From an uncultured virus (IMG/VR IMGVR_UViG_3300010938_000019) (lineage: Duplodnaviria > Heunggongvirae > Uroviricota > Caudoviricetes), in the IMG/VR virus record IMGVR_UViG_3300010938_000019: DNA of 64,000 nt. One strand, given 5' to 3'. Shown here in pieces: positions 1-64,000 of this stretch (positions are counted from its first letter, which is position 1; each line of letters begins with the position of its first letter). The position numbers and the translations under genes are program-made. The notes under the pieces are model-generated. The model ran no database searches. It was not told the DNA's origin and worked only from the letters and a program-made list of their open reading frames with translations.

Positions 1-2
1 AC

Positions 3-227
3 ATAACACAAGCTACTATTTTAGCAGAAAATGTTAATAGATTCTTTTCTAAGAAAAAGCTAGTAACATTCATCGATCCGCCCGAAGGATACAAGCACGG
101 TTTTCCTAAAATATTACCTAAGCCATTTCCGAAAAACATAAAGACATGGTTAGTAAAGAATGGATATCCCAAAAAGGACGTTGACTTTGCTATAAAATAC
201 TGTAGAATGTGGGAAGAGGAAGTATGA
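3..227 (+). CDS. hypothetical phage protein, 5'-truncated by window edge
   Basis: Open frame from nt 3 to TGA 225-227 (…IDPPEGYKHGFPK…); stop overlaps the next ATG (ATGA). Not in the ORF track. Confidence 0.6.
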   Translation: MTQATILAENVNRFFSKKKLVTFIDPPEGYKHGFPKILPKPFPKNIKTWLVKNGYPKKDVDFAIKYCRMWEEEV

Positions 228-412
228 TTACAATAGCTCATCCATTTTCGACACTATCAGAATACTTGTACGCAACAGTATTATGTTATGTACTGTATAA
301 GGTACTTATGGCTGCAATAGAGCCTCATAGACCGACAAGGAAGACCAAGGTATTAGACTTCCGTAGAGTGGCTAAAAATGACACAAATGGGTTATTTTGT
401 ATTAAACAATAG
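224..412 (+). CDS. small hypothetical membrane protein
   Basis: ATG at 224 coupled to the previous stop; one hydrophobic stretch. Confidence 0.5.
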   Translation: MITIAHPFSTLSEYLYATVLCYVLYKVLMAAIEPHRPTRKTKVLDFRRVAKNDTNGLFCIKQ

Positions 413-613
413 GTGTTCAGTATGTCTCACATAAATCTTAATCAGCACGTAAAAGCCTTAAAAGAATCTATTGCATACCTATCTGGTAACGATGGAGCAT
501 CAATCGAGATAGTCTTAGACAAACAAACCTATGAAACATTGAAAGAAGAATATATGATAGACAGAGAAACCGAGGAGTTTACAATCCAAGGAATACAAAT
601 CAAAGGTAATTAA
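413..613 (+). CDS. hypothetical protein
   Basis: ORF in a tightly packed operon. Confidence 0.55.
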   Translation: MFSMSHINLNQHVKALKESIAYLSGNDGASIEIVLDKQTYETLKEEYMIDRETEEFTIQGIQIKGN

Positions 614-615
614 TA

Positions 616-1182
616 ATGTTTTCAGAACTAGAGTACAAATACAGATCAGACAGTATAAAGCTTACAGACTTTGAAGCATTTGCCGAGTCTATGCTATATA
701 CTAAGAAACTTACATGTTCATCGTGGGATTTCTATCTTAGTAAAGAAAATAGTCCCGATGAGTTCCAAAGATACCGAGAATCTGACAGACCAGAACTTAC
801 TAAAAAAGTAAAGACCGTTAGTGGCAATAGTTGGAACAGAACGGAAGTAGACCTTCCAATCGACGCGAATAGAATATCGTACAAGATTATTGAAAGGTTT
901 TCAGAACTGGATGGATATAAGTTTAACTTCAAGATATTCAAAAGCTGTGCATTGTACTGGTTTAATAATATAAACATGGTACACTATACAGTATTTGACG
1001 AGAATATGGGAAAGCTCGGCAGCTTTATTGAGATTGAGTATGACAAGGACAAGGTAGCTCAAGTTGGTGAAGAGAAAGCTTTTGAAGAGCTTAAGGAATG
1101 GGAAAAGAAACTTGGAACTTTAGGAATAAGTGCCCAAAACAGACTAAAGAAAAGCTTATTTGAGCTTTATCGTAAGGTATAA
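616..1182 (+). CDS. CYTH-like (triphosphate tunnel) phosphatase/cyclase family protein
   Basis: N-terminal ExExK motif (ELEYK), basic residues in RYR and LTKK, late FIEIE motif; 188 aa. Confidence 0.75.
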   Translation: MFSELEYKYRSDSIKLTDFEAFAESMLYTKKLTCSSWDFYLSKENSPDEFQRYRESDRPELTKKVKTVSGNSWNRTEVDLPIDANRISYKIIERFSELDGYKFNFKIFKSCALYWFNNINMVHYTVFDENMGKLGSFIEIEYDKDKVAQVGEEKAFEELKEWEKKLGTLGISAQNRLKKSLFELYRKV

Positions 1183-1185
1183 TTT

Positions 1186-1500
1186 ATGCTTATTTACATA
1201 AAAAAAGTCCTGTTAATTATGCTTATATGCACAATTATAGGATGTGTAGATGAACCTAAATATCACATTGGAGATAGGGTAAGTTTCACCGTACCTCAAG
1301 ACTACTACGCTGAATGTAGAGGAAGTGGCACTATAACAGGTATAGTCTATACAGTAACGGGAGAAGTTACCTATAACATTAATCCAGATCCCAAGCTGTT
1401 CCAATACAGAATGGCACATTGTCCTGATCTGTTCAACTTCGAAGAACATAGAATAAGAAGATATCAAAGAACAATTAGAGAGGACATATTCGATGAATAA
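1186..1500 (+). CDS. putative lipoprotein
   Basis: Basic N-terminus, hydrophobic stretch, IIG-C lipobox-like site. Confidence 0.5.
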   Translation: MLIYIKKVLLIMLICTIIGCVDEPKYHIGDRVSFTVPQDYYAECRGSGTITGIVYTVTGEVTYNINPDPKLFQYRMAHCPDLFNFEEHRIRRYQRTIREDIFDE

Positions 1501-1666
1501 CTATAGGTTTAGTAAGAAAAGAACGGTATTACTTATACTCAATTTGCTATTCTGCTTGTTCATATATTATTTTGGCAATGATGAACAGTCCAGAGGATTA
1601 GTATTAGCAGTTGCTGTATTGTGTTTTATATCGCTTTATGATAATCTATTTAACGAGAATAAATAA
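1493..1666 (+). CDS. 57-aa two-TM membrane protein
   Basis: ATG 1493 after GAGGA, TAA 1664-1666; MNNYRFSKKRTVLLILNLLFCLFIYYF…; below the ORF-track cutoff. Confidence 0.6.
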   Translation: MNNYRFSKKRTVLLILNLLFCLFIYYFGNDEQSRGLVLAVAVLCFISLYDNLFNENK

Positions 1667-1686
1667 CGTCCACTATAGGAGAGGCT

Positions 1687-1899
1687 ATGAAGTATTTAAT
1701 CGTATTGTTCGCTTTATTATCGTCTTGTTCAGCAAAGAAAGAAGCTTACTATGTTGTAGGTCAATTCATTTGCTCTGAGCTAGGAAAAGACAAGGATACT
1801 GGAGTTATTACTTTGTCCAATTGCGAAACTTTAAACGCTCCTGTTCCAGGAAAAGTAACACTGTATAATCCAGTAAACTTTATGAAGATTGAAGAATAG
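1687..1899 (+). CDS. putative lipoprotein
   Basis: AGGAGAGG SD; MKYLIVLFALLSS-C lipobox. Confidence 0.65.
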   Translation: MKYLIVLFALLSSCSAKKEAYYVVGQFICSELGKDKDTGVITLSNCETLNAPVPGKVTLYNPVNFMKIEE

Positions 1900-1923
1900 T
1901 TGGGACTTTTACCCTATCACATT

Positions 1924-1943
1924 CTCCCAGATTTGGGAGTTTT
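1924..1943 (+). terminator. intrinsic terminator-like hairpin
   Basis: CTCCCA-GATT-TGGGAG followed by TTTT in an intergenic gap. Confidence 0.45.
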
Positions 1944-1958
1944 AACCTAGGAATATAT

Positions 1959-2840
1959 ATGAGATTAAGTACGTTTACCGATCCCATTGGACGCATAAGT
2001 GATAAGCATTACAGTCAAGAAGATGGGTTGAGCGATAATCCAGTGCTCTTTACGGGAGAGTATTGTTTTCTTGCTAAACTACTTAACAAATTTGGCACAC
2101 AGGAAGAGTTGCTATGTTTAAGTACGCATGGTTTTGCAATTGTAGAGCAGGGACTTTACACAAGACATCCGCAATTTCTTAGGGATAAGTTTAATATACC
2201 GTGGAACACTGTTAGCCATGATGAATATCTAGGAATACTACTGATTGCATATTGCCTAGACATTCATAAAACCATAGCTCAGGACATTGTAAACTACGGC
2301 AAAGCTTACAATTGGCAGTACACCGATCTATATCCTAAAGCAGACTTCTTTGCTGCATTAAAGAAGAATCCAATAGATACTATTAAGAAATTCATTGCAT
2401 ATAAGAAAGACTATAAAGCTAATCCTCAGGATACTAACTCAGTTGACTTGCGCCACGACGGCAATATCACCGCACTCACCTTTATAAGGCAGCCCAGGGA
2501 CAGAGCGCTTTATAAACTCATAGCCGGGGAGACTCCCTCTCTACTTGAGTCTCTCTGGCTTTCTTTCGCTCATGTATATTCTACTAGAAGAGATCTAGAG
2601 GATGGATCAAGAGGCGGCACCATGCTTCTTGCTTGGTTTAGAATGCAGTTATTGGAAAAGGCTATAGGAAAGAAAATGCCACTTAGTGTAAAACTAGCTC
2701 ATACATTATTTGATAAGATCCTTGTTAAAAAGTATGGAAAAGAGTATGCTTATGTTATTGCTAATCGTTATTTTGACAGGATAGGATCTAACGGTGAAAG
2801 ACACCCCATTATATCAATGATTAAGGAGTATATAGCATGA
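1959..2840 (+). CDS. hypothetical protein, 293 aa
   Basis: Long ORF; no family recognised. Confidence 0.75.
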   Translation: MRLSTFTDPIGRISDKHYSQEDGLSDNPVLFTGEYCFLAKLLNKFGTQEELLCLSTHGFAIVEQGLYTRHPQFLRDKFNIPWNTVSHDEYLGILLIAYCLDIHKTIAQDIVNYGKAYNWQYTDLYPKADFFAALKKNPIDTIKKFIAYKKDYKANPQDTNSVDLRHDGNITALTFIRQPRDRALYKLIAGETPSLLESLWLSFAHVYSTRRDLEDGSRGGTMLLAWFRMQLLEKAIGKKMPLSVKLAHTLFDKILVKKYGKEYAYVIANRYFDRIGSNGERHPIISMIKEYIA

Positions 2841-2983
2841 AAGAAAGTATTGATGACGTAATACTACTAGGCATATTTATGGTAATCTTGGCGATATCCT
2901 TATCGGTGAATACTACTGGAAGTGAGAAGTTAATAGAAGTCACTGAAGATTCTTTGTTTACTAAATGGAGACACATATTTTAA
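2837..2983 (+). CDS. 48-aa single-TM protein
   Basis: AAGGAG SD, ATGA overlap with the upstream stop, hydrophobic segment. Confidence 0.55.
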   Translation: MKESIDDVILLGIFMVILAISLSVNTTGSEKLIEVTEDSLFTKWRHIF

Positions 2984-3048
2984 ATATACCCTTCCAATTT
3001 TTGCAGGAATATGCTATTATTGGAACGGTGTAAATAAAAGAGATACCT

Positions 3049-3285
3049 ATGGAAGGCTTAAAAGGACTAGTAAAGAATATCTCAGAGAGGGATAGGCGAA
3101 CTGTAGAGGAAGTTAGAGAGCAAATAAAAGAAGCTCAAATGGAAGGTAAGTCGTCTATTAATTTTCCAATTAGTAGAGTAGCTTATGATAGGCTATCTCC
3201 GAGACTTATTTCCATGGGGCTAGATACAAAGTTTATTAATTCTAGTGGAAGTAGATCTTCTTATATGGAAATTAGGTTTATCTAA
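3049..3285 (+). CDS. hypothetical protein
   Basis: ORF preceded by TTCCAA-17-TATTAT promoter-like site. Confidence 0.6.
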   Translation: MEGLKGLVKNISERDRRTVEEVREQIKEAQMEGKSSINFPISRVAYDRLSPRLISMGLDTKFINSSGSRSSYMEIRFI

Positions 3286-3354
3286 ATGAACCCTTGTAAC
3301 TTTTGTAGTGTACACTGTGGACGACCATGGTGTCGTACAGACGAAGGAGATAAC

Positions 3355-4068
3355 ATGACATCAGCTAAGCTTGTAAGTAAGACTATGGTAGATCCTGATT
3401 ATGTTGATTCACTTATTGATATAAACGAAGTAGATGATATCAAGACTTTGGAATTCTATAGGAATATCAAGAGAGACCCGGAACAACTTATGATATACTT
3501 GGCACGAGTTAGTAGTCCTAACCAGCTCAATCCAGACTATGCCAAGCTTTTAAAATACTGTTGGGTTCACGGACATGTAAGCGTATTTGAGCAAGTGAGT
3601 TTGACTATGGAAGTAGAAACTGATTTGAATATTGCTGCCCAACTTCTAAGACATAGATCGCTTTACTTTCAACAACTCAGTCGTAGGTATAGCTCAGATG
3701 GAGTAGACTTTGTTACTATTGAAGCTAGACAGCAAGATCCTAAAAATCGTCAAAGCAGCCTAGATACTTTAGATGAGAATACAAAAGCGTGGTTCTTAAT
3801 GGCACAGAACAATGTGCATGTTACTGCTAAGAAATATTATGAAGAAGCTATACAAAAGGGCATCGCCAAAGAGATATCAAGATACTTGCTTCCAACTGCA
3901 ACAAAGACAAAGCTATACGTTACTGGACCACTTCGCAATTTTCTTACTTATATAAATACACGAACTACAGAAGGAACACAGAAAGAACATAGAGACTTAG
4001 CAGAAGCAATGAAAGTGCAAATTAAACTTGCGTTCCCTATAACTTATTCTGCAGTCTGGGGAGAGTAA
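3355..4068 (+). CDS. thyX: flavin-dependent thymidylate synthase
   Basis: GHVSVFEQ, RHRSLYFQQLSRRY (RHRx7SxR signature) and TQKEHR motifs; start chosen at ATG 3355 after AAGGAG, although the frame is open from 3286. Confidence 0.93.
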   Translation: MTSAKLVSKTMVDPDYVDSLIDINEVDDIKTLEFYRNIKRDPEQLMIYLARVSSPNQLNPDYAKLLKYCWVHGHVSVFEQVSLTMEVETDLNIAAQLLRHRSLYFQQLSRRYSSDGVDFVTIEARQQDPKNRQSSLDTLDENTKAWFLMAQNNVHVTAKKYYEEAIQKGIAKEISRYLLPTATKTKLYVTGPLRNFLTYINTRTTEGTQKEHRDLAEAMKVQIKLAFPITYSAVWGE

Positions 4069-4069
4069 C

Positions 4070-4555
4070 ATGGTATCTCATTATTGGGGCGACAAAGACT
4101 TTGACTGGGACTCGCTATATAAAGCCGAACAGCTTGGTAACAAACTAATGAAAAGTCTTGGTAGAATCGGAGTACATTCAAAAGAAAAATTTGGGAGTTT
4201 ACGCTGGGATCTGCACTTATTCGATGGCACTCTACACTCTCTTACTCACCCAGGCTATGTCTATTCTCAGTACCCAAAGTGGCTATGGGAGCTTGATGTA
4301 GAATATCGTCCATTACGCTTTCTAGTGTATCCTATTCAATTTTACCAATCTCTAATTGTTAAACTTACTTTTCTATACCTATGCTACAAGTTTCCTCACA
4401 TTGAGAGAGAGATCATACTAGACGCACCTAGAGAGCTGCTTACTACAAGACTAAAGAAATTATCTGGCAGTATGTGGAGTACCTATTGCAAATCTTGCGA
4501 AAAAGAGTATACTTGTGATAACGAGGCTTGTCCCTATTGTGGGAGTAAAAAATGA
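4070..4555 (+). CDS. hypothetical protein with C-terminal zinc ribbon
   Basis: C-terminal CKSC…CPYC. Confidence 0.65.
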   Translation: MVSHYWGDKDFDWDSLYKAEQLGNKLMKSLGRIGVHSKEKFGSLRWDLHLFDGTLHSLTHPGYVYSQYPKWLWELDVEYRPLRFLVYPIQFYQSLIVKLTFLYLCYKFPHIEREIILDAPRELLTTRLKKLSGSMWSTYCKSCEKEYTCDNEACPYCGSKK

Positions 4556-4749
4556 CTATACACATAGACGAAGGTTCTGTAATATACAGCGTAACAAAAG
4601 ACTTGCGGTTTATTATAACATCAGCTACAATAACTAGGGAAGGTACGATCTTTGCCTTTATAAACTTGGGAGATAAAGAGTTTAGTTTTGTAGATATACA
4701 TCCAGAGTTTTTAACAAATGGCACATTGCACTTAGTAGGAAAGCTATAG
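4552..4749 (+). CDS. hypothetical protein
   Basis: ATGA overlap with the upstream gene. Confidence 0.55.
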   Translation: MTIHIDEGSVIYSVTKDLRFIITSATITREGTIFAFINLGDKEFSFVDIHPEFLTNGTLHLVGKL

Positions 4750-4804
4750 TTTAAGCCATGTTTATAGTAGTTTATTTCAGCTTAAGAATAAGTAGCTACA
4801 TTGC

Positions 4805-4828
4805 TGGAACTTGTGCTATAATGTTCCA
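4805..4828 (+). promoter_or_regulatory. extended -10 promoter flanked by an inverted repeat
   Basis: TGC-TATAAT at 4814-4822 lies between TGGAAC (4805-4810) and GTTCCA (4823-4828) in an intergenic gap. Confidence 0.55.
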
Positions 4829-4882
4829 TAAATGGTCAAAAATAATCGAAATAGTCCAAATATGGACTTTTAGGAGTATGAG

Positions 4883-5272
4883 ATGAAAAAGTCATTTAGC
4901 GAGCAGTTTAAGCCTGGGGATATTATTTGCTGCAACACATTTCATGACGGTAAATGTTTAATTGTGGAAGAATTTAAAAATGATGGTTATGTCTGTGAGG
5001 ACTTGATAGTAGATAATCCAGATTGGAGAGCTTACGACATATCTCTTAGATCCGAAGCTGAATATAAATGGAGATTGGCAAAAGATAAGGATATTGTTTA
5101 CTATTTAGAAAGATATATAGATGTTAGGGAAAAGTCTATTGGGTATGGCGTGAGTTTGCAAATGACCGATGATACGTTAATCATAAAAGACTGTGGGGCT
5201 GGAGTTTACCTAGACGCAAACCAAGCTGCTAAGCTTAGAGATTACTTGAACAAATATGTAATAGGAGGATAA
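4883..5272 (+). CDS. hypothetical protein
   Basis: AGGAG SD; 129 aa ORF. Confidence 0.65.
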   Translation: MKKSFSEQFKPGDIICCNTFHDGKCLIVEEFKNDGYVCEDLIVDNPDWRAYDISLRSEAEYKWRLAKDKDIVYYLERYIDVREKSIGYGVSLQMTDDTLIIKDCGAGVYLDANQAAKLRDYLNKYVIGG

Positions 5273-5273
5273 G

Positions 5274-5474
5274 ATGAAACGCAGCGAAGTGGTTGATATA
5301 ATAGCAGAATATTTAAAGAACTATCAAAACTGTGGAAATGAAAAAGAAGAAGCAGATAATCTTTTAGTTACATTAGAATCTTTAGGAATGCTGCCACCAT
5401 TAATTGAAAAAATGGAAGACGGTAGATTTGTCGGATCTAGTTCTGCACTCTATCCAGAATGGGAGGAAGAATGA
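5274..5474 (+). CDS. hypothetical protein
   Basis: AGGAGG SD. Confidence 0.6.
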   Translation: MKRSEVVDIIAEYLKNYQNCGNEKEEADNLLVTLESLGMLPPLIEKMEDGRFVGSSSALYPEWEEE

Positions 5475-5680
5475 GCCATAAATCACTAAAACCTGGCTAT
5501 TATCTAAGTAGTGCAACAAGTATACAACTGTGGTACCCTAAGGGATTCTTCATACCAGGACATCAGACATTAGAAACTTATGATCCACGTAGCGAGATGT
5601 TTATAATGATGCATTATAATGATCGTATGATGAGAATACTACTTGCAGTTTTAGAATTTGAATTTATCGGTCCACTTTAG
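5471..5680 (+). CDS. hypothetical protein
   Basis: GGAGG SD, ATGA overlap. Confidence 0.55.
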   Translation: MSHKSLKPGYYLSSATSIQLWYPKGFFIPGHQTLETYDPRSEMFIMMHYNDRMMRILLAVLEFEFIGPL

Positions 5681-5688
5681 GAAGCATT

Positions 5689-5895
5689 ATGAAACTACAT
5701 TTAGGTGTAACCTATACCAATAATACTTCAGACCTTGCAATAAAAGTGTTGTCAGTATACTACGAAAATGCTACAATAGTAAAGATAAGAGGCAAGCTCT
5801 TTAACAAGCGTAATGGCTTGGTATATGAGCAAAAGCAGTTTGATTTGAGCAAAGAGCTGATTAAGGATTGGCAAGTTTTTAGGAGCATATCATGA
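5689..5895 (+). CDS. hypothetical protein
   Basis: AGGA SD; operon packing. Confidence 0.55.
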   Translation: MKLHLGVTYTNNTSDLAIKVLSVYYENATIVKIRGKLFNKRNGLVYEQKQFDLSKELIKDWQVFRSIS

Positions 5896-6191
5896 GCAAA
5901 AAGACGATTGAAGATAAATTTATATCATACCAACATGAGATCACAACAGCGTTTTCAGTAAACGATATTGTAGATAAACACGGAAAAGAAAAATATCTCA
6001 AAGTGCATCAAAATCAGTTTCTGTCTTATAAAGCTGGTTACGAGACTGCACAAAAAGAAATGATCGACAGATCGAAAGAAGCTGAAGAACTTTTGAGTCA
6101 CGTTCAATATCTACCAAAGCTACCAGAGAGTTTACAGAGATATTTAGCGGAAGTAACAAGAAACTATCTTAAAAAGTGGGGAGTGGAATGA
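5892..6191 (+). CDS. hypothetical protein
   Basis: AGGAG SD, ATGA overlap. Confidence 0.6.
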   Translation: MSKKTIEDKFISYQHEITTAFSVNDIVDKHGKEKYLKVHQNQFLSYKAGYETAQKEMIDRSKEAEELLSHVQYLPKLPESLQRYLAEVTRNYLKKWGVE

Positions 6192-6694
6192 GACTACTAT
6201 TTGAAACCATAAAACGCTTCTTCTACTGGGGATGGGCTTTACGCAATAATAGAGACTGGGATAACACTTTCTTGGATGAAATTATCCTGCTAAAACTACA
6301 GCGTATGCGAGCTTGCTTTAACTCAGAAGAGTTTCACCACAATCGCTGGAGCTTGAAAGAAGAACTTGAAGATACTCGTCAAATCGAGTTTAAACAAGGA
6401 CTAATTGATCAGTACAAAGCTGACGTTGCACTAGACATATGCATTTCCATACTTAAGCGTAGAATGGACGATCGGTATTACGACAAACTTGTTGGACTAG
6501 AGAAGCTATATGAGCGTGTAGAACACAACTTCGACAACGGTACAATCAATACCATAGTCGATGGAAAGCCTGCTACTCCAGAGTTTAGAAGCTACCAACG
6601 AGAGCTTATGTTTAAGTCTGCCGAAATAGCAGCTAGAGATAACAAGCTTCTATTTAGCTTAATGGAAAAATTCAACTCTAGTTGGTGGTCCTGA
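6188..6694 (+). CDS. hypothetical phage protein
   Basis: ATGA overlap; NRDWDNTFL…KLQRM N-terminal motif. Confidence 0.65.
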   Translation: MRLLFETIKRFFYWGWALRNNRDWDNTFLDEIILLKLQRMRACFNSEEFHHNRWSLKEELEDTRQIEFKQGLIDQYKADVALDICISILKRRMDDRYYDKLVGLEKLYERVEHNFDNGTINTIVDGKPATPEFRSYQRELMFKSAEIAARDNKLLFSLMEKFNSSWWS

Positions 6695-7629
6695 TGTCAA
6701 ATAAATTTTACTTCTCTTTTGGTGATCCAGTCTGTATTAGGGAAATACTACAACGTATGTACCCCATAACAAAGCTTCAAAGACCAGAAGACTTGACATA
6801 CTCTCAAGATGCTGGAGAACAAGAGCTAATTGAGCTTCTATGGCAGTACATATACGAAACTACCGAAACTATATATAAGCATGTCATCATCACTCCTGGA
6901 TGCATACCTGCAGTAAACGCTGCTATGAGAGTACTTACAAAGTACCTCAACACTAACTCAGTATCTATCCACCGAGATAGCTTCTACTACTATTCAAGTA
7001 TGATAGAAAAGGCAAATCTACTTCCATTCTTTGAAATAGAACCTAACGCCATTGGTATTAGTGATAGTCCTAGTAATCCAGACGGTACTTATTGTAGCAT
7101 CGCAGCTTCTAATAGAAACATCTGGGATTCTGTATATTATAGCAAAGTCTTCATTAACGGCTTCCATATGCCTCCTAGCCACGTTATCAACTGCGGGTCT
7201 ATCAGTAAGACCCTTGGACTTACAGGGCTTAGAATAGGCTATATTGCGACAAATTGCGACATCCTAGCGCAGAAGTTACTAAATGAGGTCAAATACGAGT
7301 ATTGCACTGTAAGTATGCTAGCTCAAAGGTATCTCATTGACATATTTAAGAATCTGGATATAGACCGCTTTTACTTGGCAGCTAAGGGATCAATTAACCA
7401 TAACAGAGAAGAGCTTCAAAAGCTTAGTTATTTAATGAATAAAGACGTTCCTGAAGATGGTATGTTCTATCCGGGTTTTTTGGATAAGAGTGCCAAATCT
7501 TTGTTTAACGCCGCTATGGTAGAGTTGACAGCACTACCCAGCGGTAGATCTCGTATAAGTTTGGGACAGAACAACGAACTTACTAGAGATATGGTAAAAG
7601 CAGTTCTGAGACTTGACGGTAAAATTTGA
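6694..7629 (+). CDS. PLP-dependent aminotransferase, class I/II fold
   Basis: SPSNPDG, WDSVY and GSISKTLGLTGLRIGY (PLP lysine) motifs, C-terminal RIS. Confidence 0.85.
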   Translation: MSNKFYFSFGDPVCIREILQRMYPITKLQRPEDLTYSQDAGEQELIELLWQYIYETTETIYKHVIITPGCIPAVNAAMRVLTKYLNTNSVSIHRDSFYYYSSMIEKANLLPFFEIEPNAIGISDSPSNPDGTYCSIAASNRNIWDSVYYSKVFINGFHMPPSHVINCGSISKTLGLTGLRIGYIATNCDILAQKLLNEVKYEYCTVSMLAQRYLIDIFKNLDIDRFYLAAKGSINHNREELQKLSYLMNKDVPEDGMFYPGFLDKSAKSLFNAAMVELTALPSGRSRISLGQNNELTRDMVKAVLRLDGKI

Positions 7630-7654
7630 CATTATTTTGGTACTATGTCATAAT
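7626..7654 (+). promoter_or_regulatory. sigma70-type promoter
   Basis: TTGACA (7626-7631), 17 nt, CATAAT (7649-7654) with TG extension. Confidence 0.6.
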
Positions 7655-7672
7655 ATTTTGGAAGGAGTTTTT

Positions 7673-7912
7673 ATGCCTAAAGCAACATTACAATTTAACT
7701 TAGACGATGAGTTTGAGAAAGACGCACATACTAGAGCTATTAAAGCTGATAAGGCTTATGGAGCTTTGTGGGACTTAATGAACTACTTCAGAGAAATCCG
7801 TAAGTATGGTGATAGACCAGAAGCTGAATTGGCTATCTTTACTGAAGCAGAAGATCAATTCTATAAAGTACTTAGTGAATCAGGCATTGACTTATTTGAA
7901 GAATACAAATAA
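7673..7912 (+). CDS. hypothetical phage protein
   Basis: AAGGAG SD before ATG 7673 (MPKATLQFNL…). Confidence 0.65.
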   Translation: MPKATLQFNLDDEFEKDAHTRAIKADKAYGALWDLMNYFREIRKYGDRPEAELAIFTEAEDQFYKVLSESGIDLFEEYK

Positions 7913-7914
7913 GA

Positions 7915-8115
7915 ATGCAAAAAGTACAGTGTCCTTACTGTAAAAATCCAGTAGAATTTACTATTGAGCATGCTATGACTCATAATAAACTTTGTTGCAT
8001 GAGTTGCAATAAAGCTTTTGATATTGCAGAGCTAAAACAGTATATTGATGAAAATAATATAGTAAGAGACATAGAAGACGAAAGTTTTAATTACACAGAC
8101 GACGATGAATTTTAG
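7915..8115 (+). CDS. small zinc-ribbon protein
   Basis: CPYC…CMSC with acidic tail. Confidence 0.6.
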   Translation: MQKVQCPYCKNPVEFTIEHAMTHNKLCCMSCNKAFDIAELKQYIDENNIVRDIEDESFNYTDDDEF

Positions 8116-8124
8116 GAGGGTAGG

Positions 8125-10044
8125 ATGACGTACATTGAAATTAAAACTCCGTGGGGACCTTTAGGTTACGTTGTATATAAAAGAACTTATGCTAGAAGAC
8201 TAAAAGAAGATGACGCAAATTCACCAACAGAAGAATATTTTCAAACTGTAGAACGCATTGTAAAAGCATGTAATAAACAATTGAAAGTTGGATTTACTCC
8301 AGAAGAAGAAAAAGAAGTTAACGACATTCTCCTAAGTCTAAAGGGAACAGTTGCTGGAAGATTTTTTTGGCAGTTAGGAACTAAGACTGTAGATACTCTA
8401 GGATTACTTAGTTTACAAAACTGCGCATTTACTGTAGTAGATCATCCAATTCGCCCATTTACATGGACAATGGACGCTTTAATGCTTGGGAGCGGAGTAG
8501 GATACAATATACAGAGAGAATATGTATATAAGTTACCTAAAGTACAAAAGAAAAAAATTAAAATTGAAAGAGTTGATACAAAAGATGCAGACTTTATTGT
8601 TCCCGATTCTCGCCAAGGATGGACTAAGCTTTTAGGAAAGGTACTTAAGTCTTATTTCTATTCCGGAGAAGGTTTTACATACTCTACAGTCTGTATTAGA
8701 GGCAAGGGTACTCCTATTAAAGGATTCGGAGGTTTAGCTTCCGGACCTGAAGACTTAGTTCAAGGAATGACTAACATCTGTAAAGTACTAGACGCTAGAA
8801 GGGGAAAAACAGTAAGACCTATAGATTGTTTGGACGTAATGAATATTATTGGTTCTATAGTCGTTGCCGGAAATGTAAGACGAAGTGCTCAAATTGCTAT
8901 TGGCGACTTTGATGATCTAGAGTTTCTTAATGCAAAGAATTGGGGACAAGGAAATATTCCTAATTGGAGAGCAATGAGTAATAATTCTGTAGTATGTAAT
9001 GATATAACAAAATTACCTCCTCAGTTTTGGGAAGGATATTTTGGTAATGGGGAACCGTACGGACTTATTAATTTAAAGTTAGCTCAATCCTGTGGAAGAA
9101 CTGGAGAGACTCAATACCCAGATCCTGAAGTGCTAGGATTCAATCCTTGTGCGGAGCAATCGCTAGCTCCTTATGAAACTTGCTGTTTAGCAGAGATACA
9201 TTTACAAAATATAGAATCTAAAGAAGAACTTTTAAAGGTCGCAAAGTATCTATATAGAATTAATAAGCATAGTTTATCTTTACCTTGTCATCATACAGAA
9301 ACTGAAGAGATAGTTCATAAAAACATGAGAATGGGAATAGGAGTAACTGGTTATTTAATGGCAAGTGATGAGCAAAGAAGTTGGCTCCCGGAGATATATG
9401 CAGAACTAAGAAAGTTTGATAAAGAATATTCAAAGGCTAATAACTTCCCTGAGAGCATTAAACTTACTACAATTAAACCTAGTGGAACATTGAGTCTACT
9501 AAGTGGGGCAACTTCAGGAGCACATCCTGGATATAGTCATTACTTTATTAGAAGGGTTAGAATGGCTTCTAACATACCTCTTGTAGAAATCTGCAGAACC
9601 AATGGTTATCCTGTAGAATATGAGAAGAACTTTGATGGCAGTGAGAATCGAAATACAGTAGTAGTTTCGTTTCCTTGTTCTTTCCCTGAACATACTAAAG
9701 TTGCTAAAGATATGACTGCGATTGATCAATTAGAAGTAGTAAAGAGACTACAAACTGAATGGTCTGATAATGCAGTTTCAGTCACTATTTATTACAAAAA
9801 AGAAGAATTAGAAAGCATTAAGGAGTGGTTAAAAAATAACTATAACACTAATCTTAAAACGGTTTCTTTCTTATTGCATAGCGAACATGGATTTGCTCAA
9901 GCACCTTTAGAAGAAATAACAAAAGAACAATTTGAAGAATTAAGTAAAAAAGTATTGCCAATATCTGGAATGTCTGCTATCATTGAAGATAGTGTATCTT
10001 CTGATACTCTTGGTTGCGAAACTGGTGTGTGTCCCATAAAATAA
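8125..10044 (+). CDS. nrdJ: class II (adenosylcobalamin-dependent, monomeric-type) ribonucleotide reductase
   Basis: NCAF, VVAGNVRRSA, GFNPCAEQ (thiyl Cys), TIKPSGT and C-terminal CETGVCPIK; no small-subunit gene nearby. Confidence 0.9.
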   Translation: MTYIEIKTPWGPLGYVVYKRTYARRLKEDDANSPTEEYFQTVERIVKACNKQLKVGFTPEEEKEVNDILLSLKGTVAGRFFWQLGTKTVDTLGLLSLQNCAFTVVDHPIRPFTWTMDALMLGSGVGYNIQREYVYKLPKVQKKKIKIERVDTKDADFIVPDSRQGWTKLLGKVLKSYFYSGEGFTYSTVCIRGKGTPIKGFGGLASGPEDLVQGMTNICKVLDARRGKTVRPIDCLDVMNIIGSIVVAGNVRRSAQIAIGDFDDLEFLNAKNWGQGNIPNWRAMSNNSVVCNDITKLPPQFWEGYFGNGEPYGLINLKLAQSCGRTGETQYPDPEVLGFNPCAEQSLAPYETCCLAEIHLQNIESKEELLKVAKYLYRINKHSLSLPCHHTETEEIVHKNMRMGIGVTGYLMASDEQRSWLPEIYAELRKFDKEYSKANNFPESIKLTTIKPSGTLSLLSGATSGAHPGYSHYFIRRVRMASNIPLVEICRTNGYPVEYEKNFDGSENRNTVVVSFPCSFPEHTKVAKDMTAIDQLEVVKRLQTEWSDNAVSVTIYYKKEELESIKEWLKNNYNTNLKTVSFLLHSEHGFAQAPLEEITKEQFEELSKKVLPISGMSAIIEDSVSSDTLGCETGVCPIK

Positions 10045-10053
10045 GGATAAACT

Positions 10054-10230
10054 ATGAAATACTTACTATTACTTGTCCTACTATCTTCCTGCTCTCTGCT
10101 AGATCGCAAACCTCCATTCACTCCGTATGCTAATCGCTTTAACGAGTGTGTGCAGTCTTATCTTGTTATGGACGTAAAGCCAGAACAGGCAGTAACTATT
10201 TGTCAGGCAGCTCTTGGTAAGCGAGAATAG
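10054..10230 (+). CDS. 58-aa lipoprotein
   Basis: AAGGA SD; MKYLLLLVLLSS-CSLL…; TAG 10228-10230; below the ORF-track cutoff. Confidence 0.65.
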   Translation: MKYLLLLVLLSSCSLLDRKPPFTPYANRFNECVQSYLVMDVKPEQAVTICQAALGKRE

Positions 10231-10235
10231 CTTAT

Positions 10236-10676
10236 ATGATTACTCTAAAAGACTACCTAACAGCTTCTGGAGATTACCCAGCTAGGGAAAAGTCTTCGGA
10301 GCTTACTCCTGAAATTGTAAGTAATGCTAACAAGCTACTAGAGAAAGTCAATGCTTTGCTTGCTGATCTTGGTATTACTAAAGTAAAAGTATCTTCAGGA
10401 TTTCGCCCTTTATCAGTAAATACTACTGTAAAGAACGCCGCAAAGAAGTCACACCATACTACATGCAACGCTATTGACATTGTGGACGATAGCAAGCAGT
10501 CTCTTTCTTTAAAATTGCTTAAAGATGCAGATGATAATAAACAAAATAGCTTATTAGCTAAGCATGGACTGTATATGGAACATCCTCAGCATACTATAGG
10601 TAAAAACACAAATTGGACCCATTTGCAACAAATTCCTCCGGGTTCCAAAAGCTTAGTATTTAAACTTAAATCATAA
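10236..10676 (+). CDS. peptidase M15 family endolysin
   Basis: SSGFR, SHH-x4-AID and WTHLQ zinc-peptidase motifs. Confidence 0.8.
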   Translation: MITLKDYLTASGDYPAREKSSELTPEIVSNANKLLEKVNALLADLGITKVKVSSGFRPLSVNTTVKNAAKKSHHTTCNAIDIVDDSKQSLSLKLLKDADDNKQNSLLAKHGLYMEHPQHTIGKNTNWTHLQQIPPGSKSLVFKLKS

Positions 10677-10685
10677 GGAGTCAAT

Positions 10686-10904
10686 ATGAGATCAGCACTA
10701 GTTTATTTTTTTCAAGACATTAAAGAAAGTGTATACAAAGTATATACAGCATGTAGATTTTTACTATCAGACGCGCTATACTATACTAAGCAATTCTTTG
10801 TAAAAGAAGAAAAGTATATTATTTTGGAACCTAAAATATTTCCTTTAGCTCAGCCAAAGAAGAATCGTAAAAAAGCAAGTAAAAAGAAAAAGGCAAAGAA
10901 ATAA
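10686..10904 (+). CDS. hypothetical protein with Lys-rich tail
   Basis: AAGGAG SD; ends KKNRKKASKKKKAKK. Confidence 0.55.
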   Translation: MRSALVYFFQDIKESVYKVYTACRFLLSDALYYTKQFFVKEEKYIILEPKIFPLAQPKKNRKKASKKKKAKK

Positions 10905-11161
10905 TGGAAAAATTAAAAAGCATATTTACTGGTATATTCGCAGTCTTAGTAGGAGCAGTTACTTTGTTTCTACTATTCTTCAGGAAGAAGCCTGAGCAAG
11001 GATATAGTAATCCTCTAGGCGATAAACTAGACAAACAAGCTGAGTCATTGAAAAATGAGATTGCTAAGCTTGGAGAGGATAGAAAAAAGCCTTTAGAAGA
11101 TAAGAGTCTGGAAGATGAAATTAAATATTGGGAACAACAGAACAAGGATAAGTTACAATGA
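10904..11161 (+). CDS. membrane-anchored coiled-coil protein, possible spanin component
   Basis: N-terminal TM followed by a charged helix; downstream of the endolysin. Confidence 0.45.
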   Translation: MEKLKSIFTGIFAVLVGAVTLFLLFFRKKPEQGYSNPLGDKLDKQAESLKNEIAKLGEDRKKPLEDKSLEDEIKYWEQQNKDKLQ

Positions 11162-11523
11162 AACTTCTATTGTTATTAACATTTTTGTTAAGTTCTATAA
11201 ATATTTCTTTTGCAGAAATGACCGCTCTTAATAAAGGCGATACTGCTCCGTATCAGGGCGTATTAATAGACTCTGAGCAGATGAAAGAATTTCGCAAGAT
11301 TAATGAAGACAAGAAAAGTCTAGAGCTTGAGAATCTTAAACTCAAGGATCTGAGCCTTATAAATGACCAAAGGATTGAACTTTACAAAACGGAAGTAAAG
11401 CAGGTCAGGGAAGACCTTTCTCGTTCTGAGAAGAAAGCGTTTTGGCAATCTGCTGGAACGTTTGTTCTAGGAGTACTAGTAACAGGATTTGCAGCTAAGG
11501 TAGCTATAGAGGCTACTAGATAA
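11158..11523 (+). CDS. exported coiled-coil protein with C-terminal TM, possible spanin-like
   Basis: Signal peptide, KGDTAPYQGVL, coiled coil, C-terminal hydrophobic helix. Confidence 0.45.
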   Translation: MKLLLLLTFLLSSINISFAEMTALNKGDTAPYQGVLIDSEQMKEFRKINEDKKSLELENLKLKDLSLINDQRIELYKTEVKQVREDLSRSEKKAFWQSAGTFVLGVLVTGFAAKVAIEATR

Positions 11524-11532
11524 GGAGTATTT

Positions 11533-11907
11533 ATGAGTTCTAAGACAAGACATAATAAAAAACGTCAAGTGAAAGAGTTACATGTCATTATGGATAATGA
11601 TAAAAAACTATCAGCTATACTTGCACATCCATGCGTACAGTGGTGGATAGACAAAAACGAACTAAGTACTGGCGTGTTTTATAGCGTCAGTATGCTTATA
11701 AACGAGGGACTAATTCTAGACATATATCCTAACGACATGGGATATACTGTAGACTGCCATGTAAGGACTAATAAATCCTCTTTGCAACAATTTGATACGT
11801 TTGAAACATTACGAAAGTTTATTATTGACAGATTTAATGAAAGTAGGGTATGCTTTACAGAGCTACCTAACTTCGGATATAAGAACGGAAAATTAATATG
11901 CTTATAA
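11533..11907 (+). CDS. hypothetical protein
   Basis: AAGGAG SD. Confidence 0.6.
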   Translation: MSSKTRHNKKRQVKELHVIMDNDKKLSAILAHPCVQWWIDKNELSTGVFYSVSMLINEGLILDIYPNDMGYTVDCHVRTNKSSLQQFDTFETLRKFIIDRFNESRVCFTELPNFGYKNGKLICL

Positions 11908-12440
11908 CAATTCCTGACGATATAATAAATAAGTGCTATAAGTTTGCTGGAGCTTATGACCAGACTACGGACTATGCTAGTAGAGGTCAAAAAAGCCCCA
12001 CTAAAAGAGTCGAAGATGCTATAACAGGAAAGATGGCAGAGTTTGCTGTATATGAGTTTTTAAAGTCTAAGTTTAAAGTTGTTAGCAAACCTTGTCTAAG
12101 AGTTTATAACTGGGGGGACAAGACATATAGTCCGGATTTAATAGCAGACGGAATAAAGATACAAGTAAAAGCTCAAGACTTACAATCTATACACCTTTGG
12201 GAAATGAGCTGGGTAATGGAAGAGAGATCTATAAACAAACATTATGATCAGGTGTTTGTATTATGTGTTAGAATAGACTTTAATAAAATAATGATAGTAT
12301 CCGTGGTGCCATTTAAGGAATTATTAAAAATTAGGAGTAAGCCTAAGAAAGACAATTTACATACAAAAATAGCTTTTTATTATAAAGACCTGCTTACCTC
12401 AAAGTTGAACGAGCAGAGCGAACATTTACTATGGGAGTAA
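11898..12440 (+). CDS. putative PD-(D/E)XK-fold nuclease
   Basis: GKMAE…SPDL…IQVK pattern. Confidence 0.5.
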   Translation: MLITIPDDIINKCYKFAGAYDQTTDYASRGQKSPTKRVEDAITGKMAEFAVYEFLKSKFKVVSKPCLRVYNWGDKTYSPDLIADGIKIQVKAQDLQSIHLWEMSWVMEERSINKHYDQVFVLCVRIDFNKIMIVSVVPFKELLKIRSKPKKDNLHTKIAFYYKDLLTSKLNEQSEHLLWE

Positions 12441-12443
12441 TTT

Positions 12444-12653
12444 ATGACACTAGAACAAATTGAGTACTACACAAAACTTTTTAACCTCTTACTTAAGGAT
12501 AGAGCCAATGTCTTAAGTGAAACTGAACAAAACGATCTAGGATACATCATTGCGACTTTAGGATTTAAGGGAGATTCTCCTAGAGCATATCACGCAATAA
12601 AAGATCTTTCTTATGATTTAAATTCTGGAAAATTAACTAGCATATTTTTGTAA
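12444..12653 (+). CDS. hypothetical protein
   Basis: GGAG SD; operon packing. Confidence 0.55.
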   Translation: MTLEQIEYYTKLFNLLLKDRANVLSETEQNDLGYIIATLGFKGDSPRAYHAIKDLSYDLNSGKLTSIFL

Positions 12654-12671
12654 TTAAAGGGGGAGGATTAT

Positions 12672-12998
12672 ATGAAATCAAAAACTTATCAAATTAATGA
12701 AACTCATGTTACAAAAGTGTTGAATGAAAATTCGAATGTTATGATACAAAATCATTCAAATAAATCTCTATATTTTTCAATTAATACAAAACTGTCATAT
12801 TTAAAAGGATTTAGACTATGTGCAGGAGCTTTTGCAGAATTTAATATTAAAGCAAAAGATGTAGTCATTTTTACAGGCGATAATATTTGTGCAACAATAG
12901 CAATTGTTGTATTTAACAGTAATAAACAAGGAGGTTCTATGCCAGGATGCGGATCAAAAGGTAAAAGCAAAGGTAAAGGTAAGAATAAAGATAAATAA
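12672..12998 (+). CDS. small beta-rich protein resembling a virion domain, with Lys/Gly tail
   Basis: GGAGG SD; aligns by eye with the C-terminus of 51311-52399 and with 50706-50990. Confidence 0.55.
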   Translation: MKSKTYQINETHVTKVLNENSNVMIQNHSNKSLYFSINTKLSYLKGFRLCAGAFAEFNIKAKDVVIFTGDNICATIAIVVFNSNKQGGSMPGCGSKGKSKGKGKNKDK

Positions 12999-13004
12999 TT
13001 TTAC

Positions 13005-13033
13005 TAGATAATTCTTACACACTGTGCTAGAAT
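13005..13033 (+). promoter_or_regulatory. sigma70-type promoter
   Basis: TAGATA, 17 nt, TAGAAT with TGTGC extension; intergenic. Confidence 0.5.
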
Positions 13034-13051
13034 AGCTAGAAAGGAGAGTGT

Positions 13052-13537
13052 ATGAAATACCTCTTGTTTCTGGCTTTTTTATTTTCTTGTGGACACGCTC
13101 CATTACCTAATCTAGTTACTTCACAAAATCCTATATATGTAGATCCTGAGGTTATCCCCTATCTCGAAAGATTTGATCTATATGCTAACAATCTAGGAGT
13201 AAAGCCTAATTACTCTAACCTTACTGTTTATAGAACAGATGAGAATCCTTCAGGAAACCAATTAGCAGTATGTACTACGTCCAATACTGGAATTAAACAA
13301 ATCACCATATACAATTACTTCTGGGACACAGCTTCGGACGTAGCCAGAGAGATAGTAGCATTTCATGAACTTTTACATTGTTCATTAAAACAGTCTCATA
13401 GAGACAATTCTGTAATGCAAGCCAATATGCTTCCAGAAGGAATGTATTTATACTACTATAGTTACTACATTAAAGAAATGTTCGGTCAAATAGAATCTTC
13501 TACAGTATTCACATTTGAACTTTATTTGACAAAATAA
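13052..13537 (+). CDS. lipoprotein zinc metalloprotease (metzincin-like)
   Basis: LFS-C lipobox; HELLHCSLKQSH followed by SVM Met-turn. Confidence 0.75.
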   Translation: MKYLLFLAFLFSCGHAPLPNLVTSQNPIYVDPEVIPYLERFDLYANNLGVKPNYSNLTVYRTDENPSGNQLAVCTTSNTGIKQITIYNYFWDTASDVAREIVAFHELLHCSLKQSHRDNSVMQANMLPEGMYLYYYSYYIKEMFGQIESSTVFTFELYLTK

Positions 13538-13554
13538 TTGACACTTGGTACAAT
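13526..13554 (+). promoter_or_regulatory. sigma70-type promoter, probably leaderless transcript
   Basis: TTGACA (13526-13531), 17 nt, TACAAT (13549-13554); ATG 6 nt later. Confidence 0.6.
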
Positions 13555-13560
13555 GTACTG

Positions 13561-14199
13561 ATGAGTATCATCAAACTTATTCGATACATTATGTCCTTTT
13601 CTTTCTCGATAAGAGTCTGCCTATGGACTTTTATTATATCTTCTATTCTCATTCATTACGACTTTGATGGTAATCTTTACAACTATATTGGTACAAATAA
13701 ACCTATATTCGTAGATCCTGAGCTAGTTCCTTTTTATGAACGATTCAAAGAATTTGAAAGAATCTCTGGAAAGGAAGTTTCCCATAAGCATATCTTCATG
13801 GTAATATCCGATGGATTTACTAAAGACGATGATACTGCGGCTTATTGTGGGGTAAGTAACCACTTCAATCGCTTTATTGTTGTCAATAGAAAATACTTCT
13901 CCCAAGCATCTAACGCTTCAAAAGAAATACTATTCTTCCATGAAGCACTACACTGTCTCTACTACAGAGAGCACAAAGCATATTCTATAATGGAATCCAG
14001 AGTATTATTTGACGATCTTTACAAAAGAAACTACGACTACTTTATCAAGGAAGCTTTCGGTATAGAATCCACTGTACTGAAGTTTCAGTATAAACCTTAT
14101 CCTAATGAGGATAAACAAACCAAGGATGTGTCTGATGTTAAAAAACCTATTTCTTTTACTGATATTATTCCTAATTTCAGTATTCCTGACTCAGAGTAA
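13561..14199 (+). CDS. membrane-anchored zinc metalloprotease, paralog of 13052-13537
   Basis: N-terminal hydrophobic helix; PIFVDPE shared with the paralog; HEALHCLYYREH and SIM. Confidence 0.75.
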   Translation: MSIIKLIRYIMSFSFSIRVCLWTFIISSILIHYDFDGNLYNYIGTNKPIFVDPELVPFYERFKEFERISGKEVSHKHIFMVISDGFTKDDDTAAYCGVSNHFNRFIVVNRKYFSQASNASKEILFFHEALHCLYYREHKAYSIMESRVLFDDLYKRNYDYFIKEAFGIESTVLKFQYKPYPNEDKQTKDVSDVKKPISFTDIIPNFSIPDSE

Positions 14200-14941
14200 T
14201 GCCAAGACTTCTGTTATTATTCTAAGCGATGCGACCACTGTTGTATTGCGAGGTCCAGTAATGCCAGGTAATGTAAACGAAGCTTCTATTAAGATTCTAG
14301 AGCTTCACCGAACTCTCCCAAAGAACAAAGCTATTATTCTATATCTCGACACTCCTGGTGGTTCTATTGCTGCAGGTAATCAGTTAATCGAACTAGTGGA
14401 AGGTCTTCCTCGTAAAGTCGTTACAGTTACCTCATTTGCAGCTTCTATGGGGTACCAAATCGTTCAGGCATTCCATACTAGGTATATCCTAGAAAGCGGA
14501 GTACTAATGAGTCACAGAGCTTCTATTGGTGGACTATCTGGTCAAGTTCCAGGAGAAGCTAATAGTCGTTTAAAGTGGATTTCTGAGACTGTAGAGGAAA
14601 TGGAAAAGAAAACCTCTAAGCGTCTTAACATGTCTTTAAAAGACTACAAGGAAGCCATTAGAGATGAGTTGTGGTTGACTGGTAATATTGCTGTGTCTAC
14701 TAGACATGCGGACAAAGTAGTCAAGGCTCGTTGTGATAAGTCTCTAGAAGGTACCGTAGAGTCAAGTGTAAATACTATGTTTGGTCCAGTAACTGTAGAA
14801 ATGCATAAATGTCCTCTTATCTCTGGTCCTGTCAAAATTAAAATGGATGACTTTATTCGTTCTAATCCTTTTATTTACAGACGTGTAAAAGAAGAATTAG
14901 ATGGATATTTTTCACGATCTAAAGGTTTGTGGTTGTATTAA
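14135..14941 (+). CDS. ClpP-like serine peptidase with signal peptide
   Basis: LDTPGGS, AASMG, MSH and RDELWL motifs; signal peptide MLKNLFLLLILFLISVFLTQSNA; start could be 14105. Confidence 0.75.
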   Translation: MLKNLFLLLILFLISVFLTQSNAKTSVIILSDATTVVLRGPVMPGNVNEASIKILELHRTLPKNKAIILYLDTPGGSIAAGNQLIELVEGLPRKVVTVTSFAASMGYQIVQAFHTRYILESGVLMSHRASIGGLSGQVPGEANSRLKWISETVEEMEKKTSKRLNMSLKDYKEAIRDELWLTGNIAVSTRHADKVVKARCDKSLEGTVESSVNTMFGPVTVEMHKCPLISGPVKIKMDDFIRSNPFIYRRVKEELDGYFSRSKGLWLY

Positions 14942-14981
14942 TTCCCCTCATGTGCTACAATCTTCTCAGGAGGGTTGTAGC

Positions 14982-15269
14982 ATGTCTAACAATATTCAAG
15001 AAATTTTCAATAGATTTGCAAGAGAACGAGAAAACGGTACTACATGGAAAGTATTTGCTCATTTCCACACAGAAGAAGAATTAGCATTTATCAAAAAGTT
15101 CTTTCCTAAGACATACATTAAGTCTGAAGGGAAAATAGACTATTCTAAGATTACTCCAGAAAAATATCCTAAGCTATACATTCCTTACTTAAAGTCTGAG
15201 ATAAAAGATTATCAAAATACACTAAGTACTTTGTATAGTAAGTTAACTGACGCAATTAATGATATATAG
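14982..15269 (+). CDS. hypothetical protein
   Basis: AGGAGG SD; TTGTAT-17-TACAAT upstream (14933-14961). Confidence 0.6.
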   Translation: MSNNIQEIFNRFARERENGTTWKVFAHFHTEEELAFIKKFFPKTYIKSEGKIDYSKITPEKYPKLYIPYLKSEIKDYQNTLSTLYSKLTDAINDI

Positions 15270-15278
15270 GAGCTTAAT

Positions 15279-15767
15279 ATGTCTTATAAGTTTAATATTG
15301 GCGATATTATCACTGATTCCAGTACGTGGGGTTTATATTTAATTCGTTATGTTATGTATGATAGTATATACGGATTTATGTATCTTGTACGGGAAATAAA
15401 AGGAACAGGACACACTCTTTTAAGTAGTATGGATGTAGATATGATGTCGACTCTTTTCATGTCGTCCCCCAAAGTCTACACTGTACCTCTTACCCAACAA
15501 GAAATAGACGAAATCATAGAAAGCTATAATAATTCTATTCCTGGAGTTATATCTCAGAATACTGCTGTAGGATCTCCATCAAATATTTCGTTTGAATACG
15601 ACGACGAAGACACTTTGATAATTGGAGATGGATGGCATGAATACGAAAAAGAGTTTCAATATAATGTTGCTCCTCCAGCCTGTAAACATAAATGGAAGAA
15701 ATATGTCGGACTATCGCAGTCGTTTGAGTACTGCGAGATATGCGATAAAAAGAAGGATGAAGTATGA
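15279..15767 (+). CDS. hypothetical protein with C-terminal CxH…CxxC knuckle
   Basis: YKFNIGDI N-terminus; CKHKW…CEIC C-terminus. Confidence 0.65.
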   Translation: MSYKFNIGDIITDSSTWGLYLIRYVMYDSIYGFMYLVREIKGTGHTLLSSMDVDMMSTLFMSSPKVYTVPLTQQEIDEIIESYNNSIPGVISQNTAVGSPSNISFEYDDEDTLIIGDGWHEYEKEFQYNVAPPACKHKWKKYVGLSQSFEYCEICDKKKDEV

Positions 15768-15985
15768 TACTTGCAGCTCTGACATTAATATGTCTTCCTA
15801 CTAAGATGATTAACACCTCCGGACATGACTGGAACATAGAAGATACAAAGGTTCTACGAAGGGCACAGCATGTCTGTTCTAGAGATCCTCGCTATGCTTC
15901 AGATACTCCTTGTGTTGGTATGTTTCATAAGAAAGAAGAAAGAGGGTACCTAGTGCTTTGTACATACAAAAGAGAAGCAAAATGA
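15764..15985 (+). CDS. small Cys-containing, possibly exported protein
   Basis: ATGA overlap; hydrophobic N-terminus. Confidence 0.5.
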   Translation: MILAALTLICLPTKMINTSGHDWNIEDTKVLRRAQHVCSRDPRYASDTPCVGMFHKKEERGYLVLCTYKREAK

Positions 15986-16215
15986 GCTTTCATAACTTTT
16001 ACATACTAAATAATAAAGTTAGTATAATGTTGATGAATATCATCTATACTGAAGGTATTAGAACTGGAATATGCACTAAGAACATTACTATATACTTAAA
16101 TGGAAGGAAGCTTATCTCAACTCCATTCCTAATTACAGGATACCAACGATCTACAGCTTTAGAAATACAAAAAACATATGAGAAACTTAAAGCTTATTTA
16201 AAGGATGAGAAATGA
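15982..16215 (+). CDS. hypothetical protein
   Basis: ATGA overlaps on both sides. Confidence 0.5.
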   Translation: MSFHNFYILNNKVSIMLMNIIYTEGIRTGICTKNITIYLNGRKLISTPFLITGYQRSTALEIQKTYEKLKAYLKDEK

Positions 16216-16727
16216 CGGAAGAATGGAAAGAATTTTACCCTGGTTATTTAGTTTCCAATTTAGGACAAATCAGAAAGCTTGCTTTAAAAAAGAAGAATGT
16301 TGAAACTACTAAGACTGGTACGAAGCGTGTAGAAACCGCAAGGTACTTATCTTTAATGATTAAGAAAAACTGGTACTATGTCCATAAGATCGTAGCTGCT
16401 GCTTTTGTTCCTAATCCTAATCCAGCCTTATTCACCGACATAAAGCATTTGAATGGTGATTTAACGGACAATAGAGCAGAAAACCTAGCTTGGGTACATC
16501 CAGCAATGATTGAGAAATACCGTCAAAAAGAAGGCAGTAAAAACTGGTCTACTGGTAAAAACTATAAAGTTCGAGTAAAATACGAAGTACTTATTGGAAA
16601 CGCTTCTATAGGTATGAAGAACCTGGGACTTTTCAATACTAGAGCTGATGCACTAAGGTCTATAGCTCATTGGGAAAAACTTAACGGTAAAGCTGATAGG
16701 ACTAATAATGACAAGACTATCTCATAG
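16212..16727 (+). CDS. NUMOD4/HNH homing endonuclease-like protein
   Basis: EEWK…YLVSNLGQI (NUMOD4-like); VHKIVAAAF…HLNGDLTDNRAENLAW; AP2-like LGLFNT end. Confidence 0.8.
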   Translation: MTEEWKEFYPGYLVSNLGQIRKLALKKKNVETTKTGTKRVETARYLSLMIKKNWYYVHKIVAAAFVPNPNPALFTDIKHLNGDLTDNRAENLAWVHPAMIEKYRQKEGSKNWSTGKNYKVRVKYEVLIGNASIGMKNLGLFNTRADALRSIAHWEKLNGKADRTNNDKTIS

Positions 16728-17652
16728 TGCTAAGGACAAAATCTCTACTTGCGGTGCTTTATACAAATACTGGTACGTAGATAAGATTCGTCCCATTGCT
16801 ACAAGCTCTGCCCTATTCTACGGTAAAGCCCTGGACGAGGCTTTTACTGCACTATTAGAGACTAAGCTAGATCCTAAGCCTCCCATTATCAATGACCCCT
16901 TTGAAACGTTTTTAAAGCATTTTAAAACTGTGGAGATTAATGGAGAACAAGTATCTGTGCTAGATACCCGATGCCAGTACTTTAAAAGCGATTTAGACCC
17001 TGATTTGACCGATTCTCCCGAAGAGGCTATGGATTTACTGGAACGGTATAAAATTCTTAAAAACGACGATTTAAAGCGTTTTAACGAGCTATGTGTTCAG
17101 TCTCTTACAAACAAGGCTAGAATCCTTATACAAGGATACTACGACCAGGTATTACCCCTGATTGAAAGAGTATATAGCCTACAGGAAGAAGTTAACCTTA
17201 AGAACGATGAAGGGGATGAGATTATAGGGTTTATTGACTTCATCTGCTCATTTAAAGATGAACCTGGTGTACAGTATGTAGTGGACAATAAAACTGCCAG
17301 TAAGAACTACAAGGAAGATTCTGTCAGAACTTCTGAACAACTTGCAACATACTGCGACTACAAGCTAATTGACAAAGCTGCCTATATTGTACTAAACAAG
17401 ACTCTTCGTAAGAAAGAACCTAGAGTAACTGCACAAATAGTGCGAGATACGATACCGAATGAAATGTTTAACAAAGTATTTGACATATATGAAAAATCTC
17501 TTTATACTATCAGGAAAGAGGAATATTATCGGAATTATGCATCCGGATGTTTCTTTTTTGGTAAAAAATGTGATTATTACGAATATTGTCGATCAAATGG
17601 TGAAGATCTAACTGGTCTTACTATAATTAAAAAAGGAGATACTAATGGCTAG
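16708..17652 (+). CDS. Cas4/RecB-like PD-(D/E)XK exonuclease
   Basis: LSHS…C, GFID, VVDNKT, QLATY and three C-terminal Cys (C-x6-C-x5-C). Confidence 0.82.
   Translation: MTRLSHSAKDKISTCGALYKYWYVDKIRPIATSSALFYGKALDEAFTALLETKLDPKPPIINDPFETFLKHFKTVEINGEQVSVLDTRCQYFKSDLDPDLTDSPEEAMDLLERYKILKNDDLKRFNELCVQSLTNKARILIQGYYDQVLPLIERVYSLQEEVNLKNDEGDEIIGFIDFICSFKDEPGVQYVVDNKTASKNYKEDSVRTSEQLATYCDYKLIDKAAYIVLNKTLRKKEPRVTAQIVRDTIPNEMFNKVFDIYEKSLYTIRKEEYYRNYASGCFFFGKKCDYYEYCRSNGEDLTGLTIIKKGDTNG
17480..17508 (+). promoter_or_regulatory. internal sigma70-type promoter
   Basis: TTGACA, 17 nt, TATACT inside the exonuclease 3' end, upstream of 17645. Confidence 0.55.
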
Positions 17653-17974
17653 TCCAGAATCAATGAAGAAGGAAGAACTTGTAGACAAAGTTCGCACTCT
17701 AACTCAAGAGCTTAAGCGATTGCTTAATGAGAACGAAGATCTTAAAGCTATTGCGGAAAATAGTACTCAGTCTAAGGAATCACTAAACTTTGATAGTTTA
17801 GGTGTAGTACTTAAAATGAATGACTTTAAGAACTTTGACGTAATACTACTTAAGTATGATTCAAAAGCTCAACAAGGTATCTTGGAAGAGAAGGTTAACT
17901 ATCCTACAAGACATCAAGCAGAATTTAAAGCTAAAGAATTTTTCCATACAAAAGTCTTAAAAGGAGGACTATAA
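17645..17974 (+). CDS. coiled-coil hypothetical protein
   Basis: AAGGAG SD. Confidence 0.65.
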   Translation: MASPESMKKEELVDKVRTLTQELKRLLNENEDLKAIAENSTQSKESLNFDSLGVVLKMNDFKNFDVILLKYDSKAQQGILEEKVNYPTRHQAEFKAKEFFHTKVLKGGL

Positions 17975-18237
17975 TGAAACTAAGTAAAATTGATTTGAAA
18001 TTTAAAGACCTTATTCGTGCATTACCCGCTAGTTCGAGGTATGATCTTACTCCAGTAATTCAACGTCTTGACGATGTTACTTTAGGATGTCAGATGAAAA
18101 TTGAATTGTTGGGTACTGATGCAGAAGGTAGGACATTTACTGAGAAGAAAGTAACGGTACTTGCTCAAGGTAAGAATGCTATTGAAGCTCAGTACAATGC
18201 ACTTAAACTAGCGCTTGTACAATTACAATTAATCTAA
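17974..18237 (+). CDS. hypothetical protein
   Basis: AGGAGG SD; TAATG coupling. Confidence 0.65.
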   Translation: MKLSKIDLKFKDLIRALPASSRYDLTPVIQRLDDVTLGCQMKIELLGTDAEGRTFTEKKVTVLAQGKNAIEAQYNALKLALVQLQLI

Positions 18238-18239
18238 TT

Positions 18240-19073
18240 ATGACAAAATACCAAAAATGGTACGATGAGTTAATTGCTAGGGCTAAAGAAAGAAATTACT
18301 TTAGTCCTAATTACAAAATAGGAATTCATCGTTGTTCTTTTCCTGTAGAAACTCATCATATTGTCCCTAGATCTATGGGAGGAAGCGATGAAGAATCTAA
18401 CCTGGCAGTATTAACTTTAAAAGAACATTATATTGCTCATTATTTATTGACTAAAATTTACAAAGAAAATGATAAAGTAATAGAAGCTTTTTTTATTATG
18501 TGCAATAGATCTGGAAGATCATCAAATACTTATACCGAACTTCGAACAAAGTTTTATAAACTAAGTTCTTTGCGAAGTAAAGAGTATTTTAGTAAACCTG
18601 AAAATATTGAAAAATTTAGACAAATAGGTTTGGATTTGGCTAAGAATCCTGACTACATAAAAAAAGTTAGTGAGGGTGTTAGAAAAGCCTATGCTACTAC
18701 CGATCTTAAAGATAAAATATCTAAAGCGTCTAAAGGGTTTTGGAATAATCCTGAGTATGTAAAAAAACAAATGGATTCTAAGTGGACTCATCGAACGGAT
18801 GAATACAGAAAAAAATCTTCAGAAAGAATGAAAATTTATAGTAGTCTTCCTGAAACTAAAAAAAGAAGATCTGAACAGTATAAAACTAGTAATTTTAATA
18901 GAAGTAGAAAAGTTATTGACCTAAATACAAATGAAGTATATAATAGTGCTATGGACCTATCTCTAAAATTAGGTTTAAAGTATGTTACTGTAAAACGAAG
19001 ACTATACAAAAATCCACATAAATATGGTTATATGTGGTTAGACGAATACAAAAACGGAGGAACAAATGGGTAG
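18240..19073 (+). mobile_element. free-standing HNH homing endonuclease
   Basis: ETHHIVPRSMGGSDEESNLAVLTLKEHYIAHYLL; NUMOD3-like basic repeats; C-terminal HTH-like domain. Confidence 0.85.
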
Positions 19074-19686
19074 TTTAATTTTTAAAAAAATGTCTGAAGT
19101 AATGAGGGACATTGGGTTTGTTGGTAAGGATCAAAAAAACCAAGCTCAAGGATTTAAGTTTAGAGGTATTGATCAATTTGTCAATACTCTTTATCCTGCT
19201 TTGGTTAAACATGGAGTATTTATGGCTCCTAGGTGTGTTAAAGAAGTTAGTGAAATCAAAGATGTAGTTAGGAGTTCTGGAAAAGCTGGAGTAGATAAAT
19301 ATGTAACTATTCTAATGGAGTACGACTTTTTTGCAGAGGATGGTAGCAAAGTTACAATTGGACCTATTCCTGCAGAAGGTTTAGACTCTGGAGACAAAGC
19401 TACTAACAAAGCTCTTTCTGCAGCTTTAAAGTATGCATTAATACAAACATTCAGCATACCTACTGCAGACATGGCAGAAGCAGATTCGGAATCTCCAGAA
19501 TTGGCAGTGGCTTCTCCTAAGTCATCAACGACTACCTCGACGCCTAAGGTAACTGCGCCTACTACAACAGAAAACGCTACTGCTACAGTAAACGGAAAGT
19601 CTACAGATTTTTCAAATAGAGCACGACAATTAAGGAGGACTAATGGAGCAGAACAATCTACTTCAGACAGAAACGAAAGTTTCTAA
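19066..19686 (+). CDS. ERF-family ssDNA annealing protein
   Basis: QGFKFRGID…GLDSGDKATNKALSAALKYALIQTFSIPT…D.D signature; Ser/Thr-rich tail. Confidence 0.85.
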   Translation: MGSLIFKKMSEVMRDIGFVGKDQKNQAQGFKFRGIDQFVNTLYPALVKHGVFMAPRCVKEVSEIKDVVRSSGKAGVDKYVTILMEYDFFAEDGSKVTIGPIPAEGLDSGDKATNKALSAALKYALIQTFSIPTADMAEADSESPELAVASPKSSTTTSTPKVTAPTTTENATATVNGKSTDFSNRARQLRRTNGAEQSTSDRNESF

Positions 19687-20002
19687 AAAAGAAGAAATCA
19701 ATTTCGATGAACTTCCTTTAGAAGCTAAGGTAGGTACTTTAGCTCAAGAGATGGACATTGAACTTCAGAACTTTGAACGACTGCTTCCTAGACTTTCTAA
19801 GAAACAATTAGAAAGAGTACTACGAAGAGTTGTTAGCTATCCAATGACTATGGTGAAGCCGTCTAATGACGAAGCTGAACGTGTAGTTGGCGGTATTGGT
19901 GTAAAGATTGAGCATTTAAAAATATTAACTATCAAGTACGCAGATGAACTTGATAAACTTCAAAAGGAGCAAAACGATGGAAAAGAAACCGTACAAGCGT
20001 AA
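19643..20002 (+). CDS. hypothetical protein
   Basis: AAGGAGG SD. Confidence 0.65.
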   Translation: MEQNNLLQTETKVSKKEEINFDELPLEAKVGTLAQEMDIELQNFERLLPRLSKKQLERVLRRVVSYPMTMVKPSNDEAERVVGGIGVKIEHLKILTIKYADELDKLQKEQNDGKETVQA

Positions 20003-20249
20003 AGAGTATGTAACTCTAGGATCAGTCATGGTAGGTAAGGATGGAAGTTCTTACATTTCTGTGAGCAAGGATGTTCAAATTACTATTAACGGTAAAACGT
20101 TTAGTGGTAAGTACATTAGCTTGCAATCCCCTGCTGATAAATTCAAACGTATGGCAGATAAAGGGACTATTACTCAGGACGAGGCTGCCGAAAAGATTGC
20201 CAAAATCCCTGAGTACGTAAAGAAAGAAGTTGTTGCAGTTTTAGAGTAA
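19977..20249 (+). CDS. hypothetical protein in the replication block
   Basis: AAGGAG SD before ATG 19977. Confidence 0.65.
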   Translation: MEKKPYKRKEYVTLGSVMVGKDGSSYISVSKDVQITINGKTFSGKYISLQSPADKFKRMADKGTITQDEAAEKIAKIPEYVKKEVVAVLE

Positions 20250-20256
20250 AGTGTAG

Positions 20257-20301
20257 TATACTATTTTGCGTATAGTAATGTGCTATACGCATTTTAGTAT
20301 A
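20257..20301 (+). terminator. long hairpin, terminator-like or origin-associated
   Basis: TATACTA-ttt-TGCGTATAG…CTATACGCA-ttt-TAGTATA inverted repeat. Confidence 0.5.
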
Positions 20302-20332
20302 TGAAGTATATTTTAGTATACTTGGGGGATCA

Positions 20333-22336
20333 ATGAAGGAGGGTAAGGTAATGTACGTTAGATTATGCGAAAGTTTAAATAATGTCGGCAAATTAGTTCC
20401 AGTCAATGAAGTTCATAAATATATTACAGACGTAAATAAAGATTACTACACATCTATATTTCAATATAATGAGTCCCAAAAAACTCAAGCTGAAGAAAGC
20501 ATTGAAGTTCAAAAAGATGGGAAAACTATTAATAGACTTAAAGGTGTCTCTGGCATTAGAGATGTCATCACTAATAAGTTAGTATTTGACTTTGACTCAG
20601 ATAAGTTAAAAGACGCTCAAAGAGATACACTAGAGCTTTTAAATCGACTAGAGGATAAAGGCGTAAACGTAGATACTGAAGTCAATATTTGCTTTAGTGG
20701 ATCTAAAGGGTTTTCTGTAGAATTAAATACTACTGAAACCTTCAACCCTAATCAATTTAAAAACATCGTACATAATTTGGCACTAGATTTAAAGACATTT
20801 GATCCTAAGATTATTGATCCCAGTAGAATCTTTAGACTACCCTTTACTAAGCATCCCAAGACTGGTTTATATAAAACTCCTATATCTAAAGAAGAACTTT
20901 CTATTTTAAGTATTGATGAGATTAAACTCCTTGCTAAACAAAAACCTGAAGTAAACGTTGAGTATCTTTCATATACCACAACACTTCCTAGAGAGATTAA
21001 GGATCTTAGAAATGTATCGGTAGAAAAGCAATTCCCGGTAGTATTAAGCAATGAAACAATTGCTGAATTAGATTTAGTTAACAAACCATCATGGCTTTCA
21101 AATTGGAAATACGCCCTTTCTAGAGGATTCTTTAAGGAAGGCACTAGAAGCTACGCTTTGACTATTCTAGGGGCTACATGTAGAAATCAAAGTATGTCTA
21201 AGACTCAAGCATACTACTTCTTAAAAGCTGCCGCTGATGAACAAGTACAGAGATTTGGTGGATCTAAGTTTGAGAAGAATGAGATTTGGAATAATATTGT
21301 AGAAGTTGTGTATGGAGGAAACTGGCAAGGAGGCTCTTGGTCTGAAGACAATTTTCCCATTGATTTAAAAAACTTCTTAATAAGTCATAACATACCTAGA
21401 GAAGGTAATAATAACAATCTTGAAATGGTTGAAACTATTGATGAAGGATTTGACGAGTTTTTAAACTACGCTAAAGATATTGACAAAAATACCATGAAGT
21501 TTGGTATACCTTCTTTAGATAAAGTATTAAAAATAAGAAAAGGACATTTGATCGGATTACTCGCCCCACCTTCAATAGGAAAAACTTCATTTGCCGTAAC
21601 ATTAGCTAATAATACCAGCAAAGAAGGTAATCTAGTATATTTTGCTTCTTATGATATGTATAAAAACAACGTATATCAAAAGTTGATTCAAAGACATACA
21701 GGATTAAGTGAAGAAGATATTTATAAAGTATTTACCACTCAGAACACTGAGCGAATTGAACAGTTTAGAAATATTCTTGCTACAGAATATAGGAATGTAG
21801 TATTTTGTTTTAAGTCCGGTCAGACTATTGAACAACTTAAGCAATCTATTAAAGAAGTTGAAAAACAAAGATCACAAAAGGTAGACTTAGTCATTGTCGA
21901 TTATCTAGAGTTAGTAATTACTGATAAGAGCGATCCTACTGCCGCGTCTGCAGCAGCCGCTCAAGGTCTAAGAGAAGTTGCTAATGAAGGTCGAGTTGTT
22001 TTGAAACTTTTGCAACCAAACAAGCTAAGTAATAAACCTAACCAGCCTATGACTAGTGCTACGGCAGCAAAGGGCAGCGGTTCCATACAACAAGCCGCGA
22101 CTGCAATTATTACATTGCATAGACCTGGATTCCATTCTAGATTACCGAACGAAGATAAATTTATAGGTCTTGATTGTGTAAAAAATAGAAATGGAGCTTT
22201 ATTCTCTTTAGATTTTTATTGGGATGGTAAAACACAGACTTTTAGTGAAATTGATGATGTAGGTCGTATTAAACTAGAGAATGTTAAAAAAATGATAAGA
22301 GAATTAGAGAATGAAGATAAAGAGGATGAGTGGTAA
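20333..22336 (+). CDS. AEP-type primase fused to DnaB-like (SF4) helicase
   Basis: VFDFD, SGSKGF and RIFRLP…HPKTG primase motifs; Walker A APPSIGKT, Walker B IVDY, KNRNG arginine finger. Confidence 0.85.
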   Translation: MKEGKVMYVRLCESLNNVGKLVPVNEVHKYITDVNKDYYTSIFQYNESQKTQAEESIEVQKDGKTINRLKGVSGIRDVITNKLVFDFDSDKLKDAQRDTLELLNRLEDKGVNVDTEVNICFSGSKGFSVELNTTETFNPNQFKNIVHNLALDLKTFDPKIIDPSRIFRLPFTKHPKTGLYKTPISKEELSILSIDEIKLLAKQKPEVNVEYLSYTTTLPREIKDLRNVSVEKQFPVVLSNETIAELDLVNKPSWLSNWKYALSRGFFKEGTRSYALTILGATCRNQSMSKTQAYYFLKAAADEQVQRFGGSKFEKNEIWNNIVEVVYGGNWQGGSWSEDNFPIDLKNFLISHNIPREGNNNNLEMVETIDEGFDEFLNYAKDIDKNTMKFGIPSLDKVLKIRKGHLIGLLAPPSIGKTSFAVTLANNTSKEGNLVYFASYDMYKNNVYQKLIQRHTGLSEEDIYKVFTTQNTERIEQFRNILATEYRNVVFCFKSGQTIEQLKQSIKEVEKQRSQKVDLVIVDYLELVITDKSDPTAASAAAAQGLREVANEGRVVLKLLQPNKLSNKPNQPMTSATAAKGSGSIQQAATAIITLHRPGFHSRLPNEDKFIGLDCVKNRNGALFSLDFYWDGKTQTFSEIDDVGRIKLENVKKMIRELENEDKEDEW

Positions 22337-23076
22337 TGAAATTTACTAGAAAATTTAAAAAAGATTTAACAGGACTAACTTTTGGTAAACTTAAGGTTGT
22401 AGAATACTCTCACAGAAAAAATGACTTAGTTTACTGGAAGTGTTCTTGTGAATGTGGTGGAAGTAAAGAAGTTCCGACTTTTAAACTTACAGGAAGTCGA
22501 GTTCGTAGTTGTGGTTGTTTATTAAAAACTCACTATAATGATATAACTGGTAAAAAATTAAACAGACTTACTGCTATAAAATATCACAGTAAAAATAGCG
22601 CCAACAATAGAATATGGATTTTTAAATGTGATTGCGGGAAAGAGTTTAAAGCTGAATATAGTGATTTTGTACGGGAAAAAGTAAAAAGTTGCGGATGTTT
22701 GACTATAATTTCTGCAAAATCTCCCAAAAGTAAGTATAGTAGACCTGTTAATGAAAAATATAACGAATATAAATTTAGAGCTAAGAAAAATGGTATAAAA
22801 TTTGATTTATCTAAAGATGAGTTTTTGAGTATTATAAAAAGTAACTGTAATTATTGCGGAGAATCTCCTTCGCAATGTAAATTTGACAGAACTAGAAATT
22901 TTACGGAAATGTTAAACGGTATTGACAAAGTAGATAACGACTCAGGATACATCATGGAAAATTGCGTTCCTTGTTGTACAGTTTGTAATCTTGCTAAAAG
23001 GAATATGGGAGTTGACGTATTTCTAGATTGGATCTCTAGAGTTTCCGATAATCTAAGAACTAAGGGGTTAATTTAA
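22330..23076 (+). mobile_element. HNH-type homing endonuclease
   Basis: Two DLTG..FG.L…CxCxCG…SCGC repeats; CNYC…GIDKVDN..GY..ENCVPCCTVCN. Confidence 0.85.
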
Positions 23077-23363
23077 TGGACGAATTATTTGTATCGGAGT
23101 CGGATAGCGTCTATACCGTTATACAAAAAGAAATTGAAATAGTTAAGCAAGAATGTTCTCGACTAGATAATGATGCCATGGTGGATGAATGCTACAACAT
23201 CTCGTTAAGATTTCACCATTTTGAAGTAATTAACATAGTTAACGAATACTTTAAGATTGGCTACATTAGTCCCGAACAAAGGCTCCGACTTGACTCTTTC
23301 TATGTTTTAGTGCATACTGAATTATGTTGGGGGGATGATGGAAAGATTCTACATATTAGATGA
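23076..23363 (+). CDS. hypothetical protein
   Basis: TAATG coupling. Confidence 0.6.
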   Translation: MDELFVSESDSVYTVIQKEIEIVKQECSRLDNDAMVDECYNISLRFHHFEVINIVNEYFKIGYISPEQRLRLDSFYVLVHTELCWGDDGKILHIR

Positions 23364-25035
23364 TGAAAACCTCAAGTCTATGCGGGACTATCTTTCTACA
23401 GTAAAATATACTGTAAAAGAAGACCTTATTTTAACAGATGAATTCGAGTTCGAGCTAGACAAAAAGTATGTTTCTCTCCTCACTACTTTGAAGTCTAGTT
23501 CGGAATATTCTGACCCTCTTATATATGGAAAGGACTCCACATTAGGGGTTACAGCCATAGAAATCATGGACGACGAACTATGGCTTTTTAAACGCGACGG
23601 GACTATAGAGAAACGTCCTCATTACTTCTGGGTAATGTCTACTAGACCATTAGACTCTCATTTCGAGAGACTTGACGGAAATCAGCACTACAAGTACATT
23701 CGTTACTTCACCACTAAAAACGCATACTACGCCTTTCTAAAGCACGCCGAAAATCGTAAGTATGACGTATTCACTATTTACAATTCCAAAGAAGCTGCAA
23801 TGGTACTAAACGGTATTACCTCGTATAAGGGTATGACTTTGGACGATCTAGGCATACTAGCATTCGATATAGAAAGTGCCGGATTGACTCAGGATAGTAA
23901 GTCAAATGTATTTCTAATTACTAACGTCTTTAAAAAGAACGGTGTAATTACCGAGAAGCACTTCAGATTAGATAGGTTTGAAAATACTGGTGCAATGATT
24001 GATGAATGGTGCAATTGGGTGCAATCTGTAAATCCTGACATTATTACCGGACATAACATAAACGGATATGACTTACCTTATCTCCATCATGTTGCTAAGC
24101 TCTATGGCACCACTCTTAAGCTTGGTAAGGACATTAGTGAACCTTTCTTTAGTACAAAGGAATCTCAGTATAGAGTGGATGGTACTCAGAGCTGGACATA
24201 TAAAAGAATTGGTATTTTTGGAAGACAGATTATAGACGGTATGTTTCTAGCTGTTAAGTACGATATTGGTAGAAAGTACTCAAGTTGGGGACTAAAGCAG
24301 ATTGCTCAAGCTGAGGGACTTGTAAAGGAAGATCGGCAATTCTACGATGCTTCATTAATTGCTAAGAATTGGAAAGATCCAATAGAGAGAGAAAAGATTG
24401 TGCAATACGGTCTTGATGATGCAATGGATTCTTTGAAGCTTTTTGAGTTGATGATCCCTGCATATTTCTATTCGTCTATGTCTATACCTAAACCATTCCA
24501 ATCTATTATTGAAGGAGCTAGCGGTAGCTGGATTAACTCGATATTGATTAGAGGATACCTTCAAGAAGATCACAGCATACCCAAGGCTACTGAACTAACT
24601 GCTCACGTAGAAGGTGGGATTAGTTTTGCAGTCCCTGGCGTTTATAGAAACCTTTTTAAGGTAGATTTAAAAAGTGCATATCCTTCTCAGATTTTGAGGT
24701 TCCAATTATCGGACAAACATAAAGATCCAAAAAGTTACTTTTATAAATTAGTCAAGTTTTTTACTGAGCAACGTTTTGAAATGAAACGTTTAGGAAAAGA
24801 AACTGGACTAAGGCTATACCAGGATCGTGACGCAGCGAATAAAATATTTATTAACAGTGCCTATGGAGCTTGTAATACTCCAGGATTAAACTTTAATTCT
24901 CCCGAAATTGCTGCTATAATAACACTTGAGACTAGAAAAGTTATCGACCTAGCGTTGATATGGGCTAGTGGGAAAAATAAAGAATATTGGATTAGTGAAT
25001 TTAAAAAGAAAACAGGAAGAGATGAAAATGACTAG
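23335..25035 (+). CDS. family B DNA polymerase, N-terminal part (3'-5' exonuclease, motifs A and B)
   Basis: Exo I FDIES, Exo II GHNINGYD, Exo III YGLDD, motif A DLKSAYPS, motif B KIFINSAYG; motif C absent. Confidence 0.9.
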   Translation: MMERFYILDDENLKSMRDYLSTVKYTVKEDLILTDEFEFELDKKYVSLLTTLKSSSEYSDPLIYGKDSTLGVTAIEIMDDELWLFKRDGTIEKRPHYFWVMSTRPLDSHFERLDGNQHYKYIRYFTTKNAYYAFLKHAENRKYDVFTIYNSKEAAMVLNGITSYKGMTLDDLGILAFDIESAGLTQDSKSNVFLITNVFKKNGVITEKHFRLDRFENTGAMIDEWCNWVQSVNPDIITGHNINGYDLPYLHHVAKLYGTTLKLGKDISEPFFSTKESQYRVDGTQSWTYKRIGIFGRQIIDGMFLAVKYDIGRKYSSWGLKQIAQAEGLVKEDRQFYDASLIAKNWKDPIEREKIVQYGLDDAMDSLKLFELMIPAYFYSSMSIPKPFQSIIEGASGSWINSILIRGYLQEDHSIPKATELTAHVEGGISFAVPGVYRNLFKVDLKSAYPSQILRFQLSDKHKDPKSYFYKLVKFFTEQRFEMKRLGKETGLRLYQDRDAANKIFINSAYGACNTPGLNFNSPEIAAIITLETRKVIDLALIWASGKNKEYWISEFKKKTGRDEND

Positions 25036-25570
25036 AGGTAGAAAAACTGTAGAATGTTCTAGATGTAAAAAAACTAAATTGCATTTTGGACTTGGTATGT
25101 GTAGCGCTTGTTTACGTAGAACTAAACGAGAAACAAAACCTGAATTTTATTTAGGAACGTGCTATTCAGAAATGACTAGAAGAGTAACTCGCTTTGATCC
25201 AAAAAGACCTAGATACTTTGGAAAAGAAATATGTAGAAAAGAAGAATTTATTAATAGGTTTTTACATGATGAGGAATTCCTAAGACTATTTAAGGGGTGG
25301 CAGGATTCTGGATTTAAACGTAGGTTTTCTCCATCTATAGATCGAGTAGATAACGACAAAGACTATACTATTGATAATATGATGTTTATTATACATCATG
25401 AAAATTCTAAAAAAGACAATGGTAAAAAAATAAAATTAATTAAAGATAACGAAGTATTAATTTTTAATACCCATACAGAAGGTGCTAAATTTTTAAAAGT
25501 AAGTCCTAATGATTTTTCAAAATATAAAAGATTAAAACAATGTAAAGGATGGAACTTTGAAGAATTATAA
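25028..25570 (+). mobile_element. HNH-type endonuclease gene inserted within polB
   Basis: CSRC…H…C..C zinc finger; PSIDRVDNDKDYTIDN…EN; overlaps both polymerase ORFs. Confidence 0.8.
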
Positions 25571-26321
25571 TTTTATTATTGGTCCCGTAGATACCGATTC
25601 CGTTTCTTTCTGTAAAGCAGATCAAAGTCCTTTTTCTGAAGAGGAATTAAAGTCTCTTTTAAAAGAATTAAATGATATTAGTCCGGAATTCATGGTATGG
25701 GAAGATGACGGGTATTATGAAGCTTGTTTGTCAATAAAGGCTAAGAATTACGTATTAAAAACCAAAAATGGAGAAAAGAAATATAAAGGTTCTGCATTTA
25801 AAGACCAAAAGAAAGAACCTGCACTAAAGGAACTTATGTTTGAAATAGTGGATTGTATGTTAGACGGTACAAGCTCTCTCACAGAGGTATACCACCGCTA
25901 CATTCAAGAAGCTATGAACATTGAAGATATCTCTAGATGGGCAATTAAGAAGAGTATTACCAAAAAGCTACTTACAGGTACTCGCAAAAACGAGACTAAA
26001 GTAATGGATGCCATAGACGGTGACTCAGTTCAGGAAGGGGACAAAGTGTATCTTTACTGGAATATTGAGGGTGAGGTTCAGGATGTCGCCAAAGGCGAGC
26101 CAGTATTCTACAAGGATGGTAGACCTAAAATGATACCAAATAGGATATTAAAGAAGATCGATGAGTTTGACGGAAACTACGATCACCTCCATTATGTCAA
26201 AAGAGTATACGATACCGTATCCATCCTAAAGACCGTATTTGACATGGAAGAGATTCCCAAGTATCATAGTTCTAAGTCAGCTCATTTGCTTGAGCAGTTT
26301 AAAGGGGAAAGTAATGTCTAA
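25557..26321 (+). CDS. family B DNA polymerase, C-terminal part (motif C and thumb)
   Basis: TTG start 7 nt after AAGGA; DTDS at residues 12-15, KAKNYV, YKGS. Confidence 0.88.
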   Translation: MKNYNFIIGPVDTDSVSFCKADQSPFSEEELKSLLKELNDISPEFMVWEDDGYYEACLSIKAKNYVLKTKNGEKKYKGSAFKDQKKEPALKELMFEIVDCMLDGTSSLTEVYHRYIQEAMNIEDISRWAIKKSITKKLLTGTRKNETKVMDAIDGDSVQEGDKVYLYWNIEGEVQDVAKGEPVFYKDGRPKMIPNRILKKIDEFDGNYDHLHYVKRVYDTVSILKTVFDMEEIPKYHSSKSAHLLEQFKGESNV

Positions 26322-26664
26322 TTTAGTTGATTTTAGTTCATTAAAGCAACGTCAAGAAGAGCTAAAGAAAAAAGTTATTCTAGTAGAATTTAAGAAAAGA
26401 AATAACACCGAACTAGACAAAGAAATGTACATAGAACATAGTTCAGGTACTAATAATCTCAAACTAATGGTCCAAAACAATAGACTACTAACTGGTCCTG
26501 TAAACCTAGAAGAAGATGCATATGCTGGTGGATATAACATTGCCATTAACGGTAAGAGTATGTTCCTAGACTTTGCTGAATCGCTAGATCTCTATGTACT
26601 TTTAAACTCTTTGTTTTCTAAGACTGATGGAATAAAGAGCGTAACTACTTTACTAGAGGAATAA
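26314..26664 (+). CDS. hypothetical protein
   Basis: AAGGGG SD before ATG 26314. Confidence 0.6.
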   Translation: MSNLVDFSSLKQRQEELKKKVILVEFKKRNNTELDKEMYIEHSSGTNNLKLMVQNNRLLTGPVNLEEDAYAGGYNIAINGKSMFLDFAESLDLYVLLNSLFSKTDGIKSVTTLLEE

Positions 26665-26765
26665 TGGAAGTCATACATTTAGCCATACTATTAACCATTG
26701 AAGTAAGTGCAATAGTTTTTTTAATCTACGGAATTTCTAGATTAATTAATTTTTTACTTAAATAA
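26664..26765 (+). CDS. 33-aa membrane peptide
   Basis: GAGGA SD, TAATG coupling, almost fully hydrophobic; fills the gap exactly. Confidence 0.45.
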   Translation: MEVIHLAILLTIEVSAIVFLIYGISRLINFLLK

Positions 26766-26771
26766 GGATTT

Positions 26772-26960
26772 ATGGACTTAACCAGTTTACTAACAGCTTA
26801 CTACAATGCAGTATATACTAAGAATAAGTTTTCCCAAAGTATTATTTATACTCGATTGATACTCATGGGACATACAGAAAAAGAAATTATGGTTCTTCTT
26901 AAAAAACAATTTAAGAGTGCTATTATAATAAAGAAAGCTAAAAAGAAGAAAAGAAAATGA
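26772..26960 (+). CDS. small basic protein
   Basis: AAGGA SD; Lys-rich end. Confidence 0.5.
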   Translation: MDLTSLLTAYYNAVYTKNKFSQSIIYTRLILMGHTEKEIMVLLKKQFKSAIIIKKAKKKKRK

Positions 26961-27223
26961 GAATAGTGCTTTATAATCAACATACTGCAAATTCTTTTAT
27001 TCAAGCTAGATTGCATCTTCCTTTTATTTTTCTCAATAAGACTGTAGGATGGTTTGAAAGATCTACTCTTATTAGTGGTATAAAAGCGCCTACGTCTTTT
27101 TTAATAGAGCATACCGAATACCTTAAGATAAGAGATAATGATAGTAAAGTAGAATGTTTAGAGATAAAAGTAATACTGTTAGGTTTTGGATTTAGTTTAC
27201 ATTTTAGGAGAGAAAATGGTTAA
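26957..27223 (+). CDS. hypothetical protein
   Basis: ATGA overlap. Confidence 0.5.
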   Translation: MRIVLYNQHTANSFIQARLHLPFIFLNKTVGWFERSTLISGIKAPTSFLIEHTEYLKIRDNDSKVECLEIKVILLGFGFSLHFRRENG

Positions 27224-29495
27224 GAAATACGTATATACTAGTTACATACCAGGATCTTCCATTAACGAAGATTTCCTTCGAATATTAGAAAACTATTGTG
27301 CCTTAAACAATGCCGAACTTAAAGTAGTTCTTACAGCCGCTCCTAATAGGCAGGATCAGGGACTTGTTTTAAGTCGTCTAATTCCCTATGTTATTCAATC
27401 TGACTGTAAGATAAACGACAACTTATTCTTTGTTGACTTAAGAGCTAATGCTTCTTCTATGGACCCCCTCAGTGGCACGGATGCTATTGCCAATGCTAAG
27501 GGTAGCCTTGTTTTGGCTGCCCCCAAGCATCGGTTTAAATCAGTTGCTAGGAGCTTAAAACACAACAAATCTCCTAGAGGTATCTGGTGTACAGGTACTA
27601 TCTCAGAACCTTACTATAAGCCCAATAAAGCCGGTTTAAAGGCTGATGGAATGCACAAGCTTGGGGCACTTGTTATAACCGTCGTAAATGATGATATTTT
27701 CCACATTAGACAGCTATCCTATGGCGAACATGGCGTATATGACATGAACGCTCTATACACCAAAAATAAGCGTCTAAAGGTTAATCCTGAAGGTCTTGTA
27801 CTGGGGGATCTACATCCTCCCTTTGTCAACAACGACGTACTAAAGAAGACTCAGTTCCTTATGTCTAAACTAAACCCTAAAAATGTGGTATACCATGACA
27901 TATTTGATGCTGCTAGTATCTCTCATCATGTTGAAGGTAAATTTATTACAAAAGTTAATGTTTTTAACTTTCTACCTTCTCTTCAGGAAGAGGTATCTTT
28001 GACAGCTAGAGTTATGAGTTCTTTAGTAAACTGGCTGCCAGAAGCTGAGCACTTTGTAGTAAAATCCAATCATGACGAACATTTGGATCGGTACTTGGAC
28101 GAAGGTAGATATCTAAAGGACTATCAGAATAAAAAGTTAGCTATAGAGCTAGCTGAGGCTAAACTGTCCGGAAAAGATGTAGTAGAGTACTCTTTAAAAA
28201 AGGATAATCCTGATTTAGAGCAAATAAATTTTTTACAGAGAAACAATACATTAACCATAGCTGGAATAGAGTGTTCTAATCATGGAGATTATGGTGCAAA
28301 CGGTGGAAAGGGGTCGTCAGTTCAACATGGACTATCTTTTAGTGGTAAAGTAGTTACGGGACATTGTTTAAGCGAAAATCATTCGGTAAACGTAAAGGGA
28401 AAGGGATTTATTCCAATAAGAGAAGTTACTTTAAACGATTATGTTTTAAGTTATGATTATACAACTAAAACAAATGAATGGACTAAAGTTCAAGAAAAAA
28501 TATATGTCCCTCAATACTCAGGCACAATGGTAGAGATTGGATATAATGGAATTTATAAACAAGATGTTAGTTTAAATCATCATTTTTCATTATTAGATGG
28601 TTCATATATTTCATTAACAGATTTGGTTAGTACTCGAGGGGCGGGAGAAATTCCTTTAGTTGCAGAATCCAAAACCTATAATAAATCTATTGGTGAAATT
28701 GAGGAGCTTATTGTAAGATTAAAAATTGCCATAGCTGCAGATGGAAACATAGATAATACTAACATTAGATTTCACTTAAAAAAACCTAGAAAAATAGAAA
28801 GACTTAAATCGTTTCTTAATAAATTAAAAATTCCTTACAGTGAGAATTTATCAAAAACAGGATCTACTAAAATTCTTTTAAAGAAAACGGATAGTTTTTT
28901 AAGTCAAGAATTATATAATGAATTAAAGACCGATAAGACTTTAAATTATTCTTTATTGACTGCCAATATGGATGTTAAAAATATAGTTTTACATGAATGT
29001 ACTTTATGGGATGGATCATTGTTGACTAAAGGGGCGCGACAATTTTGTACATCAAAAAAACACGAAGCTGAGATTATTTGTTCATTAGCTAATGAAATGG
29101 GATATAGATCTTCGCTTATTTCAAAAAAAGATGGAGGATTTGTTGTTACATTTAATATTGCAAGAAAAATTCCTTCTCAGCTAAAAAACTACGGAAAAGA
29201 TTCTATAAAATTTAATGTAGTTCCTAGACACGTAGAGAATATTGAGCTATTTTGTTTAAAGACTGCTTATCATAATTTCTGGGTACGGAACGAAGAAACT
29301 GGACAAGTTTCATTAACAGGAAATTCCCATACCCCAGAAATTGGAATATATGGGAACTATATATGTGGTACTATGACTGACTTAAGTCTGCCATACACTA
29401 ACGACTCTGGTACTTCAGGGTGGCTAAACACTCATACTATTATCTATCCAGATGGTAACAGAACTCATATCCATTTGATTGATACTAAAAAATAA
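27216..29495 (+). CDS. T5 A1-like metallophosphoesterase/nuclease precursor containing an intein
   Basis: GDLH, HDIFD, SNHD, HGD and GH|SH motifs; CTGTIS..YY…KAGLKA…H..GALV block recalled from T5 A1-family proteins; AGGAG SD before ATG 27216. Confidence 0.8.
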   Translation: MVKKYVYTSYIPGSSINEDFLRILENYCALNNAELKVVLTAAPNRQDQGLVLSRLIPYVIQSDCKINDNLFFVDLRANASSMDPLSGTDAIANAKGSLVLAAPKHRFKSVARSLKHNKSPRGIWCTGTISEPYYKPNKAGLKADGMHKLGALVITVVNDDIFHIRQLSYGEHGVYDMNALYTKNKRLKVNPEGLVLGDLHPPFVNNDVLKKTQFLMSKLNPKNVVYHDIFDAASISHHVEGKFITKVNVFNFLPSLQEEVSLTARVMSSLVNWLPEAEHFVVKSNHDEHLDRYLDEGRYLKDYQNKKLAIELAEAKLSGKDVVEYSLKKDNPDLEQINFLQRNNTLTIAGIECSNHGDYGANGGKGSSVQHGLSFSGKVVTGHCLSENHSVNVKGKGFIPIREVTLNDYVLSYDYTTKTNEWTKVQEKIYVPQYSGTMVEIGYNGIYKQDVSLNHHFSLLDGSYISLTDLVSTRGAGEIPLVAESKTYNKSIGEIEELIVRLKIAIAADGNIDNTNIRFHLKKPRKIERLKSFLNKLKIPYSENLSKTGSTKILLKKTDSFLSQELYNELKTDKTLNYSLLTANMDVKNIVLHECTLWDGSLLTKGARQFCTSKKHEAEIICSLANEMGYRSSLISKKDGGFVVTFNIARKIPSQLKNYGKDSIKFNVVPRHVENIELFCLKTAYHNFWVRNEETGQVSLTGNSHTPEIGIYGNYICGTMTDLSLPYTNDSGTSGWLNTHTIIYPDGNRTHIHLIDTKK
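28365..29324 (+). mobile_element. intein (320 aa) with LAGLIDADG endonuclease domain
   Basis: Starts CLSENH, block B-like SLNHHF, AIAADG and LWDG motifs, ends SLTGN followed by +1 Ser; removal restores GHSH. Confidence 0.92.
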
Positions 29496-29503
29496 GGTAT
29501 AAT
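29475..29503 (+). promoter_or_regulatory. sigma70-type promoter, probably leaderless transcript
   Basis: TTGATT, 17 nt, TATAAT; ATG 6 nt later. Confidence 0.55.
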
Positions 29504-29509
29504 AATTTT

Positions 29510-30085
29510 ATGTCTAGACGTAACCCAGAAAATATTCAGACATTCCACATAAGCCACTTGTACACACCGACAAGAACTATTCTTATGTATGGAGATGTTG
29601 ACATAGACATGTTTGAAAATGTTGCCAAGAATTTATTAATTTTAGATTCTACAGAAGGTACCATAACTATCTATTTAAATTCTGGTGGAGGAGATCTGAC
29701 AGAAGCAATGGCAATATACGACATGATTAGTAATTGCAAAAACTATGTAAGAATTATCGTAGTTGGTCAGGCTTCTAGCGCTGCTAGTATTATTCTTCAG
29801 GCTGCTGACGAGAGACTAATGACTGAAAACTCTTACGTAATGATACATGCTGGAGAAGAAGGCACTGAAGGACATCCTGAAATTAAAAAACGTTGGGATG
29901 CTAAGCTTCTTAAAGACAATCAGTGGATGGAAGATTTGTACCTAGAAAAGATTAAAAATAAGAAGCCTAAATTTCCTAGATCTAAACTTGCAGAAATGTT
30001 AAAGTTTGATACAATACTAGAAGCTAAAGAATCAGTAGAAATGGGGTTAGCAGATGGATTATTTACAGATACGGATCGGGGATAG
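29510..30085 (+). CDS. clpP: ClpP-family protease
   Basis: NSGGG, ASSAAS, MIH and D…A.E..EMGLAD motifs. Confidence 0.85.
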   Translation: MSRRNPENIQTFHISHLYTPTRTILMYGDVDIDMFENVAKNLLILDSTEGTITIYLNSGGGDLTEAMAIYDMISNCKNYVRIIVVGQASSAASIILQAADERLMTENSYVMIHAGEEGTEGHPEIKKRWDAKLLKDNQWMEDLYLEKIKNKKPKFPRSKLAEMLKFDTILEAKESVEMGLADGLFTDTDRG

Positions 30086-30707
30086 TGTTATCATTGAAGA
30101 TTGTCGTCATATCCATAATGAGCTTCATGAGGGAGCTGGTGGAAGAATCGTTGGAGAAGCTGATGATAATGGTGAATATCTAGTTGACTTCTGGTCAACT
30201 CGCAAACGAATACCTCCTTCTAAATTCAAACAACTGTTACCTAAACAAGAGGTTACACAACCTACTATAGAGGTAGATAATAGTCTCTATGTAAAGTTTA
30301 AAAGACTTTCACCTTCCGCAGTACTTCCCAAGTATTCTAGAGAAGGAGACTGTGGTATGGATCTTACAGCAGTTTCATCTTACATTGATGAATTTGGTAA
30401 TTATTGCTATGATACTCAACTTGCTGTAGCTATTCCTAAAGGATATGTCGGATTGCTATATCCTAGAAGTTCATTAAGCAAGTACGGTTTAATACTGACC
30501 AATCACGTTGGGGTCGTGGATTGCAATTTTCGAGGGTCCATGGTCTTTAAATTTAGAGCATCTTCTCCAAATCCTAAAGTATTTGCTGTTGGAGAAAGAA
30601 TTGGACAATTACTTATAATGCCTTGTCCTAATATTTCTGTAGAAGAAACCGATGAGTTAGATGATACTAGTAGGGGGTCTCATGGATGGGGATCAAGCGG
30701 GGCGTAA
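30054..30707 (+). CDS. dut: trimeric dUTPase with N-terminal extension
   Basis: GMDL, PRSS, GVVD..FRG, ERIGQL and RGSHGWGSSG motifs. Confidence 0.9.
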   Translation: MDYLQIRIGDSVIIEDCRHIHNELHEGAGGRIVGEADDNGEYLVDFWSTRKRIPPSKFKQLLPKQEVTQPTIEVDNSLYVKFKRLSPSAVLPKYSREGDCGMDLTAVSSYIDEFGNYCYDTQLAVAIPKGYVGLLYPRSSLSKYGLILTNHVGVVDCNFRGSMVFKFRASSPNPKVFAVGERIGQLLIMPCPNISVEETDELDDTSRGSHGWGSSGA

Positions 30708-31123
30708 TGTCTTACGAAATAGATAAAAAGACCAAGGGAAAGATCATTAATGCCTTACGTAGGCTAACCTATTCCTATCCTCCTAGAAACGAAGTTAAAC
30801 GTCTTAGAAAGGTCGATAAATCGCTTTATTCTTGCGAACTATGCCACAGGTACTGCTATGAAGGAAAAAGCAATAAAACGTACATAGAATACGCTCATAA
30901 GTATCCTGATAGAGAAATAGTAATGGAGAAGCCTCAAATCGACCATACTTTACCGGTAGTGCCTATAGAGAAGGGATGGAACTGGAATTGGGACGATATA
31001 ATAAACAACATGTTCTGTAATATTAAAGGACTAAAGTGTTTATGCTCTAAATGTCATCAAGCTAAAACTGCAGAAGAACAAACACAAAGAGCCGAACTTA
31101 GAAGACAATCCAAAATTGACTAA
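30707..31123 (+). CDS. HNH endonuclease
   Basis: CELC…IDHTLPV…LCSKCHQAKT. Confidence 0.8.
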   Translation: MSYEIDKKTKGKIINALRRLTYSYPPRNEVKRLRKVDKSLYSCELCHRYCYEGKSNKTYIEYAHKYPDREIVMEKPQIDHTLPVVPIEKGWNWNWDDIINNMFCNIKGLKCLCSKCHQAKTAEEQTQRAELRRQSKID

Positions 31124-31144
31124 ACTTTAAACATCTGTTAAAAT
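31116..31144 (+). promoter_or_regulatory. sigma70-type promoter, probably leaderless transcript
   Basis: TTGACT, 17 nt, TAAAAT with TG extension; ATG 6 nt later. Confidence 0.6.
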
Positions 31145-31150
31145 TATACT

Positions 31151-31606
31151 ATGGGAAATGACCAATTAAAAGAGCTATTAGATTTACTTGAAAAGACTGA
31201 AGAGAAGAAGCTTCTTGACGTCAATGAAGTAAAACGCGGACAAACTAACTATACGGTAAAAGCTTTTATAAAGCAATTCAATATACGTGCTGGACTAAAG
31301 AGAGTACCGAATTATCTGGTGTTCTTTTATTACATAAATAAACTTAATGCTGCTAGATCTGACAAATTAAACAAATACTCTTTTTTTAGAGAATTCTCTA
31401 AGTTCTTTCCTAAAGCTAGGATAGGGTCACAAAGGTACTACTTATTGGATGAGGGGTCCTTTGATCTTAGTAGAGAATCTAAAAGAGAAGCTAAGGTATT
31501 TGACGCTAATTACAGAATTAGAAGTATTGCTTATCGAAAATCAAGGAAGAAGAATAAAAATGAAAAAAGCAAAGAAAGTCAGGAAAAAGAAAACCCTTCG
31601 GAATAG
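31151..31606 (+). CDS. basic hypothetical protein, possibly DNA-binding
   Basis: 151 aa, Lys/Arg-rich. Confidence 0.6.
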   Translation: MGNDQLKELLDLLEKTEEKKLLDVNEVKRGQTNYTVKAFIKQFNIRAGLKRVPNYLVFFYYINKLNAARSDKLNKYSFFREFSKFFPKARIGSQRYYLLDEGSFDLSRESKREAKVFDANYRIRSIAYRKSRKKNKNEKSKESQEKENPSE

Positions 31607-32054
31607 TTCTCGCTATCCTGAACTAAACCCACGTTTAAATCTAAAAGGTCGCCAAGACTACATGGATACTTCATACGTCAATGGCGTCAAAGATAAAGAG
31701 GGTAATACCGTTATTAGAGGACTGAACGAAGGTGAAAAGAAGTTTCTATCTCAATTTTATAAAGAGTGGTTAAATGCCGATTCTAGGAATCCAGAGCTAT
31801 ATACAGACGAAGATGAGTGGAGGGCTATATTCAATGAAAATAATTCCCGAAATAGATGTCTTTTAAATCATGCAAAGAAGTTAGGTAATCTCTGTAGATT
31901 CGACGCTAAGAAAGGCGATAGAAAGTTTGTAAAGGAATTGGGAGAATACGATCTAGAACTAATGACTTTAGAGCATTCAGAATTGAATGATACTACAAGC
32001 GAAGATAAGCTAGATAATGTAATTAAGAATGCTATTAAGAAATTAAAAAAGTAG
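31560..32054 (+). CDS. hypothetical protein, last gene of the + strand block
   Basis: ATG 31560 (MKKAKKVRKKK…); 3' end overlaps the converging gene. Confidence 0.65.
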   Translation: MKKAKKVRKKKTLRNSSRYPELNPRLNLKGRQDYMDTSYVNGVKDKEGNTVIRGLNEGEKKFLSQFYKEWLNADSRNPELYTDEDEWRAIFNENNSRNRCLLNHAKKLGNLCRFDAKKGDRKFVKELGEYDLELMTLEHSELNDTTSEDKLDNVIKNAIKKLKK

Positions 32055-32318
32055 TTGTTTTATAGCTAGTACAACGCCTACTACTACTGATAACACACCT
32101 AAAGCTTTTAAAGCTCCGTGCATATAAAATACGTGCTTTTCTACAGGACGCATTTCTTCTCTAAGTAGTTCTAGTCTTTCTTCAAGAAGATTACTTCTTT
32201 TAATGTGTTCAGCTAGGGATACTTCTTGTTTGGCTAATGTAATTGCCATGTCATTTAAAGAAGAGTCAATGCTATCAATCTTATCCATAATTCTTCCAAG
32301 TTTTTCTTCCATAATCAA
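32043..32318 (-). CDS. coiled-coil protein with C-terminal TM, holin/XhlA-like
   Basis: Helical N-terminus, C-terminal hydrophobic helix; next to the lysozyme. Confidence 0.55.
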   Translation of the reverse strand: MIMEEKLGRIMDKIDSIDSSLNDMAITLAKQEVSLAEHIKRSNLLEERLELLREEMRPVEKHVFYMHGALKALGVLSVVVGVVLAIKQLLF

Positions 32319-32330
32319 CTCCCTCTTGTT

Positions 32331-33008
32331 TTAATTCTTGTAGATATATCTCTTTACTTTAGGAAACTTTAGTCTCTCTGCCACTTCTTTTGCTCTTTGT
32401 GGAGTTTGCTTAGCCCATAGTGAATCTAAAGCTTCGTCGTATGCTCTGTCGTAATCGCCGTATTTTAATGAATTAAGCATATTCTCGAACTTGCTTACTC
32501 CAGTTCTACCCATTTGGAATACCATTTCAGTTAAGGCTTCTTGTTGTTGTTGAGATAAATCAGCTATACCTTTTTGGCGAATAAGGTCTAAAGCATCTTG
32601 TTTTGCTTTATTGATGTTAGCTTCAAGCATTTGATCAGCTTCTTGATCAGTAATACCCTTAGTTGTAATCTTTTGTACTACTTCAGGAGCGTATTTACCT
32701 TTAAGTAATTTGTCTCCCCAAGCTACTGTAGGTGCTCCGCCTTCGGGAGAAGCATGAGGCATCCATAGTCCTGTCTTAGGATCATATCCCTCTTTAAAAG
32801 GGTTTTCGTATTGTTTTATTCTGTCTTTTAAACTAAGATTCTCACCAGAAGGTTTAGATGCTGGAACGGGATATTGAGGTACCTGGGGTTCTACAGGTTG
32901 CACAGGCTGTGCTTCAGAAGATGTTTCTCTATCTAGTCTCCGATCTACAGAAACTTTATCTTCAACACCTAGCATTTTTATAAGATCTTGAAGTCTATTC
33001 ATTTTCAA
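32331..33008 (-). CDS. phage lysozyme (T4L/GH24-like) with Pro/Gln-rich N-terminal extension
   Basis: IKQYE…PTVAWG, EMVFQMGRTGVSKFENM, DSLWAKQTPQRA. Confidence 0.85.
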   Translation of the reverse strand: MKMNRLQDLIKMLGVEDKVSVDRRLDRETSSEAQPVQPVEPQVPQYPVPASKPSGENLSLKDRIKQYENPFKEGYDPKTGLWMPHASPEGGAPTVAWGDKLLKGKYAPEVVQKITTKGITDQEADQMLEANINKAKQDALDLIRQKGIADLSQQQQEALTEMVFQMGRTGVSKFENMLNSLKYGDYDRAYDEALDSLWAKQTPQRAKEVAERLKFPKVKRYIYKN

Positions 33009-34416
33009 TCTTCTTCATTACTTCTCTAAATGCTGGTTGTTGCAATAAACCAAATATTATACTTTTTCTAGTACGTTCTGGCTTATCAGCTACATTTCTA
33101 AGTACTTCGGCGTAACTCTCAGCACCTGGCATACTAAGCATCTTCTCAGATACTTGTAGTAATTGGTCAGGTTGATAGTCTAGTTTGCCTTTTAAAGCAT
33201 CTACTACTTGTACTTTTTCTTCAACAGGCATTCTACGCACTTGTTGATTCAATTCGAATTCTTTTTGTATCTTAGCTCTTTCTAGAGGATCAGTAGGCAT
33301 GTCTGAATTAGCGAGTGAACCAAAAGCTATTTCTGCAGGATTAATACCTTCAATAAAGCCTTTACCCGCTTCTTCAGCACCTTTTCCTTCTTCGGCAGCA
33401 AGCGCTCCTCCTGCAGCTCCTAATAGTCCTCCAATAGCAGCTCCGACAACAGGGATACCTTTTGCAGCTTTTGCTGCAGTCTTTAATGTTCCTCTTCCTG
33501 TAGTATCAATAAAGGCGGATTTTAATCCTGATAATATGCTATCAGCTTTAGCAGCGTCTTTTCCTGCTTCTCTAGCAATGCCTGGTTGTATTTTAGAAAG
33601 ATCGCTAAATTTTTTGTTTATTTCTTTTAATTTTGCTAAATCTGCTTTTCCTGTTTCAGGGACTTCTGCTATTAATTTTTCAATAGCTTCTCTAGTAACT
33701 ACGTTGCCCTTTTGAGCCATAGAAGCTTTATCTGTGCTTCCTACTAAAGACTTACCTTCTTTATAAGCAAGATCTCCATATTTCTTTTTTAGTTCTTGAA
33801 GTCCCTCTATACCTAGACCTTTAATTTTTAATTCTGGAGCGGTAGGTGAATATACATTTTCAAGATCTTTTACTGCTTGTCTATAAGCAATCATTTCAGA
33901 TCTATCTACGCTAAGAGACGGGGCAGCTTTCTTTTTAAATTGTTCAAGAAGGTCTGTTAGTTGAACTTTTTTAGATTCTGGAGCAACTGACTCATATAGA
34001 GATGCTTGTTCTTTACCTAAATATCCTAGTCTTTTGGTAATTTCATCTTTTTGATCTTCAGCATCGGATAAAGCTTTAAACAGATCGGTATCTACAGCCA
34101 TTTTAGCAAGGCGTCTTTTTTCAACATCGCCAAGCTCTTCACTGATTTGTTTTCCAAATCCCATATTAGCTGCAATAGCATCCAATGCTACTTTCTCTAA
34201 AGGTTCAGCAATTACTTTACCTGCTGAATATCCAGCACCAGCGCCAATTCCTGTACCAGCGGATGCTTTAAGAGATTCAACGACTTCATCTTTTGGTTCT
34301 GATTGAAATGACATGGCAGGAGCAACCATTGGAATGTTTTCCTCAGGAGCAAATCCTAAGTCAGACAACTCTTGTTCTTCAGTAAATCCTAATTCTTGAA
34401 GGTCTTTATCTGACAT
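32995..34416 (-). CDS. internal virion/ejection protein
   Basis: Helical Ala/Lys/Glu-rich sequence with Gly-zipper segments; position after the tail genes. Confidence 0.55.
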   Translation of the reverse strand: MSDKDLQELGFTEEQELSDLGFAPEENIPMVAPAMSFQSEPKDEVVESLKASAGTGIGAGAGYSAGKVIAEPLEKVALDAIAANMGFGKQISEELGDVEKRRLAKMAVDTDLFKALSDAEDQKDEITKRLGYLGKEQASLYESVAPESKKVQLTDLLEQFKKKAAPSLSVDRSEMIAYRQAVKDLENVYSPTAPELKIKGLGIEGLQELKKKYGDLAYKEGKSLVGSTDKASMAQKGNVVTREAIEKLIAEVPETGKADLAKLKEINKKFSDLSKIQPGIAREAGKDAAKADSILSGLKSAFIDTTGRGTLKTAAKAAKGIPVVGAAIGGLLGAAGGALAAEEGKGAEEAGKGFIEGINPAEIAFGSLANSDMPTDPLERAKIQKEFELNQQVRRMPVEEKVQVVDALKGKLDYQPDQLLQVSEKMLSMPGAESYAEVLRNVADKPERTRKSIIFGLLQQPAFREVMKKIENE

Positions 34417-34418
34417 AT

Positions 34419-35840
34419 TTACTCCGCTACCGTACCAAGTTTTTTATCAAGAAACTTTTGTAAATTAGCTCTAGGAATAGACCCAATTTTACCGTCGTTT
34501 GTACGAACTCGTACTTTGTTGCTATCCTGACCGGGTTGATACTTTTGTTTTAGTTCACCTAAAGACTCTCTTTTAACAAATTTTTCAACATCTCTACCGC
34601 TTTTAGAAATATCATCTAAAACTCTTACTCTAGAATTTTCAACTTCATCTTTAAAGTTTGCAAGTTTAGCAGCAAATTGTTCATCACTATCAGTTTCTTG
34701 GGGAAGTTGTAATTCTAAACGTTTCATTTCGGGTTCGGCAATTGCTGTTCCGGAAATGGACTTACCGTACTGAGACAAAATTACTCTCAATTGAGCAGCT
34801 AAAGCAGTCTTATTACCATCTGCTTCACCTATAAATCGTTTAACAGATTCAATTCTACCTTTAATAGGACCTGTAGAGAAGGTTTTCATTCCTTCAATCT
34901 TATCTAAACTATCTAGAGTAGTATTCATTCCACTAATTCTATCCACTTGTTTTTCACTTAATTCATTTTTTTCTACTTTTTGCCAATCAAATTTATCTTT
35001 ATTTAATTCTAAAGATTTATTTCTAATTTCTAGATTTTCAGCTTGACGAAAATTCTTACCTTCTTCTTTCATTTTTTCAATATTTAATTGAGCTTCTTGC
35101 GCTTCAGTTAAAGTTTTTTTACCAATTAATTGATCTTTAACTATATTACCATCAGAATCGTATGTAATCATTTTAGTTTCGCCACCTAGGTTGACGATTT
35201 CAGTACGGTTGCCTAATGCTCTGTTGGTTCTCATAGCATTTAAAAGCTCTCTGTAAGAATCAATTTCTGATTGTCCTTTTAATTGAGCTTCTTTTAGATA
35301 ACCAAAGTCAATAGGCTTAAAGTCTAATGGTATAGGACCTGACATTACATTTCCACCGGCAAACCCTGAGTATGTTACCGCCTTTCCTAGTGATTCTCCA
35401 AGAGATTGAATTAGAGCTGCTTTTCTATCTTTTTCAGCAGCTTCACTAATATCTTTTCCATATTGCTGTCTGGCTTGACGATATTGATCTAGTATTTGTT
35501 GTAGTTTAGTTTCTTTATCTTCAGGCTTCTCACTTGGTGGAGTAGCCATGGTCATATTTTGAATTTCTTCTTGATTTTTTGCAATATCCGGACTAACAGT
35601 TAAATTGTCATTAATGAAATTTGGTTGATTCATCTCAGGTTGTTGAACTTCCATAACTTGAGGAGCTTCTATAACAGGTTCCTCAATTACAGGAGCTGGT
35701 TCCATTTCTTCAATGGGTCTCCCAATAAAACCTAATCCTTGATCGTCAAGGGTAGTTTCTCTCGGAACATTACCAGACATATCTCTAAACTGCTGTAAAG
35801 TATTTAGTAAATTTTGGTAATCGTTTAGTTTATTAGCCAT
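34419..35840 (-). CDS. internal virion/ejection protein
   Basis: Coiled coil; SISGTAIAEPE..RL motif; gene position. Confidence 0.55.
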   Translation of the reverse strand: MANKLNDYQNLLNTLQQFRDMSGNVPRETTLDDQGLGFIGRPIEEMEPAPVIEEPVIEAPQVMEVQQPEMNQPNFINDNLTVSPDIAKNQEEIQNMTMATPPSEKPEDKETKLQQILDQYRQARQQYGKDISEAAEKDRKAALIQSLGESLGKAVTYSGFAGGNVMSGPIPLDFKPIDFGYLKEAQLKGQSEIDSYRELLNAMRTNRALGNRTEIVNLGGETKMITYDSDGNIVKDQLIGKKTLTEAQEAQLNIEKMKEEGKNFRQAENLEIRNKSLELNKDKFDWQKVEKNELSEKQVDRISGMNTTLDSLDKIEGMKTFSTGPIKGRIESVKRFIGEADGNKTALAAQLRVILSQYGKSISGTAIAEPEMKRLELQLPQETDSDEQFAAKLANFKDEVENSRVRVLDDISKSGRDVEKFVKRESLGELKQKYQPGQDSNKVRVRTNDGKIGSIPRANLQKFLDKKLGTVAE

Positions 35841-35843
35841 ATA

Positions 35844-36239
35844 TTACCTTTTATTAATCATGTCCATAAGAGCTTGTCTACGAGCTTTAGCATATTCAGG
35901 ACCTTGAATAGATTGCTCTAGGTTGCCTAAATTCATTTGTCTAGGACGCATAGCCTCTGCAGATTTAGACATAGATCTACCAATTCCTTCTAGTGCAGAT
36001 AGTCCAGCTTGAGCCATTCCATTATCACTTTTACGATCATTAACTTCTTCAGTAAGATCCGCAACTTCTTGAGTATTTTGAACATTCATTTTATCGGTAT
36101 CCTGTCCTAACACTGGAGCATTCTGAGATACTTTATTCCAGTCAATATTAGCAATATCTTTATTTGCTTGTTGAAGCTCTTGCTTATCAAGATCCTGTTG
36201 CATACCAAATTTTCTTTTGATGTCTGACCAGAAAGCCAT
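35844..36239 (-). CDS. small internal virion protein
   Basis: Gln/Met-rich; gene position. Confidence 0.5.
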   Translation of the reverse strand: MAFWSDIKRKFGMQQDLDKQELQQANKDIANIDWNKVSQNAPVLGQDTDKMNVQNTQEVADLTEEVNDRKSDNGMAQAGLSALEGIGRSMSKSAEAMRPRQMNLGNLEQSIQGPEYAKARRQALMDMINKR

Positions 36240-36241
36240 AG

Positions 36242-37459
36242 TTAAGCCTTTTTACTTTTCTTTTCAAGTTTTTCTACTCTATCCATAAGATCTTTAGCAG
36301 CGGCTAATGCAGATGTGGCAACTTGACCAACATCAACGCTCTTAGTTCCTTCACTATCATTAGCTACCATATCTTTACCAGCTTCAGACTTTTCTAAATC
36401 CTGAGCCATGATACCAAGTCTTCTACCTTCACCATGTTTTTCTTGATTTTTATATTTGTACATGTATGGTTCTAATTTAGAAAGCAATTTATTTAGTTCT
36501 CCTTTAATTTCTTTAGGAGAAGCATTTTTTATATCTTTTTTAACTTCTTTGTCAGAAGCTTTCATTCCTGCAGCAGCCAAAGTTGCTCCTCCTGAAATTA
36601 AACTTCCCATAGTAGCTTGATTAGCTGCAGCTTGTGCTTGGGCTTGTCCAGCAAACATTTGAGCCATATTACTACTAGCCTGAGATAATCCACCAGCTTT
36701 ACGCATTTCATTTTCAAATTGTTGTTGCTGTAAATTCTTATTGAACATTTGTTCTTGATTGCGTAATGCAGAGCCTTGCTCCGAAATCCTTTGTCTCTGT
36801 CCTAGGTTCTGACCCGCTACATTTTGTCTATTAGCAGCATTGAATTGATTAATAACATCTTGAGCAGACTTTACTTGTGATTGTCTACCAAACTGTTGTT
36901 GTTCCATTTGTCCAGCAGCTTGTGCAGCTTGAGCTAAAGCGTTTTGTTTAGCTTGTATAGATGCTTGTGCCATTTGTGCAGATTGCTGTTGAGCAGCTAA
37001 AGCACTTGCTTGTTGAGCTTGTAATTGTGCAGCGAGACTAGTACCAGAATCTGCCATGCCTCTTTGTTGCATACCAGCTTGAATATTAGCAAGATCAGAC
37101 TTTTGTTCTGCACCCGATTTATCCATAAACTGACGGAAGATAATTCTATCTTCTTCAGTCATTCCTTCTTGACCACGTTGTGTCAATTGTTCAAGAGCTG
37201 CCATTTGAGCATCTCTTAAACGAGGATCTAATGAAATACCTTCAAGCTCTGTTCTACCTAATTGTTCAGGAGTTAGTTCCCCAACAAGGTTTGGAGCTTC
37301 AAGGATGAGTTTCATTTTCTCGATATCAGGAAGATCTACATTTTCTAAACGCTTAGCAGCTTCGCGCATTGCAGCGGCAGAAGAATCTGCATATCCTTTA
37401 GCTGCTCCAGTGTCAGTTAATCCAACTGCATCAGTAATTCCAGAAACTACCTTACCCAT
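36242..37459 (-). CDS. internal virion protein with C-terminal peptidase S74 (self-cleaving chaperone) domain
   Basis: Gln/Ala-rich body; SDKEVKKDI…YKYK…GIMAQDLE. Confidence 0.75.
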   Translation of the reverse strand: MGKVVSGITDAVGLTDTGAAKGYADSSAAAMREAAKRLENVDLPDIEKMKLILEAPNLVGELTPEQLGRTELEGISLDPRLRDAQMAALEQLTQRGQEGMTEEDRIIFRQFMDKSGAEQKSDLANIQAGMQQRGMADSGTSLAAQLQAQQASALAAQQQSAQMAQASIQAKQNALAQAAQAAGQMEQQQFGRQSQVKSAQDVINQFNAANRQNVAGQNLGQRQRISEQGSALRNQEQMFNKNLQQQQFENEMRKAGGLSQASSNMAQMFAGQAQAQAAANQATMGSLISGGATLAAAGMKASDKEVKKDIKNASPKEIKGELNKLLSKLEPYMYKYKNQEKHGEGRRLGIMAQDLEKSEAGKDMVANDSEGTKSVDVGQVATSALAAAKDLMDRVEKLEKKSKKA

Positions 37460-37462
37460 AAT

Positions 37463-37801
37463 TTACCCTATCTTTTTTTGAAAATAAATAAGTCCTGTAT
37501 CTTTGTCAAACTTTATAGCGTTACAACCGTATTTTTGTATAAACTTAATTGACTGCTCCCAATTTAAAGCATTGGTGTCTACATGAGAGTATAACACTTT
37601 TGCTCCATTTTTTAAAGCCAGATCAACAACTTCATCTGCCATGTCTGTAGCTGTCTTGCTAAATCTTTGATTTGGCGTTACGAATATATCTTGTATAAAG
37701 ACCCATCCATCGCCAATCTTATAAGTACAGAATCCATTTTCGTTTTCTACGGTATCTAGTCCTTCTCTTTCTTTTACATATTGAGAATAAAGACTAGTCA
37801 T
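37463..37801 (-). CDS. GNAT-like acetyltransferase
   Basis: FIQDIFVTPNQR…A…ADEV pattern; typical position between tail and internal protein genes. Confidence 0.6.
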   Translation of the reverse strand: MTSLYSQYVKEREGLDTVENENGFCTYKIGDGWVFIQDIFVTPNQRFSKTATDMADEVVDLALKNGAKVLYSHVDTNALNWEQSIKFIQKYGCNAIKFDKDTGLIYFQKKIG

Positions 37802-37803
37802 AT

Positions 37804-39690
37804 TTATCCTATGTTAGTTATTGGACCAGCCATACCTACTGAAGACTGATCCGTTACTGGATTAGTTAATTCTCCAGTAGTCTTTCTTCCAAAACGATCT
37901 CTCAACGATTGTACTAAAGAAGCTAGTTTAGAAGTGTCAGCTAAGCGTACATTTTCAGCCTTTTGAGCTTCCAACGCCTGAGCCTGTCTTCCTGATAATT
38001 GAGCCAATGCTGAGTATCTAGCTCTATCTAAGTCGGTAGCAAGGCTTTCTCTTCCAATGTCTGCTCCTTGAGCAAACTGAGGATATCCAACGCCTGTACT
38101 TTTTAGTATCTCTTGTTCTAGGTTTTTTTGCAAGTCAGTCTTTTGTTGTTTCAAAAGATTCTCAACTCTAGCTCTCTCACCTTCTAAAGCACCAAGATTG
38201 AATTGATATGCGTCGAAGATTCTGCCTGTATATGGATTGCCTGAAGTAGCTTGTCCGCCAAATCCTAAGTTCTGTAAAGTGGCTAAGTCTTGACCGCCGG
38301 TAAATCCAAAAGCAGCTTTTACTGCTGGTTGCATATATCCATAGTCATCTTCAATACGAATGTTAGAAAGACCTTGACCAGTTTTTATATAGTTTTCAAG
38401 AATTTGGTTTACATCACCTACTGGAGCCGCCTGGTATTTTTGATTAGCATATCTTATAAAATCTTGAACTCCCCCGTCGCCAGTTTCTCTTTTATATTGA
38501 TTATAAAGAGGATTGTTGCGGTAGTTTTGAGGAGTAATATTACTTAAAGCACTTTGTCTGTTTTGTTGAGCAACTTGATTAGCTAATGTTTGGTTAAGCA
38601 TTCCACCAAGAGAACTGCGCATTTGATCTACAGTACGTCTTCTTGTAGCTTCCCCAGAATAGTAATTTAATAGTTCGTCTAATTCTGATTGTTCTTGTTG
38701 CAATTGAGGATTTAAGAATTCGTTAATAATTCTTTGTCTTTGAGCTTTTTCTTGTTCTGCTTTTGTATCTAGTGCGGAAACAACTCCTTGTTGAGATGTT
38801 TCAGCTTCAGTTTGAAGCCCAGTACTAGCCTGTCTATTAGCTTCTAAAAGGTCTGCCAATTGTTGATTAGCTTGTTGTCTAGTACCTTCTACCTGCGCTT
38901 TAGTTTGATCTACAATACCTCCGCTTTGTTGTAAGAGGTTATTGAGATTTCCACCACGTTGTAATAGTAAACTATCTAACGTAGCAGCTCCAGATCCATA
39001 TGCTTGTCTTTTACCGAATAATTCTCTTAACTGTCCTGCTCTACCTTCAAACGTCTTAAGGTTCTCTGCTTGTCTAGCTAGGTTTTGCTTCTTTGCTTCT
39101 TCAGCAGCGAGATTAAGATCTTGAACATCTTTAAACTGCTTAGAACCTGTTGCTAAGTCTCTGAACGATTGTATTTCTTCTTGAGTCAGGCTTTTGGCAA
39201 CCTCAGCACTTGGAGATACTGGCTGTACTGGAGCAGATTGATCACCTTGCTGTACAGGTTGAGGAGCAGAAATACCCATAGCTTTTTGTAAAACGCTTTG
39301 AGCTTGTTGCTTAGCAGCGCCTAATTGTTGCTGCTGTTCTTGAACTTGTGATTCGTATCTTTGTTTTTGTTTATCTAACGACGCACCAATTTGCTGAGCT
39401 TGCTTATTCATATCACGAGTAACAGTCTGACCCATTCTTTGACCAGCACCTTGATTAGCTTGTATATAGCTTCTTAAATTAGTGAACTGTCCAGAAGATG
39501 GTTTTCTTTGTGATGATGTAGGAGCTTGAGGAGCTTGTTGTCCAGCACTTGGAGCTGCACCTATAAATGCGGATTCAGATCCAGTACCTACTTGCTGTGG
39601 CTGGTTCTGTACTTGCTGACCATTAGGTCCTAAAACTTGGGAACTTCCTTGGTTCTGTAGGTCAATTGGATTTTGTTGTAAATACGCCAT
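37804..39690 (-). CDS. Gln-rich internal virion protein
   Basis: 628 aa, very Gln-rich and helical. Confidence 0.55.
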   Translation of the reverse strand: MAYLQQNPIDLQNQGSSQVLGPNGQQVQNQPQQVGTGSESAFIGAAPSAGQQAPQAPTSSQRKPSSGQFTNLRSYIQANQGAGQRMGQTVTRDMNKQAQQIGASLDKQKQRYESQVQEQQQQLGAAKQQAQSVLQKAMGISAPQPVQQGDQSAPVQPVSPSAEVAKSLTQEEIQSFRDLATGSKQFKDVQDLNLAAEEAKKQNLARQAENLKTFEGRAGQLRELFGKRQAYGSGAATLDSLLLQRGGNLNNLLQQSGGIVDQTKAQVEGTRQQANQQLADLLEANRQASTGLQTEAETSQQGVVSALDTKAEQEKAQRQRIINEFLNPQLQQEQSELDELLNYYSGEATRRRTVDQMRSSLGGMLNQTLANQVAQQNRQSALSNITPQNYRNNPLYNQYKRETGDGGVQDFIRYANQKYQAAPVGDVNQILENYIKTGQGLSNIRIEDDYGYMQPAVKAAFGFTGGQDLATLQNLGFGGQATSGNPYTGRIFDAYQFNLGALEGERARVENLLKQQKTDLQKNLEQEILKSTGVGYPQFAQGADIGRESLATDLDRARYSALAQLSGRQAQALEAQKAENVRLADTSKLASLVQSLRDRFGRKTTGELTNPVTDQSSVGMAGPITNIG

Positions 39691-39712
39691 TTTAGGTAAT
39701 ATCCTATTACAA

Positions 39713-39723
39713 GTAGTTGTTAA
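39713..39723 (-). promoter_or_regulatory. candidate late promoter TTAACAACTAC
   Basis: One of four identical intergenic copies. Confidence 0.65.
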
Positions 39724-40131
39724 TTAAATGACAATAACAGTGAGCTTATACGTTACGTTAGGTACTAATCCCGTCACGTGACTGATTGTCACACTTTGAT
39801 TTCCTATTGGAGTATAACTAATAAAAGGAGTACTTGTCGGATAACTAGTTGAATTTGTTAAATTCTGTGCTCTTATTACCGTCAACCCTCTAGGACTAGC
39901 CTTACCTACGTTTACCGAAGTAACTTTCAGTGGCTTACCATTACTATCGATAGATATGTCAAATTCAATAAGATTTTGATTTAAGTTATCGAAATCTATA
40001 TTACCATTAACAATGTTTACAGTATCTGACATGAACTGGTTTAGCACGTATCCAAGCTTAGATATAAGAGTCTGGTACTGAGGTTCAAAATCCTCTGTAA
40101 TAATACGTTTAACGTTGTTTAATCGTGCCAT
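39724..40131 (-). CDS. small tail-associated protein
   Basis: Follows the nozzle gene; helix followed by a beta domain. Confidence 0.5.
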   Translation of the reverse strand: MARLNNVKRIITEDFEPQYQTLISKLGYVLNQFMSDTVNIVNGNIDFDNLNQNLIEFDISIDSNGKPLKVTSVNVGKASPRGLTVIRAQNLTNSTSYPTSTPFISYTPIGNQSVTISHVTGLVPNVTYKLTVIVI

Positions 40132-40136
40132 AGTGC

Positions 40137-43100
40137 TTACCTATACGCTCTACTAGAAACCGCTCTAACGACTGCAGAAACGCCTAAAATACGCCATTTT
40201 TCACGAGCATTAAAATGATCGAACTTCATTGTCAAGTATCGACATCTTTGCTTCTGAAGAGGTACTATAGTTCTAAAAGGTGCATCATTACTTTCTCCAC
40301 CCCAGTAGAATTGAGACTGACCATACTCACCATAGCCCCAGTAACCTACTCCTTTACTAAAGAAAGGTACTTCTTCTAGACTTTGTGATAAGTCAGAAGA
40401 AAATGATAATTTGGCACTATAAAAGTTATTCTGGTCAAACATTATTGTAGATTCTCTAATCTGCTTCAGTCCTGATGGATCTCCAAAGTGCATAGGCTGC
40501 CATTGGATTTTACTCTTAATAGCCTTAAATGCTATAATACTACCTTCTTCAAAAGGTACTGAGTGGCTTAGAGTGACTTCATTTTTAGCTACATTTACTG
40601 AAGTTATAATAGCTTCGTATGAAATTGTGTCGCTAATCTGCTCATAATTCTTAAGACTTGTATCACAAGCTCCGTTATTTAACTGGGAGATCATTGTATT
40701 GAACTGAGTCTGCATTGTAGACCAAGTTGTAGAGAATGCTTGTACTGTTACTGTGCCGCTTGCATCATCTGCAACTAACTTAGAATTTAAAGCATTTAAA
40801 GCTGAAGTAATGTTATCGCCATATTTCATCTTTAAAGTAGACTCGTAGTCGTCTTCTGTTAGACCCTTGTCTAGGTCTAATTTTCTTAGAAGTCTATTAA
40901 ATTGTGCAACAGTTATATACTGTTCTTGATAGATTACATCTCCAGCTTCTAGACTTGCAGCACTTGATACTTTAAGTACCTTATCGGAAAGAGCATTCGA
41001 ACCTAATGTAAGATTGAATTGTCTGTCCGCAAAATCAGTTCTATCGTCTTCTTTTCTTTCTTGGAATAGATAGTTGCTATTTCCAGATCCTACGTATAAT
41101 TTATCGTCTTGAGATAAAACATGGGCACATGTAGCACTTACTGTCCACTTAGTCCAGGTTCTTTCAAAAGTATTATATCTAAAGCATTGGGTTGCTACGG
41201 TATCGGTCTTGATACTTGGTAGCCACAGTATGTAAGCTCTATCGCTTTCATATGCTAGTCCGAAAGAAGTATAGCGATAACTAAACTTAGTATTTGTTAC
41301 TTCCGAGATAAGGTTTTCAATATCCCTGGAAATAATGCTTACTCCAGTATCACTAATTGTAACAATACCTTGAGTAGTTAAACAGTATATCTGGTTATTT
41401 AGTACAATTGCGCTATCAGGAGCTATAAGGTTTGTAGAGTTATCTAAAAGTCTAACAGTAAAGTTAGGGGCTACATCACCTGATAGTATGTAGACTCCAT
41501 CTGTCTTTAAAATAAAAAGGTTATCTCGTAGTCCAATGATTCTTTCAATAGCTTCATCTTTTGGTCCGATATCTATGTAGTTGACCAAAGGAACAGCTTC
41601 TGGCTGGTTTGCCTTTGAGAAGTAAATTCTATTTGGAGATACTAGATTGTCCGAAACTTCTGAAGGAGTAAAATAAAAGGCATTTGCGGAAGGATCATCT
41701 TCTGTTATTATATTTACTGGTACAGTAAAGTTATCTACATCTACTACCGTAATAGGATATTTACCATATATAGCTGGAGATGAATTTGGACTATATACAA
41801 TTACTTCTGTACCTGTTGATAGACCGTGTGCTACTTTATTAATCTTAGCAGGACTATTTGAACCAGCAGAGAACTTAACGCTTACTATTGTTTGATTCTC
41901 AGTTAGTGTAGGACTAAATTGACTTGTTAGAGAAAAGTCTCCTACTGACAAGTAAAACGGAACATCTTCTAAAGCTTTATTTTCAAAAAGTATTTTACCA
42001 GGAAGGTCATTTTCTGCCGATAGGTATGTCGCAGTTACTGGACTATTGGAATCTTGATTAATAACATAAATGAGAGAACGAGCAGTTTCTTCAATTGACA
42101 AGGCGCTTGATTCCGAACCAGATAAGAATACTTTGTTTAAAGAAGCGTCTTCTCCATCGCCTTGAGTTGTAACAGATATTGCCCATCCAGTACCTATGTC
42201 GATAGACGGACTAGAAGAACCACTATAGGCATCTTCTGTATTACCATTATTCGTATTAGTAATAGTTACTACGTTAGTATTAACTGCTACATTGAAGTCG
42301 TCAAACTCTAGTAATGTTTCGTACAATCTTTGAGCTATTTGATTAGCTGTAGCTCCTGTCAAATCTGTTAGGTCTACAGTAACTCCTAGTCTTCCTGCGA
42401 TTGCTGGGTCAACTCCAGAGCCTTTATTAAACCATAGATAGTACTTGACTTCATCGTTTGCGCTATTTAAAAGTATGTAGCTGTTATTGGCATTAGTTTC
42501 TAGAGTATTTGCATAGCTGTCGCAAGTTATGTCTGTTACTTCTGCAGCACCAACGAAAGTATATTCGCTAGTACCGTTTGCATTAGTTACAAAGAACTTA
42601 GAAGAACCTGATACAAAGTTACTTATACCTAGTAAGGATATTTGTAGTCTGTGGCGGCTTTTAGTATTTGCATAAAATACTGAGCTACCAAATAGTTCAA
42701 TATCTTTAGCAATAGGTGGAGTATCGTTAGCTTGAAGAATACCTTCCTGGGAAACCGGATTAGTATAGAGGTCTTGTCCATTGTTTCTAAAAGTTTCGGG
42801 AGTATCGTCTACTACCGTAATGTATCCTAAACTAACATCAGTTGATGTTACAGCTTCTTCGAATACTAGTCTCATTTCATCACCTGGATCAATGTCGCTT
42901 AAAATCTGACCATCTACCGGAGAAATGATTTGGGTTCGGTATATTTGATAGAAGAAGTTAGTGGTAATTCCTGCTGGTATTGTAAAAGTTATTTCTGCAT
43001 TAGCAGGTTGACCTTCGGCAACAGCTCCGTTTAAGCTAGTTGCCAAAGTTACACCCGTTACAGTTCCTGAAATATTGGTGGTATCTCCGCCTTCTTTCAT

Positions 43101-43988
43101 GGTTATAGTAACTACATTTGATAATACGCTTAAATCAAATTCTGTGGTGGCGTTTAAAATGCTATCCGCTATTTTAGCAGCTACTTGATTATTACTAGTT
43201 AAACCGTTTATTTTAACTTCTATTGCAGTTTTACCTATAGTGTTTGCATCTACAGGAGCAGTATCTGTTCCAGAAACGTTGAACCAAACGACGAACTGAG
43301 AATTAATACTATTTACAATAAAATACTGAGAAGCAGTAATGGTTGCGTAAGCACTTACGGTTACGGTAGATTTTTCATATGTAAAGAAAGTGTTACTGGT
43401 ATTAGTAAGGACGTATCTAGAGCTTGGATATCCGTATAGTAAATTTGTGTTGTTGTCTTTGTAACCGAATAGTATTCTATATGCTACTTTAGATTGTTCA
43501 GGAAGAAATCCTGATGCATCTGGATAGATTACAGCTTCTAGATCAGTCGCTTTTGGAACTCCTGAATCTAGTATATAGTTAGCTGCTGTAGTGAATTGTG
43601 AAGCACTCGTTGCGCTTATTTTCTTGATACCTTTATCTGTTGTAAAATAAAGATTACCATTTGCTTCTTGATATTTAATTCTTAGACCAGCTTCTAGTTC
43701 TGAATAACTTCCGGAAAAATTAGAGAATGTTCCAGATCCATTGTCGAACTGAAGAGTACTATTGAAATGTCTTAGAAGACTGTTCTTGTATTCAAAAACT
43801 TGCTTTATTCGATCATTACCTAAAGGAAGGGAAGAACCATAGTCGGCTAATCCACGACGTTGAGTAATTACACCCTTCTCGTCAATATTAACGTTCTCTG
43901 CTATTTTTAAAGCTCCATCTCCAGCACTTAGTTCATTTAAGAACGTTCTAAGTCCTAAAGCCTGGATGACTGTGGCTCTCTGAGACAT
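40137..43988 (-). CDS. tail nozzle/stabilisation protein (tubular B or P22 gp10-like) with inserted domains
   Basis: ENVNID..G.I.QRRG start, NRIYFS…PEAVP, propeller-like repeats, YN…TWTKW; follows the adaptor gene. Confidence 0.65.
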   Translation of the reverse strand: MSQRATVIQALGLRTFLNELSAGDGALKIAENVNIDEKGVITQRRGLADYGSSLPLGNDRIKQVFEYKNSLLRHFNSTLQFDNGSGTFSNFSGSYSELEAGLRIKYQEANGNLYFTTDKGIKKISATSASQFTTAANYILDSGVPKATDLEAVIYPDASGFLPEQSKVAYRILFGYKDNNTNLLYGYPSSRYVLTNTSNTFFTYEKSTVTVSAYATITASQYFIVNSINSQFVVWFNVSGTDTAPVDANTIGKTAIEVKINGLTSNNQVAAKIADSILNATTEFDLSVLSNVVTITMKEGGDTTNISGTVTGVTLATSLNGAVAEGQPANAEITFTIPAGITTNFFYQIYRTQIISPVDGQILSDIDPGDEMRLVFEEAVTSTDVSLGYITVVDDTPETFRNNGQDLYTNPVSQEGILQANDTPPIAKDIELFGSSVFYANTKSRHRLQISLLGISNFVSGSSKFFVTNANGTSEYTFVGAAEVTDITCDSYANTLETNANNSYILLNSANDEVKYYLWFNKGSGVDPAIAGRLGVTVDLTDLTGATANQIAQRLYETLLEFDDFNVAVNTNVVTITNTNNGNTEDAYSGSSSPSIDIGTGWAISVTTQGDGEDASLNKVFLSGSESSALSIEETARSLIYVINQDSNSPVTATYLSAENDLPGKILFENKALEDVPFYLSVGDFSLTSQFSPTLTENQTIVSVKFSAGSNSPAKINKVAHGLSTGTEVIVYSPNSSPAIYGKYPITVVDVDNFTVPVNIITEDDPSANAFYFTPSEVSDNLVSPNRIYFSKANQPEAVPLVNYIDIGPKDEAIERIIGLRDNLFILKTDGVYILSGDVAPNFTVRLLDNSTNLIAPDSAIVLNNQIYCLTTQGIVTISDTGVSIISRDIENLISEVTNTKFSYRYTSFGLAYESDRAYILWLPSIKTDTVATQCFRYNTFERTWTKWTVSATCAHVLSQDDKLYVGSGNSNYLFQERKEDDRTDFADRQFNLTLGSNALSDKVLKVSSAASLEAGDVIYQEQYITVAQFNRLLRKLDLDKGLTEDDYESTLKMKYGDNITSALNALNSKLVADDASGTVTVQAFSTTWSTMQTQFNTMISQLNNGACDTSLKNYEQISDTISYEAIITSVNVAKNEVTLSHSVPFEEGSIIAFKAIKSKIQWQPMHFGDPSGLKQIRESTIMFDQNNFYSAKLSFSSDLSQSLEEVPFFSKGVGYWGYGEYGQSQFYWGGESNDAPFRTIVPLQKQRCRYLTMKFDHFNAREKWRILGVSAVVRAVSSRAYR

Positions 43989-44947
43989 TAAAACCTACTT
44001 CGATTTCTTTTAAATCGTGATAAATTGTTAGCTTCTTGTAGGGGAGAATATCTAGGTCTTACTTTTTGAGGAGCACCTTCAACTCTATTATCAATTAGAT
44101 TGTTAATGGACTTTTCCATTTGATCTAATTTAATTTTAGCATTGGCTAAGTTCTCGCTATCCCCCAAGGCTTCTAGTATGTAAACAGAAGCTCTTTGTGT
44201 TAGCAAAGGATGCATTTCAGTTGGTATATTAGGTACTGGAGATTGTTCTTTTTCACAAAGATAATCGCCTACCATAAGTTCTGAAGGAATATCGGCAACT
44301 GCAAATGTTACACTTTTTGTTGTAGAATCACTTGATGTTGGTTGTATGTCGTAATCGTATATTTTATTAGGACTTCTATACCCAACAAAGTCCATCTGAG
44401 GTAGATTAGAGAATTTCTCTGGGAAATTGGATAGAGTAATTACACCAGTAGTTCTATTTATGTTAGTTACTTTTCCGCAGTGTTTTTCTAGAACAATAAC
44501 GTTTGGTCTAAGATAAAAATGCATTCTCATTTTATCACTATAACCGTTACTGTAGTCTACTAAAACAACTTCATTATTTTGAATATAAAATACGTTCCTA
44601 TCACCAAAGATGGTGCCACTTTTATAATCTGAAAGTTGGTCTAGGGAAATACGACTTAGTTCGTACACTCCACCGTCTGCATTTACGAAAGATACGTCTC
44701 TTAACTTGTTACCAACAGCTCTGTATGGAATTGGGTAATTAGCTGTGCCTGAAACAAATTGGAGATCTTCATAATTTACAAGGTGTTCTTCACTTAACAC
44801 TAGCAACGTAGATAATAGACCAGCGTCCATTTCTTCGTTTAGTATATTTAGTATTGCTTCATCGCTATAGACAGAGGTGTCAGTAGGAATCATTGCCCTT
44901 TGACGTACCGCTTCAATTAGTTTTGAAGCCGTCATTACTCGGCTCAT
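43988..44947 (-). CDS. head-tail adaptor (tubular A-like)
   Basis: T…LI..VR.RA…SD..IL..LNE start and IP.EMHPLL end. Confidence 0.6.
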   Translation of the reverse strand: MSRVMTASKLIEAVRQRAMIPTDTSVYSDEAILNILNEEMDAGLLSTLLVLSEEHLVNYEDLQFVSGTANYPIPYRAVGNKLRDVSFVNADGGVYELSRISLDQLSDYKSGTIFGDRNVFYIQNNEVVLVDYSNGYSDKMRMHFYLRPNVIVLEKHCGKVTNINRTTGVITLSNFPEKFSNLPQMDFVGYRSPNKIYDYDIQPTSSDSTTKSVTFAVADIPSELMVGDYLCEKEQSPVPNIPTEMHPLLTQRASVYILEALGDSENLANAKIKLDQMEKSINNLIDNRVEGAPQKVRPRYSPLQEANNLSRFKRNRSRF

Positions 44948-44949
44948 GA

Positions 44950-45309
44950 TTACTCCGATTTAGCGGCTAATTGCTTCTTTAATTCTTCAATTTGAGCTTT
45001 AAGTGACTCAGGACTTTCTTCTTCCATTTCAGGAGCTTCTTCGCTTTCTTCTTCACAAGCTGGGCAGCCCATATCGCCACATTCATCACATTCATAACCT
45101 TCAGACTCTTCGTCTTTCTTTTCCATTACATCTTCAGCTTTTTCAAGACCTTCTTTAAGACCTTCTTTGCTATCAGAAGCAACAGTTACTTTCATGAGTT
45201 TTTTTCCTAGCACATCTTTAAGATCGCCACGACTTTCACCCATCATACTCATCATTTCTTTCTTAAGACTCTTAAGCATGGCTTTTTTAGCCATCATCTT
45301 TGCATCCAT
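44950..45309 (-). CDS. small Met/Lys/Glu-rich protein with CxxC-x3-CxxC
   Basis: CDECGDMGCPAC; AAGGAG SD; preceded by the late motif. Confidence 0.6.
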   Translation of the reverse strand: MDAKMMAKKAMLKSLKKEMMSMMGESRGDLKDVLGKKLMKVTVASDSKEGLKEGLEKAEDVMEKKDEESEGYECDECGDMGCPACEEESEEAPEMEEESPESLKAQIEELKKQLAAKSE

Positions 45310-45344
45310 TTTCCAAGCTCCTTGAAGTGTATAACTACCCGTAA

Positions 45345-45355
45345 GTAGTTGTTAA
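45345..45355 (-). promoter_or_regulatory. candidate late promoter TTAACAACTAC
   Basis: Identical intergenic copy. Confidence 0.65.
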
Positions 45356-46210
45356 TTATTGTCTCTCTGACATGCGTTTTAAAGCATTTCTTCGAATATT
45401 TTGCATATCGTTAAATTTTTCACCAAATTCCAATGCGTTAGCTTGTCTTTCTTGAGATTTAGCCTTAGCTTCATCAGATTTAGCTCTCATCTCTGCTTGA
45501 TACTGAGCGACTTGTTCAGGACTTAGCTCTTTATCTTCAGAAATACTAGAAGGTAGCAAAGCGTCTACAATTGGAGTAGTAACTTCTTCTTGAGCAGCTT
45601 TAGCGATAGCCTCAGGAACGCTTGCTCCTGCTTCTCTAGCCCCACCAAATGCCATAGCAGCACCTACTAGGGGTAATGCTCCAGCAACGCTCTTTAAGCC
45701 TTTTTTAGCGGCAGATCCGCCCATATCCATTAAAGCTTTACGCTTTGCGCCAGCAACATCAAGTTCTTGTACTTGTCGAGCATTAGGAATTGAAGTTTGT
45801 CCTAGTCTTTGAGCATCTCTAAATTTTAAGTCATTTATTTTAGCAGCTTCTTTTTCGAGTATTTTACCAGCTTCATCTTTAGCAGCTACTTTAGTGTAGC
45901 CCTTTTCAGATAGCTCGTCCATGTTAGTAAATGGAGAGTCTTTTTTCATTGTCGGAGCGTATTTCATTCCTGTAGTAAAGTTTCTTTCTAATACATTCTT
46001 TACGCTTTTCCATTCTTCAAATGCTTCAGCGTCTAATTTAGGATCAGGAGCTGATTTGTTTAAAAAGTCCATAACTTCATTGGCTTTAGCCATTACAGCA
46101 TCTTTTGTGCCAAATTTATCGGCTAATGCTCCGGGAGTTAAATCACCTTCCATTATGCGATTTTTAAGCTTTCTAAGACCGTCTACACTAAATGCTTGTT
46201 TATCTGCCAT
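45356..46210 (-). CDS. probable virion protein
   Basis: Helical; LPLVGAA segment similar to 32995-34416. Confidence 0.5.
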   Translation of the reverse strand: MADKQAFSVDGLRKLKNRIMEGDLTPGALADKFGTKDAVMAKANEVMDFLNKSAPDPKLDAEAFEEWKSVKNVLERNFTTGMKYAPTMKKDSPFTNMDELSEKGYTKVAAKDEAGKILEKEAAKINDLKFRDAQRLGQTSIPNARQVQELDVAGAKRKALMDMGGSAAKKGLKSVAGALPLVGAAMAFGGAREAGASVPEAIAKAAQEEVTTPIVDALLPSSISEDKELSPEQVAQYQAEMRAKSDEAKAKSQERQANALEFGEKFNDMQNIRRNALKRMSERQ

Positions 46211-46211
46211 A

Positions 46212-46715
46212 TTACTTTATCCTTGTTGTGTATAAATCGCAAAGTTCAAATAATTGTTTAGGGGTAGCTTTGTCTACATTTACGTCCATAGGAACTTTTC
46301 CACTAGCTTTTAATACTCTAGCTACTAACTCTGAACAGATATATGCATTTTCTCCATCAAAGAACCACTTCCAGTGTACACCAAAACGAGCAAAAAATAT
46401 ACCCAATATGGTACGAATACTGTAAGGTCTGCCTAATTTATACCTGATAAGGTTTATTAATGCTAACTTTTCTGCAGATTCTATTGGCATAGAAAACTCT
46501 GCAACAACCTGATTTTCTTCTAAGAACGTCTGTTCTACAACATGGTTTACCATACCTTTGCTGGCTTGATAAATGTCAAAGTCGTTAAAGTGTTTATTAC
46601 TGAGTTTAATATATGTATGTGAGTAGTTTGTACTATCAAACAATTGTATGGCTAGGCTAAAAGGCTTAAATCCTTTAGCTCTTGAAAATCCTATAATTAA
46701 ATTGTCTGATGCCAT
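46212..46715 (-). CDS. permuted papain-like (NlpC/P60, YaeF/YiiX-type) enzyme
   Basis: YSHTYI (His) precedes GRPY…YICSELVA (Cys), then TP. Confidence 0.8.
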   Translation of the reverse strand: MASDNLIIGFSRAKGFKPFSLAIQLFDSTNYSHTYIKLSNKHFNDFDIYQASKGMVNHVVEQTFLEENQVVAEFSMPIESAEKLALINLIRYKLGRPYSIRTILGIFFARFGVHWKWFFDGENAYICSELVARVLKASGKVPMDVNVDKATPKQLFELCDLYTTRIK

Positions 46716-46718
46716 ATA

Positions 46719-47504
46719 TTATGCTCTAAAATACTCTAACATTAAAAGTAGCTTGTGTTTAAATCCTACTGAATGTCTTACAACTACTTCTAATTGATTA
46801 GCTTGAAATGGAACTCCTGCTATATCCTTAGCCATGTATTTAGCGGCTCTACCATCAGTTTTTACAGCTTCATTAGAGCCATAAAAACGCATATTAATGC
46901 CTCCAGCAAATTCCTTAACATACGGACCACCTAAGTCTACAATACCACCTAAAACCCAAATACGAACGTCTGAAGCAGGAGCTTCTATTTGTTGTAGACT
47001 TCCAGCAATCAATTCATAATCGTACTGTGGTTTAAACAGTATTCTAGTTTTTACACAAGAAGAGTCTATATCTTGTTGTGTAGTTAATTCTACATTATTT
47101 ACATCATAGAATTTTAATGTGCATATATTTCTTGCTGCTTCTGCAGAAGTCTTTTCATATAAACTATTTAGTTGACTTGTTTCAAATTCTATTGGATGAG
47201 CAAAATAAACCCATCCTTTTTGACCTGCAGCGATTCGTGTTATTTGTCTTCCTTGTTCGTCAATTTCTGTATTTTTTATTTCTACAGATTGATTTATTAA
47301 AGGAATTTCTCGGTATATAGGAGAGTGATTTTGTACCAACGCATCTAAAATAGATTTTTCTTCTACACTAAGTTCTGATAAGAATACTATGCTAGTAAAC
47401 GAGCCCTCTGTTTGTATAGAATTTAATTCTTTTATAATAGAACTATTATTAATTTCTTCATTTAACTGTGAAGCATGACAGAATTTCTCATATTGGTACA
47501 ACAT
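46719..47504 (-). CDS. virion-associated hypothetical protein
   Basis: Coupled to the fibre gene. Confidence 0.55.
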   Translation of the reverse strand: MLYQYEKFCHASQLNEEINNSSIIKELNSIQTEGSFTSIVFLSELSVEEKSILDALVQNHSPIYREIPLINQSVEIKNTEIDEQGRQITRIAAGQKGWVYFAHPIEFETSQLNSLYEKTSAEAARNICTLKFYDVNNVELTTQQDIDSSCVKTRILFKPQYDYELIAGSLQQIEAPASDVRIWVLGGIVDLGGPYVKEFAGGINMRFYGSNEAVKTDGRAAKYMAKDIAGVPFQANQLEVVVRHSVGFKHKLLLMLEYFRA

Positions 47505-50239
47505 TATGATACCCTCCAGAACTCAAGTCTTGCTTCTCTAATACCTACAGTTCCTCCTCCACCACTTCTTGCATATTGTAATAATATAGTGTGTGTGGCA
47601 GTAGAGCCAAATGTTATGTAACCAAATCCGCCTCTAAGATTTCTTTGGCTGGTTGCAGAGTCTGAATGTTCTTCTTGATGGTCACATAAAATCGTAACGC
47701 CGTCAACAATAACTCTTCCTCTAAAACTGTTTGCGTTATCAGTATTGTAAAATTCATAACTCCATCCCACTCTGTATTTTCCGGCAGGAACAGAACCAGT
47801 AACTAAAGTTACTTTTGTTGTTAATGTATTACTTGCTAAAGTACTTAAAGCTAAACTTTCTGCATCTACGGCATTGCTACCAAAAACCGCACTTACTGAT
47901 GTGGTTGTAACATTTGTAACTCTTCCTTTGTTATCTACAGTAACAATAGGAAAATTACTAGCATCTCCGTAAGTACCTGCGGTAACTCCTGTTGTAGTAA
48001 GAACTGCATTTATAGAATTTCCAGCATCATTATATGTAAAGTCTGTATCTACCGAGTCTGCAAACATTGCTCCAACAACATCTTGTGTAGCTTCGCTAAA
48101 ATCTGAAATAGTTGAGGCTAATTGTGTCCCTGTATGATTAGCTCTATTTCTATCTGTAGAATGAAAATGTAGTGCTGAATCCCCTGCGTCAGTTAAATCA
48201 GTATACTCAGTTTGTGTTAAATGGAAGTGGGTTGTGCTATTTAAATTGTTTAATAATGCATGATTTACACCGGCAGGTAGTACTGCCGCAGTAATCTGAT
48301 TAGAGGCATCGTTATATGTTAAGTCTACTGAAGATGAATCAGTTAAAGCTCCACCAATAACGTCCTGCACTTCTTCGTCAAAGTTTAGTACCTGAGTTTT
48401 AGGTATATTAATGGCTATTGTAGTTACTGCAGTTAGCTGACCTTGAGAGTTTACTGTTATAGACGGAACAGTACTTGCGTTTCCATAACCGCCAGCTACA
48501 ACTCCAGTATTTGCTATGTTTAAGGTGCGACTTGTGGTTATATCTCCACCTCCGCTTAAACCAGTTCCTGCATTTATATTTACAGTAGAATGATCTATAT
48601 GTTCATTAACTACAAAGTTTTGTAATGCATCATGGTTTACACCTGCTGGTAATACTGCGGCACTAATTTGATTTCCTGCATCGTTGTATGTAAAATCAAT
48701 TGATGCTGTATCTGTTAATATGTTACCAACAGCATCTTGTGCTTGTTCGTCAGTATATTGTGTAATTGTTGAAGCTATCGTTAACTGATTACCAGCATCG
48801 TTATAACTTAAGGATATTCCAGATCCTGCTTGTAATAAAGCGGAAACCCTATCATCTGTTGCCTCAGAAAAGTCTGTAACTTGACTTGCTGGAATAGAAA
48901 TATTTACATTTGCTGCAGCGGTTAATTGTCCTTGAGCGTTTACTGTATATGTAGGAACTTGTGTAGCACTTCCATAAGAAGCTGCAGTTATACCTGTGTT
49001 TGTTATAGCTACCGTAGGATTGCCAGAAACTCCATTACCATTTGTAACAGTAATTCCTGTAGAAGCCGTTAATGTTCTTCCTGTAAAGGTATCTGGAGCT
49101 GTTTGTGTTAAAAGACCATTTGTATTATATGCAGCTAAAGATGTTAATGTTGCATCTAAAGGTTGCTTTTCTGAATCTAATTCGTTTATTGCGGCTTGTA
49201 CCGTTGTTGCAGATATGTTACCTGCAGGAGCGTTCGTTATTTGTGTTGCTGTATAATCACCGGATTGTGCAGTAACGGCTCCTGTTCTACTAAAAACACT
49301 AGTTACTTCACTAGGAGATATTTCTATATAAGCAGAACCAGACCATCTATATGTTTTATTATTGTTTAATGCTACATATATTTTACCAGTTTCTCCTGTA
49401 ACAGGGAATGATGCTAAGTTTGCATATTCTTCAACATCGTCAACATAAGAAGGTAGTTGAGATGCAGGAACTTTTCCACCAGAATCTAAAGAAGCATATC
49501 CGTTAGGATTGCCTTTTTCTGATAATTGTTGATATCTAGCATCTCCTCTAGTTTGATTATAATACTGAGTGTGATCATCGTCTGCTAAACCAGAAATGCT
49601 TCCATGGTCTATACCAGATTGAATAATTGTAGCACTTATTGTATTTGCAGGATCGTTGTATGTAAAGTCAATTGTAGAGCTATCTGTTAAAATTGTACCA
49701 ATAGCATCTTGTGCTCTTTCATTAGTGAAAAATTGATTAGTTCCTTCCGTAATATCGTCTGTAGTATCTACAGTCTTATCAAAAATATCTGAGCCTATGC
49801 TTAAAACTAATGATTCATTAAATCCTGGAAAACCAACTGATGTTTCTATTTTACCGGGAGTGCCGTCTATTTTTTCATTCAGATAATCTGCTGTAGTGTC
49901 TGCTGCAGTAACTTTTGATAAAAAATCATTTGGACTTGTTTGGGTTAATTCTACTTTTAATTTATTGTCGTTAGTTACCCCAACTCCAATACCATTGTTA
50001 CCTTGCAAAGATATTACAGGAGGAAGGTATCCTTGTAGAAAGAATACTGCTTCTACAGTTAGTAAGTCTTGCGTACCGTCGTTTATTACAGCATCACCGG
50101 ATTGTAAATCTACATAAAACACTTGATCAGCAAGAAGTCTTTGTATATCTACTTGTTGAATATTATACTGACTGCTGGCGAGGACTTCAATTCCTCCCCA
50201 ATTTTTTGTACTTCCTGTGGTATTTTTTAATATCATCAT
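47504..50239 (-). CDS. modular fibre protein (911 aa)
   Basis: Repeated QD..G..L.D…D.TYND and G.YG…P..TV…G..T units; NGYASLDSGGKVP; VTSVFSRTGAV. Confidence 0.7.
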   Translation of the reverse strand: MMILKNTTGSTKNWGGIEVLASSQYNIQQVDIQRLLADQVFYVDLQSGDAVINDGTQDLLTVEAVFFLQGYLPPVISLQGNNGIGVGVTNDNKLKVELTQTSPNDFLSKVTAADTTADYLNEKIDGTPGKIETSVGFPGFNESLVLSIGSDIFDKTVDTTDDITEGTNQFFTNERAQDAIGTILTDSSTIDFTYNDPANTISATIIQSGIDHGSISGLADDDHTQYYNQTRGDARYQQLSEKGNPNGYASLDSGGKVPASQLPSYVDDVEEYANLASFPVTGETGKIYVALNNNKTYRWSGSAYIEISPSEVTSVFSRTGAVTAQSGDYTATQITNAPAGNISATTVQAAINELDSEKQPLDATLTSLAAYNTNGLLTQTAPDTFTGRTLTASTGITVTNGNGVSGNPTVAITNTGITAASYGSATQVPTYTVNAQGQLTAAANVNISIPASQVTDFSEATDDRVSALLQAGSGISLSYNDAGNQLTIASTITQYTDEQAQDAVGNILTDTASIDFTYNDAGNQISAAVLPAGVNHDALQNFVVNEHIDHSTVNINAGTGLSGGGDITTSRTLNIANTGVVAGGYGNASTVPSITVNSQGQLTAVTTIAINIPKTQVLNFDEEVQDVIGGALTDSSSVDLTYNDASNQITAAVLPAGVNHALLNNLNSTTHFHLTQTEYTDLTDAGDSALHFHSTDRNRANHTGTQLASTISDFSEATQDVVGAMFADSVDTDFTYNDAGNSINAVLTTTGVTAGTYGDASNFPIVTVDNKGRVTNVTTTSVSAVFGSNAVDAESLALSTLASNTLTTKVTLVTGSVPAGKYRVGWSYEFYNTDNANSFRGRVIVDGVTILCDHQEEHSDSATSQRNLRGGFGYITFGSTATHTILLQYARSGGGGTVGIREARLEFWRVS

Positions 50240-50706
50240 GATACTGTCCTTATAAATAAATACACTGTAGCTCTAGCTATGCTACCAGAAGTTACCTGTA
50301 CTGATATTTCATCTAAGGAATTAAATGGTATATTTAATCCAGCTATAGCATTCTTTTTTTGAGCCGATAATGCTATATTTTGCACCGACGATCCATTTCT
50401 AAATACTCGAGCATTCCCTGTAGCAGAAGTATCCGAAGTAACTAAAGATAATGCTATAAGTTCGCAATCCTCAGCTAAAACAAAAGGAACTGTATTTGAA
50501 GGATTATTTGCAGAAAATTCTAACCATCTTCCGGTACTTGCCGTTCCATCAAAAGAACAAGTTGTTGGACCTCGTGATGCTGATGCAGCTAAATCTCGTG
50601 CTTCTTCTATAGCGTCTTGTGCATTTGAAGAAGTAAATCCATTACCAGCATTATCAAATGGTAAAGATTCGGATACCTGTGTAGGACTTCCTCTTTTAGT
50701 GGACAT
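50236..50706 (-). CDS. virion structural protein
   Basis: NAQDAIEE knot followed by a beta domain. Confidence 0.55.
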   Translation of the reverse strand: MSTKRGSPTQVSESLPFDNAGNGFTSSNAQDAIEEARDLAASASRGPTTCSFDGTASTGRWLEFSANNPSNTVPFVLAEDCELIALSLVTSDTSATGNARVFRNGSSVQNIALSAQKKNAIAGLNIPFNSLDEISVQVTSGSIARATVYLFIRTVS

Positions 50707-50990
50707 TAAGAAACCTCAGTAATTCTAACATTGACTGTTCCAGAACCTGCAACAATCCATACAGGGAGTAGTTCTCCAGCTTCTAAAGGATAGACCTGAC
50801 CTTTAAATATCTTAGTACCATTAGTTGAAGATACTGTATTACTATAACCAAAATATACTTCACCATCTATAGGTTGAATAGTTACAACTTGCCTATCAGT
50901 TAATGGAGATGCTCCAACTTTTAACTCTATTGGAGTAGTAGTTACACTAATAGCTCCATATACTGCAGGACCATCTAAAGGCTGTAGCAT
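50706..50990 (-). CDS. small beta-sandwich virion protein
   Basis: Similar to the C-terminus of 51311-52399. Confidence 0.55.
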   Translation of the reverse strand: MLQPLDGPAVYGAISVTTTPIELKVGASPLTDRQVVTIQPIDGEVYFGYSNTVSSTNGTKIFKGQVYPLEAGELLPVWIVAGSGTVNVRITEVS

Positions 50991-51248
50991 TTATACCTCA
51001 GACTTCTTTTTCTTCTTAGGTTCAGTTTTAACTTCTATATTTTGTTTTAGTTCTTCTTGTTTTTGAATTTGGATTGCTGTTTGCAGTTCTTTATGAGCTT
51101 TAATCATTTTGTCTTCTAATGCTCTAAATGCTACAAATGATTGATATACCGCTATAACGGCATTTCCGTCTAAGTCATTCCACTTAGCTTTATTGATTGT
51201 TTCAAATACTTTTTTAATAGTTTCTAAGTCTTTATCCGTAACTTGCAT
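50991..51248 (-). CDS. hypothetical protein
   Basis: GAGG SD; helical. Confidence 0.55.
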   Translation of the reverse strand: MQVTDKDLETIKKVFETINKAKWNDLDGNAVIAVYQSFVAFRALEDKMIKAHKELQTAIQIQKQEELKQNIEVKTEPKKKKKSEV

Positions 51249-51268
51249 TTTAACCTCTTGTTAAATAA

Positions 51269-51297
51269 GGAGCAAGGGAATATAGTTCCCAAGCTCC
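51269..51297 (-). terminator. intrinsic terminator
   Basis: GGAGC-TT-GGGAA-loop-TTCCC-TT-GCTCC then TTATTT on the minus strand. Confidence 0.6.
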
Positions 51298-51310
51298 ATT
51301 ATAACATAAA

Positions 51311-52399
51311 TTATGCTAATTGCACAACTCGAACAGATTGAGATCCGTTAGACGCAATAGCCCAAATATTCAAATCTTCGCCAAACTCTAACTCAAGAGT
51401 AGCACCAGCAGAAATTCTTAATCCATTAGCAGAAGTAACGGTATTGTCAAATCCTACGAAAATAGCTTGATTTCCAAGGTTTTGAACAACAATTTTAGTT
51501 CTTCCAGCAAGTGGAGAAGCGGCAAGTTCAGCAGCAGTTGTAGTTACAGTCGCTGCAGCTACGTTAAATCCAATATTTGGCGCAGAGTTTACGAATAATC
51601 TGCGGTACATGTCAGAGATAAGGTTAGCTTTGTCTCCAGAAGCTGAAATAGCAGGAAGAAGACCGTCAACAGCACGAGAACCTACTTTAATAGGATTTTC
51701 AGTGTCGACAGCATCATCAGCTACAGCAGAGCTAATAGAAGCTACAGTATAAAGTTGACCAAGAGCATCTACTTTAAGTGAAGCATAGTCCCCATCAGCA
51801 GAAGTATCAGCAGCCAATGCATCTTGACGAACGGCTAGTACATAAGTACCGATGTCGCCAGAAGCATGAGCAGAGTCTTCAGCTTTGTCTGAACCGTTAA
51901 CTACTGAAATATCAGCATTAACGTTGATAGATCCGTCAGCGTTGATAGCTAAGAAATCTGTACCATCTCCGATCTTGATTGAGTCAGATACGTGAGTTAA
52001 GTCACGGATATCTAAATCAGTTGCAGACACAATCCATGGACTCGTACCTTGAAATACAGTGATTTCATCAGCTTGAGTCAAGTCTCTAATGTCCAAGTCT
52101 GTAGCTTGTACAGTAACAGTATTTCCAACATTGATACTACCGTCAGCATTGATTGCTAATACGTCAGTACCATCAGAAATTGCTACGTTATCTTGAGCTG
52201 CGTCTAAGTCGCGGATATCAAGGTCTGTAGCAGTTACTTCAATAGAAGCGTTAATGATATTTACATCAAGACCTTCTTTACCGCTTACATTTGTTGAACT
52301 GATTTTGGCACTTGCCGAACCGAGTAAGTGTGCGCCTACTTGGTCTGAATCACTAATAAATGATTCGTCAAAAATTAATTTGTCTTTGTCTAAAGCCAT
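51311..52399 (-). CDS. repeat-containing virion fibre/decoration protein
   Basis: Three ATDLDIRDL and two LAINADGSINV repeats; AAGGAG SD. Confidence 0.65.
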   Translation of the reverse strand: MALDKDKLIFDESFISDSDQVGAHLLGSASAKISSTNVSGKEGLDVNIINASIEVTATDLDIRDLDAAQDNVAISDGTDVLAINADGSINVGNTVTVQATDLDIRDLTQADEITVFQGTSPWIVSATDLDIRDLTHVSDSIKIGDGTDFLAINADGSINVNADISVVNGSDKAEDSAHASGDIGTYVLAVRQDALAADTSADGDYASLKVDALGQLYTVASISSAVADDAVDTENPIKVGSRAVDGLLPAISASGDKANLISDMYRRLFVNSAPNIGFNVAAATVTTTAAELAASPLAGRTKIVVQNLGNQAIFVGFDNTVTSANGLRISAGATLELEFGEDLNIWAIASNGSQSVRVVQLA

Positions 52400-52415
52400 G
52401 GTTTCTCTCCTTTAT

Positions 52416-53423
52416 TTAAACCCATGCGATTACTTCCAGAATATTAGCAGCGCTACTAGTCTGAAAATAAATTGTTCTACTTGTAATAGTTGTTAATCGA
52501 AGGCTCTCTTGTCTATAAGCACATCCACGATTTACCGTAAAATATGTCGTTCCAGAAGCACCTAGTGTATAACAAAACTTCACTAACGCTTTACTATCTC
52601 TAGAACGTATTTCAAATTTATTTGTATTTGCTGGTAACACAAAACTGTATTCTGTATTAGCCAACGGTGCTGCAATGTTTAGTACTGTCGGTGCTACCGA
52701 AAGTCCATCGTCAATTGCTGCATCTAAATCTATTCCTTTCTCAAAAGCTCCAGAATAGATGTTATAGTAATATCCTTTTAGAACCTGTCCATCGAATAGT
52801 GGATCAGTTCCGTCGTATTCAATATCAACCGTCTGTACTAACTGACTTACACCTTGTTGATTAAGAATTGTAAATCCTGTATCAACGTCTAATGAGTCAG
52901 TAGCTACTCCGCTTTTATTAGCGGTAATGTATAATAATGATCCTGATCTTTTTGCTTCAAAGTATTCACTAAAACTACTAGAGTTAAGTATTAATTCTGT
53001 AGCATAGGCAACAATTGCCGAAGGATCGTTGGTATTAATAGCAACTTCTATTCCTGTGCTATTTGATGGAGCTGGATCTACTCCTGCACCATTCACGTTA
53101 TACCATACGTGAAACTTTCTATCACTTCTTCCTTCAAATATGAAGAAGTACTTATTATTTAAACTACCAGAAACATCAGAACCAATAGATACTTTTGTTT
53201 CATGATGACTTAATCCTACATAGTATTTTATTTGTGTAGGTAAATCATTTACATTGTATGTAGCAGTTAAATAATCATAATGTTGCTTTACTACTGTAAG
53301 AGCATCTCGTACTCTTAAGTAGTGTCCAGGAAACGAATGTACGTCTTTGATTACTCCGCCATAATCTAATTGGCTTAGAGCATCAACGTCTTCTATCCTA
53401 TTATGATTTGGCTTACTTGCCAC
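52416..53423 (-). CDS. virion structural protein
   Basis: GTG start after AGGA; shares a domain with the nozzle insertions. Confidence 0.6.
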   Translation of the reverse strand: MASKPNHNRIEDVDALSQLDYGGVIKDVHSFPGHYLRVRDALTVVKQHYDYLTATYNVNDLPTQIKYYVGLSHHETKVSIGSDVSGSLNNKYFFIFEGRSDRKFHVWYNVNGAGVDPAPSNSTGIEVAINTNDPSAIVAYATELILNSSSFSEYFEAKRSGSLLYITANKSGVATDSLDVDTGFTILNQQGVSQLVQTVDIEYDGTDPLFDGQVLKGYYYNIYSGAFEKGIDLDAAIDDGLSVAPTVLNIAAPLANTEYSFVLPANTNKFEIRSRDSKALVKFCYTLGASGTTYFTVNRGCAYRQESLRLTTITSRTIYFQTSSAANILEVIAWV

Positions 53424-53439
53424 AAAAACTTCCTGTTAG

Positions 53440-53462
53440 AAAATGCGGAGCATCAACTCCGC
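53440..53462 (-). terminator. intrinsic terminator
   Basis: GCGGAG-TTGATG-CTCCGC then ATTTT on the minus strand. Confidence 0.6.
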
Positions 53463-53479
53463 CGTTAAGTTAATAAAAA

Positions 53480-55477
53480 TTAAATACTAGTAGTTCTTGC
53501 CCTGAAGCGAATAGTTCCACTTACAAACGAGGGGTACGACTGTGAAATATATTGGATAGCTCCTCCAGAAGTAATACTAAATACTATTCCAGAACTATCG
53601 CCAACAGATTCCTGAGACATATCCCAACTTGCGCCTTTCTGAATTCCATATAATGAAAATGTTTCATATAAATCAGATGCTGCGTCAATTTCTACTGTAG
53701 CAAGAACTTCAAATCCTCTAACTACTGCATTATTAAAAGCTAAACCAGTTACGTTAGCAGGAGTTGCTTGGTTATTTGCAATAGAGAAAGACGTTTCAGC
53801 GATATCACCAGGAGATCCAGCACCAGCTAAATCAACAATAGTTTGTACTGTGACTTTCTTAAGAGCATTACTATCAGAAGCATCAGCAATTAACACTTGA
53901 TCGCCTAAAGCTGCTGTAACAAGCGAAGCATTGTTTGGATCAATTACTAAGCTTCGAGAAGCTGTAATATCTCCACCACCGCTCAAACCTGAATTAGCTG
54001 CAGTATTGATGTTAACTGAAGAGTGATCAATGTGTTCATTAGCTACAAAGTTACTCAATGCATCGTGATCTACACCGCCAGGGATAACCGCAGCAGTAAT
54101 AGAAGGTGTACCATCGTTGTATGTGAAGTCAATAGAAGCTGAATCTACTAGAATAGTACCAACAGCATCTTGTGCTCTTTCATCAGTGAAGAATAATTGA
54201 GATCCTTCAGTAATATCTCCAGAGTCATCGACAGCTTTGTCAAATACGTCTGCACCGATAGTAATTTGTAAATCTTCATTTGCTCCGTCGTTCAACGTAG
54301 AAATTGAAATTTTACCAGAAGCACCTACAATCTTATCTTCGATGTATCCAAAAGTAGTATCGTTGGCAGAAACTTTTATTTCACCAGTAGCAGCTCCGCC
54401 GTTTTCAAGGTCAATTAATCTCTGACCAACTTCATCTAAAGTAGCTTCGATGGAAGAACCATCAGCTACTGTCCAGTCTGTAGGATCAACTTGAGTATAG
54501 TTAAGATCTCCAGCGTCAAGTACTACTGAACCTTGGAAACCGTTAACACTAGATACTGCATCTGTAGTATCGGCTTTTTCCCATACTTTAGAAGCATTTA
54601 AAATAGCATAGTCACCAACTGCGAAAGAAATTGAACCAGAGCCTAGGTCTTGAGAACCAGCAACTGATACGCGATAAACGTTACCAATTGCTTCATCTGC
54701 GTTACCTACACCATCAGCTAAAGATGGAGAGTTTGTAGAAGCATTCCATACCCCCTGGTATTCCATAATGGCGTTAGGAAGCTGAGATACAGGAACTTTA
54801 CCAGAACTATCAAGAGATGCATATCCGTTAGCAGCACCTTTTTCAGATGTATCTTGCTTAGTATCTAATTGAGACTTATTAACAGCATCACCAGAGTTTG
54901 TACCATTGGCAACGTTAGTTAACTTGAAAGAACCCATTGACTGGTCAGCAGTAAAAGCTACTGAACCGTCTTTCTTAATAACTGCAGAGTCTAAAGCTCT
55001 ACTGTCGATATCAGACTGTAGCTCATTTAAAGCTGCCTGAACGTCTGTAGCAGCCAAGTTACCAGCAGGTACGTTAGAGATAGCAGAAGCATCATGAGCG
55101 TCTGAAGAGTCGCTAATGTGGTTAGAAAGGTCAGAAGCTAATGCTCTTGAATCAACGTCTGATTGCAATTCGTTTAATGCACCTTGTACATCAGTTGCTG
55201 CTAAGTTACCAGCAGGAACATTTAAAATTGCAGATGCATCGTGAGCATCGGCAGAATCGTTTATGTGATCTGATAGATCAGAAGCTAATGCTTTGTCATC
55301 TAATTGATCTTGTACTGAACTCGTCGTACCTGAGAGGTACCCAAGTTCCGTTTCTGTTACTGCTGAAGAGGAAATATCCCCACTCGCATCTACTGTTAGC
55401 GCACGTTGTGCGGTTTCCGCTGGTAAGCGTAATCCACTTTCTGCGACAACTAAGTCCTTAAACTTTTTGTTTGCCAT
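53480..55477 (-). CDS. modular fibre protein (665 aa)
   Basis: Tandem 49-aa repeat, DAVNKSQLD, NGYASLDSSGKVP, YQGVWNASTN; blocks shared with 47504-50239. Confidence 0.7.
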   Translation of the reverse strand: MANKKFKDLVVAESGLRLPAETAQRALTVDASGDISSSAVTETELGYLSGTTSSVQDQLDDKALASDLSDHINDSADAHDASAILNVPAGNLAATDVQGALNELQSDVDSRALASDLSNHISDSSDAHDASAISNVPAGNLAATDVQAALNELQSDIDSRALDSAVIKKDGSVAFTADQSMGSFKLTNVANGTNSGDAVNKSQLDTKQDTSEKGAANGYASLDSSGKVPVSQLPNAIMEYQGVWNASTNSPSLADGVGNADEAIGNVYRVSVAGSQDLGSGSISFAVGDYAILNASKVWEKADTTDAVSSVNGFQGSVVLDAGDLNYTQVDPTDWTVADGSSIEATLDEVGQRLIDLENGGAATGEIKVSANDTTFGYIEDKIVGASGKISISTLNDGANEDLQITIGADVFDKAVDDSGDITEGSQLFFTDERAQDAVGTILVDSASIDFTYNDGTPSITAAVIPGGVDHDALSNFVANEHIDHSSVNINTAANSGLSGGGDITASRSLVIDPNNASLVTAALGDQVLIADASDSNALKKVTVQTIVDLAGAGSPGDIAETSFSIANNQATPANVTGLAFNNAVVRGFEVLATVEIDAASDLYETFSLYGIQKGASWDMSQESVGDSSGIVFSITSGGAIQYISQSYPSFVSGTIRFRARTTSI

Positions 55478-55488
55478 TGTAAAATCTC

Positions 55489-55872
55489 CTATTTAATTAT
55501 AATCTTACCGGCAAATCTTAGATCCGGTGAAGATGAAACTGTTAATGTTATATTTCCGGCAGGAGTTATCTCCACACCAGTTAAAACTTCGTCAAAATTT
55601 AAACCATTTTCTTGATATACTTGTAGAATCGGACTAGCACCTCTACCGTGTGTTGCGGCAGTAATGGTGTAGTTATACTTATCTACGTTTAATACCCAAG
55701 AACCTACTATGAAAGAAGCTACGTATGAAGCACCTGTGGATGCTGCAAGTTCGTCAATAGCTGCTTGTACATTTGTCGCGGTAAGACCTGAGCCACTGTT
55801 ATCATAGAAAGAATCTATGGCGTCTCCGCTACCAGATCCTCCTGATAGATTAACCTTTTTATAGGTATTCAT
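55489..55872 (-). CDS. virion structural protein
   Basis: ATNVQAAIDEL knot; TITAATHG motif. Confidence 0.55.
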   Translation of the reverse strand: MNTYKKVNLSGGSGSGDAIDSFYDNSGSGLTATNVQAAIDELAASTGASYVASFIVGSWVLNVDKYNYTITAATHGRGASPILQVYQENGLNFDEVLTGVEITPAGNITLTVSSSPDLRFAGKIIIK

Positions 55873-56228
55873 TAGTGTCTCCTCTTACCGTTGTAAGAAA
55901 TTTTACTAATGTCTAAGCTTCCTGAAGTAACTGCAACTCGTACTCTTAGGTAGCTTGCTCCAGTTCCAGCGATGTCCCAAAAGTGATTACCAGTTGGATC
56001 GGTAATAACTTGGTCACTATCTGCTACGTCAAACCAGTTTTGATTATCTGTAGATACTTGTAACCAGAGAGTCATGTTTACGCTAGTTCCGTTTTCATAA
56101 GAAAATAAAACTCCGAATTCAGCTTCTCTGTTATCAATATCTAATGAAGGACTTTCGTAATCAGAGTTTATTGACTCTGGTCCTATAACAATGTCTTTCT
56201 TGAGTATGGTATCTAATACTGCTGGCAT
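55872..56228 (-). CDS. small beta-sandwich virion protein
   Basis: LQVSTDNQNW…YLRVRV. Confidence 0.55.
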   Translation of the reverse strand: MPAVLDTILKKDIVIGPESINSDYESPSLDIDNREAEFGVLFSYENGTSVNMTLWLQVSTDNQNWFDVADSDQVITDPTGNHFWDIAGTGASYLRVRVAVTSGSLDISKISYNGKRRH

Positions 56229-56522
56229 TTACTCTCCCTTCTTACTATTATCTAACGTTGAACCACTAGATCTAGTAAGTGCTCTCCCAAAATATAATCC
56301 TGCACAAATTATCAATAGTTCTAAAGTATTTTCTATGTCTACTCCATCTACAATTTTTGCCACCTTATTTAAAAGCGACATTACAGAAAGAGTAAAAGCT
56401 ATTACTAACATAGTTAAAGATACACTGGGTTGATTAGACACAGGATCTTTAATAAAGAATAGAGGTATTCCTCTGTTCTGTAATTCTTTAATTAAGGCAA
56501 TCATTTTTTCTTTCATGGTCAC
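56229..56522 (-). CDS. two-TM membrane protein, holin-like
   Basis: Two hydrophobic helices. Confidence 0.5.
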   Translation of the reverse strand: MTMKEKMIALIKELQNRGIPLFFIKDPVSNQPSVSLTMLVIAFTLSVMSLLNKVAKIVDGVDIENTLELLIICAGLYFGRALTRSSGSTLDNSKKGE

Positions 56523-57004
56523 TTTTTAAAGAACTCTTTCCAATCTTCAAAGCTCATTACTGTTGCTCTGTGAATGCTTTCATCATTGTAGTTGTTAGTT
56601 ATGTTCCTCAAAAACTGTCTGTAGTCTCGGTACAGCGCCTTAGCTTTACTATCTAGTGGATAATCAGCTAGTTGCGTACAATCAGTTTCTGCTAACAATA
56701 TATCTCTTTTTATCCTAAGTTTAGCCCAATCTTGAGCTAGTTCTTCATCTCTATCTGGCTGAACATCATTAAAGTTCCATTCAGGTCGTATTAAGTAAAA
56801 CTTCTGTTTATTCTTAATTTGCTCAGCTACTATGTATTTCTTGTCTTCCTCAGCTAAGAACCTATCATGTATCCATTTTTGGGGTCTATCCCAAGCATGA
56901 AATACTGAGTGGTACTTCTTGTATAACTCCATTTCTTCTTTTGTACTAAACTCTATTTCCTTAAGTTTACCTGAGGATAAATTCCTAAGTAAAAGCTTAT
57001 ACAT
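56519..57004 (-). CDS. tail fibre assembly chaperone-like protein
   Basis: W..LR..RD.LLAETD.TQLADYPL…YRQFLRNI. Confidence 0.7.
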   Translation of the reverse strand: MYKLLLRNLSSGKLKEIEFSTKEEMELYKKYHSVFHAWDRPQKWIHDRFLAEEDKKYIVAEQIKNKQKFYLIRPEWNFNDVQPDRDEELAQDWAKLRIKRDILLAETDCTQLADYPLDSKAKALYRDYRQFLRNITNNYNDESIHRATVMSFEDWKEFFKK

Positions 57005-57259
57005 TTACTTTCCTAACATTCGAGCAATACGCTCAAATAATAACCTTTTTTCTACAGGTACTTGAAATCCTTGCTCTCTTAAGTCTTTATCTACTTTATA
57101 AGGCTCAGGATATTGTATCTCTTCAGGTTGATCAGCTTGTTGAGCTGCTTTCCTAGCTAGTACTATATCTAAAATACCGCGCTTATCCGGCTTAACCATC
57201 TCTACTGGTTTTTCTCCTTCTTCTGCAGCTAATTGATCTAGTAGTTTATTTTTATCCAT
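57005..57259 (-). CDS. hypothetical protein
   Basis: Operon packing. Confidence 0.55.
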   Translation of the reverse strand: MDKNKLLDQLAAEEGEKPVEMVKPDKRGILDIVLARKAAQQADQPEEIQYPEPYKVDKDLREQGFQVPVEKRLLFERIARMLGK

Positions 57260-57261
57260 AA

Positions 57262-57906
57262 CTAATAATTGCTTAGTAAGCTTAAGCAGCCGTCTTTAAG
57301 ATCTTGAGTTACTATCACTCCATCTACAGATACTGCTTGTATTAGCCCTTTAGCAAGGCTAGGACGAGAAGCTTGTAAAGAAGCTTGTATGTTTGCAAAA
57401 CTAGATTGCATTGATGTAATCTGCTCAGAAGTTAAATTACGATCTAAGTTAACTCCCGCAATAAAATCTAGTACAGCTTGACATGCTTGACGTGCAGCAG
57501 CACCAGCTTTGATCTTGTTCAACTTATCTTGTTCTGCATTGTATTGAATTGAAATATCTTGTATTTCTGATGTATATTGTGCTCTTAGACGAACATGAGT
57601 TTGCACCATAGCAGTTTGAGGTACAGAGTCTACGATCTGCACACCTTCAGCGTCTAGTACTGGCTGATTTTGCTCGTCAACTCTAGGTACTTGCAATGGT
57701 TCTATAGACTGCTCGGTTTCAATAATTTCAAGTACATCTTCTTGGGCGTATTCTGAATCGATAGCTTCGATGCGCTCAGGAAGTCTATGAGGTTTACCGA
57801 TTTGTCTGTCGAGCCATGCTTGTGCTTCTTCTTGTGAAGGAAAATTTCCTACCCATGGAGCACCATATTGAACTGCATTTGCATTTTGTATTATTACTTT
57901 AAACAT
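57262..57906 (-). CDS. hypothetical protein, possible fibre accessory
   Basis: Directly follows the large fibre gene. Confidence 0.55.
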   Translation of the reverse strand: MFKVIIQNANAVQYGAPWVGNFPSQEEAQAWLDRQIGKPHRLPERIEAIDSEYAQEDVLEIIETEQSIEPLQVPRVDEQNQPVLDAEGVQIVDSVPQTAMVQTHVRLRAQYTSEIQDISIQYNAEQDKLNKIKAGAAARQACQAVLDFIAGVNLDRNLTSEQITSMQSSFANIQASLQASRPSLAKGLIQAVSVDGVIVTQDLKDGCLSLLSNY

Positions 57907-57912
57907 ATATAC

Positions 57913-60900
57913 CTACTTTATTCTCTTAATATGTAATTGATTTCTTCTTCCAGATAATGCAACAGTTAAAGTTATCGCGTTAGTGATATTTTCTTCAGCA
58001 AGAACTCTTATTGTCTCTCCCTGCGAAAGGCTAAAATAGGCAGTAGCAGAAGAACTATATGACCTAGAGGAAGCGACTTCACATATATCTCGTTTACCGC
58101 TATATGTAATAGTAGACAATCCTTGTTTTTGTATGGTTATACCAAAGTAGTTTGTTACTGCTGCTACTACAGCGTCAGACACTACCACTGTGCTTACTTC
58201 ATAGATACCTGAAACTGGGACAGTATAAATACCGGTAGAAGTGTTATATGCATTATGTGTATCAAAAGCTCTATCTTCAAATATAACTATTCCGTTATCT
58301 GTAAAAGTAGCTCCTGCGTCAGTTGTGTAGCTACAAGCAACAACTTCTGTTGGAGCAATTTGAGCTGGGTTGTTGATTTTAAAACCTTCAAACATGGAAG
58401 AATCAGTAGAATCTCCACCGATAATAGTATATGAAGCGTCTCCAGCATTATATACTTCTACAAAGTCTCCCTTACTCAATTCTAAAGTAGTTGTTCCTGT
58501 CCATTGATGTGTAGCTTCATCTGCCCACCATCTAAAGTTCTTAACTGATGTTGCATTTTTTCTTATTTGAGCAGTATAAGCCGCACCTGCTGTAATATCA
58601 GTATTCGCCAGTAATACGAAGTTAAAACAATATAATCCAGATTCTGGAGCTTCGAAACGAGTGTTAGTAGTGCTAAATCCTGACCCTTTATTGTAACAAC
58701 CTAGTACGGTTCCTGTAATAGTATCAAATGTTATTTTAGTAAGAGCTGAGGTAGCAATTGCCTGATTCGCAGATAATCTAGCTTTAAATCCTATTATATT
58801 CCCAGTGCTATCGCTAGCTCTACCTTCTTTAGCTATTGTAAAAGTTACTAAATCAGCAATTGATGCAGCTACTCCGGTAGTATGAGGTCTTATTATATCA
58901 CCCTTACTAAGATACCCACTCCAAGATACGTGTCCAGTTTCTCCAGAGAGTGTCTTAACTCCTGACAATCTTTGAGCTACAGCTAATCCTGAATAATTAG
59001 ATGTAAGTGAAGCGGCATTTAAAGAAATACCAAAATTTTCAGAAGAAGCAGAAAAATTATCTGAATATGAAATATGATATACACCATTTTCATTTACAGT
59101 AAAGCTTGCTCCATTTGTTGCACTGTCAGCATATGTAATTGCTGACCCAAAATTATTATTAATGTTAGTAAATCTTCGGATTCTAGTTCCAGTAGATCCA
59201 TACCCATTAGCTGTATTTAATCTAACCATAGAATCAAAACTAACTACTGGAGCAGAAGTAGTTACTGGACCAACATAAACATTATCTAGTTTAAAATCAT
59301 AATTAGCTGTAGAAGCATTAGATATATGCCATGCTATTCTATAACTTGTAGAGTTACTAGCAGCTTGGAAATATCCACGATATGCAGCTTGTCCAGAATT
59401 AGCTAGGATGTCACGTTGTGAAGGCTCTATAACCTGAGCGTTAGTAACATCGTAAATATATACACGCATGTCTCCATCGACATATGCGCTAGTTACTGTA
59501 TAGTCAAAACTTATTTCAAGCATTTTAGCTTGATCAGCAGTATCTATAGTAAAGTTATAGCTAAATCCTTCTCCTAATCTCGAAGCTGTACCAGTCTTGC
59601 TCCAAAGTCCAGAGGCTGTACCTCTTAATGGAGAAGAAGTCGAGCGAGTAATCGTAGTTGCCGGAGAACCTCCTGTAGCATCTACAATAACTGCAGCTCC
59701 ATCAGCATAGGCTGTATATCCTGTAATAGCAGCTTCAAAGTCTGAATTAGCAGAAACGTAGTTAATTCCCGCAGTACCAGAACCACCAGTTCCACCAATT
59801 ACCATCCAGCGCGATTCAGTAGAATCATACTCAAGAATAAGAGAAGCTTCATCTTTAAGAGCTAAAGCTGCCTTTTGTCCAGTTAAAATACGATTACCTG
59901 TAGTAGCACCAGTGTTATCGTTAATTGTAACTGAGTTACCTGTATGGTTAATGACGGTAATTTGCTGACCAGCAGATCCAGCAGGAATCATGTCAACTGA
60001 AGCAAGAGATGCGTTAGTTAAGCGAATAATCTTTGTTGCTGGAGTAGCTAGTGTAGCGTTAGATCCTGTACTAGCAGAATCTGTAGTTATCTCATAAGCT
60101 ACGTTTTGAAAAAAGCGAGTATCTTTATTAAGATCAATAATACCTGTACCATTTGGCGTAATATCAATGTTACCGTTAGTATCTGTAGAGCTTATTACGT
60201 TACCATCTAAGCGAATATTATCTACGTTAAGTTGAGTAGCTCCCGAAACAACTCCAGCATCAGAAATGGTAATTGAAGAGTTTTGTAAAAGTTTACCCGT
60301 AGTTCCATCGAATCTAGCAACAGCTTCATCAGTAGCAGAAGCTGGACCTTCTACGTCATCGGTAATGTCAGTATTGATTGTGTCAATATCGCCTTGCAAC
60401 TCGTTAAGAGCAGCTTGTACTGTAGTAGCGGCTAGGTTACCTGCCGGAGTATTAGTAATTGCAGAAGCAGCGTGTGCATCTGTAGTATCATTTAAGTGAG
60501 CTTCATGAGCTGTTTCTAAAGCCTGAATAGCTTGTTTATTTGTTTGGTTATCTGGAATAGTAGTTCCAGTAAAAGTACCTAAGTTAACTGCATCTAAAGC
60601 TACTCCAGAAAGAGTAACAAGATTATCTACGTTTCCATCAACTTCGTCAATAGCAGCTTGAACTGTAGTAGCAACTAATCCAGAAGCTCCATTACTAAAA
60701 GCAATTTCAGAAGCATCATTTACTGTAGCAATACTGTTGTCAACATAAGTCTTAACAGCTAAAGCTGAAGGAACTTGTGTATTAGAAGCTGCAGCTAAAG
60801 TAGTAGAAGTATTAAGCACTCCAGACTTTAGGTTATCAGTTTCGATATTAGATACAGTGTTATTATCTACATCAATAGTTTTATTTTCTAAACTCTGTAC

Positions 60901-61053
60901 TTGATTTTCAGTTACGATAGTACGTTCTACTCCGTCAAGATATACTTTTACTTCATCACTAGCACTGTCAACTCGAACTTCACCTTCAATTGAAGCTACA
61001 GTTGTAGTTGGATTGAGTGTGATACCTTTATCGAACCGTTTTGAAATTTTCAT
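57913..61053 (-). CDS. large fibre/receptor-binding protein with C1q-like C-terminal domains
   Basis: QSLENKTID, TTVQAAIDE, A.ARFDGTTGKLLQNS; C1q-like RFEAPESGLYCF and IYTVPVSGIYEV. Confidence 0.7.
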   Translation of the reverse strand: MKISKRFDKGITLNPTTTVASIEGEVRVDSASDEVKVYLDGVERTIVTENQVQSLENKTIDVDNNTVSNIETDNLKSGVLNTSTTLAAASNTQVPSALAVKTYVDNSIATVNDASEIAFSNGASGLVATTVQAAIDEVDGNVDNLVTLSGVALDAVNLGTFTGTTIPDNQTNKQAIQALETAHEAHLNDTTDAHAASAITNTPAGNLAATTVQAALNELQGDIDTINTDITDDVEGPASATDEAVARFDGTTGKLLQNSSITISDAGVVSGATQLNVDNIRLDGNVISSTDTNGNIDITPNGTGIIDLNKDTRFFQNVAYEITTDSASTGSNATLATPATKIIRLTNASLASVDMIPAGSAGQQITVINHTGNSVTINDNTGATTGNRILTGQKAALALKDEASLILEYDSTESRWMVIGGTGGSGTAGINYVSANSDFEAAITGYTAYADGAAVIVDATGGSPATTITRSTSSPLRGTASGLWSKTGTASRLGEGFSYNFTIDTADQAKMLEISFDYTVTSAYVDGDMRVYIYDVTNAQVIEPSQRDILANSGQAAYRGYFQAASNSTSYRIAWHISNASTANYDFKLDNVYVGPVTTSAPVVSFDSMVRLNTANGYGSTGTRIRRFTNINNNFGSAITYADSATNGASFTVNENGVYHISYSDNFSASSENFGISLNAASLTSNYSGLAVAQRLSGVKTLSGETGHVSWSGYLSKGDIIRPHTTGVAASIADLVTFTIAKEGRASDSTGNIIGFKARLSANQAIATSALTKITFDTITGTVLGCYNKGSGFSTTNTRFEAPESGLYCFNFVLLANTDITAGAAYTAQIRKNATSVKNFRWWADEATHQWTGTTTLELSKGDFVEVYNAGDASYTIIGGDSTDSSMFEGFKINNPAQIAPTEVVACSYTTDAGATFTDNGIVIFEDRAFDTHNAYNTSTGIYTVPVSGIYEVSTVVVSDAVVAAVTNYFGITIQKQGLSTITYSGKRDICEVASSRSYSSSATAYFSLSQGETIRVLAEENITNAITLTVALSGRRNQLHIKRIK

Positions 61054-61068
61054 GTATTATTTTCCTTG

Positions 61069-61533
61069 CTAATCTGCGACGATTGCTTTACCTTTAAATT
61101 TAATTACTATAGAATCTGTATTTGCTTTATTTGAAGCAATGTAAGTGAATTGACCTACGTTAGTTATGTCTAATTCAATGCCAGTATTATTACCAACGTA
61201 TTCAACGTTAATGCTAAACGTGGAACCGTTATATGCACCTGTAACAACAAAAGCTTCTGCTTCTGTAGGAGTGGAATCTGTGAATGTACGGGTAATAAGA
61301 CCTTCGACTGAAACTTGCTGAACAACTGAGGTATCGAACGATAATCCTGCAACATCTCCACTAGCGCCATTATTGAGAATAGCTTCTGTAATGAGGATAT
61401 CTTCAGGACCTTGGACTGTCTCTAAGGCTTCGGTTACAGCTTCCGCCCAAGCGGTTGCTTCTTCGCCCCAATTGCCATCCCCCTGCACTGGATATTCGAA
61501 CGTTTGATTTCCTATCTGGAGGGTTTTAGGCAT
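61069..61533 (-). CDS. virion structural protein downstream of the capsid gene
   Basis: YP..GD.NWG N-terminus; C-domain similar to the end of 53480-55477. Confidence 0.6.
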   Translation of the reverse strand: MPKTLQIGNQTFEYPVQGDGNWGEEATAWAEAVTEALETVQGPEDILITEAILNNGASGDVAGLSFDTSVVQQVSVEGLITRTFTDSTPTEAEAFVVTGAYNGSTFSINVEYVGNNTGIELDITNVGQFTYIASNKANTDSIVIKFKGKAIVAD

Positions 61534-61561
61534 AATAATTTCCTATATCTACTTTCTACAA

Positions 61562-61572
61562 GTAGTTGTTAA
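61562..61572 (-). promoter_or_regulatory. candidate late promoter TTAACAACTAC
   Basis: Identical copy immediately after the capsid terminator. Confidence 0.65.
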
Positions 61573-61601
61573 AATAAGAAGCCCCAGCATTGCACCGGGG
61601 C
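61571..61601 (-). terminator. intrinsic terminator after the major capsid gene
   Basis: GCCCCGGT-GCAAT-GCTGGGGC then TTCTTATTTT. Confidence 0.7.
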
Positions 61602-61621
61602 GATAAGCGTCAGAGTGACGA

Positions 61622-62845
61622 TTAGTCTTTGATATAACGTAGGATTGTGATACAAGAAGGGCGAGTAGTGAAAAGAGCTTGGTCAGAATAACATCTCATT
61701 TCGTAACCGTTAGCGTTCTCAAGAAGCTTGAAGAACTCTCCTTCGTATCCAGGTGGATCGAAAGTTACGTCTGTAGAACCAATTCTTACCAATTCTTTCT
61801 CACAGAAAGCATAAGCAAAACCAGCTTTGATATAAGAAGAAGCCATGATTTTGATCATTCCATTCTGTCCGTAGAATTTCAATGACTTAGAACCTTGCTC
61901 CAATTGAGCAGAAGAGTATGAAGCATCATAGTCACGCTTAGCAGCTTGTTCAGTCAAAAGGTTCTTCCAAGAACGATTTGATACTAGAACAGTTACTTCT
62001 TCTTCAGCAAGACCTTTGTCCATCATAGCGGCAACAGCTTCTTCGATTTTATCGAAAGAAAGAACTGCAGCACCAGTATTAGCGTCAGATCCAACGTTAA
62101 CAATGTTACCTTGGAAAAGAGGCTCAGAAGAGTTATTGATACCGAAAAGAGTTGCTTTAATTTCAGCAATTCTATGCATACCAAGTTGCTCTTTGAATTC
62201 AGGAGTTACACCAGCAACTACTGCACCAGCAAAGAAAACTCTATCTGTAGCAACTACACCAGCAACTGACAAGTTACCATCAGTAGTGATTCTCTTGTTT
62301 TCAAGATCAACAGCAGTGATCTTGAAAGAACCGCGTAAAGTAGCTAAAGTAGCATCGAAAATGTCGATTTCATGTCCAGTCATTCCTAACCAGATTCCAG
62401 CAGCCCATTCATAAGCTTCTACGTTAAAAGCAGCAGTACCTTGCAAAGAGTCAACTTCAGCAAGACCTTTCTGTCCGTAAAGCATAGCACACTCTAATCG
62501 GTGATGCATAGACTTAAGCATGTTTCCAACGAGAAGTTTAGTACCTCTTTCGAAAGAGTTTTTACTAGAAACAGCGCGAGAAGCAGCTCCAACAGAAATA
62601 GCAGAACGTAATACAATCTCGTATCCTTTGATTGTAGCGTTTTTCATTGGGAAAGAAACGATGTCATTAAGAGCAAAAGCTTCGCCTTCGCTACCGCCGT
62701 AAGTTACGCCACCTTCCAAACCGATGATTACTGGCTCGTTAAAGCTCAAACCAAGTTGCTTATCTCCCTTAGAGAATTTAACAAGGTTAATGAACTTTGC
62801 CGAAGCTGGAACGAGGTCTTTAATTTGAGAAGAGTATACTTCTTT
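61622..62845 (-). CDS. major capsid protein, exon 2
   Basis: Frame is open from 62845 (KEVYSSQIKDLVP…) to the stop at 61622; followed by a strong terminator; spliced product 426 aa. Confidence 0.8.
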   Translation of the reverse strand, partial: KEVYSSQIKDLVPASAKFINLVKFSKGDKQLGLSFNEPVIIGLEGGVTYGGSEGEAFALNDIVSFPMKNATIKGYEIVLRSAISVGAASRAVSSKNSFERGTKLLVGNMLKSMHHRLECAMLYGQKGLAEVDSLQGTAAFNVEAYEWAAGIWLGMTGHEIDIFDATLATLRGSFKITAVDLENKRITTDGNLSVAGVVATDRVFFAGAVVAGVTPEFKEQLGMHRIAEIKATLFGINNSSEPLFQGNIVNVGSDANTGAAVLSFDKIEEAVAAMMDKGLAEEEVTVLVSNRSWKNLLTEQAAKRDYDASYSSAQLEQGSKSLKFYGQNGMIKIMASSYIKAGFAYAFCEKELVRIGSTDVTFDPPGYEGEFFKLLENANGYEMRCYSDQALFTTRPSCITILRYIKD

Positions 62846-62889
62846 CAGTTACTTCATATACTTAGCTAGTCGTATATGACCTGACTATA

Positions 62890-63570
62890 TCATCCTTCTA
62901 TTGAAGGGGTTGCGCTGTAAGACTTTTTTTGATACATGAGTTCTAGATATCTAAATTTATGTTGCATAGATTTAAATTCTAATACAAAAGATCGGATTTT
63001 TTCCCATATCTTTAGTGAATCTGAATTGTTTATTTTCAAATAAGGATATTGTTTATTTCCTTTTTTTGAATAACAGATTCTTAAATTTACGTCAAAGTTG
63101 GTTTTAAACCAGTCTATTATTTTAGCCTGAGTTTCTAACGTTTGATCACAAGTGAATAATCTAAGTCTTGCTCCATAGCATTCTGTTTTATCAGCTTTTA
63201 CAACACTAGCCTCTACATACCCATCATCCATTAACCATACGGCTAATGCCATTTCTGGATGTCTTATAAAGGGAAGTATTCTTGCTAAGTCTTTCTTATT
63301 ATTAGGATAAGTAAACTTTTTCCAGGATCGCATTCTCACATCAGAAACTGATAATTGAACTGCTTTTCCTTTGTGGCTATTTCTACATCTTACTTCTCTT
63401 CCGAATATCTCGGTTAGAAGTTTAGCTTTCCATGCTTGATAGTCAGCTTGTACAATTCCATGCCCTATTGTTATAGCAGCACTGGCTTTGTTAGAAGTTA
63501 AGTGTAGACAGCCATCACCTAATAAAAGAAGTAAGCAAAGACTTCTTTTGTCTTTATTCATTAAACTCAT
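62890..63570 (-). CDS. intron-encoded two-motif LAGLIDADG homing endonuclease (226 aa)
   Basis: LLLGDGCL and LAVWLMDDG motifs; GGAG SD before ATG 63570. Confidence 0.88.
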   Translation of the reverse strand: MSLMNKDKRSLCLLLLLGDGCLHLTSNKASAAITIGHGIVQADYQAWKAKLLTEIFGREVRCRNSHKGKAVQLSVSDVRMRSWKKFTYPNNKKDLARILPFIRHPEMALAVWLMDDGYVEASVVKADKTECYGARLRLFTCDQTLETQAKIIDWFKTNFDVNLRICYSKKGNKQYPYLKINNSDSLKIWEKIRSFVLEFKSMQHKFRYLELMYQKKSYSATPSIEG

Positions 63571-63663
63571 ATATACTCCAACACCAAACGGTTCAGGATA
63601 AAAAATGTCTTTAGTCGATGAACGTTCCGTATCTCTACGGCTTCGCTGCTGATTGCCCTTTTC

Positions 63664-63692
63664 ATTATAGCAGGGGTTCCAGCAATTCACAA
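63664..63692 (-). promoter_or_regulatory. sigma70-type promoter inside the intron core
   Basis: TTGTGA, 17 nt, TATAAT with TG extension; about 90 nt upstream of the endonuclease ATG. Confidence 0.55.
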
Positions 63693-63749
63693 CCTTTTCC
63701 GACTTTAAGTCGTGAGGGGTTACACCTCAGTTGTTCTCAGATTACTCTA

Positions 63750-63806
63750 AAACAACCCATTTAGTGAAGCCTGGGTGTTGGCTTTTGAAGGATCTAAATT
63801 CGCCAT
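63750..63806 (-). CDS. major capsid protein, exon 1 (MANLDPSKANTQASLNGLF)
   Basis: AAGGGA SD, ATG 63806; 19 codons followed by an in-frame TAG that belongs to the intron. Confidence 0.85.
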
Positions 63807-63970
63807 ATAATGGTCCCTTTTAAAAATTAGTTTTTAAGCCTAAATAGTTAATAATACTAAGTTTTCTTACAGGGTATTTATGAATCCGTCAGGGTATCAT
63901 AAAGCCGTAAAAGTAATACTACACCGTGTATTATCTAGTAGAGAGAAAGGCTTATTATTCTCTCTACTAT

Positions 63971-63981
63971 GTAGTTGTTAA
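63971..63981 (-). promoter_or_regulatory. candidate late promoter TTAACAACTAC
   Basis: Identical copy about 165 nt upstream of the capsid ATG. Confidence 0.65.
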
Positions 63982-64000
63982 AATTCAATAACTTACTAAT

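Follow-up and report, generated by a model that had tools for sequence, protein, structure and literature searches.

Codons 19 and 20 of the HK97-fold major capsid gene of this phage are very probably separated by a mobile group I intron, the type being that of phage subgroup IA. The intron contains a predicted LAGLIDADG homing endonuclease gene, and all of the features concerned lie on the minus strand of the window, i.e. the whole 64,000-nt stretch of DNA that was analysed (Table 1).

Table 1. Positions of the capsid exons, the intron, its RNA helices and the intron-encoded gene in the window
Feature	Position	Strand	Details
Capsid exon 1	63750..63806	minus	19 codons; ATG at 63806; final codon TTT 63752-63750
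Group I intron (predicted)	62846..63749	minus	904 nt; first codon in-frame TAG (63749-63747); last base G 62846
P1	63730..63756	minus	exon 63756-63750 (GUUGUUU) with internal guide 63736-63730 (GAACAAC); U.G at the splice site
P2 and P2.1	63700..63729	minus	P2 63729-63725/63717-63713; P2.1 63712-63708/63704-63700
P3, 5' strand (GGUUGUG)	63688..63694	minus	pairs with 62914-62908, 7/7
P4-P5-P6/P6a domain	63619..63687	minus	P4 63684-63679/63652-63647; P5 63675-63672/63659-63656
P6 and P6a	inside 63619..63687	minus	P6 63646-63644/63624-63622; P6a 63640-63636/63631-63627
P7, 5' strand (U[C]GACUA)	63612..63618	minus	bulged C; pairs with 62887-62882
Long-range closing helix, 5' strand	63600..63611	minus	pairs with 62930-62919, -7.6 kcal/mol
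P7.1-like hairpin	63576..63598	minus	UCC 63598-63596/GGA 63579-63577; inner stem 63592-63590/63585-63583
LAGLIDADG homing endonuclease gene (predicted)	62890..63570	minus	226 codons and TGA (62892-62890)
Long-range closing helix, 3' strand	62919..62930	minus	inside the final ORF codons
P3' (CGCAACC)	62908..62914	minus	inside the ORF
P8 hairpin (CCUUC-AAUA-GAAGG)	62894..62907	minus	inside the ORF
J8/7 and P7'	62882..62893	minus	AUGAUAUAGUC invariant or nearly so in 15 introns; ORF TGA within J8/7
P9 hairpin and tail	62846..62881	minus	62879-62872/62861-62854; tail ends in the terminal G 62846
Capsid exon 2	61622..62845	minus	407 codons and stop; first codon AAA
Terminator-like hairpin and T-run	61581..61601	minus	just 3' of the capsid stop; consensus scan only

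The interrupted capsid gene

Scripted joining of the two exons gave one frame of 426 aa (427 codons with the stop), and the exon and intron coordinates, the 904-nt intron and the 426-aa frame of the preliminary description all hold on the minus strand. The position of the junction, also claimed there, was checked by the proposed alignment with intron-less capsid homologues. All 13 full-length intron-less homologues (412-439 aa) read without interruption through the motif LN(G/A)x(F/Y)-KE.Y, in which the hyphen marks the exon boundary, and exon 1 is homologous to the N-termini of all 13. An apparent intron-less DNA allele, described below, joins at the same place.

The capsid product is predicted to be an HK97-fold major capsid protein, with the fold seen on a model of an 86% identical, intron-less homologue (P0002; pLDDT 78.4, pTM 0.81). 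The best Foldseek match of this model is the capsid of phage SU10 (E = 1.7e-9, probability 1.00), and the VP1, HRP29 and P4 capsids and encapsulins are matched as well at probability 1.00, with TM values of 0.35-0.66 (SU10 included). Together with the match of the exon-2 product to phrog_14242 (major head protein; E = 3.2e-12), these matches bear out the earlier assignment of the gene and its fold. A Pfam search with the capsid protein gave no match, nor did a search of its profile against PDB by sequence, and comparison with GenBank phages gave a single match, 27% identical.

The gene call on the record (P0001) starts at the TTG at 62749 and yields a 375-aa product. The 51-residue truncation that had been attributed to automated annotation is thus present (375 against 426 aa), and the same miscall occurs in relatives, P0005 and P0007 being called at 341-342 aa. 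Within the 51 aa missing from the short call, residues L15, K20, Y23, L30, K36, F43, K48 and G51 are invariant in 21 homologues; by alignment, the N-arm of the 426-aa protein is conserved in relatives. Sites in a promoter scan numbered 9 where 6.1 +/- 1.9 were expected, which allowed no conclusion on a promoter internal to the intron.

The intron RNA

Judged from its sequence, the insert is a group I intron. The covariance-model search that had been suggested as a check matched Rfam RF00028 at the intron with 42.5 bits (E = 8.6e-9 on 3 kb), the sole Rfam match in the window at E <= 0.01. This falls short of the 50-bit gathering score, as the ribozyme core is split by the ORF; the P4-P6 region aligned best and the 3' half was mis-aligned into the ORF. 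At the same site, a relative with a 78% identical capsid gene (L004) has a 333-nt intron free of any ORF, which scores 62.4 bits (L004 1171-1493) and so exceeds 50. When L003, L004 and L005 were searched together (19.5 kb), Rfam gave nothing at E <= 0.1, a filter effect, since the narrower search of L004 produced the above score. A second RF00028 match in the phage genome (G001 2506-2622; 13.1 bits, E = 0.034) was taken as noise. Comparison of the DNA with GenBank phages gave one 78-nt match to the core, in Pseudoalteromonas phage PH357 beside a DNA polymerase CDS, and the P4-P6 core motif was found in at least 117 viral contigs.

Fifteen introns at this capsid site were compared. MAFFT alignment shifts the variable stems by at least 1 column; hence base pairs were counted per helix by script, with own and with swapped partners, instead of by alignment columns. 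In P1 all positions pair (7/7), and the 15 introns contain 14 distinct exon strands, with a mean of 6.53 pairs of 7 for own partners against 4.92 for swapped ones. The U.G pair is terminal in 15/15, the last exon base ahead of the 5' splice site is U in 15/15 and the intron ends in G in 15/15. P3 has 13 distinct 5' strands, all compensated. Its mean is 6.73 pairs with own and 4.65 with swapped partners, the P3' partner being chosen as the best of a 35-position window, and an equal search for swapped partners narrows the margin to 6.80 versus 5.80; in the outer 4 bp, 3.93 pairs form with own partners versus 1.85 with swapped ones. The outer pair of P7 is U-A, A-U, G-C or C-G and is paired in 15/15. 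The P2 and P2.1 hairpins form in the 15 introns despite differing sequence; P4, P5, P6/6a and P9 likewise form with varied sequences, the P9 stems included, and so does P8 except in L206. In the latter intron P4-P5 is divergent, P8 received no call and P3 is weak, and P1 fits only if its register is moved by one base. The helices that had been paired by hand in the preliminary description, P1 with its U-G pair, a fully paired P3 and the forms of P2 to P9, therefore recur across the family, and the P3-P8 and P4-P6 domains are linked through the P3/P7 pseudoknot with support from covariation.

A long-range closing helix bounds the ORF-bearing insertion; its mean over the intron family is -7.9 with own and -4.1 with swapped partners (sd 2.5, n = 180). 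A P7.1-like hairpin is present in 15/15 introns. It is kept, with covariation (UCC/GGA vs UUCU/AGAA), in the 14 that bear an ORF and has a counterpart in the ORF-less L004, in which a second, P7.2-like hairpin also occurs. In the scheme of Michel & Westhof, P7.1/P7.2 between P7 and P3' mark subgroup IA, to which the T4 introns with their P7.1/P7.2 belong. Extra helices between P7 and P3' are also given as the IA criterion in the passage of PMC3984707 that treats subgroups, and their presence here points to subgroup IA.

The intron-encoded endonuclease

Sequence and model indicate that the intron ORF encodes a two-motif, I-SceI-like LAGLIDADG enzyme, in family, fold and catalytic residues. The LAGLIDADG assignment made earlier is upheld by a match to PF03161 (LAGLIDADG_2) over residues 15-185, with a score of 60 bits (cut-off 25; E = 3.7e-16). 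The motifs LGDG (D19) and WLMDDG (D116) fit the monomeric, two-motif type, and G18-D19-G20 and W112-L113-M114-D115-D116-G117 are invariant in 14/14 endonucleases. An AlphaFold2 model (pLDDT 91.9) has two alpha-beta-beta-alpha-beta-beta-alpha halves. Its best Foldseek match is I-SceI (E = 4.1e-11, TM 0.63), itself the product of a group I intron in mitochondria; weaker matches include the bI3 maturase (2ab5) and I-AniI (1p8k). I-SceI (PDB 5a0m, 1r7m) is likewise a two-motif single chain of similar size, with 215 columns aligned of the 226 aa, whereas identity is only 18% and its setting is organellar rRNA instead of a phage capsid gene. By sequence, no PDB chain was matched, and GenBank phages gave three matches of 24-27% identity; the one that was examined lies between two large, unnamed genes and not within a capsid gene.

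As had been described, the ORF is flanked by P7 and P3', and its end runs into P3', P8 and J8/7; its place is the P7.1/P7.2 region. The final 41 nt of the gene go into the closing helix, P3', P8 and some of J8/7, and its Shine-Dalgarno GGAG (63579-63576) is the 3' strand of the P7.1-like hairpin. A reading of the insert as an intein was rejected: the insert opens with an in-frame stop, and the ORF has a reading frame and a Shine-Dalgarno of its own.

Occurrence in other capsid genes

Related endonuclease genes (45-56% identical, 12 distinct sequences) were found at 14 loci in viral contigs, all of them at the same capsid codon boundary, and L183 also holds a related endonuclease in an intron there. 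Where a long match was obtained, the capsids at the related endonuclease loci are 29-43% identical to that of this phage. Capsid loci are continuous across codons 19 and 20 in 68 of 84 cases; 11 lie at contig edges and are not assessable, 3 are interrupted at the site (L004, L183 and L059) and 2 are unsettled (L158 and L167). Overall, capsid genes with the same intron and endonuclease share 29-81% identity with this one; the intron is present or absent at a single site and its distribution does not follow capsid relatedness, as in a mobile intron. A candidate endonuclease target sequence is conserved in 46 intron-less junctions. L004 appears to be more heavily interrupted, with five exons and, in the region of the first 70 codons, four introns, exons of 11 and 15 nt lying between introns, and the same ribozyme core type is found in or beside capsid genes of several other viral contigs.

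A 561-nt metagenome contig (run X1), approximately 96-97% identical (differing at 15 positions over 463 nt and at 4 over 97 nt), is without exactly the 904 nt. It joins 62845 to 63751, the joint having one substituted base that is synonymous (TTT to TTC). The run is labelled 'DNA?', which is a guess; if it were RNA, the joint would be that of a spliced transcript of a relative and not of an intron-less allele. The junction gains support under both readings, mobility only under that of an intron-less allele. Among the listed public runs that contain this DNA, none is recorded as RNA.

Proposed splicing and homing

The capsid pre-mRNA would fold in the order P1-P2-P2.1-P3-P4-P5-P6/6a-P7-(P7.1 and ORF)-P3'-P8-P7'-P9. 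Guanosine would attack 3' of the U that forms the U.G pair of P1 (63750), the terminal G (62846) would set the 3' splice site, and the ligated exons would encode the 426-aa capsid protein. The in-frame TAG right after the 5' splice site may halt ribosomes ahead of the ribozyme. Intron-less capsid alleles are presumably the substrate of the 226-aa monomeric enzyme, which would cleave them at the conserved sequence of the junction, and repair from an intron-bearing copy would then spread the intron (homing). Splicing of the capsid pre-mRNA is what we infer from these features, as are catalysis by the RNA, the activity and target of the endonuclease and the translational coupling. A given RNA can probably not both be translated into endonuclease and fold into the ribozyme, because the Shine-Dalgarno lies in P7.1 and the last 41 nt of the gene lie in core helices. 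A broader suggestion is offered tentatively, at somewhat less than an even chance: that one intron-endonuclease lineage is dedicated to the F19-K20 boundary of a single aquatic-phage capsid family, the first 70 codons of which look like an intron hot-spot, and that each transcript makes either capsid mRNA or endonuclease. If true, this would be a built-in RNA switch tying homing to late gene expression.

The intron could instead need its own LAGLIDADG protein as a maturase, so that capsid production would depend on prior translation of the ORF. Some LAGLIDADG proteins are maturases, e.g. the protein of the Thermotoga 23S rRNA intron in the account given in PMC3984707, and the bI3 maturase and I-AniI are among the structural matches, if weaker than I-SceI. 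This dependence is nevertheless unlikely. The 333-nt intron of L004 keeps the full core without an ORF and at 62.4 bits, and as its capsid gene must still be expressed, the RNA core apparently manages without a protein encoded in cis; neither catalytic aspartate varies among the 14 endonucleases, which argues for selection for DNA cleavage, and the Shine-Dalgarno inside P7.1 argues that translation of the ORF is repressed, not required.

A decayed, splicing-dead intron or a plain endonuclease insertion would leave a truncated capsid protein of 375-407 aa from an internal start and make the 19-codon ORF irrelevant. Gene callers did pick the TTG at 62749 (P0001), and the intron in the window is below the Rfam cut-off. 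Yet the genome is complete, the IMG/VR record having terminal repeats, and intron-less relatives conserve the peptide of exon 1 as well as the first 32 residues encoded by exon 2. Compensatory change preserves the pairing of every helix, the U at -1 and the terminal G are kept, and the internal guide sequence tracks the exon in 14 versions, which would not persist without splicing; loss of splicing is thus very improbable. Least credible, with hardly any likelihood, is an assembly chimera in which foreign DNA was joined into the capsid gene. The record is metagenome-derived, and the intron interior is uncovered in four runs (contigs, 'DNA?'), which is uninformative either way. Against a chimera, P1 and P3 pair across the supposed joints, and independent contigs show the same architecture (exon 1, the 5' half of the ribozyme, a homologous endonuclease, the 3' half of the ribozyme, exon 2) at 16 further loci, which comprise 14 distinct sequences. 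A mobile group I intron that splices itself from the capsid transcript remains the preferred reading.

Relevance and relation to known systems

The preliminary description had implied that group I introns are rare in capsid genes. This was overstated: such introns are already in print for LittleE and Tuc2009 (relevant passages of PMC3706429) and for crAss-like phages (those of PMC7886860), and the core type occurs within or next to capsid genes of several other viral contigs. The present case is of modest interest and leaves current concepts unchanged. It is a well-supported example of mobile group I introns in late structural genes too, and not in DNA-metabolism genes alone. LAGLIDADG is not the usual endonuclease type in phages, according to the part of a review concerned with them (PMC3984707); LAGLIDADG enzymes do travel on phage introns. 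With the short gene calls, capsid phylogenies, structures and proteomics databases lose a conserved N-arm. The 15-member alignment offers a ready, covariation-supported structure, and the natural pair of ORF-less and ORF-bearing introns is suited to the study of how an endonuclease gene settles in a ribozyme core.

In the mycobacteriophage LittleE, a probable group I intron of ~0.8 kb with a homing endonuclease interrupts the gene for the major capsid subunit; in the passages concerned, splicing was shown by RT-PCR and N-terminal sequencing and must have been efficient enough to provide the most abundant virion protein (Pope et al. 2013; PMC3706429). As far as these passages go, the two introns have in common the capsid gene as host, a U before the 5' splice site and a G at the intron end. 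They differ in intragenic site and host phylum, in that splicing was demonstrated there and is predicted here, and in the endonuclease, which in LittleE is of the HNH type on the opposite strand and here a same-strand LAGLIDADG between P7 and P3'. The lactococcal phage Tuc2009 is cited in the same source for a group I intron in a capsid subunit gene, a likeness to this phage.

In the Delta and Zeta groups of crAss-like phages, which are likewise uncultured, group I introns detected through endonuclease domains interrupt the MCP genes, according to the relevant passages of Yutin et al. 2021 (PMC7886860). One such MCP is broken into five fragments, which resembles the apparent five exons of the relative L004, and the LAGLIDADG type is described there as an endonuclease or maturase that introns encode. 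Their capsid and phage lineages are unrelated to those of this phage, and the passages in question describe no RNA structure or site-specific family, unlike here.

Comparable in the relation of ORF to ribozyme is the T4 td intron, as set out in the pertinent sections of Edgell, Chalamcharla & Belfort 2011 (PMC3073962). There an RNA hairpin masks the ribosome-binding site of I-TevI, ribosome entry harms splicing, and the ORF's 3' end supplies nucleotides to core helices ('core creep'). Going by those sections, both are phage group I introns with a hairpin over the endonuclease ribosome-binding site and an ORF end in the core. I-TevI, however, is a GIY-YIG enzyme encoded in the P6 loop of an intron in a nucleotide-metabolism gene, and its ORF overlaps P6a/P7, whereas here a LAGLIDADG ORF follows P7.1, overlaps the closing helix, P3', P8 and J8/7, and lies in a capsid gene.

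Capsid gene structure and exon junction

The coordinates that the preliminary description gave for a capsid gene split by a 904-nt insert behind a 19-codon exon are confirmed, and scripted joining of the exons gives 427 codons with the stop, i.e. 426 aa. The source record is a complete phage genome of 81,833 bp with terminal repeats. The database protein for the locus, P0001 (375 aa, from TTG 62749), falls 51 residues short of the joined frame, bearing out the claimed truncation by automated annotation.

Features of the capsid intron locus
Feature	Position	Strand	Details
Capsid exon 1	63806-63750	minus	ATG at 63806; last codon TTT, 63752-63750; sequence reading
Intron	after 63750 to 62846	minus	opens with in-frame TAG directly after TTT; last base G; sequence reading
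Capsid exon 2	62845-61622	minus	AAA at 62845; frame open to stop 61624-61622; sequence reading
RF00028 match	63776-63518
Sigma-70-like site	63664-63692	minus	TTGTGA, 17-nt spacer, TATAAT with upstream TG; inside intron P3-P5 region, upstream of endonuclease gene
Long-range helix, 5' strand	63611-63600		after P7
P7.1-like hairpin	63598-63577		3' strand holds endonuclease Shine-Dalgarno, GGAG
Endonuclease ORF	63570-62890
Long-range helix, 3' strand	62930-62919		within last ORF codons
P3'	62914-62908		within ORF
P8	62907-62894		within ORF
Terminator-like hairpin	61581-61601	minus	9 bp, GC-rich, then T-run; directly 3' of capsid stop, before next structural gene

Related capsid proteins numbered 853, of which 120 were listed and 15 retrieved for comparison. 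Two of the 15, P0005 and P0007 (341-342 aa), come from interrupted capsid genes and were called too short. All 13 full-length, intron-less homologues (412-439 aa) are continuous through ...LN(G/A)x(F/Y)KE.Y..., the window's exon-1 end plus exon-2 start. Among 84 capsid loci compared (80 metagenome loci plus L003, L004, L005, and L059), codons 19/20 are uninterrupted in 68 and interrupted in L004, L183, and L059; 11 loci are cut by a contig edge and start within the gene, and L158 and L167 were assigned to neither class. The consensus of 46 intron-less junctions is closely similar to that of the intron-bearing alleles, and the conserved exon junction is a putative endonuclease target.

Contigs from four metagenome runs were compared with the region. 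In one of them, 561 nt long and from run X1, 62845 and 63751 are linked across 905 omitted bases by a single base, which changes the last exon-1 codon synonymously from TTT to TTC. The two parts of this contig, of 463 nt and 97 nt, differ from the window at 15 and 4 positions, respectively. If X1 is DNA, as is guessed, the contig is a close relative's intron-less allele; an RNA run would make it a spliced transcript. In both cases the splice junction is confirmed to the base.

No Pfam family matches the exon-2 product. Among PHROGs, phrog_14242 (major head protein) is hit with E = 3.2e-12, and a PDB sequence search with a profile of 22 capsid family members found no chain. The intron-less homologue P0002 (86% identical) was modelled with a 21-sequence alignment (pLDDT 78.4, pTM 0.81). 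Its best Foldseek match is the phage SU10 capsid (E = 1.7e-9), with further matches to VP1, HRP29, and P4 capsids and encapsulins, all at probability 1.00 with moderate TM-scores (0.35-0.66). The earlier assignment as a major capsid gene holds on both the PHROGs and the Foldseek matches, and by the modelled fold of this homologue the gene hosting the intron is an HK97-fold major capsid gene. In the model, the intron sites fall within the N-arm and within a loop region of low confidence.

Group I ribozyme

The covariance model search that had been proposed gave a match of the insert to Rfam RF00028 at 42.5 bits (E = 8.6e-9), the sole Rfam match in the whole 64-kb window at E <= 0.01. The score lies below the gathering score of 50 bits, the model's 3' half being forced into the ORF; the true P3', P8, and P7' lie ~700 nt beyond that placement. 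The same-site intron of L004, a viral contig whose capsid is 78% identical to the window's, has 333 nt and no ORF and scores 62.4 bits (E = 6e-15).

Helix pairs were counted per helix by script across 15 aligned introns (A2). P1 forms 6.53 of 7 pairs with its own partner vs 4.92 with swapped partners (14 distinct exon strands), its U.G pair at the splice site being present in 15/15. P3 (13 distinct 5' strands) forms 6.73 vs 4.65 pairs, its outer four base pairs 3.93 vs 1.85; under a fair control, in which the same best-site search was also run in other introns, the values are 6.80 vs 5.80. P7, x[bulge]GACUA / UAGUCy, is paired in all 15, with U-A, A-U, G-C, or C-G as outer pair. P2, P2.1, P4, P5, P6/P6a, and P9 are formed by differing sequences, as is P8 in 14 of the 15, RNAfold calling no P8 in L206. 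The terminal G is universal (15/15). Compensation backs the helices P1-P9 that were earlier paired by hand; this insert is a group I intron. IA-type introns are marked by additional hairpins lying between P7 and P3', and from its own such hairpins the window intron appears to have IA-type architecture.

Locus L206 (1314-2224) is the outlier: its P4-P5 is divergent, its P3 weak, and its splice site shifted upstream by one base. Its junction Phe codon ends in G, without the T; the site appears slid (CTCTT/...CTAG/C), exon 2 supplying the third codon base, and P1 pairs in the shifted register only. Within the window intron, the TATAAT of the sigma-70-like site is unconserved among family introns, and the whole promoter scan is not above chance.

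LAGLIDADG endonuclease within the ribozyme

The intron ORF matches PF03161 (LAGLIDADG_2) at 60 bits (cut-off 25), and its LGDG (D19) and WLMDDG (D116) motifs are invariant in 14/14 homologues. Its AlphaFold2 model (pLDDT 91.9) is closest to I-SceI (E = 4.1e-11, TM 0.63) and I-WcaI, maturases such as bI3 and I-AniI ranking lower. The LAGLIDADG assignment of the preliminary description is upheld, and a nuclease/homing role is favoured over an obligatory maturase role because the catalytic residues are conserved and the sister intron is ORF-less. A search of viral contigs for homologues of the window's endonuclease found 14 loci (12 distinct sequences, 45-56% identity), in 14/14 of which the gene lies inside an intron at the window's capsid codon boundary; metagenome locus L183 is alike. 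At L215 and L216 (~1270-1314), capsid exon 1 has no in-frame ATG, GTG, or TTG, and ATC stands at the relatives' ATG position, six bases after AGGAG; translation may begin here at a non-canonical AUC codon.

The ORF lies between P7 and P3' and continues through P3' and P8 to a TGA inside J8/7, as first described. The P7.1-like hairpin preceding it is kept in the 14 ORF-bearing introns, covaries (UCC/GGA vs UUCU/AGAA), and is the counterpart of P7.1 in the ORF-less L004 intron. The long-range helix (own mean -7.9 kcal/mol vs swapped -4.1; sd 2.5, n = 180) would draw P7 and P3' together over the ~700-nt insertion. The endonuclease alignment is conserved to about ...KFRYxExxYQ and variable beyond, a tail that fits sequence dictated by RNA structure. 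Because the ORF overlaps P3', P8, and J8/7 and its Shine-Dalgarno lies in the hairpin, we infer that folding of the ribozyme and translation of the endonuclease would exclude each other on one RNA.

Further probable introns in capsid and other genes

The L004 capsid gene (1118-4074) fits a model of five exons in which all four introns (333, 216, 813, and 311 nt) fall in the first 70 codons and two internal exons have just 11 nt (1851-1861) and 15 nt (2675-2689). In 4/4 introns the 5' splice site is preceded by U and the last base is G, and the joined frame has 427 aa, 97 of 100 N-terminal residues matching intron-less P0006. Intron 1 has the Rfam support already given, intron 2 is weak (20.1 bits), and intron 3 holds, by eye, a GIY-YIG-like ORF. 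Relatives' genes are also interrupted downstream, at codons ~51-56, 61-66, and 70-78 (L059/L209, L162, L163, L174, L175, L206, L207, L208, L210, L211), and a contig of run X3 (record 15) departs from the window at ~62724, near codon 60-65. The first ~75 capsid codons look like an intron hot-spot.

At least 117 viral contigs contain the P4-P5 core motif of the window intron. PHROGs matches (E <= 1e-5) were sought for 58 of 82 upstream ORFs, the other 24, from short loci, being left out; named matches are head scaffolding protein (8), DNA polymerase (5), major head protein (5), photosystem II D1 (4), primase (2), radical SAM (2), tape measure (1), and portal (1). For the eight scaffolding cases, the intron may lie close to the start of the following gene, which is the arrangement in the window. 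Several viral contigs, e.g. L014, L072, and L086, carry two or three core copies within 700 nt; the upstream exon in L014 and L086 is photosystem II D1, and these look like multi-intron psbA genes. In Pseudoalteromonas phage PH357 (KX822733.1, 118037-118113), 78 nt that are 83% identical to the P3-P6 core lie directly after the annotated DNA polymerase CDS, at a place that carries no annotated feature; the polymerase gene is probably split there by an intron missing from the annotation.

Comparison with known phage introns

The interpretation of a capsid gene split by a LAGLIDADG-bearing group I intron is supported; catalysis, cleavage, and translational coupling are predicted. The chief practical value is a corrected capsid annotation for this phage group, along with a covariation-backed model of a LAGLIDADG-bearing phage intron. 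Freely readable main texts yielded no description of this intron/endonuclease family.

Capsid-gene group I introns are already known, and the window's is a further member. Published cases are those of Tuc2009 and LittleE, the latter with splicing shown (PMC3706429), and those of the crAss-like Delta and Zeta groups, where a single MCP can hold as many as four inserts (PMC7886860). The endonuclease of LittleE is HNH, whereas that of the window intron is LAGLIDADG. Such a passenger is the less usual case, since a review names mostly GIY-YIG, HNH, PD-(D/E)xK, or EDxHD enzymes for phage introns (PMC3984707), yet it is not new. In Jug phages, group I introns number 2,513 and LAGLIDADG genes 17 (PMC12880540). 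The same review gives extra P7-P3' hairpins as an IA-type criterion and, as an intron feature, a stop codon in frame past the 5' splice site (PMC3984707). Core creep, the overlap of ORF and core, and sequestered ribosome-binding sites are described for T4 td/I-TevI and others (PMC3073962); the window intron resembles them in its ORF overlapping the core and its Shine-Dalgarno within the P7.1-like hairpin.
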